DNA of 64,000 nt from Somniosus microcephalus (Eukaryota). The translations under genes were made by a program, and so were the position numbers. The stretch lies in contig CM126210.1 of assembly GCA_052327205.1 (NCBI GenBank), positions 57,350,001-57,414,000 of the forward strand. The letters are read 5' to 3'. The notes beneath the pieces were generated by a model. That model did not search any database, was not told where the DNA came from, and worked only from the letters and a program-made list of their open reading frames with translations. Position 1 is the first letter of the stretch. Every line of letters starts with the position of its first letter. Below, piece by piece: positions 1 to 64,000 of the stretch.

Positions 1-289
1 AGGGCACTAATTTTAGCGGCCCGAAAAAGTTAGCGCCCTTCCGCCATAAATTCAGTAGTAGCCCCCCAAGCAGCAGGTAGGGCGATACTGGAAAGCACTC
101 CACCTCCTGCTTGGGGCGCTACTAATGAATTTCGCGCCGCTACGAGCGGCAGCATGTAGCGCCGCGTCATTGCAGGCCTCCTCCCCTTATTAAAGGGGAG
201 GGGCCTAACGCTGTGCACACTGGGACCCTGCAGGACCACCGGGGAGTGGGGCGCTAATGAGAGGCGCAAACCAACCCAATTTCTCCCCC
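1..289. mobile_element. GC-rich non-autonomous Harbinger-type MITE (cut by window start)
   Basis: Its end (gaggcgcaaaccaacccaatttctccccc) is the reverse complement of the start of the element at 21710; shares ccccttattaaagggg-like internal motif. Confidence 0.65.
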
Positions 290-510
290 ATAGAATCTTA
301 CAGCATAGAAGGAGGTCATTTGGCCCGTCATGCCTATGCCGCCTCTTTAAAAGAGCTGTCCAAATTAGTCCCACTCCCCAACTTTTTCCCCACAACCGGA
401 AACTCAAAATTGTACTCCCTATACCCAAGTCATTTATATATAACAAGAAAAGTAATGGTCCCAATACGGACGCCTGGGGGACCCCACTGCATACTTTCTC
501 CAGTCAGAAA
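289..510 (-). mobile_element. CR1 LINE 3' tail joined to an RT fragment (internally deleted)
   Basis: Tail matches copies at 27345, 28230 and 36470; minus strand reads GPLLFLLYINDL. Confidence 0.8.
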
Positions 511-615
511 TACTTTTCTGGTGTATATTTATTTCATTCCCTGTACTCAACTGTCGCTCGCTAGGAGCCGGCTATACTCTTGACAGATCATTAAATTTCT
601 TGATACCCCCTGGTT

Positions 616-2110
616 CATGGAAACATAGAAACATAGAAAATAGGAGCAGGAGTAGGCCATTCAGCCCCTCGAGCCTGCTCTGCCATTTAATGAGATCATG
701 GCTGATCATCCAAACTCAGTACCCTGTCCCTGCCTTCTCCCCATATCCCTTGATCCCTTTAGCCTTAAGAAATATATCTAACTCCTTCTTGAATATATTT
801 AATGAATTGGCCTCAACTGCCTTCTGTGGTAGATAATTCCACAGGTTCACCACTCTCTGGGTGAAGAAATTTCTCCTCATCTCTGTCCTAAATGGCTTAC
901 CCCTTATCTTTAGACTGTGACCCCTGGTTCTGGACTCCCCTGCCATCGGGAACATCCTTCCTGCATCTAGGCTGTCTAGTCCTGTTAGAATTTTATAAGT
1001 TTCAATGAGATCCCCTCTCATTCTTCTAAACTCCAACAAGTATAAGCCCAATCGACCCAATCTCTCCTCATACGTCATTCCTGCCATCCCAGGTATCAGT
1101 CTGGTGAATCTTTGCTGCACTCCCTCCATGGCAAGAACATCCTTCCTCAGATAAGGTGACCAAAGCTGCACACAATACTCAAGTGTGGTCTCATCAAGGC
1201 CCTGTACAACTGCAGCAAGACATCCTTGCTCCTGTACTCGAATCCTCTCGCTACGAAGGCCAACATATTATTTGCCTTCTTAACCGCCTGCTGCACCTGC
1301 ATGCTTACTTTCAGCGACTGGTGCACAAGGACACCCAGGTCTCATTGCACTTCCCCTTCTCCCAATCTATTGCCGTTCAGATAATAATCTGCCTTCCTGT
1401 TTTTGCCACCAAAGTGGATAACCTCGCATTTATCCACATTATACTGCATCTGCCATGCATCTGCCCAATCACCCAACCTGTCCAAATCATACTGGAGTTT
1501 CTCTGCATCCTCCTCACAGCACACACGCCCACCAAGCTTTGTGTCGTCTGCAAACTTGGAGATATTACATCTAGTTCCCTCGTCTAGATCATTAATATAT
1601 ATTGTGAATAGCTGGGGTCCTAGCACCGATCCCTGTGGTACCCCACTAGTCACTGCCTGCCACTTGGAAAAAGACCTATTTATTCCAACTCTTTGCTTCC
1701 TGTCTGCCAACCAGTTCTCTATCCAAGTCAGTACCTTACCCCCAATCCCATGTGCTTTAACTTCACACGCTAATCTCTTATGCGGGACCTTATCGAAAGC
1801 CTTCTGAAAGTCCAAATACACCACATCCACTGGTTCTCCCTTATCTATTCTACCAGTTACATCCTCAAAAAATTCCAGTAGATTAGTCAAGCACGATTTA
1901 CCTTTTGTAAATCAATGTTGACTTTGTCCGATCCTGTCACTGTTTTCCAAGTGCTCTGCTATTACATCTTTTATAAGGGACTCTAGCATTTTCCCCACTA
2001 CCGATGTCAGGCTTACTGGTCTATAATTCCCCATTTTCACTCTACCACCTTTTTTGAATAGTGGGGTAATATTAGCTACCCTCCAATCCATGGGAACTGT
2101 TCCAGAGTCT
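616..2110 (-). mobile_element. Young 5'-truncated CR1 LINE (HER1-like), RT domain with premature stop
   Basis: ORFs 1342-1890 and 716-1171 carry YLDFQKAFDKV, SGVPQGSVLGP, KFADD; (TTCTATGT)n tail; TGA at 1342 where the sister copy has CGA. Confidence 0.96.
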
Positions 2111-2959
2111 CTAAACGTGTTATTGCTGTACTTAAGCTATCCACCGCCTCTCTCAGATGGGGTATTGTCTCTGGTTGGGGATTATCCCCCTCACTCTGAA
2201 TACACGTATCCCACATTCATGTTTATATCTGGCAAACACAGCCTGGTTTCTTTCACACACCTGTCAAACCTCAAAGACATGGGCCCCCAATGGGCAGGAG
2301 TGGGGTTAAAATGATCAAAACAAGCAATGTGCCCACAACCCTCTGTGTACCTGGCCGCCACGATATTAACGACGGCAATTATCGAGACTGTCAGATCTCC
2401 TGCCTTGGAGAGGCGGGAGGCTCATTAGCATATTTAACTCGGGGGTCATGTAGTGCAATTGGGTGAGTAAAATAAAGCAGATTAGATCTTCTGTACCGAG
2501 AGACTAGAGGGAGTTTTGTTCCAAAGTATAAAGGTTTTAGTAAGAAATCACAATATAAGTAGTAAAGGTGTTAAAATACAAAGATAAAATTATAACATGC
2601 TAAATAACACGGTGAGATACTGGGAGCAGGATCAGCAAAACAGGGCACTCTTACTTCCCATGACGGTAACCAGATCTGATGTCGTCACACAGTAACAACC
2701 CACTCCCATGTATTTGTGTCTTGCTTTTCCCGTTTTCCATCTTTGAATACTAACAGTACACTTAGGAGAGTACGCATCCAGGGTAAAACCACAAGCTAAG
2801 AAAACTTTTTTTGCATAGAGGAAAATATGGCTTTGAGCTTTTCATTCTCCGTTCTTTCTGACCTTTGTAATGAAGAATATTGTTAAAATACAATTTACAT
2901 CCAAGGGTATAACATATGTGCTACAGCACAGAGCAGACCTTTTGACCCATCACGTCCTT

Positions 2960-4495
2960 AGAATTATCTGAGAAGGTAACCATATGGTGGATATGGAAAA
3001 TGAAGTGGATGTAATGTACATGGACTTTAAAAAGCCTTTGACAAGGTACCACATGGGAGATTATCAGAGGAGGTTAAGGGATATGGAATTAGGGAGAGGA
3101 TAGCAAACTGGATTAAAATTTGGCTAGAAGGGAGTTAAAGCAGATTTTCAGCATGGTTTGGAAGGTGTGTTCAGTTCCATGTGTGTACCAATGATTTGAT
3201 TGGCCCTGAAATTAGGATCGGGAGCTTGCCGCGCGTGCAAGCCCCCGATGTGCACTCACCTGGCTCGCCGACATCTGAAGCCCGGGCCTGCTTGCATTTC
3301 CTGTCCCTGGCCCGGTTCCGATGTCGGCGCGATGTGCTTACCTGATCCAGCGGCGTAGTTAGTGCGATGTGCCAGCTGGGATCAGGTGAGCACTCTGCAG
3401 CCAATCAGGGGAGGGGAAACTCATTCATGAGTTTGACAGTAAGAACTGTCAAACTCATGAAAAGTATGGGCTGCCAAAACACTACTTAAACTTTAAATAA
3501 AATTTAAAAAAACATCCCACTGATTATATATTGACTATAAATAAGTTTAAAAAAATATTTTAAACAATTAATCAAATTTTTGAAAAAAATAAATTTTTTA
3601 AAAATAGGGTCTAAAACTAAACTTACCTTACTGTAAATTCTTTAAAAATAATAAACCTGTGGAAACAAAATTTCTAAATTGTACTAAAAGATCACTTAGC
3701 TGTAAAACTAAGTACTTACGTCTGGTTTTTCCACGTGTAAAAACTGGAGGCCTTTACACTCGGGCAACTCTGGAAAAAAAAAGGAATTTCACTGCGCACG
3801 CGCTGCCTGTGCAGTCGCATGTGTTCTGCCTCTTAACCCTTTGGGTCAGAGGACAGGAAATGCCGGTTTTCAGCGCATGCGCTGTGCATGCTGAAAACCG
3901 GCAATTCCTCTGGGCACACGCGTGAGTACCCCGTCCGTACTCACGCGTTGTGACAGGAATTACTGGGCCAATATATCCTTGAGGGAGTGGCGAAATTTGC
4001 AGCTGATAGGAATTATGGAGAACCAAAGGAAACCAGAAAGGGAGATTGATCAGATGGGGAGCGGGCTAAAAATGATAGATGGAATTCAGTGACAGGAAGT
4101 GAGGTTATACATTTTGATTTTTAAAAAAATCAGTAATTATACTCTAGGCCCAGTGCTGTGGAAGAGCAGAGGTATTTGAGGTACAGGTTCATAGGACTGT
4201 AGAGGCAGGACCTCAGTATGATAAGGCTGTAAAAATAAGCTAATGGAATTCTAGGTTTTATCACAAGGGTTATTGAATATAAAAGCCAAGAGGTAATGAT
4301 GAGCCGATATAATACCTCAATAAGACCTCAGTTAGAACACTGTGTGCAGTATTGGGCACCACTCTATAGGTAGGATATTGAGCCTTTGGAGAAGGTACAA
4401 TACAGATTCACTAAGATACTCCCTGGTTTGAGGAAAACACCAATATGGACTAGTTGGACCAAATGGGATGTTTCTGTGTTGTAACGTCTCGCTAT
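2960..4495 (+). mobile_element. Old degraded CR1 fragment interrupted by a MITE
   Basis: Recognisable remnants of VDVMYMDFKKAFDKVPH and RPQLEHCVQYWAP on either side of 3202-3969. Confidence 0.75.
3202..3969. mobile_element. Multi-hairpin MITE, copy A (Harbinger-like TIR)
   Basis: TIR GGCCCTGAAATT / AATTACTGGGCC; GC-rich hairpin arms around an AT-rich core; homologous to 46403-47111. Confidence 0.85.
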
Positions 4496-4499
4496 TTAT

Positions 4500-4790
4500 A
4501 CGTACAAGTCTGTGTTGGCATTTTTCTCAACATGAGCTCCCCATACACTTTAAGATTCTTCTTTTTCACTATCTAGTTTCCTTTTAAAATAACTTATAGG
4601 TTTTGCTCCAACTACAGTTTGTGGCAGAGAATTACACATACTACCCACGCTTTATGTAAACATTTGTTTCTACCTTCTCCTTTAATTCTTTTTGTAATTA
4701 ACTTTGTGCCCCCCTGTCACTATCTTGTTCACAGGTGGAACCAATCACTATTTACTTGATCATAAACCATTATAATCTGAAACCCTTAGT
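4500..4790 (-). mobile_element. Old CR1 3' fragment
   Basis: Degenerate match to the reverse complement of the CR1 C-terminal/3' region. Confidence 0.55.
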
Positions 4791-5102
4791 GTAGGTTGGA
4801 ATGTGTTACATGACAGTAACACATTGAGAGGGGCTCAGCTGTAATCATCGAAAGCAGTTTATCAACATTAATCGAATTCTGCAATTGAATTATGAGATTG
4901 GACCCAAAGTGTTAATGATTTGAATTGCAGTATCAGGTATCATGTAAACTGAACTGCAGTGATATCAATTTTACTTCAGTGCATGTTGGAAGCACATACA
5001 CTACATATTGTAAAGAAATGTACTTTTTTCAGGCAATGTGTTCAACCGTTGTTGCTGAAATTCCATAAGAGATTTTGACTTAATGGGCTCTTTGGAGCCA
5101 TA

Positions 5103-5146
5103 GGGGGGAGGCGGGGGGCAGGGGGGGGGGCGGGGGGGTGGTGGAG
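5103..5146 (+). repeat. G-rich tract with G-quadruplex potential
   Basis: Several runs of 5-10 G separated by 1-5 nt. Confidence 0.75.
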
Positions 5147-5695
5147 GCACGTATCAAGTTTAGGTTCCAATCATTTGCATATATCTCAAATTGTTGATAC
5201 TAACAGATCTTGGCGTTTACCCACCAATGAGGCAGCAGTGTTAAAACAGACCCCTTTTATTAACATCCAGGCCCACAAAATTTAAACAAGGTGAAATGGC
5301 AAAAAAGACTGAATGACCTGGGCTGAGAGAGTTGGATTGCCAGGTATTGGCGGTGGGGCGGGGCAGGTTGAACATAAGTGACTTAAGTGTGTTACAGTGT
5401 TTTCAATCTTCCGCCCCAAATGCAGAAACACACTTTCATTCAGTTTTGAAACCTTCATGGCAACACATTGCAAATAAAGACCTTAACCAGTTTATATATT
5501 TACACAATAGTGTGTTTTGCACAAAATTATTTAGATGGTACACTTTGAAAAGGCAGAAAATGTATAGCAGTCTATTGTTTTGACTTGTTTCGCATTTTAA
5601 ACGTTGGTTACTCAATGAAGTTGGAAACTGAGATTCTGTTAATAAATAAGTCAACTAGAATGAAAAGTAATTGAACTGTGTATTTTAACGACCAG

Positions 5696-5867
5696 TGACA
5701 AGAGTAAACGGAGGACCAAAACAGTAAAGAAAAGCTTAGAGCCGAAATGGAACCAAACATTTATCTATTCTCATGTACATCGGCGAGACTTTCGAGAACG
5801 GATGTTAGAGATCACGCTGTGGGATCAGCCTCGAGTACAAGAAGAAGAAAGTGAATTTCTTGGAGAG
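5696..5867 (+). CDS. RIMS1: RIMS1 coding exon (C2A domain), 172 nt, phase 2 to 0
   Basis: accAG|T GAC...GGA GAG|GTaaaa; translates (S)DKSKRRTKTVKKSLEPKWNQTFIYSHVHRRDFRERMLEITLWDQPRVQEEESEFLGE, near-identical to RIM1 C2A as recalled. Confidence 0.97.
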
Positions 5868-7082
5868 GTAAAATAATGCATGCACTTTAAAATTTTATAC
5901 ATTTCTGCTATAAAAATACTCCCAGCATTGGTTGGGCATTGTGCTTCAGAAAGCCCTCTAACTGTAGTTTGCCGAATCCAGATTCGTGTCCAGGTTCATC
6001 TTATTTGCATGGACTGGTCTTCACCCAGGCAGGAATACTGCTTGGGAATCTGAGCGTTTGGGGGCGCCTCAGATAATGCTCTCTCCCAAGAATACATTAG
6101 AGATTCCTCTGGTACATTTCTTGTGCCAATGCGTCAAAGACTTTTCTCGAGGAGCTACCATGGTCCACACAGTAGGTGTGGGTCCTCAGATTTCTACCAC
6201 TAGTTTTTGAACTACTTTAATTTACATCTGCTTGTATGTGGAGATTGAGGAGCAATGTAAGATTACCTACCATAGCCAGAACCGTCCTCACTCTTTGGAA
6301 GAAATTCAACTTCCACACATAAAGCTCCCTCCAGGCCTGCCCCTCATTTCTCTTTAAACCTGGCACAGCTTGCAGCTACTCTGCTGCTATTGTATTATAT
6401 TTTTGTGCTCCTGCTGTTACTTAGGGTGTCAGTGCTAACTCCTGGTCAAGAGCCAAGCTAATGTTATACATTAGTAAAGTGCTCATAGCATTGTCTATGA
6501 TCAGATGATGATCATATGTTTTTTATATATACAAGATGGTGATAGAGTTCAGAGTGAGACTTCAGAAGCTCCCTCCACAGAGCCACATAGTGGCCAGAGC
6601 CTGCAACTACATTGTGATTGTTGACATATTAAAATTGAATGGAGAATGCTGACTTAGCAATTTACAATAGTAAGTGTTGACACAAAAGCGTGACTAAGGT
6701 TTGCAGACAGGAAGTATTTGTCCTAGCAAGATTTTAATAATAAACTAGATACTTCATTATTAGTTGCAGGGTATAAACTACTTAAAGGGACAATATCCTC
6801 AGGTGTTTTTCCTTGGTAGCATGGTGACAGGTTCAACTTCTTTCCAACAATGAGGCTGATAATCTACTTTTAGTTTCATTGGTTGTCTTGCCCTGATTTT
6901 TCTGATTTCAGCAGCTCAAGACCCATCACATTCCACGGAATATGACTATATCTGTCACTTATATCCTTATAATCCTCCATCCTGCTCCTAATTAGATATT
7001 TATCCAGCACTTTTTTACAGTTGTTTATCTACAACAATGGTTGATAATCGCTGGTATAGATCACATTGTTGCACTTTTGCAG

Positions 7083-7236
7083 ATCCTTATAGAGCTGGAG
7101 ACGGCATTGCTGGATGATGAACCACACTGGTACAAACTTCAGACACATGATGTATCTTCACTACCTCTGCCTCAGCCATCGCCCTACATGCCACGGCGGC
7201 ATGTCCATGGGGAAAGTCCTAGTAAAAGGCTACAAA
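7083..7236 (+). CDS. RIMS1: RIMS1 coding exon (end of C2A), 154 nt, phase 0 to 1
   Basis: ttttgcAG|ATC...CAA A|GTaggt; ILIELETALLDDEPHWYKLQTHDVSSLPLPQPSPYMPRRHVHGESPSKRLQ. Confidence 0.97.
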
Positions 7237-7799
7237 GTAGGTCATTGATAATTGCAGTCCCATTAGAGTTCCGTCATCTGTCTGGCTAGATTCTGAAGTA
7301 AATCCTCAGCATAACAGATACTCAGTTATTTTATTAATTGTGAATTAAGTTGACTGTGATGTATGTTTGAAATCACTGTGTAAAATATAATTGACTTTCA
7401 GTTAGTTTTACAATCAGGCTGTCCTGAAAATAAGGCTTTCTCTTTCCTAACCAGGAATATTATTTTAATTCATTTATTGTAATGTTTTACTAACTGCTAA
7501 ACTAGGGGACCCAACAGAAGACATTTAATCCTTAAAATAACGCACTTGGATAATAGCATCCAAACACGTGTTGATCTGAAGTTCCTCTCTTGGCTATTTT
7601 AGCAGTGGATCTTTCCTATTTAAAATAATTAGGTTAACGCTCTGTTAAAAAGGAGAGCGAGGATTTTCAGACAAACATGTTGAGCGTATATCCACTCATG
7701 TAATTTCAAGGCCCATATCAATACTCCATAAATGCTGTGTTCAGATTGTTCTTATTTTAGAAAGCAATTAAATGCTAGTTTTTAACTGGGAAAGTACCA

Positions 7800-8330
7800 A
7801 AGGCATGTACTGAATACATATATATTTCATATATTGAACTAACCTAACAAGTAAAATTGTCAACTTGTTCGTGCTCCTTTTTAAACACTGTGTGCCATAT
7901 TTTACTTTCTTAACTTTTGTCATTAATCACCCATGTAGAATCTTGTTAAAATTTTCTGAACATCCAAGTATATATCAACTTGATTGTTCACCGTGTCAGT
8001 GATGTCTTCAAAGAGATCCAGCCGGTTAGTTAAACATGAGCCCCCTTTCCTGAACCCCTGCTAACTATCCTGTGCAAGTGTTTATCAAATAAATTGCAGA
8101 TGTTAGACTTGCGTCTGCACAGCTCCCATTTGTGTCTCTTAATCCTTTTATAATAATGGCATTATTTTGGCCACTTTCCATTCCTCAGGAATCTCCCAGA
8201 TTGGCAGTTTATAAAAAAATGTCAGTTAATTCTGATTTCAGCCCCCATCTTCTTTGAGACTTTTAGATGCAAGTTGTTCGGACCAGGTAGTTTGTCTTTT
8301 TTAAGATCATCTAACCGTTTTATAATCATA
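7800..8330 (-). mobile_element. Old CR1 RT fragment
   Basis: Degenerate reverse-strand motifs (gttgatatatacttggat, caggggttcaggaaagggg, cctggtccgaac). Confidence 0.6.
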
Positions 8331-8892
8331 ATATCCATTATTTGTGTACAGTCTAGCCCCTCCTCTGGCATTTCTGAGCTGTTAACTTAATCTCAACTCA
8401 GAGATGTGTTACTGTTTTACAACATAATCCAGGCTGTGTTATTCTTTGTAATATAGAACACATTATTTTAATTTAAGGAAACTATAGTGTTCAAGGCTAT
8501 TAATACTTGGATTTGAAAAACAAAGAGCAGACTGCCTGGATGTACCACACAATTTGAATTGAAGTGCTGATGTCCCAAGTGATTTGACCATATCAATACT
8601 TACATTTATTTGCCTGCACGTTACTGGAGAAATAAATACCTACTATATACTCATGGGTGTGCGTGAGGATGCTGACAGCCAGCTTGCTCCAAGTCGTTAT
8701 GCTTGTCAGTATCCAAGTTTCAGGATTAAGGATTCCACAAATGATATGGAATACACCGGGGGAAGATGCCCTCTGTTTGTATCAAAATTGTAACTGTGAG
8801 TATAAGGAGCCCAATCACAATTCCACTATGAAAAACTAACCAAGGAAATGTTCCCCTACTCTCCAGGGGGGTGAGAAATGGTCATTGGAAAT

Positions 8893-9047
8893 CAAAACAG
8901 AAAAGTAATGGAAATGCACAGCAGGTCAGTCAGCATTTGATAGAAAAAGACGGATTCATATTCAAGCGTCACCACCCAAAGCATTAACCTCTCCTTCTCG
9001 TTCTGTTACTGGCTGACTTGCTATGCGTTTCCATAGCTGTCTGTTTT
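8893..9047. mobile_element. Degenerate palindromic repeat resembling the shark Penelope-associated inverted repeat
   Basis: Arms aaaacagaaaagtaatggaaatgcacagcaggtcagtcag and ctggctgacttgctatgcgtttccatagctgtctgtttt are reverse complementary. Confidence 0.5.
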
Positions 9048-9211
9048 CACATGGGGCACAGAAGACAATCCCAAACTAAATGAAATCACCATAATAGTAT
9101 TTAATTTTTTTTAAATGTGCCCTCAAGGCATTCTTCCAATTAATTATTTTGTGCAAGCTGCTGTGGAACTGCAAGCACTATAATAAAATAACAATGATGA
9201 TTCAAAATAAG

Positions 9212-10590
9212 CATAGAAACATAGAAGATAGGAGCAGGAGTAGGCCATTCGGCCCCTCGAGCCTGCTCCGCCATTCAATGAGATCATGGCTGATCATCCA
9301 AATTCAGTACCCTGTCCCTGCTTTCTCCTCATATCCCTTGATCCCAACATACCATTTGCCTTCTTAACCGCCTGCTGCACCTGCATGCTTACCTTCAGCG
9401 ACTGGTGCACAAGGACATCCAGGTCTCGTTGCACTTCCCCTTCCCCCAATCTATTGCCATTCCGATAATAGTCTGCCTTCCTGTTTTTGCCACCAAAGTG
9501 GATAACCTCACATTTATCCACATTATATTGCATCTGCCATGCTTCTGCCCAATCACCCAACCTGTCCAAATCATCCTGGAGTTTCTCGGCATCCTCCTCA
9601 TAGCACACACGCCCACCCAGCTTTGTGTCATCTGCAAACTTGAAGATATTACATCTAGTTCCCTTGTCTAGATCATTAATATATATTGTGACTAGCTGGG
9701 GTCCTAGCACCGATCCCTGCAGTACCCCACTAGTCACTGCCTGCCACTCGGAAAAAGACCCGTTTATTCCAACTCTTTGCTTTCTGTCTGCCAACTAGTT
9801 CTCTATCCAAGTCAATACCTTGCCCCCAATCCCATGTGCCTTAACTTTACACTCCAATCTCTTATGTGGGACCTTATCGAAAGCCTTTTGAAAGTCCAAA
9901 TACACCATATCCACTGGTTCTCCCTTATCTATTTTACCAGTTACATCCTCAAAAATTCCAGTAGATTAGTCAAGCACGATTTACCTTTTGTAAATCCATG
10001 TTGACTTTGTCCGATCCTGTCACTGTTTTCCAAGTGCTCTGCTATCACATTCTTTATAATGGACTCTAGCATTTTCCCCACTACCGATGTCAGGCTTACC
10101 GGTCTGTAATTCCCCGTTTTCTCTCTACCACCATTTTTGAATAGTGGGGTTATATTAGCTACCCTCCAATCCATGGGTACTGTTCCAGATTCCATCGAAT
10201 GTTGGAAGATGACCAGCAATGCATCTACTATTTCTAGGGCCACTTCCTTAAGTACCCTAGGATGTAGATTATCAGGCCCTGGGGATTTATCGGCCTTCAA
10301 TCCTGTCAATTTCCCTAACACCATTTCCCTACAAATACTGATTTCTTTCAGTTCCTCCCTTTCATCATAAGAACATAAGAAATAGGAGCAGGAGTAGGCC
10401 AATCGGCCCCTCGAGCCTGCTCCGCCATTCAATAAGATCATGGCTGATCTGATCCTAACCGCCAATCAGACCCTATGTTCCCCGACATCTCTGGTAGGTT
10501 ATTTGTGTCCTCCTTTGTGAAGACAGAACCAAAATATGTATTTAATTGGTCTGCCATTTCTTTGTTCCCCATTATAAATTCCCCTGAATT
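9212..10590 (-). mobile_element. Young CR1 LINE, same subfamily as 616-2110, with ~0.5-kb internal deletion at ~9345
   Basis: ORFs 9294-9794 and 9941-10465 (KSPGPD, NYRPVSLTSV, QHGF, KFADD); near-identical to the 616 copy. Confidence 0.96.
10366..10467 (-). mobile_element. ~100-bp CR1 3' tail nested inside the CR1 ORF
   Basis: cataagaacataagaaataggagcaggagtaggcc... interrupts the otherwise continuous ORF2. Confidence 0.85.
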
Positions 10591-11269
10591 CCATAAAGAA
10601 AATCCAGCCCAAGAATTTGGTCTGAAGACGTGACCCATGTTTCATATGTTTTGACTCATTCAATACCAGTATCAGCATGCTGTAGATTTGGTATTGTTAA
10701 CCATCTGTCACTTGGAACCAGCATAAAATCAAAAAATATTCAAGATGTTAGGGTAAATTTTACAAGTGTACTCTCGTGCCATGGGGCCTTGCCTGCTGCA
10801 ACTGCACATTGGGAATTTGTGTGTATGTCCTCCACAATTTTCTGTTGCTTAATAGATGAAAAATCATGACGTGTGCAGGATTGTATATGTGTACAATTTC
10901 CCAGTGTGCGCTCATAGAGGGTACTGTTCCGCATCAGGAGCAGTGTTGGTGTAATTTGCCTTGTTATGTTCAGAGTTTAATTCTTGCTTTATTTCTGTTT
11001 GCAAAGTAAAACACAATGATTAGCTAATTGCATGTCTATTATCCATTTAGTTTAAACTGATCTACCCTTTTTGTTACAGAGAGCATACTAAAAACTCGTG
11101 TTGTTAAAAATATAGATTAATTCACCAGTTTTTAATTTTCTAGCTTACTTGTTTCATAGCTCACCTAATACACTTATACTATAAAGCATTTCTGATTAAA
11201 GATTTTACCATAAGTGTTAATGAGCCCACACGCATAGCTGTTTTGTCTGTTTGTTCCATCACTACCCAG

Positions 11270-11341
11270 GATCTCAGCGAATCATTGATAGTGACATCTC
11301 AGATTATGATGTTGATGATGGTATTGGAGTGGTCTCGTCAG
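11270..11341 (+). CDS. RIMS1: RIMS1 coding exon, 72 nt, phase 1-1
   Basis: cccAG|GA TCT...TCA G|GTgggt; (R)SQRIIDSDISDYDVDDGIGVVSS matches RIM1 RSQRISDSDISDYEVDDGIGVV. Confidence 0.95.
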
Positions 11342-14300
11342 GTGGGTGGGGTGGCAGAACATACCCTAATCTATGAATGCTATCCACATTTAGAAACTGC
11401 TTTTGGTGTGGGGCTCTAGCAGGAGGTCAGAAACATTTCCTGAAGCAGAGAACATCCATCTGCCAGCCATCACAAATATGTAAAAGCACAGCCTAGTTGG
11501 TTGAGATTTAACCAAAAGGTACTAGCAATGATATTTATTCTGCAAATTATACTTATTCAGAGAGAATTTATCTCACTCTATGAAGATGAAGTGTATTTCA
11601 CTTTTTTTTAAAAATCTTTAAAGGTCCACAAATGGCGATTGAGTGTCTGGCATTACATGTGCTTTTTACTAAATGCATTTGAAGTTTGAGTATTGGATTA
11701 CTGAGTGTGAAAGCAAAAAAAAATCTTTTGGTCCAAGAATTTCTGATTAGCTTTGATTGATAGAGCTGATCATGTTATATTAACTTGAAGCTATCTTTAT
11801 AAGGAACAGACACAGGTATCCATTCTCAAAAACAATTCAGCTAAACTGTCTCAAATCTGATTGCAAACAAGATGTTCAACACAGTCTCTTACATAAGCCC
11901 ACATGTGAACTATACAAAAATAATCTGTTTTGATTTTTATGTGTAAGAAGCAGCTCAGACATTTTCATTCTTTATGGCGATATTGCTCATCACATGTACA
12001 ATTTGGCAGTAACTGTGCAAGGTTCTGCTTGAGAGGTGAGAACTTGCTATACAGGGGCTTTAACGCTAATCCTGTGATCTGCACTCCTGTCCAGCAAGGT
12101 TCCACATCAGGAGCAAAGCCTTGCAAAATGACCCTATGAAGTAAAAATGCCACTGAACGCATCGATATAGAATAACTTAATGTGGCAGGCGCAGTTGTAA
12201 ATTCAGTTAAATTGAACTTGTTTAAAAAGTTTGGAATTTTAAAACGGTATGACTAAATTTTCAGATTTTCGGGCTATGTTTTATCTTGAATTTGGATCAG
12301 TGAGCAAAATTTTCTAAAGTCAAAAATAAAACAATATAAGAAAACTTTCGGCCTAATCTAGTTTTATCAGAGAAACTATTTTGGAAGGAAATTGAAGGAA
12401 ATAATAAATGCTAACAACTAGTTACAACCAGCATTATCTGCATCCTCATCCTCTTTCACCATGAAGTTCGTTCAATCATTTGTACATGACACAGAAACTG
12501 GAAGGCATGCACTGAAATGATGCTGCCCATCAGTATCGGGAGAAAAAGAAAAGTGGCTGCGTGCCTCAAACCAAGACTACAGTGTTGAAGTTTCTGGATG
12601 ATTTTGTGATTTATCAGGTTAAACCCTACAATCATACGGCTTAACTACAATTCTACAATTAAATTCTATAGAAAATAATAAGCTTTGGATTAGAGAACAA
12701 AACAAGCGACACCACATAAATATGCTGTTGTTTTGCTGTCTGTTTCTTTTTTCATTAATTCCAATTCTAAGGAATTTATTTTAGTTTCACTCTTGAGGCT
12801 CTCCTGGCGTCCCACTCCATAGCCTGCTCCGTATGTCGTCGCTGGGATGTGCACAGGTGCAGTGACTGCTTTTCTGCCACTCCAATGGCAAAGAACTGTG
12901 ATTGGCACCTCTCTGCACAACAGGGACAGTGATCAAAGATTCACCAAGTAATAAATTGCGCCTAAAAGCCTGCATCCTGCAATCAGAGGGTAAGACATTT
13001 AAGGGCAGGAAAATGCAAATAAAGCCAAAAAAGCTTGTCCCTTTTTTAATATATCAACCCCATTTACCTGCCTTCTCACCATATCCCTCAATCCTTTCAA
13101 TCTCCAGAAACCTAGCTACAGTAAATGCTTTTTGACCCATATATAGAGTCTGACTCTGGCCTTCCTTGATAACTTATTCTGCAACTCGTTGTGTAAATAT
13201 ATTAGTCTAGATTTTCTAATTCCCATTATTTTAATGGTAGCTTCATTTATTTTCGAATAAAGCCAATTGGAAAATCTAGGCTATCCAGTCTGACTTCAGT
13301 TTTTACTCCTTTTTGATTTGTGTTGCTTGTTGCACCAACCCTACACTGTACTGAACAATTTGCTTGGATCAACTTCATTCATTTCCTTCATTATCTTGAA
13401 AACCTCAAAGCCTTCTCTTAAGCAAGCTTGGAACTCCATGTTGTGTGCTGTTTAATAAGAACAAGTCTTTTTTCAAATCACTATAACTGAGGACTCAGTT
13501 CATTTAATAGTAAAATATGAAATATTGGGAAATGCTTAAAAATCCAATACTCTAACCTTAAAGAGTAATTTAGAAAGTGAGAAGAAATAATTTAAGAAAC
13601 CCTTGATTTTGGTTGCTGCGGAAGTTGCTTTGTAACACGCCCATGCATGTACTGCCATTGACAATCAATGGGAGGCTGAGAGGGCTGGAAAACTTTGACT
13701 TGGCCTGGACAGAGTGAGCTTTTTGTTTTCACTTGCACTCTCATTGTTTCAGTACCAGTCCTGGCCCTTCCCACTGCTGTCTGACCTAAGAGACAAAATG
13801 GTCCCTTTTATTTTCTACATTAAGTTAACTTAATACATTACACTCCATGTAAAACAAATAAATGTGCTTAAAATAAATTGCATTGTAAACATTTTGGGAC
13901 TCTGGTCAGATGACAGAAAGACTACTTTGTGATGGGGTCTGTGGCCATGGTCTAACCTTGGTCTCACACACCGTACAGTGCAATAATACTATTCTTGTAA
14001 TATTCAAGGTAGCTTGAACAAACAAACTGTCACACTGTAAGAGTAATCATGTTCTTTATGGAGGAGATGACACTTGTACACTTTTCAATAAATGCTTGGA
14101 TTCCACTTATTCCCTAACTGCCTTCCTGCTTGAGCTCCACAGATGAACTGCTGTAGAGCAGCACATACCCATAGACACAAGATTTCTGAGTGATTGCAAC
14201 CTGCATGGCTTTGCTTTACCTAATGTAGACTGCATGGCCTCTGGACTTGTCCATGTGTGAAGAGAAAGCTAGTGCCTTTCCAATTATTTTGAATCATAAT

Positions 14301-14600
14301 AGTACATATTAAATGTGTGTCACACAACCAGACCAGTCCCTTAACACTTTATTTTGGTTACAGGCTGTTTTGGTGCTCATGGTTTGCATGCATCTCAAGG
14401 AGTGTCTCATACTTTAAAAACATAAAAGTGATGACCAGAAAGGGAGGTTGCAAAGGCCACTGAATGGAATCACACTTTTAAGTTCTTGTTTCATAAAAGT
14501 TTTGCTTTATAGCTGCAGCATTGCTAGTGTTGACTAATGTTCTCGTTAACAAACATTAATACTGCCATTGTATTTTTATTTTTGGCATCTTAACCAACAG

Positions 14601-14754
14601 ATTATCGGGGTAGCAGTAGAGAAAGTAGATCAAGCACACTAACTGTACCAGATCAGCAGAGAACGCCACACCATCGTTCGCGCTCTGTCTCTCCTCACCG
14701 TGGTGACGACCAGGGCAGGACCCGGTCACGTTTACCCAGTGTCCCACTACAGAG
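14601..14754 (+). CDS. RIMS1: RIMS1 coding exon, 154 nt, phase 1 to 2
   Basis: aacAG|AT TAT...CAG AG|GTgtgt; (D)YRGSSRESRSSTLTVPDQQRTPHHRSRSVSPHRGDDQGRTRSRLPSVPLQ. Confidence 0.95.
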
Positions 14755-15060
14755 GTGTGTTTTCATTATTCTTGCTGCTTTTTTTTTAAACTGTAAGCAG
14801 AAAGTGGTTAATGTTTAATCTTCGCTCCTGCGTTTGTCAATTAGATGATTTGTTTTGATTGAAAACTGGTCATTTCTTGCCTGGATTTTCAGGAACATTG
14901 GGGAAAAAGGCAAGCTTTTTTGATCTATATTGGCTTTTGTGCTTTGTGATTTTCTTGTACTAAATTGTTTTCCATCAAGTTGAATGGTTTCGTGGACAAA
15001 ATTTCCACCTGTAATATAGTTTTGACAATCCTCTACCGAATTGTAAACCTTTCTTTGTAG

Positions 15061-15186
15061 GAGTTTAGACGAAATCCATCAAAGTCGACGATCTCGTTCT
15101 CCCACCCGATACCAAGATGCCTCTCACAGTCCAGTCGAGCGCAGGCCCAGGGACAGAGACAGTCATTACATATATGAAAGAGACAG
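15061..15186 (+). CDS. RIMS1: RIMS1 coding exon, 126 nt, phase 2-2
   Basis: ctttgtAG|G AGT...GAC AG|GTac; (R)SLDEIHQSRRSRSPTRYQDASHSPVERRPRDRDSHYIYERD. Confidence 0.94.
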
Positions 15187-15544
15187 GTACAGTGTTCAGC
15201 AAAATTATTCAATTCTGCTGTTGTCACAAACTTTGTATGTAGATTTCTTTGTGTCATTTTTCTTTTTGGTGGTGTTTGAAAATAATTCCACAGATAGAAA
15301 ATAATTCCACTGATCTAAACCTCCACTTCTGCAATAATATTTTGAGAGGTGATTAAGCTATAAAGTACCTGAATCATTTAACAGCTGAATTCTGCCATGG
15401 CCATTTCACCTCTGAACTTTCTTCTCTGTTTGTTCCAAGCTCCAAATACTGTACACCATCTGACATATTCTCCAATTCCCCACTACCCTGCATTCTTACC
15501 TTGTTAAAATCTGGCTGGTATTTAACGACTTAAGGAACAGTTGA

Positions 15545-15979
15545 AACTGTGGACTCCCACTCCTGCAGGTAGTAAATTGTTCCTAGAGGCTTTTTAAATT
15601 TAGAATTTTTTTCTTACTTTTCCTTTCTGTCTCTTTTTCCTTTCTTTCTTAATCCAATCTTTCTTTCCCTCTCTTTATTTCTCTTCCCATATCTAATTTG
15701 ACTCTAATTCATCCTATTTCCTTCTCCGTTGTTTCTGTTTCTTTCTATATCCTTAAATTTCATTGGTTAAGGTTGGCCCCGCCGTTCACCAAGGTCCCAG
15801 ATGCCCGGTTGACCTTGCACTTTGAGAGGTGATTACATTATAAAGTAACTGAATCATTTAACAGTTGCTAACTTGCACTTCCAGCAAGTTGCGGCACAAA
15901 AAAATGTTGAGTTGAAGGGTGAGGAAAAAATCCAACTCCCCATGCTGCGAGATGCCCCACTCCAGCAAATACTGGGCCC
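15545..15979. mobile_element. MITE remnant related to 58584-59325
   Basis: Ends cagcaaatactgggcc, the same GGCC..ATTTGC TIR type; T-rich core. Confidence 0.5.
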
Positions 15980-16524
15980 ATGAGTCTACGCTACTTCATT
16001 CATTCCTGGCATCTCAAAATGATGCAACTTTTTCTCTACTTCAGTTTTACCTTTCTCCTTTGATCTCCAATAATCCCCACTTCTTGATTTATCTTCTTCC
16101 CCCCCTGGTCTTTTCACCATGTTGCTGTCCTGCATTAGGGGCTTTTGCTCTTCGCTTAGGGTTCTCAATAAAAAAAAAGTGCAGAGGCTGTAACTAAGAA
16201 AAAGACTGATTTTAAGATAGAGAAGGTGCGTCTTTTTAAGATTTTTATCTTGTTTTATTTACTTTTTCCTCATGCCATTTGATTGAGTCACCTATTTTAT
16301 TTTGCACTAATTTTGTGTTGTACTAATTTTGTGTATGTATAAAATTCTAATCTAAATACTGTATGTGGTATAAATAGAATGTTACTCAGCACGGAGATGT
16401 AATAAATATCTCAACAATTGAGACGTCCCAGATAACCCTGTGTACTGAGGGTTTGGGTAGACAACATGGTCTCATCTGTGAAGATTTTCACTTAATTTCA
16501 CTGCTGAGCAAAGAGATCCCAATA

Positions 16525-16905
16525 ATGCCTTTTCTGCCCACCTGACCTGAGACACTGACGCTTGCTGGGTTCAGTTCTACAGATGCTGGATGCCTTCCAA
16601 AACCTCAACCAAGTGGCCATTCTTCATTTGACAGCCTATACATTGAGTGCTGGCAAACTATTCTCTCATGGAGGGCTAATCCTGTTCTCAGACAACGTCC
16701 ACACTTGTGCACATGCTGCAGGAATCACTGGGCAATGACCAGGAACAGGAACCCGGGTAGATTTTCCAGCCCCTTGCCCTAGGTGAATGTTGCCGAGGTC
16801 AACAATAGCACCCATTCCACCATCCTTGGCTAACAAGATCAGCTAATTCAGCACAGACTGGGCCTCAAACCTAGGACTCTCCTGGACAAACCACAGTACC
16901 AGCTT
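16525..16905 (-). mobile_element. Ancient tRNA-derived SINE (family with copies at 48855, 51125, 52845, 54225, 58440, 63420)
   Basis: Reverse complement shares gtctgtgctga.ttagctgatct, gttcctg.tcctg and gaagaatggccacttgg with the other copies. Confidence 0.75.
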
Positions 16906-17671
16906 GGTGTGTGCCCTCCGTATCTGTGCACACATCTGGATATGTCCTGGTGATTGGGAATGCTGTCTTTGTTGCTGATGACCCTGGATATATCCTAGTC
17001 AGTAGGTGAATCAGTCAAAGACCATCAAAGTGTAGATCTGTGAGATAATGGCCAGCACTATTTTTCTGATGTTGAGAGGGAGGAGGTTAGGATCAGCACA
17101 GGCTAGATGGATCAAATCTAGAGGTGTCGTGAAAGAAATCATAGCAAGAAAATTAACAATATATTCTAAAATTCTCCTTGACCACGATATACAATATCAT
17201 TGTGATAGTGTTAATTAATCGTTCTAATTAAGTGTAGTTATTGGAAGACCAAAAGAGGCAAGGGCCTCGATATTAAACCCCTGCCACGACGAGCAGGAGA
17301 GGGTCAGGAGGTGAAATTGTGACCCCAATCCGCTGCCTATGCAGCCGCCGACATTTTAACGGCAGCGGATCTCGGGGCGTCTGAGTGGAGAGATGGGACA
17401 CTTACTATCACATTTAAATCAGGCTCCTACAATGCTATGGGAGGCCGAATTTAAATTAACCGTGCAGCATGGGTTACCCGGGAGTCAGATAGGTCGCCAG
17501 GGAATCTGAGGCGAGATTGCTCGGCACTTTATCGGGCTGGTTAGAGGTCAGGAGGCCCGATATCAATAAAGATTCAGTACTCACAGGTCCTTTCTCAGTT
17601 TCCTGTGTGACACGGTTTGGTGAGAGTACTTGGTGTGAGAGAGTGATTTGTGGAGTTTAGAGGTGTTCACA

Positions 17672-18455
17672 CAGTGGCAAGCAACATTTGCGCCACACAA
17701 GTGCCAGGCAATGACTATCTCCAACAAGTGAGAGTCTAACCATCGCCCCTTGACATTCAATGGCATTACCATCGCCGAATCCCCCACCATCAACATCCTG
17801 GGGTCACCATTGAACAAAAACTTAACTGGACCAGCCACAAATGTAGCCACAAGAGTATGTCAGAGGCTAGGTATTCTGTGGTGAGTGTCTCACCTCTTGA
17901 CTTCCCAAAGCCTTTCCAGCATCTACAAGGCACATGTCAGGAGTGTGATGGAATACTCTCCACTTGCCTGGATGAGTGCAGCTCCAACAACACTCAAGAA
18001 GCTTGACACCATCTAGGACAAAGCAGCCTGCTTGATTGGTACCCCATTCACCACCTTAAACATTCATTCCCTCCACCGCCGGTGCACCATAGCTGCAGTG
18101 TGTACCATCTACAAGATGCACTCGCCAAGGCTTCTTCGACAGCACCTCCCAAACCCATGACCTCTACCACCTAGAAGGACAAGGGCGGCAGTCGCTTGGG
18201 AACACCACCACCTGCAAGTCCCCCTCCAAGTTACACACCATCCTGACTTGGAAGTACATCGCTGATCCTTCATCATTGCTGGGTAACAATCCTGGAACTC
18301 CCTCCCTAACAGCACTGTGGGAGTACCTTCACCATAGGGACTGCAGTGGTTCAAGAAGGAGGCTCACCACCACCTTCTCAAGGGCAACTAAGGTTGGGCA
18401 ATATATACTGGCCTTGCAAGCATCACCCACATTCCAGGAACAAATATTTTTTTTA
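17672..18455 (+). mobile_element. 3' part of a non-LTR retrotransposon (CR1/L2-group family distinct from the HER1-like CR1), nested in the Harbinger
   Basis: Reads WQATFAPHKCQAMTISNK...INILG, IYKAHVRSVMEYSPLAW; 3' end shared with 26142-26430. Confidence 0.8.
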
Positions 18456-19069
18456 AAAAGCACGATGGGTGCCACCAGGGCTGCTCTCGATTGAGCTGAG
18501 GAAGAGGATGAGAATGAGGATCAACAGCAGCAAGGGTGTGCTGTGGAGGGAGCTACAGGTGGCCAGCAGAAAAGGAAGCAACAGAGGCTTGCAGAAGGAG
18601 CTACCCACCTAACAAGATTGACAGACATAGGTTCAGCTTCCTTGACCTGTCGGAGGAGCAGTGCTTCCCGAACTGAGAGTGACATGTCAGGTGATCGCAG
18701 ACATCTGCAACTTCTGAGAAGACGACCTGCTGGACCTGGCGGACACGCATTACAAGTAGCTGTGAAAGTAACTACCGCCCTTAATTTTTTTGCGTCCAGC
18801 TCCTTCCAGGCCACCGCCGGAGACACAGCAAGGGTGTTGCAGCCAGCTGTTCATAAATGCATAAGGCAGGTGACGGATGGATTGTTTGCCAGGGCTGAGA
18901 GGTATATAAACTTCCCTGTGATAACAATAGCCAGAATTAGCGGGCACTGGGATTCGCGTCTCTGGCTGGCTTACCACAGGTGCAGGGTGCCATCGAGTGC
19001 GCACACGTTGCAATTCGAGCATCCCCTGACCAACCAGGAGCATTCGTCAACCGCAAGGATTTCATTCAT

Positions 19070-19980
19070 AATAACATAAGAAATAGGAGCAGGAGTCGGC
19101 CATTTGGCCCTTCGAGCCTGCTCCACCATTCAATAAGATCATGGCTGATCATCTTCCTCATCTCCACTTTCCTGCACTATCTCCATATCCCTTGATTCCC
19201 TTTAATATTCAAAAGTCTATTGATCTCTGTCTTGAATATACTCAGCGACTGAGCCTCCACAGCTCCCTGGGGTAGAGAATTCCAAAGATTCACCGCCCTC
19301 TGAGTGAAGAAATTTCTCATCTCAGTCCTAAATGGCCGACCCCTTATTCTGAGACTGTGACCCCCGGTTCTAGACTCCCCAGCCAGGGGAAACATCCTCC
19401 TTGCATCTACCCAGTCAAGCCCTGTAAGAATTTTGTATGTTTCAATTAGGTCACCTCTCATTCTTCTAAACTCTAAATAGAGGCCTAGTCTACTCAATCT
19501 CTCCTCATAGGATAATCCCCCCACCCCAGGAACCAGTCTGGTGAACCTTCTTTGCACTCCCTCTATGGCAAGTATATCCTTCCTTAGGTAAGGAGACCAA
19601 AACTGTGCACAATACTCCAGGCGTGGTCTCACCAGGGCCCTATATAATTGCAGTAAGATGGCTTTACTCTTAAACGCAAATCGTCTTGTAATAAAGGCCA
19701 ACATACCATTTGCTTTCCCAATTACTTGCTGTACCTGCATGTTAACTTTCAGTGATTCATGTACAAGGACACCCAGGTCCCTCTGAACACCAACATTTCT
19801 CAATCTCTCACCATTTAAAAAATACTCTGCTTTTCTATTTTTCCTATCAAAGTGGATAACTTTACATTTCTCCTCTTTATATTCCATTTGCCATGTTCTT
19901 GCCCACTCACTTAGCTTGTCTATATCCCCTTGAAGCCTCCTTGCATCCTCCTCACAACTTACATTCCCACCCAGCTTTGT
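19070..19980 (-). mobile_element. CR1 LINE 3' fragment inserted in the transposase
   Basis: ORF 19177-20019 is CR1 ORF2 C-terminus; tail at 19070; ATTC occurs at both junctions. Confidence 0.95.
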
Positions 19981-20022
19981 AAAAAATTCCATCAATGTGC
20001 AGCTGGTGTGCAACCACAATAA

Positions 20023-21001
20023 AATATATTAATGATCTAGGCAAGGGAACTAGATGTAATATCTCCAAGTTTGCAGACGACACAAAGCTGAGTGGGCGTG
20101 TGTGCTGTGAGGAGGATGCCGAGAAACTCCAGGATGATTTGGACAGGTTGGGTGATTGGGCAGAAGCATGGCAGATGCAGTATAATGTGGATAAATGCGA
20201 GGTTATCCACTTTGGTGGCAAAAACAGGAAGGCAGATTATTATCGGAATGGCAATAGATTGGGAGAAGGGGAAGTGCAACGAGACCTGGGTGTCCTTGTG
20301 CACCAGTCGCTGAAGGTAAGCATGCAGGTGCAGCAGGCGGTTAAGAAGGCAAATGGTATGTTGGCCTTCGTAGCGAGAGGGTTTGAGTACAGGAACAAGG
20401 ATGTCTTGCTGCAGTTGTACAGGGCGTTGGTGAGACATCATCTTGAGTATTGTGTGCAGTTTTGGTCGCCTTATCTGAGGAAGGATGTTCTTGCCATGGA
20501 GGGAGTTCAGCGAAGATTCACCAGACTGATACCTGGGATGGCAGAAATGACGTATGAGGAGAGATTGGGTCGATTGGGCTTGTACTCACTGGAGTTTAGA
20601 AGAATGAGAGGGGATCTCATTGAAACTTACAAAATTCTGACAGGACTGGACAGACTAGATGTAGGAAGGATGTTCCCGATGGTCGGGGAGTCCAGAACCA
20701 GGGGTCACAGTCTCAGGATAAGGGGTAGGCCATTTAGGACAGAAATGAGGAGGAATTTCTTCACCCAGAGAGTGGTGAACCTGTGGAATTCTCTACCACA
20801 GAGGGCAGTAGAGGCCAATACATTAAATATATTCAGGAAGGAATTGGATATATTTCTTAATGCTAAAGGGATCAAGGGGTATGGGAAGAAAGCAGGGACC
20901 GGGTACTGAATTTGGATGATCAGCCGTGATTGCATTGAATGGCGGAGCAGGCTCGAGGGGCCGAATGGCCTACTCCTGCTCCTATCTTCTATGTTTCTAT
21001 G
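20023..21001 (+). mobile_element. Young CR1 LINE 3' fragment (intact frame) inserted in the transposase
   Basis: ORF to 20909 from YINDL to GTGY*; tail ttctatgtttctatg; TAAAA occurs at both junctions. Confidence 0.96.
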
Positions 21002-21709
21002 TAAAAGGTTCATGCAGGTCTGCGCCAGATTCCCTGGGAGCTGCCATGATGCTTTTGTACTGCGGCAGTCCAACATTCCTGATCTGAAACGATCCTTAAA
21101 GGTTGGCTGCTAGGTGACATGGGTTACCCCCTTCAAACCTGGCTGATGACACCTCTAAGGAACCCCACCAATGAACACCAGGAGCGGTGCAGCACAAGCC
21201 ATATGTGTCATCGAGCGAGCCATCGACATGCAGAAGCTGCACATCAGGTGCCTGGACAGTTTTGGAGGCACCCCTCAGTACTCACCAACGAGGGTCTCCA
21301 GGGTAATCGTGGTCTGCTGTGTTCTGCACAACATAGCGCAGCAGTGAGGACCAGAGGTGGAGGAGGAACAACCACTCATCACTCATCATCTGATGAGGAT
21401 TCCAATGGTGAGGAGGAAGATGGGGCCAATGCAAGACCAACCGATCACATTGCTGCTCGAGATGCCAGGGATGCCTTGATAGCTCGAACGTTCAGTTAGT
21501 CACTCAAACTGGACCAATGTCACAATAACATCCCTCTCCCCACCTCACGCAAGTAGTCCTGTAACCATCCATCGACTGTTTCCACATCCACCAGTTGGTG
21601 TCAGTCAAATCATCTCTCCACATTCAACACCAAACAAATGAAAAGCACAGTTGGCACTCGCCATTCAAGAATGGGGAGCATAGGAAAGTGGTGCGAATTC
21701 ATAAATTTA

Positions 21710-22339
21710 GGGGACTAAATTCGGTTGATTTGCGCCTCCCGTTAGCGCGCTCGCAAATCAACTAGCGCCTGGGCGTGGCAACGCTAATGCCTCCCGTGAA
21801 ATTCAGTGGAAGGTGAGTGGTGGCGGTAACCATTAGCGCCGTGCAGCGCTGCGCGGCCGGCGACAACGTCATCGCCCAGCGCTCCGCTCGCACCCCGGCT
21901 GTAATATTGGGTGGTGCCCGCCCCCCCCCCCGACTTACCGCTGGACACTATGTCTGCCGGGGCCAGGGGGTCCTACCTGCGTCTGGGGTGGCGCTAGTTA
22001 AAGGGGAGGTGGCGGGCAGCCATTTTTGTTGCAGGCTCCCTGCCAGCACCTGCCCCAGTTGCTGTCCCCGGCCCCCGTGAAGCCCCCTTGCGGGGTGCCG
22101 GCTGCTCTCCATGAGCCCGGCACTCCTCTTGAGTGCCGGGCTCGTTTGCCGGCACTCCCGATCCCTGGTGGCCCAGCTGGGCGCCGGGACGCGCTGCGCC
22201 AGGCCTCGCCCCTTTAATAAGGGGGCGCTTCCAGTATTGCTCCTCCTCCTTCTCGGGGCGCTACCTGGGAAAATCAGCTGCGGGGGCACGAACTTATTTT
22301 AGCACCCCGGCAAAGGTAGTGCTCCCCAAATTTTACCCA
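21710..22339. mobile_element. GC-rich Harbinger-type MITE nested between the two Harbinger genes
   Basis: Ends GGGGACTAAATTCGG / CCAAATTTTACCC, flanked by TTA (21707-09, 22340-42); related to 1-289. Confidence 0.75.
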
Positions 22340-22371
22340 TTAATGTCATGTAAAAAATTATCCTTGGTGAA

Positions 22372-25300
22372 CTATAAAGCTTTTCTTTTCCTATCACTGG
22401 CCCTTCTACATGGTGCTATCTCTATGGCTTCAGCAGACGTAGAGGCAGGCTGCTCTGTTCCTCTGGGTGTTGGGGCCCATGAGGGCCCTGCCAAAGACTG
22501 CTCCACCTGCACCTGAAGAGGCAGCATGTCAGCTACTGGTTGAGGTGTGTCAACAGGTGAGAGGGGCTGACGTTTTGAGAAGAGTGCACACTTTCATCTC
22601 CCTTATTAGCATCCTCCCTGCCCTGGGCTAGCAGCACATCACTGTTGCCTCCCTGCTGGAGAACAGCTTGGAGAATCTATCTTTCTTAGGTCCAAAGTGG
22701 ATGACCTCACACTTTCCCACATTAAACGCCATCTGCCAACATTTTGCCCACTCACCTAATCTATCAATGTCCCTTTGCAACTTTCTGCTCCCATCTACAC
22801 TATTTACTCTGCCACTTAACTTAGTGTCATCAGTAAACTTAGATATACAGCTCCCTATTCCTTCATCCAAGTCATTTATAAATTTAGTGAAAAGCTGCAC
22901 CCCGGTACAGATCCCTGGGGGACACCACTAGTCACATCCGGCCAGTTTGAGTACCTACCCATTATCACTACTCCCTGTTTCCTGCCTCCAACCCAATTCT
23001 CTATCCAAGCCAACAGCTTGCCTCCAATTCCGTGCGCTCTCATAGGAACAGGAGGAGGCCATTCAGCCCCTCGAGCCTGTTCCGCCATTCAGTGAGATCA
23101 TGGCTGATCTGCGATCTAACTCCATATACCCACCTTTGGCCCATATCCCTTAATACCTTTGGTTAATAAATTAACAATTGATCTAGCATCAATTGCCGTT
23201 TGCGGAAGAGAGTTCCAAACTTCTACCACCCTTTGTGTGTAGAAGTTTTTCCTAATTTCACTCCTGAAAGGTCTGGTTCTCATTTTTAGACTATGCCCCC
23301 TAGTCCTAGAATCCCCAACCAGCGGAAATAGTTTCTCTCTATCTACCCTATCTGTTCCCCTTAATATCCTGAAAGCTTCGATCAGGTCACCCCTTAACCT
23401 TACAAATTCTAGGGAATACAACCCTAATATGTGTAATCTCTCCTCGTAACTTAATCCTTGAAGTCGGGGTATCATTCTGGTAAACCTACGCTGCACTCCC
23501 TCTAAGGCCAATATATCCTTCCTAAGGTGTGGTGCCCAGAACTGTTCACAGTACTCCAGGCGTGGTCTAACCAGGGTTTTGTATAGCTGCAGCATAACTT
23601 CTACTCCCTTGTACTCTAGTCATCTAGATATAAAGGCCAACAATCCATTAGCCTTTTTGATTATTTTCTGTACCTGTTCATGACATTTTAATGATCTATG
23701 TACCTGGACCCCCAAGTCTCTTTGGACCTCCACTGTTTTTAGCTTTTCACCATTTAGAAAGTACCCTGTTCTATCCTTTTTAGGTCCAAAGTGGATGACC
23801 TCACATTTGCTTACATTGAAATCCATTTCCCACAGTTTTGCCCATTCACTTAATCTGTCAATATCCCTTTGTAATTTTATGCTTTCATCTACAGTGCCAC
23901 CTATCTTTGTGTCATCGGTAAATTTCTTCTGCCACTCAGACAATTTCCGAACCAAGTCAATAATTTGCCCTCAATTCCATGGACTAATACCTTAGTTAAC
24001 AGTCTCTTATGTGGGACTTTATCAAATGCCTTCTGGAAGTCCATATAAATAACATCCATAGACATTCCCCTGTCCACTACTTTAGTCACCTCTTCAAAAA
24101 ATCAATATAGATAACATCCATAGACATTTACTTATCTACCACATCTGTTAACTCCTCAAAAGATTCAACTTGGTTTGTTAGACATGATTTACCCTTTACA
24201 AGTCCATGCTGGCTCTCTGATCATAATGTTCAAATGCTCTTGTGATATCTATATATCTAGAGGACTAATGGGCCTATAATTTCCTAGTTTATCTCTCCTA
24301 CTCTTCGTAAATAATGGAGTGACATTGATACCTTGCACAGTTGCTGCTGAGCCTCCAGTTTTAATTGATAGCTCCCGCTGGGTTCAGCTCTCTGTCCAGC
24401 TGAGCAGAGCTTGGAGAGGATGGCGCACTCTGACGAGGACTCTCCACAGCTGTCCCTGTCATCATTCTCTCTCTGCTCATGTTTGTGTCGTGTGATTCAC
24501 CAGGTAACATCCCACCTAACTGTCTAAGAGGATCCACCGTTGTTCGTATCTGTGCTGGTTCCTGCAATGCATGTGTCCTGTAATGATGCGGCCTCAGCAG
24601 GAATCAGCTCTTCTGAGGAATCCTCGTCATTTCTGGGTATAGGCTCGTTATCTTTGCATGATGGCCCTGGAGAAGAGAGGAGACGGATAAGATTTAGACA
24701 TGGAACTTTACAAATGTTGAAATACACATGATGAAAGTGATCATATTTGATAAAGTGCTGAAGTCAACTCAAGATGACATTGTGTAGGAAATGTGGGTCT
24801 GAGAGATTAACTCTGTCACCCTGATGCAATGCACTACCAATTTCGACATCTCCAATACATATAGGGAGGCAGATTCGCCGCTAATCTCCAAAGCCAAGTA
24901 ACCTCTGCCAGGTAAAGCTCCACGATCTTGTGGGGGTTGGTGTGGGGGGTGTGGGGTGGGGGTGGTGTCTGCCTCTGGTCCTCGCCCTCTCCCTGGCATT
25001 CTGTGCTCTCTTCTGCAAGGGTGGCATGACAGACCTATGATTGGCTCTGAGGCATGTAAGTATCCAATGGATGTAGTGTATTAGGTGAGGGTGATAATCA
25101 GGCAAATGCATCACGAGTGCCACTGGCAGCATTTGAGGACATGTTGACGGTGCCATTTGAGGACGTGTGCTGAGAATCAAGGGAGATCACTGATCAGATT
25201 ACTTGAGGATTGGGGTGACTAACAGTTGTGGATAGAGGAAAGTAGAGGTCAGAATGTGCACTGAAATGGAACGATGGGTGCTGCTGAAAGTGAAGTGGGT

Positions 25301-25628
25301 GTGAGGAGTGATGTGAATGGAGTACACTTGACAAGACAGAGTGAGAGGAGGTGCACTATAGCACGTAGGTGAAGCTGCAACTTTGCTCACCTTCCTGACC
25401 TGGTTGGGCCTTGAAACACTTCCTGCAAAGGATCCAGGTCCTCATGGTCACACCTCTGCTGCTCACTTCCTGATCCACCTCCAGCCACGCCTTCTTAGTC
25501 GTGGCAAACGATTTCTTTTTCCCATTGCTGGGAAAGAGGTCATCCTTCCTGGCCCTTACTGCACCCAGCTGAGCATCCAGAGATGACTCACTGAACCTGG
25601 GTGCAGCTTTTGCTCTCTTGACAGACAT
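22372..25628 (-). pseudogene. Harbinger Myb/SANT-like (trihelix, MSANTD/NAIF1-like) DNA-binding gene, multi-exon, disrupted
   Basis: APRFSESSL...KKAWLEV.QEVSSRGVTMRTWILCRKCF; donor GAAG|GTGAG near 25390; acceptor ttgcAG|KRAQNARERART near 25013; acidic exon near 24667; basic end RRASDRKRKAL* at 22372. Confidence 0.85.
22672..24330 (-). mobile_element. CR1 fragment containing a second nested CR1 (23041-24100), both inside the Myb-like gene
   Basis: RT motifs at 22672-23040 resume at ~24105; a new CR1 tail (cataggaacaggaggaggcc) starts at 23041. Confidence 0.88.
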
Positions 25629-26141
25629 GTCCCTCAGTTTACTCCTTAAAATACCTCACTATCTATCTCCAGACGTCCTTTTCCATTGCATCTGTGAACT
25701 GGGTCTTTAAATAGTCGAGGTGAACTCGCGTCATGCGGGTCCGCATCACACCTGCTCATGCACATTGGAGACACAAAACCAGGAAGTAAAATGATAATGA
25801 GGCATCTCCATTGAAATCGGACATTTCTTCGTGCCCCACAATGTTGTGCATCCGTCACCTCCACCGCTCTGTTCCAGTCTCCGCGTTAATAACGGGGCCA
25901 AGGAGTTTCATTTTTTAGGTTAATAAAACTTAATGCTTTAAAAAATACATTTAATCCAGTGAATTTGAAAGCTAAAGGAGGAAAAAGTAGTATATTTACA
26001 TGGCTTAATACTCTGCCATTAGTAATCTAATCTGTATTATTTGTGATATCACACTGAAGTGAGCAAGGAAGTAAGTGTTTCTTAATGGTTCTACTAGTTC
26101 TGTGGTGCATGCTTTAAAACAGCTGGTCAGAGGAAATAATC

Positions 26142-26430
26142 TGCGACCTCTACCACCTAGAAGGACAAGGGCCGCAGGCGCATGGGAACACCACCACCTC
26201 CAAGTCCCACACCATCCTGACTTGGACATATATCGCCTGCCATTCCTTCATTGTCTCTGGGTCAAAATCCTGGAACTCCCTTCCTAACAGCATTGTTGGA
26301 GTACCTTCACCACACGGACTACAGCAGTTCAAGAAGAAGGCTTACCACAATCTGCTCATGGGCAACTAGAAATGGGCAATAAATGCTGGCCTTACTAGCG
26401 GAGCTAATATCCCAGAAATGAATTTTTTAA
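26142..26430 (+). mobile_element. LINE 3' end, same family as 17672-18455
   Basis: gacctctaccacctagaaggacaaggg...gggcaataaatgctggcc. Confidence 0.85.
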
Positions 26431-27344
26431 ACACATTGTAGGGTCAATTTTCTGAGCCGTGTGAACATTGAAAATTAAGAGCAAATTGAGAAAAATACAG
26501 TTCCACTTTAAGATCACAAAAATATGGGTGTTCTGAATATCACGCAAGGCCTGAAATTATGCCATAGCAATATTAATGTAGAAATGCTCAACGGATTTGC
26601 TTGAAATTCATCTTTCTGCTGGTTAACCCTTCCACCAGTTTAATGGAGGTGAACATGTTGAGTGTTTGTGTTTTCGAATTTCACACCATAATTTCAGGCT
26701 CATAAGGATTTAGTCGCATTTCATCTTGGAAAAAGTTTACATGCCTGTTAAAATCAACAGAGTAGTATTTGACGAATTTTAATTTTATCAGGACTCCTCT
26801 CTATAATGTAAGGCATTGCAGCTGGTTAAGAACTAGTTTCAGTATCCATTCCTAGTGATATGGCATTCTGGAATGGATACTGTTGAAACTTGGTTTATAA
26901 GTTTTGTTTTACTATTCTTGATATCCAGCACTGAAATGAAGAGTGCACTGTTGCTTGTTCTGGCCTTAAACTGTAGTATTATTGTCCTACTGGTAGTGTA
27001 GGTATTACCTTGGATATTCTTTAGAGCCTCACATTTTTCTCATTACTTATTTAAAATTTGACTGGAGATACCTCGAGATATCACTCCTTAATCTGTTAAA
27101 TTCTAGACAATATGAAGTAATAGTCAGTGATCCACTCTCCAGATGGGGAGTTCCACTCAACGGAAGCATTGGGGGGAGGGTCTTTCCTTCCCGATTCTGC
27201 CGGAAATCAGGTGACATCACAGCAAAGAGTGATGAAGAATTCATGTGGTGAGGCTGACCTGGATTTCTCTCCCCCCCCCCGCTCATGCCAGGACCACCAC
27301 TGACTACTGCTACCCCACCTGCCGCACACAAATAACAGCGGGGG

Positions 27345-28030
27345 AGCAAGACAATTTGATAAGGCAGTTAAGAAAATGTATGGGATACTTGGCTTTGTAA
27401 ATAGGGGCATTGAATGCAAAAACAAGGAAGTCATGCTAAACCTTTACACATGTCTGGTTAGGCCTCAGCTGGAGTATTGTGTACAATTCTGGGCACCACA
27501 CTTTAGGAAAGATGTCAAGGCCCTGGAGAGGGTACAGGGGAGGTGTATCAGGATGATACCAGAGATGAGGGACTATAGTTACGTGGAGAGATTGGAGAAG
27601 CTGAGATTGTTCTCCTTCGAGCAGAGAAGGTTAAAGGGAAACCTAATACAGGTATTCAAAATGATAAGGGGTTTTGTTAGAGCAAGTAGGGAGAAACTAT
27701 TTCCTGTGGCAAGTGGGTCGGTAACCAGAGGTCATAGATTTCAAATAATTGGCAAAATAACTCGAGGGGAAACGAAGAGAAATTTCTTCACACAGAGGGT
27801 TGTAATGATCTGAAATGTACTACCTGAAAGGGTGGTGGAATCAGATTCCATAGGAACTTCTAAAAGGCAATTGGACATGTACTGGAAGAGGTCTAATTTA
27901 TAGGGTTAATGAGGAAAAAGCAGGGATATAGGATTAAATTGGACAGCTCTTTCAAAGAGCCGGCACAGGCGTGACAGGCCGAATGGCCCCCCTCTGTGCT
28001 GTAAGATTCTATGATTTTATGATTCTATAA
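27345..28030 (+). mobile_element. CR1 LINE 3' fragment (second subfamily)
   Basis: ORF 27376-27813 LVRPQLEYCVQFWAPH; (ATTCTATG)n-like tail. Confidence 0.93.
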
Positions 28031-28229
28031 CAATTCAGAATCATTCTTAAATATGTCTGTATAAAGTGAATTTGTTTAAATTTAATGCTACTGTGCAATG
28101 TATCAGAACAGAATCTCAGTGCATAATCATCTGAATTGTATGGTCTCCTAAAAGCCTATTGCATCTGCAAGCTTTTTCTGCACCTTTTGATGTAGGTTTA
28201 TTCCGAGTTTATTGTGTTATAAAGAAGTG

Positions 28230-28465
28230 TGTATGAGGAGAATTCTTTTTATTCAGCGAGTTGTTATAACCTGGAACGCATGCCTGAAAAGGTGGTGGAA
28301 GCAGATTCAATAATAACTTTCAAAATGGAATTGGATATATACCTTAAAAGAAAACAAAATTGCAGGGCTATGGGGAAAGAACAGGGGAGTGGGACTAATT
28401 GGATAGCTCTTTCAAAGAGCCGGCACAGACACGATGGGCCGAATGGCATCCCACTGTGCTATATA
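28230..28465 (+). mobile_element. CR1 3' end fragment
   Basis: aaagagccggcacagacacgatgggccgaatggc tail. Confidence 0.85.
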
Positions 28466-29913
28466 TGTATTGGTAGGTGTTACAATGCAACAGTATTGGA
28501 TGTCTATAAACAACAGTAGCGTCCAATCTCTTGTGCCAATTCTACTTACTAAAAGCATTGGGGTCTCCCATTTAGATTAGGTTTGCTGGAGAGACAGTAT
28601 TACAATGGTTAGCTTTGTATATGCCTGAACTTTTCCTGTAGTAGCCATATTAATTTAAAATTAATAACAGAAAATCATCCGGTCCACATATACCCTCCAT
28701 AAAATCCAGTCTATGTTGCACCTCTATTTATATTTTTGTTCTTAACAAATATGAAGGAGGCAGAATAGAGTGATTTGTGAAGCACTGGGAAAGGTACAGC
28801 TTCAGCCTGCTTGCTGGGTTTGATGACCACTGAGGTGCTCTTGTGCCAGTATCGCAAAATTCCAAGTTCCGCATAGTGAGTCCTTCTCTGGTGTTAATAG
28901 GTTAGTCAGTCAGGCAAAGTGACAGAAAATTCGAGATGTAATCCAAAGAGATGTGGGGTGTGATTTATACACTGGATTTGACAGATTTCCTGAAAACAAC
29001 CTTGTTTCTACCAGGTTTATTTCAAATAAAAGTAGAAAGAGCTTTGTTAAAGTTTGAGCTATAATCTATAGTTCAGCTTTATAATTGATCATTTAAGTAG
29101 TGCGATAGAATAAACACTGTCTCTTCAAGTCACACTTTTGATATCCTTTTGTATATTGTACTTTTGTCAGGACTTTTGTAGAAAAATTAAGAGCCAAATT
29201 TTATTAGTGATACCCTGCAGGTAAATTGCAATTATGTTACAGTCCACAGTCCCAACGTAACAGAATCGCAGGCAAACCATTTACTGTAGTTGATCTCTTC
29301 TCATGGGGATGAGATGTTTATACTGTGCTGCTGTTGAGGGGACAGGACTGGTATAAGTGAAGACCTGCAGGTGAATTTACATCAGTGCATAAACCCCTGC
29401 CTCCTCTGCACTTACACTGCCGCACTGTGCCAGTGAGTCTTGTGAAAAACTTTTGTTAGGAAATAAATCAACTTGCACAATTCTGAACCTAATGGACACG
29501 GTTTCCAAGGTGGCGTTGGGGGTGCAGTGAAGACATCCTTTTCTTTTGCCCTTGCTATCTGACCTGGGATGAAAGGTACATTTCCCGATAATGTCAGGCT
29601 GTTTTCTTCTTCTGCATGGAGAATGGAATGGTTCCAGAAAACCAGTTAAATTAAATTGAACATTAATTCACGGGGCTGCTCTGTACTTAGTGCCATGGTG
29701 CATTTAAATGCATTTTCTCTGCAGTATTATCACGATAAATAAAATGTTGGCCTGTTTGTTTGCAGATTTTAAGTGCTTGTATCATTGAAACGTACAATGA
29801 AAAGGTTTTGATTTGTTCACTGTCAGTGACATCTTCATCAGATCTCACTTTCTTTTTCATTGCTCCATCTTTTCTCCTCACTGTATTGCACCCCATTCAT
29901 CATGTCTGTGCAG

Positions 29914-29976
29914 CGAGTTCCTTATGCTGCCCAGAGCAAAACGAGGATGGAGTGCAGAGTGCCTGCATACTGCCAG
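29914..29976 (+). CDS. RIMS1: RIMS1 cassette exon, 63 nt, phase 2-2
   Basis: gtgcAG|C GAG...GCC AG|GTaaat; (S)EFLMLPRAKRGWSAECLHTA vs RIM1 SELLMLPRAKRGRSAECLHTT. Confidence 0.94.
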
Positions 29977-31887
29977 GTAAATATAGCAGCCCAACAGCAT
30001 TCAAGACACCTTTCTCATTCTGTAAATGAAGGTAATCTGTGAATGACTTTTTTTTACATTGGTTTAGTGTTGCTGTCATAATAATGGTTTTCAGTTGTAA
30101 AAATGTATGAATTCATTGATAGACATCTTGTTGTGCTTTAAAAACAGCTACACTTTGTGTTTCTGCTATCTTGTCTTTCATCCTTGTGGTGAATAATATT
30201 GAGCGGCAATCATTTTCATAGTTTGTATTTGGTGTGCTCTGCAGATTTTTGACAATGCCACTCAGATATAAATTAAATTTAGTTAAAAAAAATCTTCTGA
30301 GCCAGAGGATCCACCCATATCAGCTGTTAGTTTATTAGACCATACACCTGACCATACGGCCTGCAATTATGTTCCCTAATATCACTTCACGTTTAAAGCA
30401 CATCCTTGCTAGATGTTAGATGTATACAAATAACCCTTTATGAAAATACACTATGATGTAAGCACACTGTCCTCTGCTATTTAATCCATGTTGGTAATGC
30501 CTTCATTAACTCAAAATCTATACAAACAGCTGGGCCTTGCTGAAAACTGCATTTACGTATAGCTCCCAAAAATGATGCTATAGAAAGGGGCTGCTGGTCT
30601 CAGTGTCTTTTTATTGAGAGAATAATCACTCTTCTCTGACTGTTTTCCCTTGAAAGCATCCACAAGTAGTTGATTGGTTCCCATTGAACCAAATAGCTGT
30701 TTCTAAAATGTGCAGTAAGGAATGAGGTTTACAGCCCTGGACCAAACCTGCTACCGGCATCAATTATGAACAGCTCCCAGCAGTGACGTTTGGCATTAGT
30801 TCTCCCTTTTGGGTCTGGTCAGGCTGAGCTGAGTTCTTAGTCCACCTGTACAAACTAGCAATGCACTTTCAACATTGCTGGCCTGTACAGGACCTTTCCA
30901 GAACATCAAGGAGGATCCTGGCCAGATCTACAAAGCAGCAAATGTGACTTTGCAGGAGCGGTGTACCATGTTGCATTTAGGGATTTTTCATTACTTGTCC
31001 TTGAAGGATTTTTTTGTAATAATGTTTTGATATGAAGTCAGGATATTGAGTTTTAATTCCCAATGTGTAGCTATTTTTGACAAAGAAAAATTATTGGAGC
31101 TCTTGAAGTAGTAGGAGACTAACACACTAAAACTCTATGGGGTTCACTTGGTCTCCCACGTAACTCCAATGGGAATGCGACAGAACCCTCAAAAAACATG
31201 AGATACAGCGTAACCCAGTACTCTCATTGGTATCCACTGATTTTTTTTGTGGGTTGCGCCAGTCTCCTGCTTGAGTTATGACAGGAGAACAGGAGATTCC
31301 TTGCAGATCTTCTGAATGCCAGCCATTAAAACTGCTTTCCTTATCATTTGAGACATTATCACATTTCAACACTTCCAGTGAGCGTTCACAGATGATATGT
31401 TTGGAGAGGCTGCATTCATGTGAGCTCAACATGGGGTTGTCTGGCAGGAAACTACTCCTGGGGGGAGTGGGGGGAGTCAGTCTGATTGGCAGCTCAACTG
31501 GCCATACCCTGGATACAGAGAACTGGGGAAGGGAGGTCCAGAAGTCAAACCTCTGCACTATTGTCCAGCTAAGAAACACGGCCTGCAGAGGCAGTCTGTG
31601 AGAACTGGTACGGAAGTCAGACCCAGAGCCAGAAAGCTCTTTTCTTCAGCTTAGTACCAATTCATTTTAGAGAAACTACTGGTCAGAAAAGTTATATTTA
31701 GCCTGCTAATCAGGACAGTGAAATGTTCTTGGTATTTTCTGTTAGGCGGATTGTTACAAAATAAGTTGAAATTCGCTGTAATCATTCCTCTTCTCATTCA
31801 CAGATTCTGTGAAAAATAAATCAGCTTGGCCATGTCTCACTACAGTGTTAGTCCATCTTTTAACAGATTGGAAAAACATACATAGAG

Positions 31888-32990
31888 GAACAGCAACATG
31901 CATTTATAGAACACCTTTAATATAGGGACACATCCCAAGGCATTTCAGAGAGTTGCAAGGATAAAAAGGACCCCGTCAAAGAAAGAGGTATTAGGAGAGT
32001 ATACCAAAAGCTTGGTTAAAGAAGTGGGTTTGTAGGTGGGTCTTAATTGAGAAGAGGGAGATGAAGGGGCTGACTGCATGTTTGCAAATGATGTTGCCAA
32101 GGGACAGGTGATAGATGAGGAAAAGGAGCCAAAGGTGAATCCTTAGGGACTCTGAAGATGATGGTGCAGGGGCTGGAAGAGAAGCTATTCGTGGAAATGC
32201 TTTGGCTATGGTTGGTTGGTAAGAGTGGAACCAAACAAGGGCAGTCCCGCTGAGCTGGACAATAGAGGAGAAGACTTGGAGGAGGGTGGTGTGGTTGACC
32301 ATGTCAAAGGCTGCAGAGAAGTGACTGAGGACATAGAACAACGTCAACAACAATAACTTGTATTTATATAGTGCCTTTAACATAGTAAAATATCCCAAGG
32401 CACTTTAGAGGAGCGTTATCAAACAAAATTTGACACCGAGACACATAAGGAGATATTAGGACAGATGAGGTAGGTTTTAAGGAGTGCCTTAAAGGAGGAA
32501 AGAGAAGCGGACAGGTTTAGGGAGGGTACTCCAGAGCTTAGGGCCTTGGCAGCTGAAGCCATGGCCGCAAATGGTGGAGCAATTAAAATCGGGGATGCTC
32601 AAGAGGCAAAATTGGAGGAGCGCAGAGACCTTGGCGGGTTGTAGGGCTGGAAGAGATTACAGAGATAGGGAGGGGCGAGGCATCGAGGGATTTGTAAACA
32701 AGGATGAGAATTTTTAAATCGAGGCGTTGCTTAACCGGGAGCAAGTGTAGATCAGCGAGCACTGGGGTGATGGGTGAACAGGACTTGGTGTGCGTTAGGA
32801 CACGGGCAGCAGAGTTTTGGATGAACTCAAGTTTACGGAGGGTAGAACGTGGGAGGCTGGCCAGGAGTGCGTTGGAATAGTCAGCTAGCATCAGGGCCAG
32901 GAAGGGAAGCTGTGTGGTCAGCAGTTTCCTGGGAATGGAGGTAAGGGAGCAGGATGAGCTTGGAGTGAGCATAGAGAAAACCTAAAGAGA
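31888..32990 (-). mobile_element. Two adjacent L2-clade LINE fragments
   Basis: Minus ORFs SAAFDMVNHTTLL..WFHSY and DYSNALLA..IQNSAARVL..ITPVLADLH; two L2-type 3' tails (aaggcactatataaatacaagttattgttgttg). Confidence 0.88.
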
Positions 32991-35439
32991 CAGGGGAGTG
33001 AGATTACAACATACATTTCACATAAGGGATTTCTGTTGTTACTACCCCTAGTATAATATGACTAGATATTGAATGGTAAAAGTAAGCACCTGATCGTAAG
33101 GGACAGTGGGCCCACTTGCATGTGAGATTGATGACGATGAACCTAGAAAAAAGTCTCATGCAGACCCAAAAGTTATAACAGTGGATGGAAAATCACACGG
33201 CCCTTTAAGGCTTTGCAGAATTTACCTTATGAAACATGCCGGTAGTTCTTCACACCTCTCCAATCACTACTCCCTGTGCCTTCAAGCTGTCTCTCCTCAA
33301 TAAATCATTTAGAGCTTCCTCATTTAGAATGGGTTCTTCAATGTCTGGGAGACCTCCACTGGTGTGATGTTGCATGGTGCTGTCATGTGTGAGTTTTGTC
33401 TATAAACATAAGAGCAGTGAGAATTGATGCACATTAATTTGGCTCATGGAAGTTGCTTGCTCCAGTTTATTCCCTCTTCATGACATTACAATGTAATTTG
33501 CATATCCCTACTATTTCAAATTCGAATGCATTCTTTTTCTACATCCTTGCTAACATTTCTGTGTCTTGGTACAGTGTTTTTAGATATTTCTAACAACCAC
33601 TACTCTCCTTTACATGCCCTGTGCCTTACCTGTGCTCTTAAGTTTAACAACTTCATACAGACCCCAGCCAGCTCCTTCTAGTATGTGAGGCGACGCTACT
33701 CTTTGAGTAACACAGTTCCATGCTTAGCAACTCCTTTACATATATGGAAGCTGTTCTCCCTCTTAAGATGTGCTTGCTTTCTCCGTAGCTCAGGTTACCA
33801 GCAAGTGGAGAGTGGTGTTGGTATTTTCTCATTATTGTTCAACCATCAAAATTACGCCCTCCACATTAGACAAATGCACTTTTTGAATTTTACGCCAATT
33901 AGGTAGATTGTATGTTGCTTGAGAAGTGTTAAAAGTATCATTATTGCAGTTACATTCTAATTGGCTGCTAGTTTTATCGCTAACAAAGGTGCAGTCCCAA
34001 GAAGAGCACATTTCCACCCATGTGCTCCTGTAACTTCACTGGCCGTTAAACTATTACAATGGAACAGGCGCTTCGACAACTTTCTGAGAAGAGAGCAATG
34101 TCAGATAAATGGTTTTTGGCCTCGTGCTTTTATCATGTCGCAACTTGCATGTATTTTGCAGCATTATTTCAATTAACATGTACAACCAGAACTTCATGTC
34201 TGTTATTAATTCACTTTGATTACTGGTACAAAGAGAAATATTTCTACCAGTTGTTAGATCCTACCTTTCTATAAAGAACTACACTGACTGAGAAAGAGAC
34301 AGAAACCAAAGCAGCTATTCAGTAAAGCAAATGTGTTTTCTCCTAGTGGGTGAGCTATTGCTCTCCCAGTTCAGAAGTAAACTGTCGCAGCCAGATAATA
34401 TTGCTGATACTGCTTTGCCACATTTAAGTTCTTGGTTTGTCTGTAACACTCTCTTGGCTCTTCCTTATATAAAAGCTCTTATCTGTCATGAGCCAGCTGT
34501 TCATCAATTTTACCTTATTTACATCTTCATACCTCTCCAAGTCCTCCAACCCAGGCTGTATGTATTAAGGGGCAAAATAGAGCTCAGTTAGACAGATAGC
34601 TTCTATAACATTCTTTATTATGTCTTTAATTAAAGTTGTCTTTAATTAACATAGACAAGGTTGCAGAATGAACCAGGTCATGGTAGCAAGATGGCCCTGC
34701 ATTGCTGCAAGTTGCTGTCTGCCCCCTGACGGATCCTCCATTCTGAAGGTGCAACCTGGCAACGGTTGATGCCTAGTTTCCATGGGCATTCGCCCAGCAT
34801 TAGGCCTGAAAAAGAACTCTGGAGGCATTGTTTCTGTGTCACCTGCATGAAATTTAAAAGGTTTCACTTGTTTCAGCCAGCAGCTTCCCGCCCTCATCTA
34901 TTCAGCTTCAGGAACTGTCCATCATACGTAAACAGTGTGGTAAGCCAGTAATTGGGGGTCACTGCTCCTATTTCTTGTCCTTAACTCCTGGGAACATGAG
35001 GCATTAGAACAAGGAAAATAACCCCCACCACATATTGAATTGTAGCCAGTGTATATTTTGTGAAAGTAAAATGGAAAGATAGCTCCCAGGTTGGCAGCTC
35101 CCTACTTAGGTCTCCTTTGCAACTCTATCCATGGCCACCCACTGCCATTCTTGCCCTTGCCTACACCCCCGCCCCAGTCTCCTCTCCTCCACTGTTTTCT
35201 CCTACGAGGGGAGCTATTGCTCTCCCAGCTCAGAAGTAAGTTTAACGGTAAGGCCCTCTGTCCCCAGTAGTGAGTGCATTTAAGTCAAGCTACAACTTCA
35301 AGCTACAAGTTTAAAAACCCAGTTCTGTGTTTTTACTGTGCTCTTTTTAATGGCTGAACCTCTGCTCACATTTGACTTGCTGGATTCCTGGACTCCTCTG
35401 TTGTCAGCATATATGTGGAAGCTGACCCTGTGCTTCAAG

Positions 35440-35790
35440 AACAATGTCGCCAAGGAGCACCATGCAGGTGTTGAACTGGAGGGGCACAGGCTGGGTCCTG
35501 GGGCACACCAGAGGTCACTGTGTGATCAGAGGAGCAGAAGCCATTGGCAGTAATGTTGTGACTGCGTTGAGCTAGGTAAGAAATGAACTTGTAGGTCCCT
35601 GGAGGTGGACTGCAGAGAGAGGCATTGAAAGATAGAGTAGTTGACTGAATTGAAGGCAGTAAAGAGGTCTAGGAGGATGAGGAGAGATTGGGAGACAACC
35701 TGACTTTGATCTGTGTAGTCTTTATACTGTCAGTGGGATGGCAGCCAGATTGGAGTTACTATACTTGAATAAGGAGTGGTAGGAGAAGTG
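35440..35790 (-). mobile_element. Very old L2-like RT fragment
   Basis: Reverse strand acctctggtgtgccccagg (TSGVPQ) and ctcctagacctc...gccttcaattcagtcaac (LLDL..AF..V). Confidence 0.5.
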
Positions 35791-36273
35791 AGATTATTGC
35801 TATTTCAAGACTGTCACAAGCTGCATCACAAGTGAGGAATAGCACATGGCCTTGAAGCCACAGATATTTGTAAAGTGGAAAGTAAATCAATGCCACATCT
35901 ACATAAACACTCACCATTTGGCAACAGTAATTTCTGAGGCCACATCCCCGATCGGAAGTATAGTGAGTATGGGACCCTTCCTTTCATAATCAACATTATT
36001 TCCATGCTGATCTAGATATGGCACATTGAACAGTTTTACCATTCAGGTCTAGATATGGCATGATGAACTTTATTGCATTCTTTCTGTGACAATCCAAAAC
36101 GTCTCTGTTATTCCTATTAATATTCAAATGATTGAATGGATTACAATGGTAACTTGCTCTAAAGTTGTGCTTCAGCTCACGTTATGTTCTCTGCTTTAGT
36201 TATATGTTTGATAGGGAATTTTTTTTTTCTGTTTACATTTTCTGTTTGGTTCTATTTATTCTGCCCAAACCAG

Positions 36274-36351
36274 AACGTCACTTAACACCAGTAAAACGTT
36301 GCCTCCAAAGATGCCATTACTGGTGAATGGTTTTCACCAAGACATATACAG
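36274..36351 (+). CDS. RIMS1: RIMS1 cassette exon, 78 nt, phase 2-2
   Basis: aaccAG|A ACG...TAC AG|GTAAGA; (R)TSLNTSKTLPPKMPLLVNGFHQDIY; KTLPPKMPLL is recalled from long human RIM1. Confidence 0.9.
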
Positions 36352-36469
36352 GTAAGAAGTTTAGATCACAAATATTACATTGCTCTGGGACACAGAAGGG
36401 AATAAATAATACAGTTAGCTTGTTATGATTTATGTAGTTTTAGTTGGTCTTCGGCCCAAGCTGTCAATT

Positions 36470-38500
36470 AATATACCGCAATACAATAAAACTAGATATA
36501 CTAATAGTACTAAACAGATTCCTGTGAGGGGGAAAGGAAGGGCATCCAAAGCTAGAGCTCCCTGCATGACGAAAGATATAGAGATTAAAACGAAACAGGA
36601 AAAGGAGGCTTATGATAAATGTCAGGTTCATAATACAGCAGAGAATCAAACTGAAAACAGATAGTAGAGGAGAACTGAAAAAGGAAATAAGAGGGGTAAA
36701 GAAAGTGTGTGAGGAAAGATTAGCGGGTAGCCTAATGGGGAACACTAAAGTCTTTTATAATCATATAAACATTAAAAGGATAATTAAAGGAAGGGTGGGG
36801 CCGATTAAGGACCAAAAAGAGATGATCTTGTGGAGGCAGAGGGCATGGCTGCGGTACTAAATGAGTACTTTGAATCTATCCTCACAAAACAAAATGATGC
36901 TGCCAATGTCATAGCAAAGGAGGAGGTAGTACAGAAACTGGATAGGATAAAAATAGATAGAGGAAGTACATAAAAAGTTGATAGTGCTCAAAGTAGATCC
37001 AGATGGAATGCAGCCTAGGTTACTGAGGGAAGTAAGGGTGTAAATATCGGAGGCTCTGGCCACAATCTTCCAATCCTCCTTGGATATGGGAGTGATGCCA
37101 GAGGACTGGAGGACTGCAAATGTTACACCCCTGTTCAAAAAAGGGGGAGAGGTATAAACCTGGTAAGTACAGGCCAGTCAGCCTAACGCCAGTGGTGGGA
37201 AAACTTTTAGAGCCAATAATCTGATGGATTAATAAATGAAAGCCAGTATGGATTGTTAAAGGCAAATCATGTCTGACAAATTTGATTGAGTCTTTCATGA
37301 AGTAACAGACAGGGGTAACAGACAGGGATAATGAGGTAGTGTGGTTGATGTGTATATGGACTTTCAAAATGCATTTGATAAAGTACCACATAATAGACTT
37401 ATTAGCAAAATTGAAGCCCATGGAATTAAAGGGACAGTGGCAGCGTGGATACAAAATTGGCTACGGATAGACAGCAGAGAGTAGTGGTGAGCGGTTATTT
37501 TTCAGACTGGAGGAAAGTATGCAGTGGTGTCCCCCAGGGGTCGGTATTAGGACCGCTGCTTTTTTTTTTGATATATATTAATGACCTGGACTTGGGCATA
37601 ATTTTGAAGTTTGCCGATCACCCGAAACTTGGAAATGTAGTAAATAGTGAGGCAGATAGTAGCAGACTTCAGCAGGACATAGACATACTAGTGAAATGGG
37701 CAGACACGTGGCAGCTGAAATTTAATGCAGAGAAGTGTGAAGTGATGCATTTAATAACGAAGAACAAGGAGAGACAATATAAACTAAATGGTACAATTTT
37801 AAAGAGGGTACAGGAACTAAAAGACCTGGGGTGTTTGTAGACACATTTTTAAGGTGGCAGATCACGTTGATCAGGCTGTTAAAAAAACATATGGGATCCT
37901 TTGCTTTATAACTAGAGGCATAGAGTACACAAGCAAGGAAGTTATGCCATACCTTTATAAATCTCTGGATAGGCCTCAGCTGGAGTATTATGTCCAATTC
38001 TGGGCACCACACTTTAGGAATGATGTCATGGCCTTGGAGAGTGTGCAGAGGATACTTAACAGTATGGTACCAGGGATGAGGAACTTCAGTTATGTGGACA
38101 GACTAGAGAAGCTGGGATTGTTCTTCGTAGAGCAGAAAAGGTTAAGGGGAGATTTAATAGAGGTGTTCAAAATTATTAGTGGTTATGATAAGAGAAACTG
38201 TTGCAGGAGGGTCTGTAACCAAAAGACACAGATTTAAAATAATTTGCAAAAGAGCCAGAGGGGAGATGAGAAAAATTTTTATGCAGTGAGTTGTTATGAT
38301 CTGGAATGCATTGCCTGAAATGATGGTGGAAGCAGATTCAATAGTAACTTTCAAAAGGGAACTGGATAAATACTTGAAAAGGGAAAATAAGCAGGGCTAT
38401 GGGGAAAGAGCAGGGTAGTGGGACTAATTGGATAGCTCTTTCAAAGAGCCGGCACAGGCATGATAGGCCAAATGGCCTCTTTCTGTACTGTAAGATTCTA
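36470..38500 (+). mobile_element. Long degraded CR1 LINE (second subfamily), sense orientation, ~120 bp after an exon
   Basis: DWRTANVTPLFKKG, YRPVSLT, SGVPQGSVLGP, KFAD, RPQLEY motifs with frameshifts; tail at ~38495. Confidence 0.93.
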
Positions 38501-39018
38501 TGGCCCCGTGGGGGATGGGGAGGGGGGCAGCGTTTCGGCCGGGAAACTCGGAATTTCCTCGCATGCTGTGGAGTTTTAACTCAACAGTGTGCGACTTTTT
38601 TTAACAGGATCCCCACCCGGAAGTCAGTCTGATTGACAGTCTTGGCTTCCAGTCAGGCCGCATCTGCAGATAAGGAGCCTGCAGCAGCTAGTGGGAGCAT
38701 GGGGGAGGTGTCTGATCCCCGACCCTGGTGTGTAAAGGTTTACCTTTTCTCTGAAGCTGTCTTCGCCTCCCTTGAGCTCTTGGGTTGCCTGAGGCCCCTG
38801 AACCCCGGCTGGCCACAGTTAAACCTACAAAGCAGATTAAATCCGAGGCTTCCAGCCTCAATTTCATATTTACAGTGCCAACAAACCCTCCTGGGAGCGG
38901 GTTGGCTGCCCGCCCCCGTCCCACATCCATTAAAACCAGAAGTGGGTTGGTGGGATTTTTAACACTTTAACCTCCCACCGACCCAAACCTGCCCACTTTC
39001 TGAGGTTAAAATTCCCCC
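38500..39018. mobile_element. Harbinger-type MITE, homologous to 55457-56149
   Basis: Shared cgcatg.tgtggag, tgattgacag, gccacagttaaacct; ends ggttaaaattccccc. Confidence 0.75.
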
Positions 39019-39869
39019 ATAGAGTAAGACTTGTTAGGAAGCTTGGAGCACTTTTCCTCAGGCTGTCATGGAACAATGCACAGAGCAGTCGCTGTGCAGA
39101 CTTTGCTCCCATTTTGGACGTAAGTTGAATATTTACCTCTGTTTTTATATTATAACTGCTTTAAGCGTATGCTGCTGTGGTGGAATTTGTCCACAATGAC
39201 CTGACAGTTAAGTTTAATAAAACACGAAAAAAATGATTGAGACAAAGAAGGAGACTCTTGGTTTGCTGTTAATACTGTATGCTCGTATGTGGTATCTAAT
39301 TACTTTAAGTACGTGCAAAGGATTCACCTTGTAAAAGGTTTAGCTAGCAGAGGGGTGATCGGGGGGGAGTGGAAGAGGGGTCCAGGTAAGTATGGAAGGG
39401 GGGGTTCAGGTGGGCAGGTGGTGTCAGGGTTGCAGGGTTCGAGGGTGTAATGTGGGTGGGCACAAACAGGTTATGTATGCCTGAGCACCAGGACCGAGGC
39501 CAGACCACACAGGGTCAATGGGAAGTGTCAGTAAAAGGGAGGCCAGAGCTGCTGGTTCAAGAAGTTAAGTGCCAATTTTACAGCACTCCTTGTAAAAGAT
39601 TTTAGTTGTGTCATGTTAGTGCCATATTATAACAACAGGATAAGATACTTCATAAAGTCTGCACAGAGAAATATAAGCGTTACAGTCAGTGACATTATGG
39701 CCCCTTAAGGTTCCTTCTCATCAGTTACTTCAGGTCAGGTATAATCTTACGAAGGCTCCAATTCATCTGGCTAACACATACGTTTCTCTCTCTCAGCATC
39801 CTGGACAATATGCATCCTGACTTCAGTCAATCTGGCAGCTGTGCTATTTACAAAGAAAGCAAGGGTTTC

Positions 39870-40262
39870 ATTCCAAGTCCATTATTTTAGTCTTTAAAAC
39901 AAGTATAAAAAGCCCAAAATCCTTCACTTGCCGGCCTCCCCTCTGCCGATCATGGCCTCTCTCTCCGCCCTGCCACGATTGCGGCCGACCCCCTCTCCCA
40001 CTCCCCGCCAAGCTCCGATCTCTCACTCTCTCCCCCCCTTCTGATTGGTGGGGGACTGTCCACAAGGGTGTCTGGGTGCAGCCTCCTGCCGCTGGTTTCC
40101 TGCCTGCCAGCCATGTCAATTTGGCCGGTTGCTAGGCAGGTAACAGAAGAACAAAATTATAATGAGGTCCTGCCATTAAATTCGGCAGGATCTCCATGTC
40201 CCTGGCCCTGCCGGGTTTTCCCCATGCTACCCCGCACCTCCGCACCCACCCCGTAAATATTG
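39870..40262. mobile_element. GC-rich MITE-like fragment
   Basis: GC-rich segment with a subterminal motif (aatgaggtcctgccattaaa, ccccg...taaatatt) like the other MITEs. Confidence 0.5.
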
Positions 40263-40264
40263 GA

Positions 40265-40382
40265 GTTTCCCAAATTACAACAGTGACTACACTCCAAAAG
40301 TACTTCATTGGCTGTAAAGCGCTTTAAGACGTCCGGTGGTCGTGAAAGGTGCTATAGAAATGCGAGCCTGTCTTTCTTTTCT
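40265..40382 (+). mobile_element. 3' tail of Deu-domain SINE / L2 type
   Basis: attacaacagtgactacact..gctgtaaagcgcttt..gaaaggtgctata matches the tail of 43870-44327. Confidence 0.8.
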
Positions 40383-40489
40383 CTATATTGTCCACGACTG
40401 TGAGGCTTACATTTCTCTGTGTAGACCTTGTGAAATATTTTATCCTGCTGTTATACTATGGCACTAAAATGACATGACCACCATTTTAA

Positions 40490-40830
40490 GAATGCTGCCC
40501 TTTTAATGTAGAAAAACATCTCAAAATGCTTCATAGAGCTTTAAGAAAAGGAAATGGATGGCAAGCCAAAGAAGGAAATATTGGAGGAGGCGGGTGGCAA
40601 AATGTTTGGTCAGGGAGGTGGGTTTTAAAGGAGGTGGAGAGGCAGTAGTGTTTAGGGAGGGAATTCCAGAGTGTGGAGCCTAGGTGGCTTAAGGCACAGC
40701 CACAGCTGACGTGAAGGGATGGGGAATGCATAAGACGCCAGAGTCAGAGGAATAGAGAGTTCATGGGGGAGGGGTGGGGAGGATTGTAGCGCAAAAGGTG
40801 CTTACAGAGATAGGGATAAGCCATGGAAAA
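40490..40830 (-). mobile_element. L2 LINE 3' fragment
   Basis: Reverse strand reads LWNSLP; similar to 32350-32700. Confidence 0.7.
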
Positions 40831-41475
40831 GAGCATTGGGCAACATAGCATCCACGACTAGAGTTCATCTTTTCCCAGCACCTTTAAACTGTGGAATTCC
40901 TTACTCCCTCAATCTTTACTTTCTTTTGGAATGTACACTTTTTAAGTGTCATTTAATCTATATTTTTTGATGTAGCCAATTTTTTTGTTGCTGTTTTCAA
41001 CCTTCCCTTATGGACCTTGTTCCTCAATTAGATTTCTTAATAATCAAAAAAACACTCAGCCCATTTGTAAAAAAGGGACACAACTGTTGCCTATCAATCA
41101 CTTACTGTTTTATGCACCAACTTTATCAGAGGGGAACTATTTCCAATACAGTCAATTTTTTTCATTAATAACTTTTTCATTGCATTTCTAGTAAAAATGA
41201 AACATAAAACACCAATTTTATCCCTAGGGAGCTCAAACAATTACTGATTACATTTATGATTATTTTAATTTATTCAATTGATTTGCTTTCTGTTGGAATG
41301 TATTTAACATGTCTTTTATTACTTTTCTAGATGCTATTGTAATGCTTCATAATGCTGGTTAATTATTTTACGATATTTGATCTTTTGTTTCTAATTTATG
41401 ATGCATTATTATTATATGTATCTGCATGAATTAATAATTTGCTTGTAACATTTAATTTTCAAACTGCTTCTGAAG

Positions 41476-41571
41476 CTCCACTTTGCCTGCCTGCATTAAA
41501 CCCAGCATTAGACAGGACAGTTCTCAGACACGGGAATCACGGATACTGTCATTTACAGAACTCTTGGTTAG
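41476..41571 (+). CDS. RIMS1: RIMS1 cassette exon, 96 nt, phase 2-2 (weak AAG acceptor)
   Basis: ttctgaAG|C TCC...GTT AG|GTAAGA; (S)STLPACIKPSIRQDSSQTRESRILSFTELLV resembles RIM1 SSILPAHTKTKSVTRQD...LRFTDEILV. Confidence 0.85.
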
Positions 41572-41789
41572 GTAAGAAGGGTTGAAAGTGTCTGGATGTC
41601 TGTCCAGTCACTTTCCTGGTGCTCATCGGCAGGACAAGAAATAGAACTTTGTTAGGTTCCTCGTGGCTGAGTTTAACGATGCCTTTTTAAAGAGCGAGTT
41701 GATACGTGATAAAAAATCAAACTATTTAAAAGATTGACCATCGTATGACTCTTGCTGTATGGCACTCAACTGAGCAGACCAAGAAACTC

Positions 41790-42540
41790 TACATAGGAAC
41801 AGGAGTAGGCCATTCAGCCCTCGAGCCTGTTCCACCATTCATTTAGACCATGGCTGATCTGTATCTTAACTCCATCTACCCGCCTTGATTTCATATCCCT
41901 TAATACCCGTGCCTAACAAAAATCTATCAATCTCAGTTTTGAAATTTTCAATTGACCCCCAGCCTCAACAGCTTTTTGGGGAGTTCCAGATTTCCACTAC
42001 CCTTTGTGTGAAGAACTGTTTCCTGACATAACCCATGTACGGCCCAGCTGTAATTTTAAGGTTATGCCCCCTTGTTCTGGTCTTCCCCACCAGAGGAAAT
42101 AGTTTCTCTCTCTCTACCCTATCGAACCCTTTTAATCATCTTAAACACCTCAATTATATCACCCCTTAATATTCTATACTCAAGGGAATGCAAATCTAGT
42201 CTATGCAACCTGTCCTCATAATTTAACCCTTTTAGCCCCGGTATCATTCTGGTGAATCTGCGCTGCACCCTCTCTAAGGTTAATATATCCTTCCTGAGGT
42301 GCGGTGCCCAGAACTGAATGCAGTACCTAAGATGCGGTCTAACCAGAGCTTTATACAACTGTAGCATAACTTCCACCCCTTTGTATTCCAGCCCCCTTAA
42401 GGTGAACACTAACAATCCATTAGCCTTTTAAAATTATTTTTGTCCCTGTCCATTAGTTTTTAGTGATTTTTGTACATGGGCCCCTAAATATTTCTGCACC
42501 TCCATGGTGCCTAGTTTCACACCAATTAGAAAAACTCCCA
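41790..42540 (-). mobile_element. CR1 LINE 3' fragment
   Basis: ORF 42119-42415; tail acataggaacaggagtaggcc; same subfamily as 23041. Confidence 0.92.
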
Positions 42541-43171
42541 GGTCTGTGCTGATTTAGCTTCTCTCCAATGGCCAATGGTAGGATTCTGCAACTGGTTTTA
42601 CATAGCTTGCTTGGAGATGGAGTAAATCAGCCAGAGATCCTGATTGATGCTTGCCCAGTCTCTGTTGTTGGGAAGTGTTGTTGGGCAAGGATGTCATACG
42701 GTTCAGCTGTAATATGTGATGGTTGATTAGCCTACCAAAACTCATTGTCCAAGTTCACATATCAAGAATGACCACTTAGTTGGGGTCCTTTAGTGCTTCT
42801 GGTGCCCATGGAAATGCACTCCAAATGAACCAGTGTCTTTGGGGGACAACTGCGAAAGAAAGAAACTTTACCAACTTTAATTTTTTGTCAACATTTTTAT
42901 TTTACGAGTGTTTTTCCTTAAGCAGTAAATGCAAATTGGGGGAACTAGACAAGCAGTATTCAACCTGAAGTATGGGTCATCTGAAGTACTATTCCTGCTG
43001 ATACAATCCTTAACCTAAGGTGTTCCAGTAGCTTTGCCACTGTAGCTGTGTGAGTCTGCTAAGCCTCACAAGATCAAGGCAAGGTAACTTCTTTAAACTT
43101 GTTCCCTAATTATGTTAACAACATGTAAGATTTATCAAAAATATTTTAAAATAGAGAAAAATAAAAGGTTG

Positions 43172-43585
43172 ATCATAGAAGAGTACAGCACCATTTGGCC
43201 CATCGAGTCTGCACCAGCCCTTTCGAAGAGCAATCCAGTTACTCCCACGCCCCCACTCTTTCCCTATACCCCTGCAATTTTTCTCCTTGAAGTATTTATC
43301 CAATTCCCTTTTGAAGGCTACTATTGAAACTGTTTCCACCACCCTATCAGGCAGTGCATTCCAAATCCTAACCACTCGTTGCGTAAAAAAGTTTTTCCTC
43401 ATGTTGCCTCTGGTTCTTTTGCCAATCACCTTAAATCTGTGCCCTCTAGTTATTGACCCTTCAGCCATTGGAAACAGTTTCTCTTTTATTCACTCTATCT
43501 AAACCCTTCATGATTTTAAACACCTCTTTCAAATCTCCTCTTAGCCTACTCTGCTCGAAGGAGAACAACCCCAGCGTCTCCATTG
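43172..43585 (-). mobile_element. CR1 LINE 3' fragment (second subfamily)
   Basis: TRGHRFKVIGKRTRG..FFTQRVVRIWNALP. Confidence 0.92.
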
Positions 43586-43869
43586 TTATTTTAAACTTAT
43601 TTTCAAAAGGATTGTGAAAGTGAAACACCTTCAAACATTGCCATGACTCGATCTTCAGGACGATGTTTCATAAAGTATGGAATTAGATAAACCTAAATAT
43701 TTCAGAATTATTTCTTTCATAAAATAAAGAGGCAAGCAGTCATATATGTTAACTGAAGCATAAGCAGTGTATCCCCAGTAGGCCATCAGTAAATATATTT
43801 CATAAATCGATGTTCGATAGATGGCACATCAATATAATTTGTGTAAAACATTTTTGAAATGGAAAGAAG

Positions 43870-44327
43870 AAAGAATGAAAGAACTTGCACTGATATAGTG
43901 CCTTTTGTGTCCTCAGGACGCCCCAAACCACTTTCCAGCTAATTGCATAGCTTTTGAAGTACAGTCACTGTTGTAATGTAGGAAATGCGGAAGAAAATTT
44001 GCATCACAGCAAGGTCCCACAAACAGCAAAGAAATAATGACAAGATACTCTGTTTTCTAGTGATATAGGTTGAGGGATAAATATTTGCCAGGATACCAAG
44101 AGAACTCCTTTGCTCTTCTTTGAATAATGCCACGGGACCTTTTACGTCCACCTGAGAGGGCAGATGGGACTTCGGTTTAACGACTCATCCAAAAGACGGC
44201 ATCTCCAACAGTGCAGCACTCTCTCTGACCTGCACTGAAGTGTCAGCCTAAATTATGTGCTCCGGTCTGCAGTGAGGCTTGAACCCACGACCTTCTGACT
44301 CGGAGACGAGAATGCAACCACCGGAGC
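43870..44327 (-). mobile_element. Full-length Deu-domain SINE (SacSINE1/AmnSINE1-type): tRNA head, Deu core, L2-type tail
   Basis: Reverse strand has B-box GGTTCAAGCC and Deu core gtgctgcactgttggagatgccgtcttttggatgag..ttaaaccga..ctctcaggtggacgtaaaagg. Confidence 0.85.
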
Positions 44328-46350
44328 AGTCAGTGATGAAGAGGATACTGTCAGAATTTGTGGGAATATAGTCAGTGATGGAGAGGATACTGTCAGGGTT
44401 GGTGGGGATATAGTCAGTGATTGGTGGGAATACAGTCAGTGATTGGAGGGAATACAGTCAGTGTTTGCAGGAAATACAGTCAGTGTTGGGGAATACAGTC
44501 AGTGTTGGGGATACAGTCAGTGTTGGGGAATACAGTCAGTGTTGGGGAATACAGTCAGTGTTGGGGAATACAGTCAGTGTTGGGGATACAGTCAGTGTTG
44601 GGGAATACAGTCAGTGTTGGGGAATACAGTCAGTGTTGGGGATACAGTCAGTGTTGGGGAATACAGTCGGTGTTGGGGAATACAGTCGGTATTGGGGAAT
44701 ACAGTCGGTGTTGGGGAATACAGTCAGTGTTGGGGAATACAGTCAGTGTTGGGGAATACAGTCAGTGTTGGGGAATACAGTCAGTGTTGGGGAATACAGT
44801 CAGTGTTGGGGAATACAGTCAGTGTTGGGGGTTCCGTCAGTGTTGGGGATACGGTCAGTGTTGGGAAATACAGTCAGTGTTGGGAAATACAGTCAGTGTT
44901 GGGGATACAGTCAGTGTTGGGGAATACAGTCAGTGTTGGGGAATACAGTCAGTGTTGGGGGATACAGTCAGTGTTGGGGAATACAGTCAATGTTGGGGAA
45001 TACAGTCAGTGTTGGGGAATACAGTCAGTGTTGGGGGATACAGTCAGTGTTGGGGAATACAGTCAGTGTTGAGGAATACAGTCAGTGTTGGGGATACAGT
45101 CAGTGTTGGGGAATACAGTCAGTGTTGGGGATACAGTCAGTGTTGGGGGTACAGCCAGTGTTGGGGGTACAGTCAGTGTTGGGGAATACAGTCAGTGTTG
45201 GGGATACAATCAGTGTTGGGGATACAGTCAGTGTTGGGGAATACAGTCAGTGTTGGGGAATACAGTCAGTGTTGGGGATACAGTCAGTGTTGGGGATACA
45301 GTCAGTGTTGGGGATACAGTCAGTGTTGGGGAATACAGTCAGTGTTGGGGAATACAGTCAGTGTTGGGAAATACAGTCAGTGTTGGGGATACAGTCAGTG
45401 TTGGGGAATACAGTCAGTGTTGGGAATACAGTCAGTGTTGGGGAATACAGTCAGTATTGGGAATACAGTCAGTGTTGGGGATACAATCAGTGTTGGGGAT
45501 ACAGTCAGTGTTGGGGAATACAGTCAGTGTTGGGGAATACAGTCAGTGTTGGGGATACAGTCAGTGTTGGGGAATACAGTCAGTGTTGGGGATACAGTCA
45601 GTGTTGGGGAATACAGTCAGTGTTGGGAAATACAGTCTGTTGGGGATACAGTCAGTGTTGGGGAATACAGTCAGTGTTGGGAATACAGTCAGTGTTGGGG
45701 GATACAGTCAGTGTTGGGGATACAGTCAGTGTTGGGGATACAGTCAGTGTTGGGGAATACAGTCAGTGTTGGGGAATACAGTCAGTGTTGGGGAATACAG
45801 TCAGTGTTGGGGATACAGTCAGTGTTGGAGATACAGTCAGTGTTGGGGAATATAGTCAGTGTTGTGGATACAGTCAGTGTTGGGGATACAGTCAGTGTTG
45901 GGGAATACAGTCAGTGTTGGGAAATACAGTCAGTGTTGGGAATACAGTCAGTGTTGGGGGATACAGTCAGTGTTGGGGATACAGTCAGTGTTGGGGGATA
46001 CAGTCAGTGTTGGGGAATACAGTCAGTTTTGGGGAATAAAGTCAGTGTTGGGGATACAGTCAGTGTTGGGGAATACAGTCAGTGTTGGGGAATACAGTCA
46101 GTGTTGGGGATACAGTCAGTGTTGGGAAATACAGTCAGTGTTGGGGAATACAGTCAGTATTGGGGATACAGTCAGTGTTGGGGAATACAGTCAGTGTTGG
46201 GGAATACAGTCAGTGTTGGGGAATGCAGTCAGTGTTGGGGAATACAGTCAGTGTTGGGGAATACAGTCAATGTTGGGGATACAGTCAGTGTTGGGGAATA
46301 CAGTCAGTGATTGGAGGAAATAATGCCCGTAAAGGAGAGAATACTGTCAT
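44328..46350 (+). repeat. Minisatellite with 18/19-bp unit GGGGA(A)TACAGTCAGTGTT, roughly 100 copies
   Basis: Directly visible; homogeneous core ~44470-46310 with degenerate units at both edges. Confidence 0.98.
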
Positions 46351-46402
46351 GAATAGGATCAAATTCAATTCAAGCTAACAGTCACTAGATCACAAACATA
46401 TC

Positions 46403-47111
46403 GGCCCAGAAATTCGGGTCGGGGGCTTCCCGCGGGTGTAAGCCTCCGACCTGCACTTACCTAGCGCGCCGGCCGTTGAGCTGTGGGCCCGCGTGGGATT
46501 CCGATCCTGGGCCTGCTCCAACTGCCGGCACGCAGTGCTTGCATATCCCAGGGGCACAGTTAGTTCGATGCGTCCCCTGGGATCACGTGGGCCATGGGGA
46601 GCTAATCAGAGCAGGGAAATGCCCATTCATAAGTTTGACAGGAAGAGCTGTCAAAACTTAGAAATACTACGGGCCCCAAAACATCACCAATCTTCAAATA
46701 AATTTTTTTTAATCACTTTTTAAATAAACTATAAATTACATGAAATACATTTTTTAAACAATAATTTAAATTTTTGAAAAAAATAATTTTATTTTCTAAC
46801 GGGGCTAAACATAAACTTAATTAATTTTAATTAATTCACCAATTACTTTGTAAAAAGCAGGCCTTACGCCTGCTTTTTAAATGTGTAACTTCTGGAGACT
46901 TACGCTCCCGGGAAAACTGTAAAAAAAAAAAGTTCGATGTGCACGCGCAGCCTCTCCCGTGCATGCGTTCGACCTCTGAACCCCTTTGTTCAGGGGAACG
47001 GAAGTGCCGGTTTCCCGCGCATGCGCAGTGCATGCAGGAAACCGGCACTTCCATTGGGTCTACGGGTGAGTACCCCGTGCGTACTCACCCGTGGAGACCC
47101 GAAGTTGTGGC
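46403..47111. mobile_element. Multi-hairpin MITE, copy B
   Basis: TIR GGCCCAGAAATTCGGGTC / GACCCGAAGTTGTGGC; colinear with 3202-3969. Confidence 0.85.
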
Positions 47112-48254
47112 AAAGTATTACATAGTCAGTTTCAGAACTGGAACTTTTCATTTTCTGCTTTTTGCCAAGTCATTGGCTCTTTGGTGAGCTACAACTCTGT
47201 CATTGCTGCATTTCATTGTAAAAGGCTGGTGACATAACATAGTATGTAGATTTGTTCAGAAGAGGGTTCAGATTCCTTTGTGTGCTCATTTTAGAGCATT
47301 GTGTTTGTCAAACCCTTGTGTGCTGTATTTTAGTGATGTTTTTGGCCTGTTTTAAACTAAACATGTTAATGATGCTCAAATGGGAACAAGTTAACCACTG
47401 TTCAAGGGGAATTTCCCCTTGGAGAGATTATGCAAACCATAGCTTTAGGAAAAGTTAATACAAATATTTCGATAAGGTACCCACTCACAAACATTGATAC
47501 TCTAGGGGAAACCAAAATGATAGAAGCCTGTAATGTTTTCATTTTAATATATAGAACATAAGCTCTTGTTAGTCCATTTAAGTCCTGATCCTTGACATTT
47601 TGCAGTGCTCAGTAGTTTGTTGATGAATAGATTAATTAACAAACTGCACCAACTAGATTTAACTTTCCCAAACCCTAGCAGGAATGGCTGCCGCCCTTTC
47701 AGCAGACCCAAGTGTGTTTCTGTAGTTCACAAAAAGCTCAGCAGCCCAGTGGCAGATCCTGAAATAGGACAGTTTGGGGTTGAGCAAAGATAGTGATATT
47801 TTTCAAAGTTAAAATCACCCAAATCAAACTGTCACTTTTTATGTGATCCTGCTGCATCTTGTGCAGTCACAGACAGCAATCACTGGCATGCCAATTGCGA
47901 ACCATGTAACCATGCCACCACTCACTCACTGCACACTCCACCAAGCACACCAACTCCTGCTCATGATATTGAATTGTGCTAATGAAAGGGTTAATACCGC
48001 TGTGTATAACATTATCAAATGATTGTCAAAGATTGCTTTAACTGTGTCATGATTCTGTTTTTTGACTGAATTGTTTTAACATTCATCGTGCCAACTTTCC
48101 AGCATTTTTGAATGATTGAAATCATAACTGTTCTGTATCATGTTTTTAAAAGTGCATTGCCTTTATGATTTACGATCTAACATTATATTCCTTCTTTGTT
48201 TTCCTTTCCTGTCCTCTTTCTCTTCCACCATTGGATACCATGTACTGGCATTAG

Positions 48255-48344
48255 TGAGATACAGCACTCTCTTGACAGGGCTAGGAGTGCTAGCACCAAC
48301 TGTTTGAGACCAGATACTAGTTTACAGTCACCAGACCGAGACAG
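48255..48344 (+). CDS. RIMS1: RIMS1 cassette exon, 90 nt, phase 2-2
   Basis: cattAG|T GAG...GAC AG|GTatat; (S)EIQHSLDRARSASTNCLRPDTSLQSPDRD. Confidence 0.95.
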
Positions 48345-48854
48345 GTATATCCAACCCTTTTTTATCCTTGTCATCTGTGCTGATGATTCCATGTTTCTTT
48401 AGCTATGACCCTGTAGGATTCTTGGATTTGTGTCATGTTCACACTATAACAGTGTTTACAATGTTTTCTGCCCTTTTGCTTAGGCGAATCCTCAGGCCTG
48501 AACCATTTTAACCTCTTGCATTTCTTTTGCATTGAGTGCTTGCCATTTCAGTAGCGTTGGCTTCCCTTGCTTTACATTTTCTTATTCCAGTCTCGCGATT
48601 GTGCCTGTGGAGAGCTTTTCATATGTTGACGGTGGTACTGTATGTCATCATTCAGAGACTAGAGTTTAAAAATCATAATAGGAACTGGAAATTGAAACTT
48701 CGCTTTAAACATATTCTATCACCTTATTGCCCTGACAGTTCTCTTAGAATTAAAAGGGAGAGTAAATCCTTCTTGTTTCTGTCCCATGTATTTAACCGGG
48801 TTTCTCAGATACGTTTTAAAAAGATTTGGTCCATAATCGCTTTTGGGCCTGTTG

Positions 48855-49165
48855 GGTTAACCATCCAATGTGATACTGAGCTACACAAAGTCCCAGGCTC
48901 CATCCTTGGTCTGCACTTAGCTGATCTCAGTTGAGGCAGCATTAGTCAGGTCTCCCGCTCCCGATTGCTGTCTCTTTACCCCTGCTGGGAAGTATTTGTG
49001 TGTGTGTGGGCATCAGGTGAAGACGGAATGGGGGTGTAATGTTCAGAAGTTCAATAGCCTACTCACACTCACACTCACTGCCTAGCCTCACAAATTCAGA
49101 ATGGCCATTTATTCGTCGCACCAATGAGTGGCTGGCACTTGTGAAACTGGAGCCTGGTGAGAGTC
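48855..49165 (+). mobile_element. Ancient tRNA-derived SINE (AmnSINE2-like by recall)
   Basis: gtcccaggctccatccttggtctg..ttagctgatctcag..acccctgctgg..gaatggcca. Confidence 0.7.
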
Positions 49166-49282
49166 AATGGCAGGGAATTTCCGCGAGGTGCTCTTGATCT
49201 CCCATCATAACTCTGGCGGAAACCCTGCAGAAATGGCCTAAACAGGCTGCCAATCCAATCGCATCTGTTTCCCACTGGGCGA

Positions 49283-49667
49283 TAGGGTTGCCAACTCTAG
49301 TTGGATGTAATCCAGGTGGTTTCATCACATGACCTCCTGCTTCCAATTGCCCTGCCCCCACACTCTCGCGATTGATTGCTCAACACGCCCATCCGCGCAG
49401 CGCACCGCCTTCACACACCAATTGGAAAGCAAACAGACTCTTCCTTACCCAATATGATGATTTATGACTGTCAGTCAAAGCCTTTTTTTCCCCATCTCCC
49501 AATATTTTTATAACTAATAAATGAAAGCGTTCAAAAAATGAAGAAAAACCGCACACTTTTTTATTGCCCCTATGATTTTTCTCCCAGGATTGCTAGCAGC
49601 AGTGTTCAGGAGATTAATCTTTAATTCCTGGAGACTCCAGGATGATCCTGGAGGGTTGGCAAAGCTA
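49283..49667. mobile_element. hAT (Blackjack-like) MITE nested in a Harbinger-type MITE remnant (~49170-49694)
   Basis: TIR TAGGGTTGCCAAC / GTTGGCAAAGCTA; subterminal ctggagactccagg; no clean 8-bp TSD seen. Confidence 0.65.
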
Positions 49668-50339
49668 CCGGATGGGTTAGGTTAAAATTACCCCAGCGCA
49701 ATCAATTGACAGTAATTATCTAAAAGAATGATTGGAGCGCTGCTCGTTTACTGGGGTTTGATGGAAAAGCTGCAGTTCTGTGAACTGCTTCAATATTTAA
49801 ACACCTTCGGCATTACCAAAGACTCAGTAACCATCAAGTATTCTGAAGCACAAATAAATAAAATCACTTTGCTTCTTACCTTGTCAAGAATCCCTACTGG
49901 TCACTTGACCATATGACCCAAGATAAAGCACAAAATTAAATTTGTTTCGCTTGTCACTTTTACTCTAGTTGAGGGAACTTTTGTGTATTTTTTTAGTTAT
50001 TTCTTTTTCGGGATTGGGTACTGCACTCCGACCTTTCATCTTTGGAGGTGTGCCTTTGATTCCAGCTTTGTTTAATGGCACAACAGTCTCTCTTCCCTGC
50101 TTGCAGTGAATGTTTTCCATAAAATAGGTTTGGCAGCCTGAATCCAGGTCTGAGTAGGCTTGTATTTCAACACAAAGCATGAAATGGGACGATATTACAC
50201 TGCTGTTGTAGGGATTGGTTTTCTGAGGTTGGGGTGATTATTACAGTCTGTATTCTTCATCTAGCCATCCTATCTTGGCCTGGAAGAGATTAATGCTGGC
50301 ACTAAGTGCCCAAAATGCAAAACATTTTCCAGCTCTTAA

Positions 50340-50388
50340 CACCCATCATCTTGACACCCACCATCTTGACACCCACCATCTTGACAAT
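50340..50388 (+). repeat. 15-bp tandem repeat x3 (ACACCCAYCATCTTG)
   Basis: Directly visible. Confidence 0.9.
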
Positions 50389-52844
50389 CACAACATTTTT
50401 TCCCTTGATATCTGAATCAATCCAGACTCAAACTTGGAAACAGCCCAGTGGATGCAGAATGAAGCAGTTGAGTTTAATTTCTCCTGCTCCTGGTGCAGAA
50501 CTTAATGTACAGGAAGCACAGTTTGAGGACATGGGTGTGGGGGTCAGTGGGCACTGTTTGTTATTTGCACTGTACTAACAGGCTGATTCCACTGTATCTC
50601 TGCTCAAACAACAAGGTAAAGTGACTGCACATGTCACAAGGATTGAAAGCAGTGTTACGCTTCCCCCCTATATCATGATTTTGATTTTTTTTTAAATGGC
50701 ACAAAAGCCACTCGGGTCCCCAAGCATATGCACATTTAAACAAAATAAATGAAAACATTAAAACAACACTACCAGCAGGGCTTCACTGATTAATACTCTT
50801 GAAATTCATTGGTCTGCCATTAATAGTTATTAGCATCTCTTCATTGCTTCCATGCAACAGAATTAATCAAAGGGATTATCCCTTGTTCAGCCTGTCTCAA
50901 ATTTGACAGTGCATGTAATTTTCAAATCATAGGTCAGGTTTAATCTTCCAGATTCACATATGGTGGTACACACACAAATGTATTTTCTTTCTGTATTTTG
51001 CATAATGATGCCAAATCCTAATCCGAAATTATGGTAGGTAACTAGTAAAATAATCTGTGTTACAATAACGCTACAAAGCAGTATTATGAATTGTGCTTGA
51101 ATTGGTTGGCCTGACTCAGGGCCAGTTGACTTCAGCATGAGGGTGCTAGAGAGGGGAAAAATCAAAAAGGTCCGATCCCCAGTCATTGAACAGCATCAGA
51201 CTCAGTTGTGATGACTTCCCATAATCAAATAGACTGCTGACACCCATTGCCTAGGATCACTTATGAAGAGCAGGCTCTTAGATGAGGCACTGGAGGGCTG
51301 GCGACATTCCTTACCCAGCACCCTCCGGAGAGAAGGGGAGAAAATTATCAAAAACATTTCAAATAGGTATTTTACTTTGTGACAAGCATGCAAGTGGTAT
51401 TTATTCCAAAAGCAATAAACTCTAGTCTCTTGGTAAGGGAGAGAAATTTCACTAGAGAAAAACAAAATATGCATTGAAAACAAAAGTAAATAATTTCTAT
51501 GAATGCATTAATTACAACCTGTCACCATATTAAGGGCTGCTCTTCCTCCATGTTCTGTGGAGTATTTATTCTCCGTAGGCTGTGCTTGATCCTTGAACAG
51601 AGCAACTCAAAAGCTATGAGCATTTAAGAGATGTGTGGTTTCCTTTGAAAGGCAGCGTTTGGCCTTAATCTGAACAGGTGAAATGCATGGAAGCCATCCA
51701 GCACTTTCAGAGCACTGCACAAGGAAGCTGCCACGGTGCCTATACCTCCTCCCTCTTCTTCCACTCTCAGCTGCTTTAACTCGATCACTTTTACTCCGCT
51801 TTGCAAGTTTGACGGGAGGTACTTTGATGTTTTCTTGTATCGCTCAGCGGTAAACAGCCAACTGGAACGATGCCCCAGCTAGAGAGTGGTTTTGTAGCAT
51901 GTGAGGGTGATGTGTTCGGACACAACACAGCAGTGCATCTACTGAAAAGAATGACTGGATGTCAAACAATGTCAAGCTAGTAATTCCCTTCTTATCCTTC
52001 TGTTTTCCTTGTTACTTGATCTCATCCTCTTTTCCCTCATATCTGTCACTTTTGGTCAGCCAGTGTTTTTGGTTTTTGTTACTAGCATGACCTAGTTTGA
52101 CTAATCCAGGACCCAGACTTGCTCAAAAAGGTTACCAGTAGAACTGGTTTTCCTGAGACCTTTTTTTATTGCATAATCAATGGTTTCTTTTAATACTTAT
52201 ATTCTTGCCCAGCAAACTTTGAACACAAGATTAAATTCCCACTGGCTCACTCATACAATGAACAATCACACCTACATTCTTTCAATACAGACAAGACAGG
52301 TATCTACACAACATTAATGTATTTTAAGCACAGTTTATTTGAAGAAATGACAGTAACACTTACATTTGACAAAAAATATGGAACAGAATCTGATGTTAGG
52401 ATAAGGGAAAACACAAATTTTCACAAAGAAAGTAAAGACTTGGATGGCCAGCACGCCTGCTTTCAAACTCTCTGAACCCTTTCAGCTAGTTCGCTTGTGT
52501 TTAAAGGAGCTACGTGCCATAATTAAAATGATTAAAACTGGTGCAGTGTGGGAGGCTTCTGAGATTGGGGCAGAGTGGTGGGACCCTGACTCTGTATCTA
52601 ATTGGGCTGTAATTGACCTAGAGTACTTAATGCTGACACTGGGTGGCAGAAATAAAAGTGCTCCATTCCTCAACACTGACATCCTTCACCTCAATCAAAT
52701 TTCAGAACAAAAAAGCTTTTAAATACCAGTAGTTCATTGTGCTGACCCTTCCTGAAATACCAGAGCCCTAACTAGGATCACTATATTGGAATCAAGATTC
52801 CAAGCAGTCTGATGTTATTTATAGACCCCTTAAAAAACAAATTC

Positions 52845-53320
52845 AGCTTCTCTGGTGGCTAAGCTGGTTAAGACAGTGAGTAGCTGAGTCATTTGAACCC
52901 AGAAGGATAGATGATTGATCCCCAGCCTCTGTTGACTTAACTGATTTGCATTGGGTTAACAGTAAACTGCAATTGGCTTTAGGATTCCTGAGTGAGAAAG
53001 GAGAAATTAGCAAGAAACCTGTTCCTGATCCCATTTGGGTAATTGGCTGGGTGTGTGTACATGTATGTGCATGTGTGCATACATGCATGTGTGTGCACGT
53101 GTGTACTTGTGTGTGCATGCTTGTGTATGTGATTGTGATTATGCGTGTGTGTGAATTGCAGGTGAGGACAGGATCAGGTTCAACTCTGATGCCCCATGGG
53201 TTGGAATGGCTGCTGACATTCATAGTCCAGGCTCTTATGATGAATGATGACTTGCGTGAGGTACTGAACAATGACTGGCACCCAGGGAACTGTACCCCAG
53301 CAAGGAGTCAATAACCCTGA
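52845..53320 (+). mobile_element. Ancient tRNA-derived SINE with an expanded internal purine-pyrimidine microsatellite (53051-53152)
   Basis: A-box tggctaagctgg; body ggtgaggacaggatcagg; same family as 48855. Confidence 0.75.
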
Positions 53321-54377
53321 ATTTCCTTGTGATCTGAGGGGTGGGATGTTAAAGTGAGTGCAAAGTCTACAGCAAGGGAGGAAATGCCAGGTTTTGCGCC
53401 CAAAAGAGCATCTTTTGCCAGTTTTCGATGGAGCCTGTGGCAGGCACAACTTCTGTTTGTCTCACAAAAGGCCCGACGTCACAAGGAGACTTGACTTTAG
53501 CTTCTCTGCTCGAATACCCGCTCCACCACACATCATGTCTGAGGATTTTTGGGCCCAATGTGTTTAGGAGAGCAGGGAGGGAGAGAAATGAGCAGAGAAA
53601 GTTGGAGTTTTTTTTAAAAACAGCATTCCAGTAATTCATTTAGTTAGCTTTGATTTCTGACACATGGCTCTTTTAAAGGGAAATCACAGCTTTGCAGAGA
53701 ATCTGCATTTCCCGTAAACTTATAACCCTAGTTAATTCATCTGCATAGTGTGTCAAAAATATTTGCCATATATATTGCATATGTATGAAGTAAAACCAGA
53801 TCTGTGAGCATAGGTCCACAGACTCAACTCTCAGGCCCTTGATGCAGAGTTAGTATCTGCTCTGAAAGAGCTTGTGTGCCGCTGTTGAAGTAAAGCTTCA
53901 GTTGGCCATTTTTTTTTACACCATTTACACATTAGATGTATATTCTGAAGGACTTCAACAGTACCTGTACCACATTTCAATCTCACTTCATTCCTGTCAA
54001 GTCACCACTGTTTTCACTAGCATCACTCAGCTGATTCGCAATGGCGACAGCCATGGCAATTCCACAGATAAATGTATTTGAAACAAGATTAATCCTGAGC
54101 ATGTGCTGGCAAATTGGTTAAAAATAAATGTGTAAATTCTCCGGTTTCTACCTGTGATACTGAGCAGGTGTGAAAAGTCAATGTCACCACTGTTTGCACA
54201 AGTACACGCTTCAAAAATAGTGCACAGGGCTCTGTGATGGCTCACTGGTTAGATGCACCATCTTGTGTGATTCTGTGTTATATAGACCAGGAAGGTCACA
54301 TGTTTTATCCTTGGTCTGTGCAATGTTAGCTTATAGACAGGGCCATAGAAGGAGTGTAATAGGTGGCCTCACCATAT

Positions 54378-54682
54378 ATCAGACAAGCAGCACCATACAT
54401 TTGCAGGAGATAACACAAAGACATACATCAGACAAACCATATCATACATGTGCAGGCGTTAACACAGATACATCAGACAAACCATATCATACATGTGCAG
54501 GTGTTAACACAGAGAGATACATCAGACAAGCCATATTATACATGTGCAGGAGATATCATAGACAGATGAATCAGACAAGCCATATCATATATCTGCACGA
54601 GATATCACAAAGACATACATCATACATGTGCAGGGGATAACACAGAGAGATGTATAAAACAAACACCAGCAGACATGTGCAG
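54378..54682 (+). repeat. Degenerate ~44-48-bp tandem repeat (about 6 copies) following a SINE head (54225-54372)
   Basis: Recurrent atcagacaa.ccatatcatacatgtgcagg..taacaca. Confidence 0.85.
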
Positions 54683-55020
54683 ATTGCCAGCTTTCCCCCA
54701 CTGTGTACTGAAACTTTAACTGACCTTTGAATCTATAACAATATACTGTAAATTTGAACAAAACATGCTCAGGATATTATGCTAAAAATGTTCAATAACA
54801 AGTGGATTTGCCATCACCATTTTCCAACTCTGGATCATTCTCACATGTGCAGAGTTATCATTCTAAGATCTAGATTAGGATAGTCTCCCTGTTACTTGTG
54901 TTTAGACACCTGGGGTACACTCCTAGTCAGCCATCTACCGCTAAGCCTATTCTGGCAGTTCCTGGCTCCCAGTCTCTATTTAACTTGTCTATGTATCTTC
55001 CTGTTTCATTGGTGGAACAG

Positions 55021-55098
55021 ATGGTTTCACTCCCTAGATAGGAAACGACCTACTAGTCCCAGGATTCACATCCAGCATGCCTCTCCAGAGGATGACAG
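55021..55098 (+). CDS. RIMS1: RIMS1 cassette exon, 78 nt, phase 2-2
   Basis: aacAG|A TGG...GAC AG|GTactt; (R)WFHSLDRKRPTSPRIHIQHASPEDD vs RIM1 SLDRRRPPSPRIQIQHASPEND. Confidence 0.93.
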
Positions 55099-55456
55099 GT
55101 ACTTACTAATTCAAAGAGTACATGAAATTTTATGTAAAACAATGTGTGCAGGCTCAATTGGAACAGTTAAGTATATTTCGTTCAATTAGTGTTTTCCAAT
55201 AGCAAATATATTTGGTATTTCTAATGTTTTCAATATGATCCATAGTTATATTGCTTCCAATTTACATTCAGATTTTAGGTCTCCCAGTCTATTTTAGTGT
55301 ATGGTACTATAAAGAGGAAATTTCACCATCAGAACCCAGTATAAAAATATCGAATGCAGATCACCTCAGCAGCATAGCAACTTAAAGGGGGAACTGAGTC
55401 CAAAAGGCATAAAAGAGCTGAATCTCTTACAGAACTGTTCTGATATATTGGGTGGG

Positions 55457-56149
55457 GGGGGTGGAATTTTAATCTTCTGACGAGCTGGGAGCGGGAAGTC
55501 TGGGTTTCCCCGCATGTTGTGGAGATTTAACTCCACAGCGTGCGTGTGATGTCAGTGAAGGTTCCCCTCCCGGAGTCAGCCTGATTGACAGGCTTGGCTT
55601 CTAGTCGGGTGGAGAATGCTGGAGAGGAGGCCGCAGCCCCAGGTAGGTCCAAGCCCTGATCCCGGGGAGGGGGTGGGGAAGTCCAATCCCCGACCCATGG
55701 GGGGTCCACCTCCGGGGGGGGTTTCGATCCCTGACCCCAGAGGGGGGGTGAAATCTGATCGCGGGGGAGAGGGTTGTATGGGAGGTGAGTGCCGATGGTG
55801 GGGGAGCTAGGGCAGGTCGGGGGGGGGGAGCACTCCCGCACCTCCGGGCCCACAAGGAGTGCTCACCGAGGCTGTCCTCACCTTGTTGCAGTTGCCGGGA
55901 TTCCCGAACCCCAAGAATCACGGCCTGCCACAGTTAAACCTGCAAAGCAGGTTAAATCCAAGGCTTCCATCCTCATTAGCATATTTGAAGTGGCAACCCG
56001 CCTCCTGGCAACAGGTTAGCTGGCTGACCCCTGTCCCGCCTCTGTTAAAAGCTGAAGTGGGCAGGTTGAGGTCGGGATTCAGATTTTTAATACTTTAGCC
56101 TCCAACTCGACCCAAAGCCGCTCGTTTTTTGGGGGTTAAAATTCACCCC
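55457..56149. mobile_element. Harbinger-type MITE
   Basis: TIR GGGTGGAATTTTAA / TTAAAATTCACCCC; internal hairpin cgcatgttgtggag..ctccacagcgtgcg. Confidence 0.8.
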
Positions 56150-57214
56150 ATGGTTTTTAATCCAAGGTTGTATGTTAATTGACCTCCTTACAGCATATGC
56201 CACAGTGACAGATTCAAGTCAGTGCCCCCAGTGATTTCATCACATGCTCTTGAAACAAAATTATTTAAAAAACACCAAGTTGGATTGACCAATCCACAAG
56301 GCAACTTGCATTGTTTATAATACAACATGACTATTTGATTTTTTAAGAGGGGTTATAGTCTCCATGACAAAATTGTGTGATGAACCCTTTTTCATTTCGT
56401 TAGACATTCCAAGATGTGATGCAAGACATAAAATCCATCTATGCATCATTTGCACGTGAATAATAAGGCACAGCTCCTGTTCATCTCCACAAAAAAAGGT
56501 TTTCTGGGCACTTTTCTGCATGGAGACTGTGGCCCATTAAAGGAGGTTGTATAGTGAGACTTGCCCTTTAATTTCAGATTCCTGTTAAAGCTGTTTTTTT
56601 TTGATTAACGTGATATGATCTTCCTAGCATCTGAATTTTTGTGGTATACAATAAACAGTTCCAATTGACACAATTCTATTCTCAAGTCAAACATGGATTA
56701 AAATGACCAAGCGGGAAAATTAATTTATTATTTGTTTCAGATGCACCTTTTTAAATCATAAAAGCTATTGTTCTGACGTACTGTACAACCATATTGAAAA
56801 TTAAATCAATTTGCAATATTTTTTCATAATTATGGAGAAAATCATTCTTGTAGGAGGTAATTGGATTAGGAGATGGGTGGTTAGCGAAGAGAGGACTGAA
56901 GTAAGATCTGGTCCATATTAAGTGCCCCAGTACTTAGAGAGGTGACACAGCTTCATTATCTGATGTTTGCATCACAACATGTTTGTCACCCAGAGGCATT
57001 TATTCCATTGTCCATTTCGCTTGTGTGTTGTTTGTCTTTCTGTAGTCCATAACTTATAGTGATGCTTCTCTTAGTTTTCTATTCTATACCAGTGTTCTTC
57101 TCTGCAAATTCTAAATATTATTGTAATTCATGCACTGGCAGAGTATTTTTTTAAAATAAGGGTTAATTTGAATACTTTTGATGATGACACGTTGTAATTT
57201 TAATTGTGCTTCTG

Positions 57215-57613
57215 CCTGTCTTGGGCAATTGGTTACCACACTGGTCTTTCACCTCTGGGACTCTTGCGTTCGAGTCCAAGACAGACTGATTGGGTGACCG
57301 ATCACATGCTCTTGGGCAGCTTTACCCAGTTCTCAGTGTGCATGGACCCACAGTACAACACTCCCCCTAAATTGGAAATCTCACTCAGAGAGGCTAAAGC
57401 ATGGCTTATCTGAAATACTGAAAATGCCACACAGTTACAGGTGTTATTCTGAGACTGGGGTTGAGGCATGTTATTGGGGCAGAGTAGAGGAAGCTTTACT
57501 GTGCATCAAACTGTGCTGTACCTAATCTGGCAGTGCGTGATGCTGCCATTGATTGGGTTGCACACATATCCCCTCATCTTAGTAAACAAAATTCACCAAT
57601 TACAAAAAAAAAA
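57215..57613 (+). mobile_element. LF-SINE-like tRNA-derived SINE
   Basis: Colinear motifs recalled from LF-SINE: ctttcacctct, gttcga.tcca (B-box), cccagttc, cagagaggc, gggttgaggca, tgctgtacct, aaattcac plus A-tail. Confidence 0.7.
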
Positions 57614-57684
57614 TCCTTAAAAAGAACATTCACAGAGAACACCAAACAAAGCCCTTGATGGGAGTCATTTTTAGTTTTATTGTT

Positions 57685-57800
57685 GGGTGAAAATTGGGTG
57701 ATAATGAATTGGCCGCCCGTCTTATAACCTGCCCGATTTTCTTTTCCATTGACTTTTCCGGAAAAGAAAATTGGAGGAGATGTAAAACGGGCAGCTGATA
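57685..57800. mobile_element. Short palindromic MITE-like relic
   Basis: gcccgt...attttcttttcc / ggaaaagaaaat...acgggc inverted arms. Confidence 0.55.
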
Positions 57801-58024
57801 ACAGTTAAAATGACCTCGATGTCCCTAAAGTACTGCGTTCCTTACTGGTTAGTAGTAGCCTCAATTCAGAGTCTCACTTTTTCTCTAGAGCTTACTTTCT
57901 TACTTTGCCAAACTCCGATCTTTCCTTCACTGCATGTGACTCTATTTTTCTCTCTCTCTTCTGTCTGGTTCCCCTCTTCCTCCCCACTTCATGTGTCTCG
58001 TTGATTGTTGTTGTGAAGAAGCAG

Positions 58025-58096
58025 GACGCTGGAGTCTGTCATTCCTAAACAGGACAGCAAAAACCATCTGAGTGCTAAACGCAAAGCAGCACAGAG
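58025..58096 (+). CDS. RIMS1: Candidate additional RIMS1 cassette exon, 72 nt, phase 2-2
   Basis: Long pyrimidine tract ~57880-57995, tandem acceptor AAG-AAG-CAG (58016-58024), AG|GTattt donor; open in the RIMS1 frame: (R)TLESVIPKQDSKNHLSAKRKAAQ(R). Peptide not recognised. Confidence 0.6.
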
Positions 58097-58583
58097 GTAT
58101 TTCAATGAGAGACTGCAGATTATAGACCAAATACAGTGGAAACAGAGCAAGAAATACATTACTGTTAAAATCTCACCTAGCAACAGATTGATGAGAGTAA
58201 AGCAATTTTGTTTTCTTCTTTATCTACAGTTTAAGTCTCAAGTGTAGGCAGGGATAATTTTGGGATCCGATAAATTACAATGCCTCAATCTTATCCTCCT
58301 AAGTATTTTTGTGATGTCTGTTACATTTGTTTTATTACATATTCCCATTACAGTGACTATCATCCTAACTGCAATATGTCATGGCTAAATGGTAGTTTAA
58401 AAAAGCTGCTGAATGGTTTAATGCTTTCATTTATGTATGATGTAGTATGGAGCTATACAGACCATGAAGGTCTCCGATTCAACCCTTGGCCTTTGCTGAG
58501 TTAGCAGTAGGACACTACGATTGTCCTCAGCTCCTCTGAGCTAGAGAGGGAAATAATCACCAGAGCTCCTGCTCCTAATTATT

Positions 58584-59325
58584 GACCCGGAATTTGCAGT
58601 GGGTAATAACAGCGAATGAACAGTGTTCACTGTTATTACCCCTTTGAAACTGACCGCAATGTCAGGATATAGCGCATGGGCATCCTAACATGGAAATCCT
58701 GAAGTTGCTGTCAGTCATTCACTGCCCCCTTCCCCCACCCCCCCCCCCCCCCCCCAGAGCTGGCAATCAGAGAAACTGAAGAAAACGTTGCCTTTTCTGC
58801 AGTAATATCGCTGTTAAATACCCCATTGAAAGTTAGACCCTTTTGGATTATGTGTAACTGGGGTTTTAACAGCGTATTGACTGCTAAACAAAGATTATGG
58901 CCCTGAAAAATTAATTTAAATTTTGTGGAGTGTCAAATTTATCCATTAAAAAAAAATTAAACATTTTTGTAAACTTTAAAAAAAAGTTTTAATTTTTTTA
59001 AGAGGTTTGTTCATCCTTATTTCCAGTTTGCCTTTACCCCATGTGAGAGCCCCAATCTTTGTTTTACTTTCTAACATTTTTAAAAAGTTAGAATCAAAGG
59101 AGCTTATTCACTTTCTGGTTCCCTGTCTGTGAGAATTCTGCGTTGTGATTGGCTGCCTAGACAGCTTGTTGATGTACAAGCTCACATTAACTTACACTGA
59201 TTTCAACTTAATGTCGGGAAAGCTGAACTTCTCGCCACAGAGATGGTGAGATCTTTGTGGGAAGCTTACTTCGGGGCCAGTAACGAATATGCCTTTGCTT
59301 CGCTGCTGACTGCAAATTACAGGCC
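58584..59325. mobile_element. Harbinger-type MITE with ATT target duplication, inserted in a SINE (58440-58583 plus 59326-59510)
   Basis: TIR GACCCGGAATTTGCAGT / ACTGCAAATTACAGGCC; ATT at 58581-83 and 59326-28; SINE body resumes across it. Confidence 0.88.
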
Positions 59326-59867
59326 ATTATCTGGTGGCCACTGTTGGAAAGTGAGCACATGTGGATATCAAGTGAGTACAGGATTGGGCTTGGCTTAGAT
59401 GCCTTTCATGAATAAATAGTCGACCAACACACACAGTTTGTCTTTCACAGGAAGGGGTACCGAAGAATCGCAGATGCCCTGGAAAGGTACTCCAGCATTC
59501 GTTAGAATAAGGAAAATTTAAAAAACCAAAACATTTCAAGCTTGACAGTGCATCTGTGACACCTCCTCGCCACAGTCTTACACCAGAGATTGAGAAACAG
59601 ATACTAAAATAACAAGAAAAAAAATACCAGATCACAGCTCATAAATTACTGTCCTAACTGGCACCTCTGAGTTGAGCAAGAAATGTTTAAAAAGCTATCA
59701 AATGTCCCTTTTAGAAAATGTGCTGCTATTTAAATATTAATGGGTCTAGAATAAGTAAAGGATTCTGTGGCAGTGGTGAATTACTGGACTTTACTTCAGT
59801 TGTGAGAAGGACTCCATAATTCAGTCACCCTGGAATAAAGGTTTTTCACAATGAAGTAAACACAGCA

Positions 59868-62050
59868 AACACCAATGCAATATCTTTACTTAATCCAATA
59901 CAATATCCTCAATAAACCCAATACAATATCCTCATTAAATCAATGCAATATCCTCATTAAATCCAATCCAATATCCTCATTAAACCCAATACAATATCCT
60001 CATTAAACCCAATACAATATCCTCATTAAATCCAATGCAATATCCTCATTAAATCCAATACAATATCCTCATTAAACCCAATACAATATCCTCATTAAAC
60101 CCAATACAATATCCTCAATAAACCCAATACAATATCCTCATTAAATCCAATACAATATCCTCAATAAACCCAATACAATATCCTCATTAAATCCAATGCA
60201 ATATCCTCATTAAACCCAATACAATATCCTCATTAAATCCAATGCAATATCCTCATTAAATCCAATACAATATCCTCATTAAATCCAATACAATATCCTC
60301 ATTAAACCCAATACAATATCCTCATTAAACCCAATACAATATCCTCAATAAACCCAATACAATATCCTCATTAAATCCAAAGCAATATCCTCATTAAACC
60401 CAATACAATATCCTCATTAAATCCAATGCAATATCCTCATTAAATCCAATGCAATATCCTCATTAAATCCAATACAATATCCTCAATAAACCCAATACAA
60501 TATCCTCAATAAACCAATACAATATCCTCATTAAATCCAATGCAATATCCTCATTAAATCCAATACAATATCCTCATTAAATCCAATGCAATATCCTCAA
60601 TAAACCCAATACAATATCCTCATAAAATCCAATGCAATATCCTCATTAAACCCAATACAATATCCTCATTAAACCCAATACAATATCCTCATTAAATCCA
60701 ATACAATATCCTCATTAAACCCAATACAATATCCTCATTAAATCCAATACAATATCCTCAATAAACCCAATACAATATCCTCATTAAACCAATACAATAT
60801 CCTCAATAAACCCAATACAATATCCTCAATAAACCCAATACAATATCCTCATTAAATCAATGCAATATCCTCATTAAATCAATCCAATATCCTCATTAAA
60901 CCCAATACAATATCCTCATTAAACCCAATACAATATCCTCATTAAATCCAATGCAATATCCTCATTAAATCCAATACAATATCCTCATTAAACCCAATAC
61001 AATATCCTCATTAAACCCAATACAATATCCTCAATAAACCCAATACAATATCCTCATTAAATCCAATACAATATCCTCAATAAACCCAATACAATATCCT
61101 CATTAAATCCAATGCAATATCCTCATTAAACCCGATACAATATCCTCATTAAATCCAATGCAATATCCTCATTAAATCCAATACAATATCCTCATTAAAT
61201 CCAATACAATATCCTCATTAAACCCAATACAATATCCTCATTAAACCCAATACAATATCCTCAATAAACCCAATACAATATCCTCATTAAATCCAAAGCA
61301 ATATCCTCATTAAACCCAATACAATATCCTCATTAAATCCAATGCAATATCCTCATTAAATCCAATACAATATCCTCAATAAACCCAATACAATATCCTC
61401 AATAAACCAATACAATATCCTCATTAAATCCAATGCAATATCCTCATTAAATCCAATACAATATCCTCATTAAATCCAATACAATATCCTCATTAAATCC
61501 AATGCAATATCCTCAATAAACCCAATACAATATCCTCATTAAACCCAATACAATATCCTCATTAAACCCAATACAATATCCTCATTAAATCCAATACAAT
61601 ATCCTCATTAAACCCAATACAATATCCTCATTAAATCCAATACAATATCCTCAATAAACCCAATACAATATCCTCATTAACCCCAATACAATATCCTCAA
61701 TAAACCCAATACAATATCCTCATTAAATCCAATGCAATATCCTCATTAAATCCAATACAATATCCTCATTAAACCCAATACAATATCCTCATTAAACCCA
61801 ATACAATATCCTCATTAAATCCAATACAATATCCTCATTAAATCCAATACAATATCCTCAATAAACCCAATACAATATCCTCATTAAATCCAATGCAATA
61901 TCCTCATTAAACCCAATACAATATCCTCAATAAACCCAATACAATATCCTCATTAAACCCAATACAATATCCTCATTAAATCCAATGCAATATCCTCATT
62001 AAACCCAATACAATATCCTCATTAAATCCAATGCAATATCCTTACTAAAT
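59868..62050 (+). repeat. Minisatellite with 23-bp unit AAAYCCAATRCAATATCCTCAWT, about 95 copies
   Basis: Directly visible; three main variable positions. Confidence 0.98.
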
Positions 62051-62779
62051 CTAGCTGTTCTATGATACAAAAAATCAGCAACTACACTCTCAGCAGGGAA
62101 CCTTGCTCCACAGGAACATGAATTGGAGGTAGGCTTGTAGCATGGATTCTCCAAACTGTGATCCCATCCAGCAAGGATTACAGAATACACCAACAAAAAA
62201 CATAAAGACCTGTACAGTGCTTTTAGTGTGGACTCCATTTGATGCCTGCATATCATTGTGTAACAGGAGCACAAAAGCCAAATGTCTTTCTAATTTGGTT
62301 AGAAGCAAAACTAATAATAGGTCTAGGGAGAACTCAAGTGTTGTCACCGTTTATCATTTCAGCAATAAGGCTGAATTCGTTGTCAGATATTTTACGTTAA
62401 GTTTGTTTAAATGATTTGAATTACTTTCTGTTAATGCTGGAACAGATTCATGAGGTTGCAGTGTTTTACTACTGTCCAATTATGTTATTTCATTTTCATT
62501 AGTTTTCATTACTCAACACAATTGAGATGCCTTTGGTATTTCTGCCCCCATGCTGTTCTGTCCTGTATTATATATGCAGTTTTCCTCTGTGTTAATCTAT
62601 GTCTTTCAAATAAGATTTGATCAGAAATATTTGGTCACATTACTTTTCCTGTTAAAAATATATAAATGCAAGTTGTTGTTGTAATGTTTTTCTCTAGCCC
62701 TTCTTTGTATGAAGGTGCTAACTTATTCTGGAGACTCTTCCCACAAGCAGTGGTGGGTCTGTTGTACCTCACCCAAAAG

Positions 62780-63395
62780 AGGCAATTTTAACCCTGCCCA
62801 CTTGGCAGAATGGTATGCAGTTAAAATTGCCCAGGGAACTGACTTGCTGCTCTCTCCATGCACGTTCCAATTTTAACCTGCTTTCCTGAGCAGGCATAAA
62901 AGACACCCACTGGAAACCGGCAGAATCCTTCTTTAAATATGTAGGTTGAGCTCCAGTTATGTCAATGGGGCCCAACTGCCATTTTAACCAGAGGCCTTGG
63001 GGGGGGACGGGAGCATTGTGGCTTTCCCATCAAGCCAACCTAGTGGGACACAGAGTCAGAGCCAGAAGAGGCCCTAGCAGTAAGTCATTTTACTTTTTTA
63101 CTTTCCTTGTGGGGACAGGAGGAGAAAGTGCTCCTGCAGGCCCCGCAAGGCCTCTACTGCCCCACCCTGATTGTGAGCCCCTCCCTTATCTGAGAGGCAG
63201 AGACTTCCTTTTGACCCTGACATCAGCCTCCTGCTGCCTGACATTCAGCGCCCGCCTGTTGGTGCGTTACCGCTTCCCAACGATTTCGGGTGGGTGACTA
63301 ACTAGGCCTATGCAGATGAGGCCCGATAGTTGAAATCTCCTGAGCCTCATGTTGCCGAGGTCGATTGATTTGAGCCCCAAGTTAAAATCGCAGCT
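62780..63395. mobile_element. Harbinger-type MITE related to 38500 and 55457
   Basis: Ends ggcaattttaac / gttaaaatcgc; GC-rich core. Confidence 0.65.
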
Positions 63396-63419
63396 TAAAG
63401 TGTCTAGTAGTTTTCATTT

Positions 63420-63590
63420 CTGAGACTGGGCACAGCTGATTTTTTTCCCCCTTCTCATTCACAGGTATCCTGAGGCCAATTGATTTGTTTCTGCTGACAT
63501 TAACCTGAGATCGGCTAACTCAGCATAGGCCAGGGATCAAGCCTGGGACTTCCCATTCTTTATGGCTCAGTAATACACTCCATGATGCAT
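63420..63590 (-). mobile_element. tRNA-derived SINE 5' half (family of 48855)
   Basis: ctgagatcggctaactcagcataggccagggatcaagcctgggac is the reverse complement of the family head. Confidence 0.7.
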
Positions 63591-64000
63591 TTATGTTACA
63601 GACCTATAATTTCTACTCCCCCCCCCGCCCCCCACCTTCGATTGGGGTACATATCCATTGGGATGGGACTCCCACCTGCCCCAGAGATACCCCTCTGATC
63701 TCGGCCATATTTCTGGCCTCAGGGCCACTTAGATATGGGATACCACTGGGGAGTTGTGCCGGTATGGGGGCTTTGGGACCTCCCACAGTGGGAGACTGGT
63801 GGCCAATGTATATATTTTTTAATCTTTAAAATTTTGCTGAACACGAATGGGCCGTGTGCGCAGCCGCAACACAAGCCCATTGTCAACTGTTACCTGGTAG
63901 TCGCCTCTGCTGATCTGTGAACACTGTACGTCGGGGCCATGAATTCTCTTCTGACAACTTTTAATAAGTGCAACATAGTATTAAAGTAACATGCTCTGAA

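Follow-up and report, generated by a model that had tools for sequence, protein, structure and literature searches.

Two stretches of the window (the whole 64,000-nucleotide piece of DNA analysed here) carry series of inverted repeats in the same order, and where the two differ, the arms of a repeat tend to differ together. The question raised by this locus is what keeps the arms matched. A preliminary description of the sequence offered three options, namely a structured RNA, a need for folded DNA during mobilisation, or symmetric sites for Myb/SANT proteins, and named mutation by template switching as a competing explanation.

The element and its coding partners

Both stretches are copies of a MITE of approximately 765 bp that is non-autonomous and derives from a PIF/Harbinger family also present in this genome. 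Copies A and B (Table 1) are colinear, with 68.8% identity over 757 bp in an end-to-end alignment, and hold serial inverted repeats near the positions first proposed; the initial identification as a MITE holds as well, and the element can now be placed in a PIF/Harbinger family with Myb/SANT partners. It is a non-coding DNA element, abundant, with an AWT target. Its copies terminate in GGCCCWGAAATT and its complement, and the TIRs begin with GG, a trait of PIF/Harbinger (PHIS) elements. A 32-letter pattern from the centre of the MITE recurs exactly at least 13,116 times in the 6.4-Gb genome, and the reversed pattern, used as a control, not once.

Logan contigs under further organism labels also contain the family, and literature searches on this MITE family returned nothing. 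Copy A apparently lies within a LINE fragment. Reverse-transcriptase LINE fragments, CR1-type by eye, are numerous in the window (623-2109, 9212-10459, 19067-21002, 22676-24058 and others), and long tandem arrays of short units occupy 44327-46322 and 59849-62051.

Table 1. Features of the two MITE copies, in window coordinates
Feature	Position	Strand	Remarks
MITE copy A	3202..3969	+	Subfamily A, complete; 29 other fetched copies at 95-96% identity with both ends in common
Left flanking triplet ATT	3199..3201	+	Unlike the right one
Right flanking triplet AAT	3970..3972	+	
Left TIR	3202..3219	+	Paired with right TIR at 12/18 in A, 18/18 in B and F
Right TIR	3952..3969	-	Partner of left TIR
Hairpin H1	3217..3249		Also in transposase-bearing elements
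Hairpin H2	3266..3329		Left arm also in long elements, right arm seen only in MITE; broken (7/15 paired) in H and J
Hairpin H3	3334..3393		Loop conserved; seen only in MITE
CCAAT-like box	3401..3405	+	From sequence; name presumed
Hairpin H4	3424..3461		17/17 paired in A; seen only in MITE; loop inverted in 2 genomic copies
AT-rich spacer	3462..3700		z -0.8, no excess structure; two conserved GTAAGT motifs on minus strand
Hairpin H5	3722..3747		Lineage-specific; 8/9 paired in A, 3/9 in B
Hairpin H6	3829..3852		Right arm deleted in subfamily E
Hairpin H7	3855..3909		Inner GCATGC pair; also in long elements
Hairpin H8	3918..3948		Also in long elements; two genomic copies have an inverted loop
MITE copy B	46403..47113	+	Subfamily B; about 46 bp internally deleted, right terminus decayed
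Copy B inverted repeats	46410-46458, 46464-46533, 46851-46879, 46997-47055, 47059-47095		
Perfect 12-bp hairpin	46851..46879		B/F lineage; 5-8/12 paired in other subfamilies

With every Harbinger family pooled, a search of the genome with PF13359 (DDE_Tnp_4) yielded 96,622 first-look candidates, and 20 loci of 10 kb were fetched around top matches. Two-ended elements of 3.3-5.7 kb were recovered at 15 of the 20 loci; three have common flanks, leaving 13 distinct elements. These coding elements and the MITE have in common about 70-100 bases at the start and about 186-257 at the end. Their transposase frame, open over 386 amino acids (PF13359, E 1e-42), points inward from the right end; in L103, the locus examined for it, ORF2 is a Myb/SANT exon (PF13873, Myb_DNA-bind_5, E 3.7e-13; L103:1497-1748) that points inward from the left end. 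The transposase is most closely related to elasmobranch proteins that carry the name "putative nuclease HARBI1" (top three at 59-67% identity), which makes a cartilaginous fish the probable host; because the open frame lies in TIR-bounded, multi-copy elements, the partner is a transposon and not a domesticated HARBI1 gene. MITE positions 105-500 occur in no coding element among the transposase and Myb loci fetched, appearing there only in MITE-like copies (L098, L109 and L264). The related family, whose ends the MITE has in common, may supply the transposase and Myb/SANT protein that mobilise it in trans. H1 and H6-H8 probably derive from coding-element ends, and H2-H4 have been seen only in the MITE.

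The Harbinger load of this genome is very large, with 93,085 first-look candidates for Myb_DNA-bind_5 in addition to those for DDE_Tnp_4. The Myb_DNA-bind_5 search gave mostly another Harbinger family (L236-L260), whose terminus, GGCCTAGAAATT, is similar and whose Myb domain is different; the left end of one member (L239) folds modestly, at z -3.0. Many top transposase matches have open 386-amino-acid frames, and near-identical copies lie on small contigs (L103 and L104, 99.9%). A decayed Harbinger transposase fragment at 18495-19079 of the window is 44% identical over 81 amino acids to the L103 transposase and has no Pfam match. Ahead of the Myb exon, the left ends of L092-L110 hold what we take to be promoter-like motifs (a TGACGTCA palindrome, CACGCCCC repeats and CCAAT), and their right end holds GCGCATGCGC.

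The element resembles PIF/Harbinger (PHIS) transposons and Tourist-like MITEs such as mPing in its short TIRs starting GG(C/G)CC, 3-bp target and very high copy number, and the partners likewise combine a DDE_Tnp_4 transposase with a Myb/SANT ORF. Unlike PIF/Harbinger and mPing, this MITE has seven to eight covarying serial internal hairpins, and over half of its copies have non-matching flanks. According to the accessible portion of PMC4482050, PIF/Harbinger in the narrow sense has a TWA target, whereas the target here is AWT. Pangu, as described there, is alike in its ANT target triplet and GG-initial TIR, but its ORF2 is described without a known motif, whereas ours scores as Myb_DNA-bind_5; NuwaI and NuwaII are alike in having two ORFs (DDE and Myb/SANT), GG termini and animal hosts, but they target CWG and C|TNA|G. 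No PHIS group described in that portion matches the combination of AWT target and Myb/SANT ORF2 seen here.

Hairpins and covariation among subfamilies

Copy A folds far more strongly than 20 dinucleotide shuffles of itself (z -13.4 as plus-strand RNA, -14.9 as minus-strand RNA and -12.1 as DNA). The excess is confined to the GC-rich ends (z -8.7 and -7.5, vs -0.8 for the AT-rich middle; 30 shuffles), and coding-sequence controls fold at 0.0, 0.9 and -0.1 (30 shuffles). Folding is weak at the left ends of coding elements (z -1.4, -1.7 and -3.2) and gives -1.6 at that of subfamily H.

Covariation was assessed in 179 near-full-length copies, drawn from 90 loci that were the best matches to three seeds and 90 taken in order along contig C1. 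They cluster into 10 subfamilies of at least three copies, whose members lie 2-5% from their own consensus and whose consensuses are 6-28% apart (subfamily I aside); a finer split was too noisy, and the 10-cluster level was used. Subfamily I (three copies, L163, L186 and L227) is chimeric, its left part having been swapped for sequence like the inner left region of coding elements. Stem counts omit this subfamily and two singletons, which leaves nine consensuses, and the 108 pairs counted exclude H5, H5a, H5c and the TIR.

Among these 108 pairs, 67 are invariant, 12 are compensatory, 25 changed on one side and 4 changed on both sides without compensation. The 12 compensatory pairs exceed the expectations of two permutation nulls (means 1.9 and 1.5, maxima 8 and 7; 5,000 rounds), which flatter the covariation because the stems were defined on the same sequences and the subfamilies are related. 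Since the subfamilies are related and look mosaic, the 12 are not 12 independent events. Columns varying between subfamilies number 57 of 214 where paired and 102 of 197 where unpaired. In a separate count on 15 real right ends, 15 double-change cells were found vs 6.4 after shuffling (0 of 500 shuffles), and a stricter pair count gave 7 vs 4.8 (42 of 500). Compensations peculiar to a separate coding lineage (L079, L080, L089 and L102) lie in H1, H7 and H8, with adjacent doublets in H1 and H7.

Four of the five examples in which arms had been said to change together are clean compensations at subfamily level (16:48; 70:123, 73:120 and 74:119; 670:694; 721:745). The fifth, the perfect 17-bp stem, is a mixed case: B is compensated at 229:257, but two one-sided breaks lie beside that pair. 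This stem is also polymorphic within subfamily A, whose 38 copies divide at one position into 14 with C, 23 with G and 1 with T. Half-changed pair states have been amplified, in subfamily F at 721:745 and, for H7, in cluster r13, a sister of the separate coding lineage, as have subfamilies with damaged hairpins (H and J for H2, E for H6). The claim that pairing rather than sequence is maintained was therefore overstated: covariation does exceed chance, but most pairs are invariant, several loops are conserved, and 29 of the 41 variable pairs are uncompensated. The preliminary description had passed over these uncompensated changes and the decayed right terminus of copy B. We regard the covariation as real, though loose, and favour an explanation at the level of DNA.

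What maintains the stems

Once inserted, copies decay neutrally. In four subfamilies of 25-39 copies, private non-CpG changes affect 151 of 23,306 stem positions (0.65%) and 164 of 22,631 unpaired positions (0.72%; p=0.34). Across 166 copies, 296 pair cells carry one private change and 3 carry two, and one of the three is compensatory where 1.7 are expected; the paired changes that distinguish subfamilies are thus not private to single copies, a possibility that had been raised at the outset. Stems conserved at subfamily level, equal private rates and chance-level doubles together place the constraint on transposing masters and not on inserted copies. By a hand count, private changes at consensus mismatches restore pairing in 13 cases and fail to in 13, about as expected of ordinary mutation, and an excess of mismatch repair in single copies was rejected on this basis.

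Selection for pairing in a structured RNA made by the MITE is very improbable, and is the least supported of the three options first proposed. Both strands of the element do fold strongly, and RNA reads cover it: in two RNA-Seq runs, from a species label under which the element is found, 1,977 of 16.7 million and 8,269 of 14.4 million reads match, with a strand bias of about 2:1 in the left half in both. However, the reads fall on both strands in all 30 bins, and in run X7 they extend past both termini into mixed flanks (agreement 0.46-0.57); this coverage fits copies embedded in other transcripts. The two runs, which did not sample short RNAs, contain no discrete stranded MITE transcript, and the RNA-read joints listed include none at the GTAAGT motifs. 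Nothing in the window matches Rfam at gathering score, the five weak matches being far below the cut-off. The mismatches in the stems (14 G-T, 8 A-C and 23 other) match neither the pattern of one-strand G-U tolerance nor that of strict Watson-Crick pairing; G-T exceeds A-C by 12:4 in the left half (p=0.08), as an RNA might lead one to expect, but the ratio is only 14:8 overall and is reversed, at 2:4, in the right half. Stems in genomic copies show no constraint, and a cut-and-paste MITE requires no RNA in cis. Significant compensatory covariation can arise in a DNA transposon without RNA, a caution for its use as a signature of structure.

Template switching was sought as hairpins with a reversed loop and intact flanks. 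H4 gave three matches: two true loop inversions, of which one (L280) also repairs a T-G stem mismatch of the nearest subfamily, and one right arm overwritten by the complement of the left. Against 13,116 normal matches for H4 and 1,561 for H8, two loop inversions were found in each hairpin. These four copies are direct evidence of template switching at the stems, a process thereby made visible among thousands of copies. In the part of PMC8794818 available, template switching is described as creating and repairing stems, and compensation with loop inversion as its strongest support; the loop inversion with stem repair and the adjacent compensations seen here are alike, but that work concerns RNA genes under structural selection and ours a DNA transposon.

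It follows that the competing explanation was right in that switching occurs at these hairpins, but in inserted copies it is too rare to explain the pattern alone: with a visible class of roughly 0.02-0.1% of copies per hairpin, switching by itself would not yield 12 compensated pairs out of 41, and added selection or a much higher rate during transposition would be needed, on this rough reckoning. We consider it quite unlikely that mutation is the whole story, with switching during transposition-linked repair perfecting any local quasi-palindrome and the symmetry being functionless. Such a process would account for the inversions and arm-copy event (L279-L283), the adjacent compensations, the stem creation and repair described in the PMC8794818 extract, and lineage-specific perfection in B/F (TIR 18/18, new hairpin 12/12). 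The scarcity of visible switches, the chance level of private compensatory doubles, the far better conservation of stems than of unpaired columns, and the fixation of an inverted loop in no subfamily argue against it.

Alternatively, intrastrand pairing itself may be selected, with DNA hairpins or cruciforms on the strand bearing the 5' end of each terminus aiding excision, synapsis or gap repair. We give this reading limited credence. The long arms of unrelated sequence with variable loops are consistent with it, as are the transversion compensations from C:G to G:C at 27:33, 141:184, 150:174 and 721:745 and the loop inversions, which would fit pairing of the arms in vivo. G-containing mismatches favour the plus strand in the left half (17:9) and the minus strand in the right half (11:4; Fisher p=0.025, in a small, post hoc test), a hint that strand polarity flips between the ends. 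Against folding, the subfamilies with a broken H2 or half-deleted H6 amplified, the left ends of subfamily H and of the coding elements fold weakly, and 23 of the 45 mismatches are neither G-T nor A-C.

Our preferred reading, to which we assign about an even chance, is that symmetric DNA sites are selected in transposing masters only, with paired changes arising by template switching and no structured RNA. Inverted repeats would be retained only while a lineage transposes, masters being selected for symmetric double-stranded sites at their ends that are probably bound by the Myb/SANT protein and transposase or by host factors. A one-sided change could be borne for a time and would sometimes be matched on the other arm through template switching in replication or repair; inserted copies would then decay neutrally, and RNA structure would be unnecessary. 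In favour of this reading are the termini and end blocks common to the MITE and the transposase-bearing elements of 3.3-5.7 kb, the compensations in excess of both nulls and in the separate coding lineage, the lower variability of paired columns between subfamilies beside equal private rates, the amplified half-changed states and the loop inversions. A GTRAGY-type motif, picked by eye and post hoc, occurs 6-8 times per element, vs about one expected, and is found in H3 and H8 arms. However, no single motif runs across the hairpin arms, H2, H4 and H7 being without GTRAGY; arm spacing varies from 4 to approximately 40 bp, and the arms, at 12-19 bp, are longer than one would expect of a dimer site. 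GTRAGY also equals the splice-donor consensus, and some occurrences lie where donors of a transposase leader are expected. Finally, double-stranded sites do not predict the end-flipping mismatch polarity.

Flanking triplets and insertion

The flank asymmetry of these copies is a more testable surprise than the covariation. Flanking triplets are mostly AAT or ATT, within a wider palindromic preference. Among the 179 copies, 149 have intact termini, and dropping two duplicates leaves 147, of which 82 have unlike left and right triplets. In the positional sample, 38 of 70 are unlike, 23 at the centre only, where neutral decay at 2-5% predicts 11-26% unlike and 4-8% centre-only. Unlike triplets are less common around transposase-bearing elements, at 6 of 26, of which one rests on a doubtful parse (p=0.003 vs the MITE).

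Empty-site matches were present in the fetched DNA for 51 copies. Of the 23 distinct copies with at least 10 such matches, 21 show a 3-bp core, the duplication often being imperfect. Flanks are mismatched in 12 of these 21, one side equalling the empty site in 10 and, after allowing for CpG decay, in the other 2; at such well-supported sites one flank is the target and the other is foreign. The foreign triplet is two letters off the target in 5 of the 12. Ordinary mutation could account for four of the single-letter cases, and among the 9 matched cases 2 depart from the majority empty site. One copy (L059) combines a full duplication with three additional letters.

Carry-over of overhangs at non-TTAA sites is known for piggyBac. 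For mPing, the consulted part of PMC4561436 proposes staggered cleavage through the TSD that leaves 5' overhangs. An mPing-type cut would leave donor triplets on the non-transferred strands of the excised element, and these could anneal to the target gap to give one donor-type flank after replication. We regard such carry-over of donor-TSD overhangs as rather likely. PMC4561436, in that same part, deals with excision sites, whereas the signal here is at insertion sites; the literature searched, with few subscription journals covered and PMC4423477 included in part, yielded no such insertion-site signal. The non-matching flanks support the staggered TSD cut at insertion sites and on a genome scale. 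If confirmed, the carry-over matters for the use of PIF/Pong systems in precise insertion and for MITE-finding programs, since those requiring identical TSDs would miss approximately half of these copies.

It is unlikely, in our view, that mobilisation proceeds through partly single-stranded ends, with donor-TSD 5' overhangs annealing to the target gap and hairpins of the 5'-terminal strands selected as folded DNA. If true, a single-stranded-end step, absent for cut-and-paste transposons from the portions of the literature consulted, would unite foreign triplets, flipped polarity and covarying stems.

The family offers a mutational scan of Harbinger ends on a large, natural scale. The MITE also contains its own target motif, and family members are nested in other members at L063, L109, L177 and L214.
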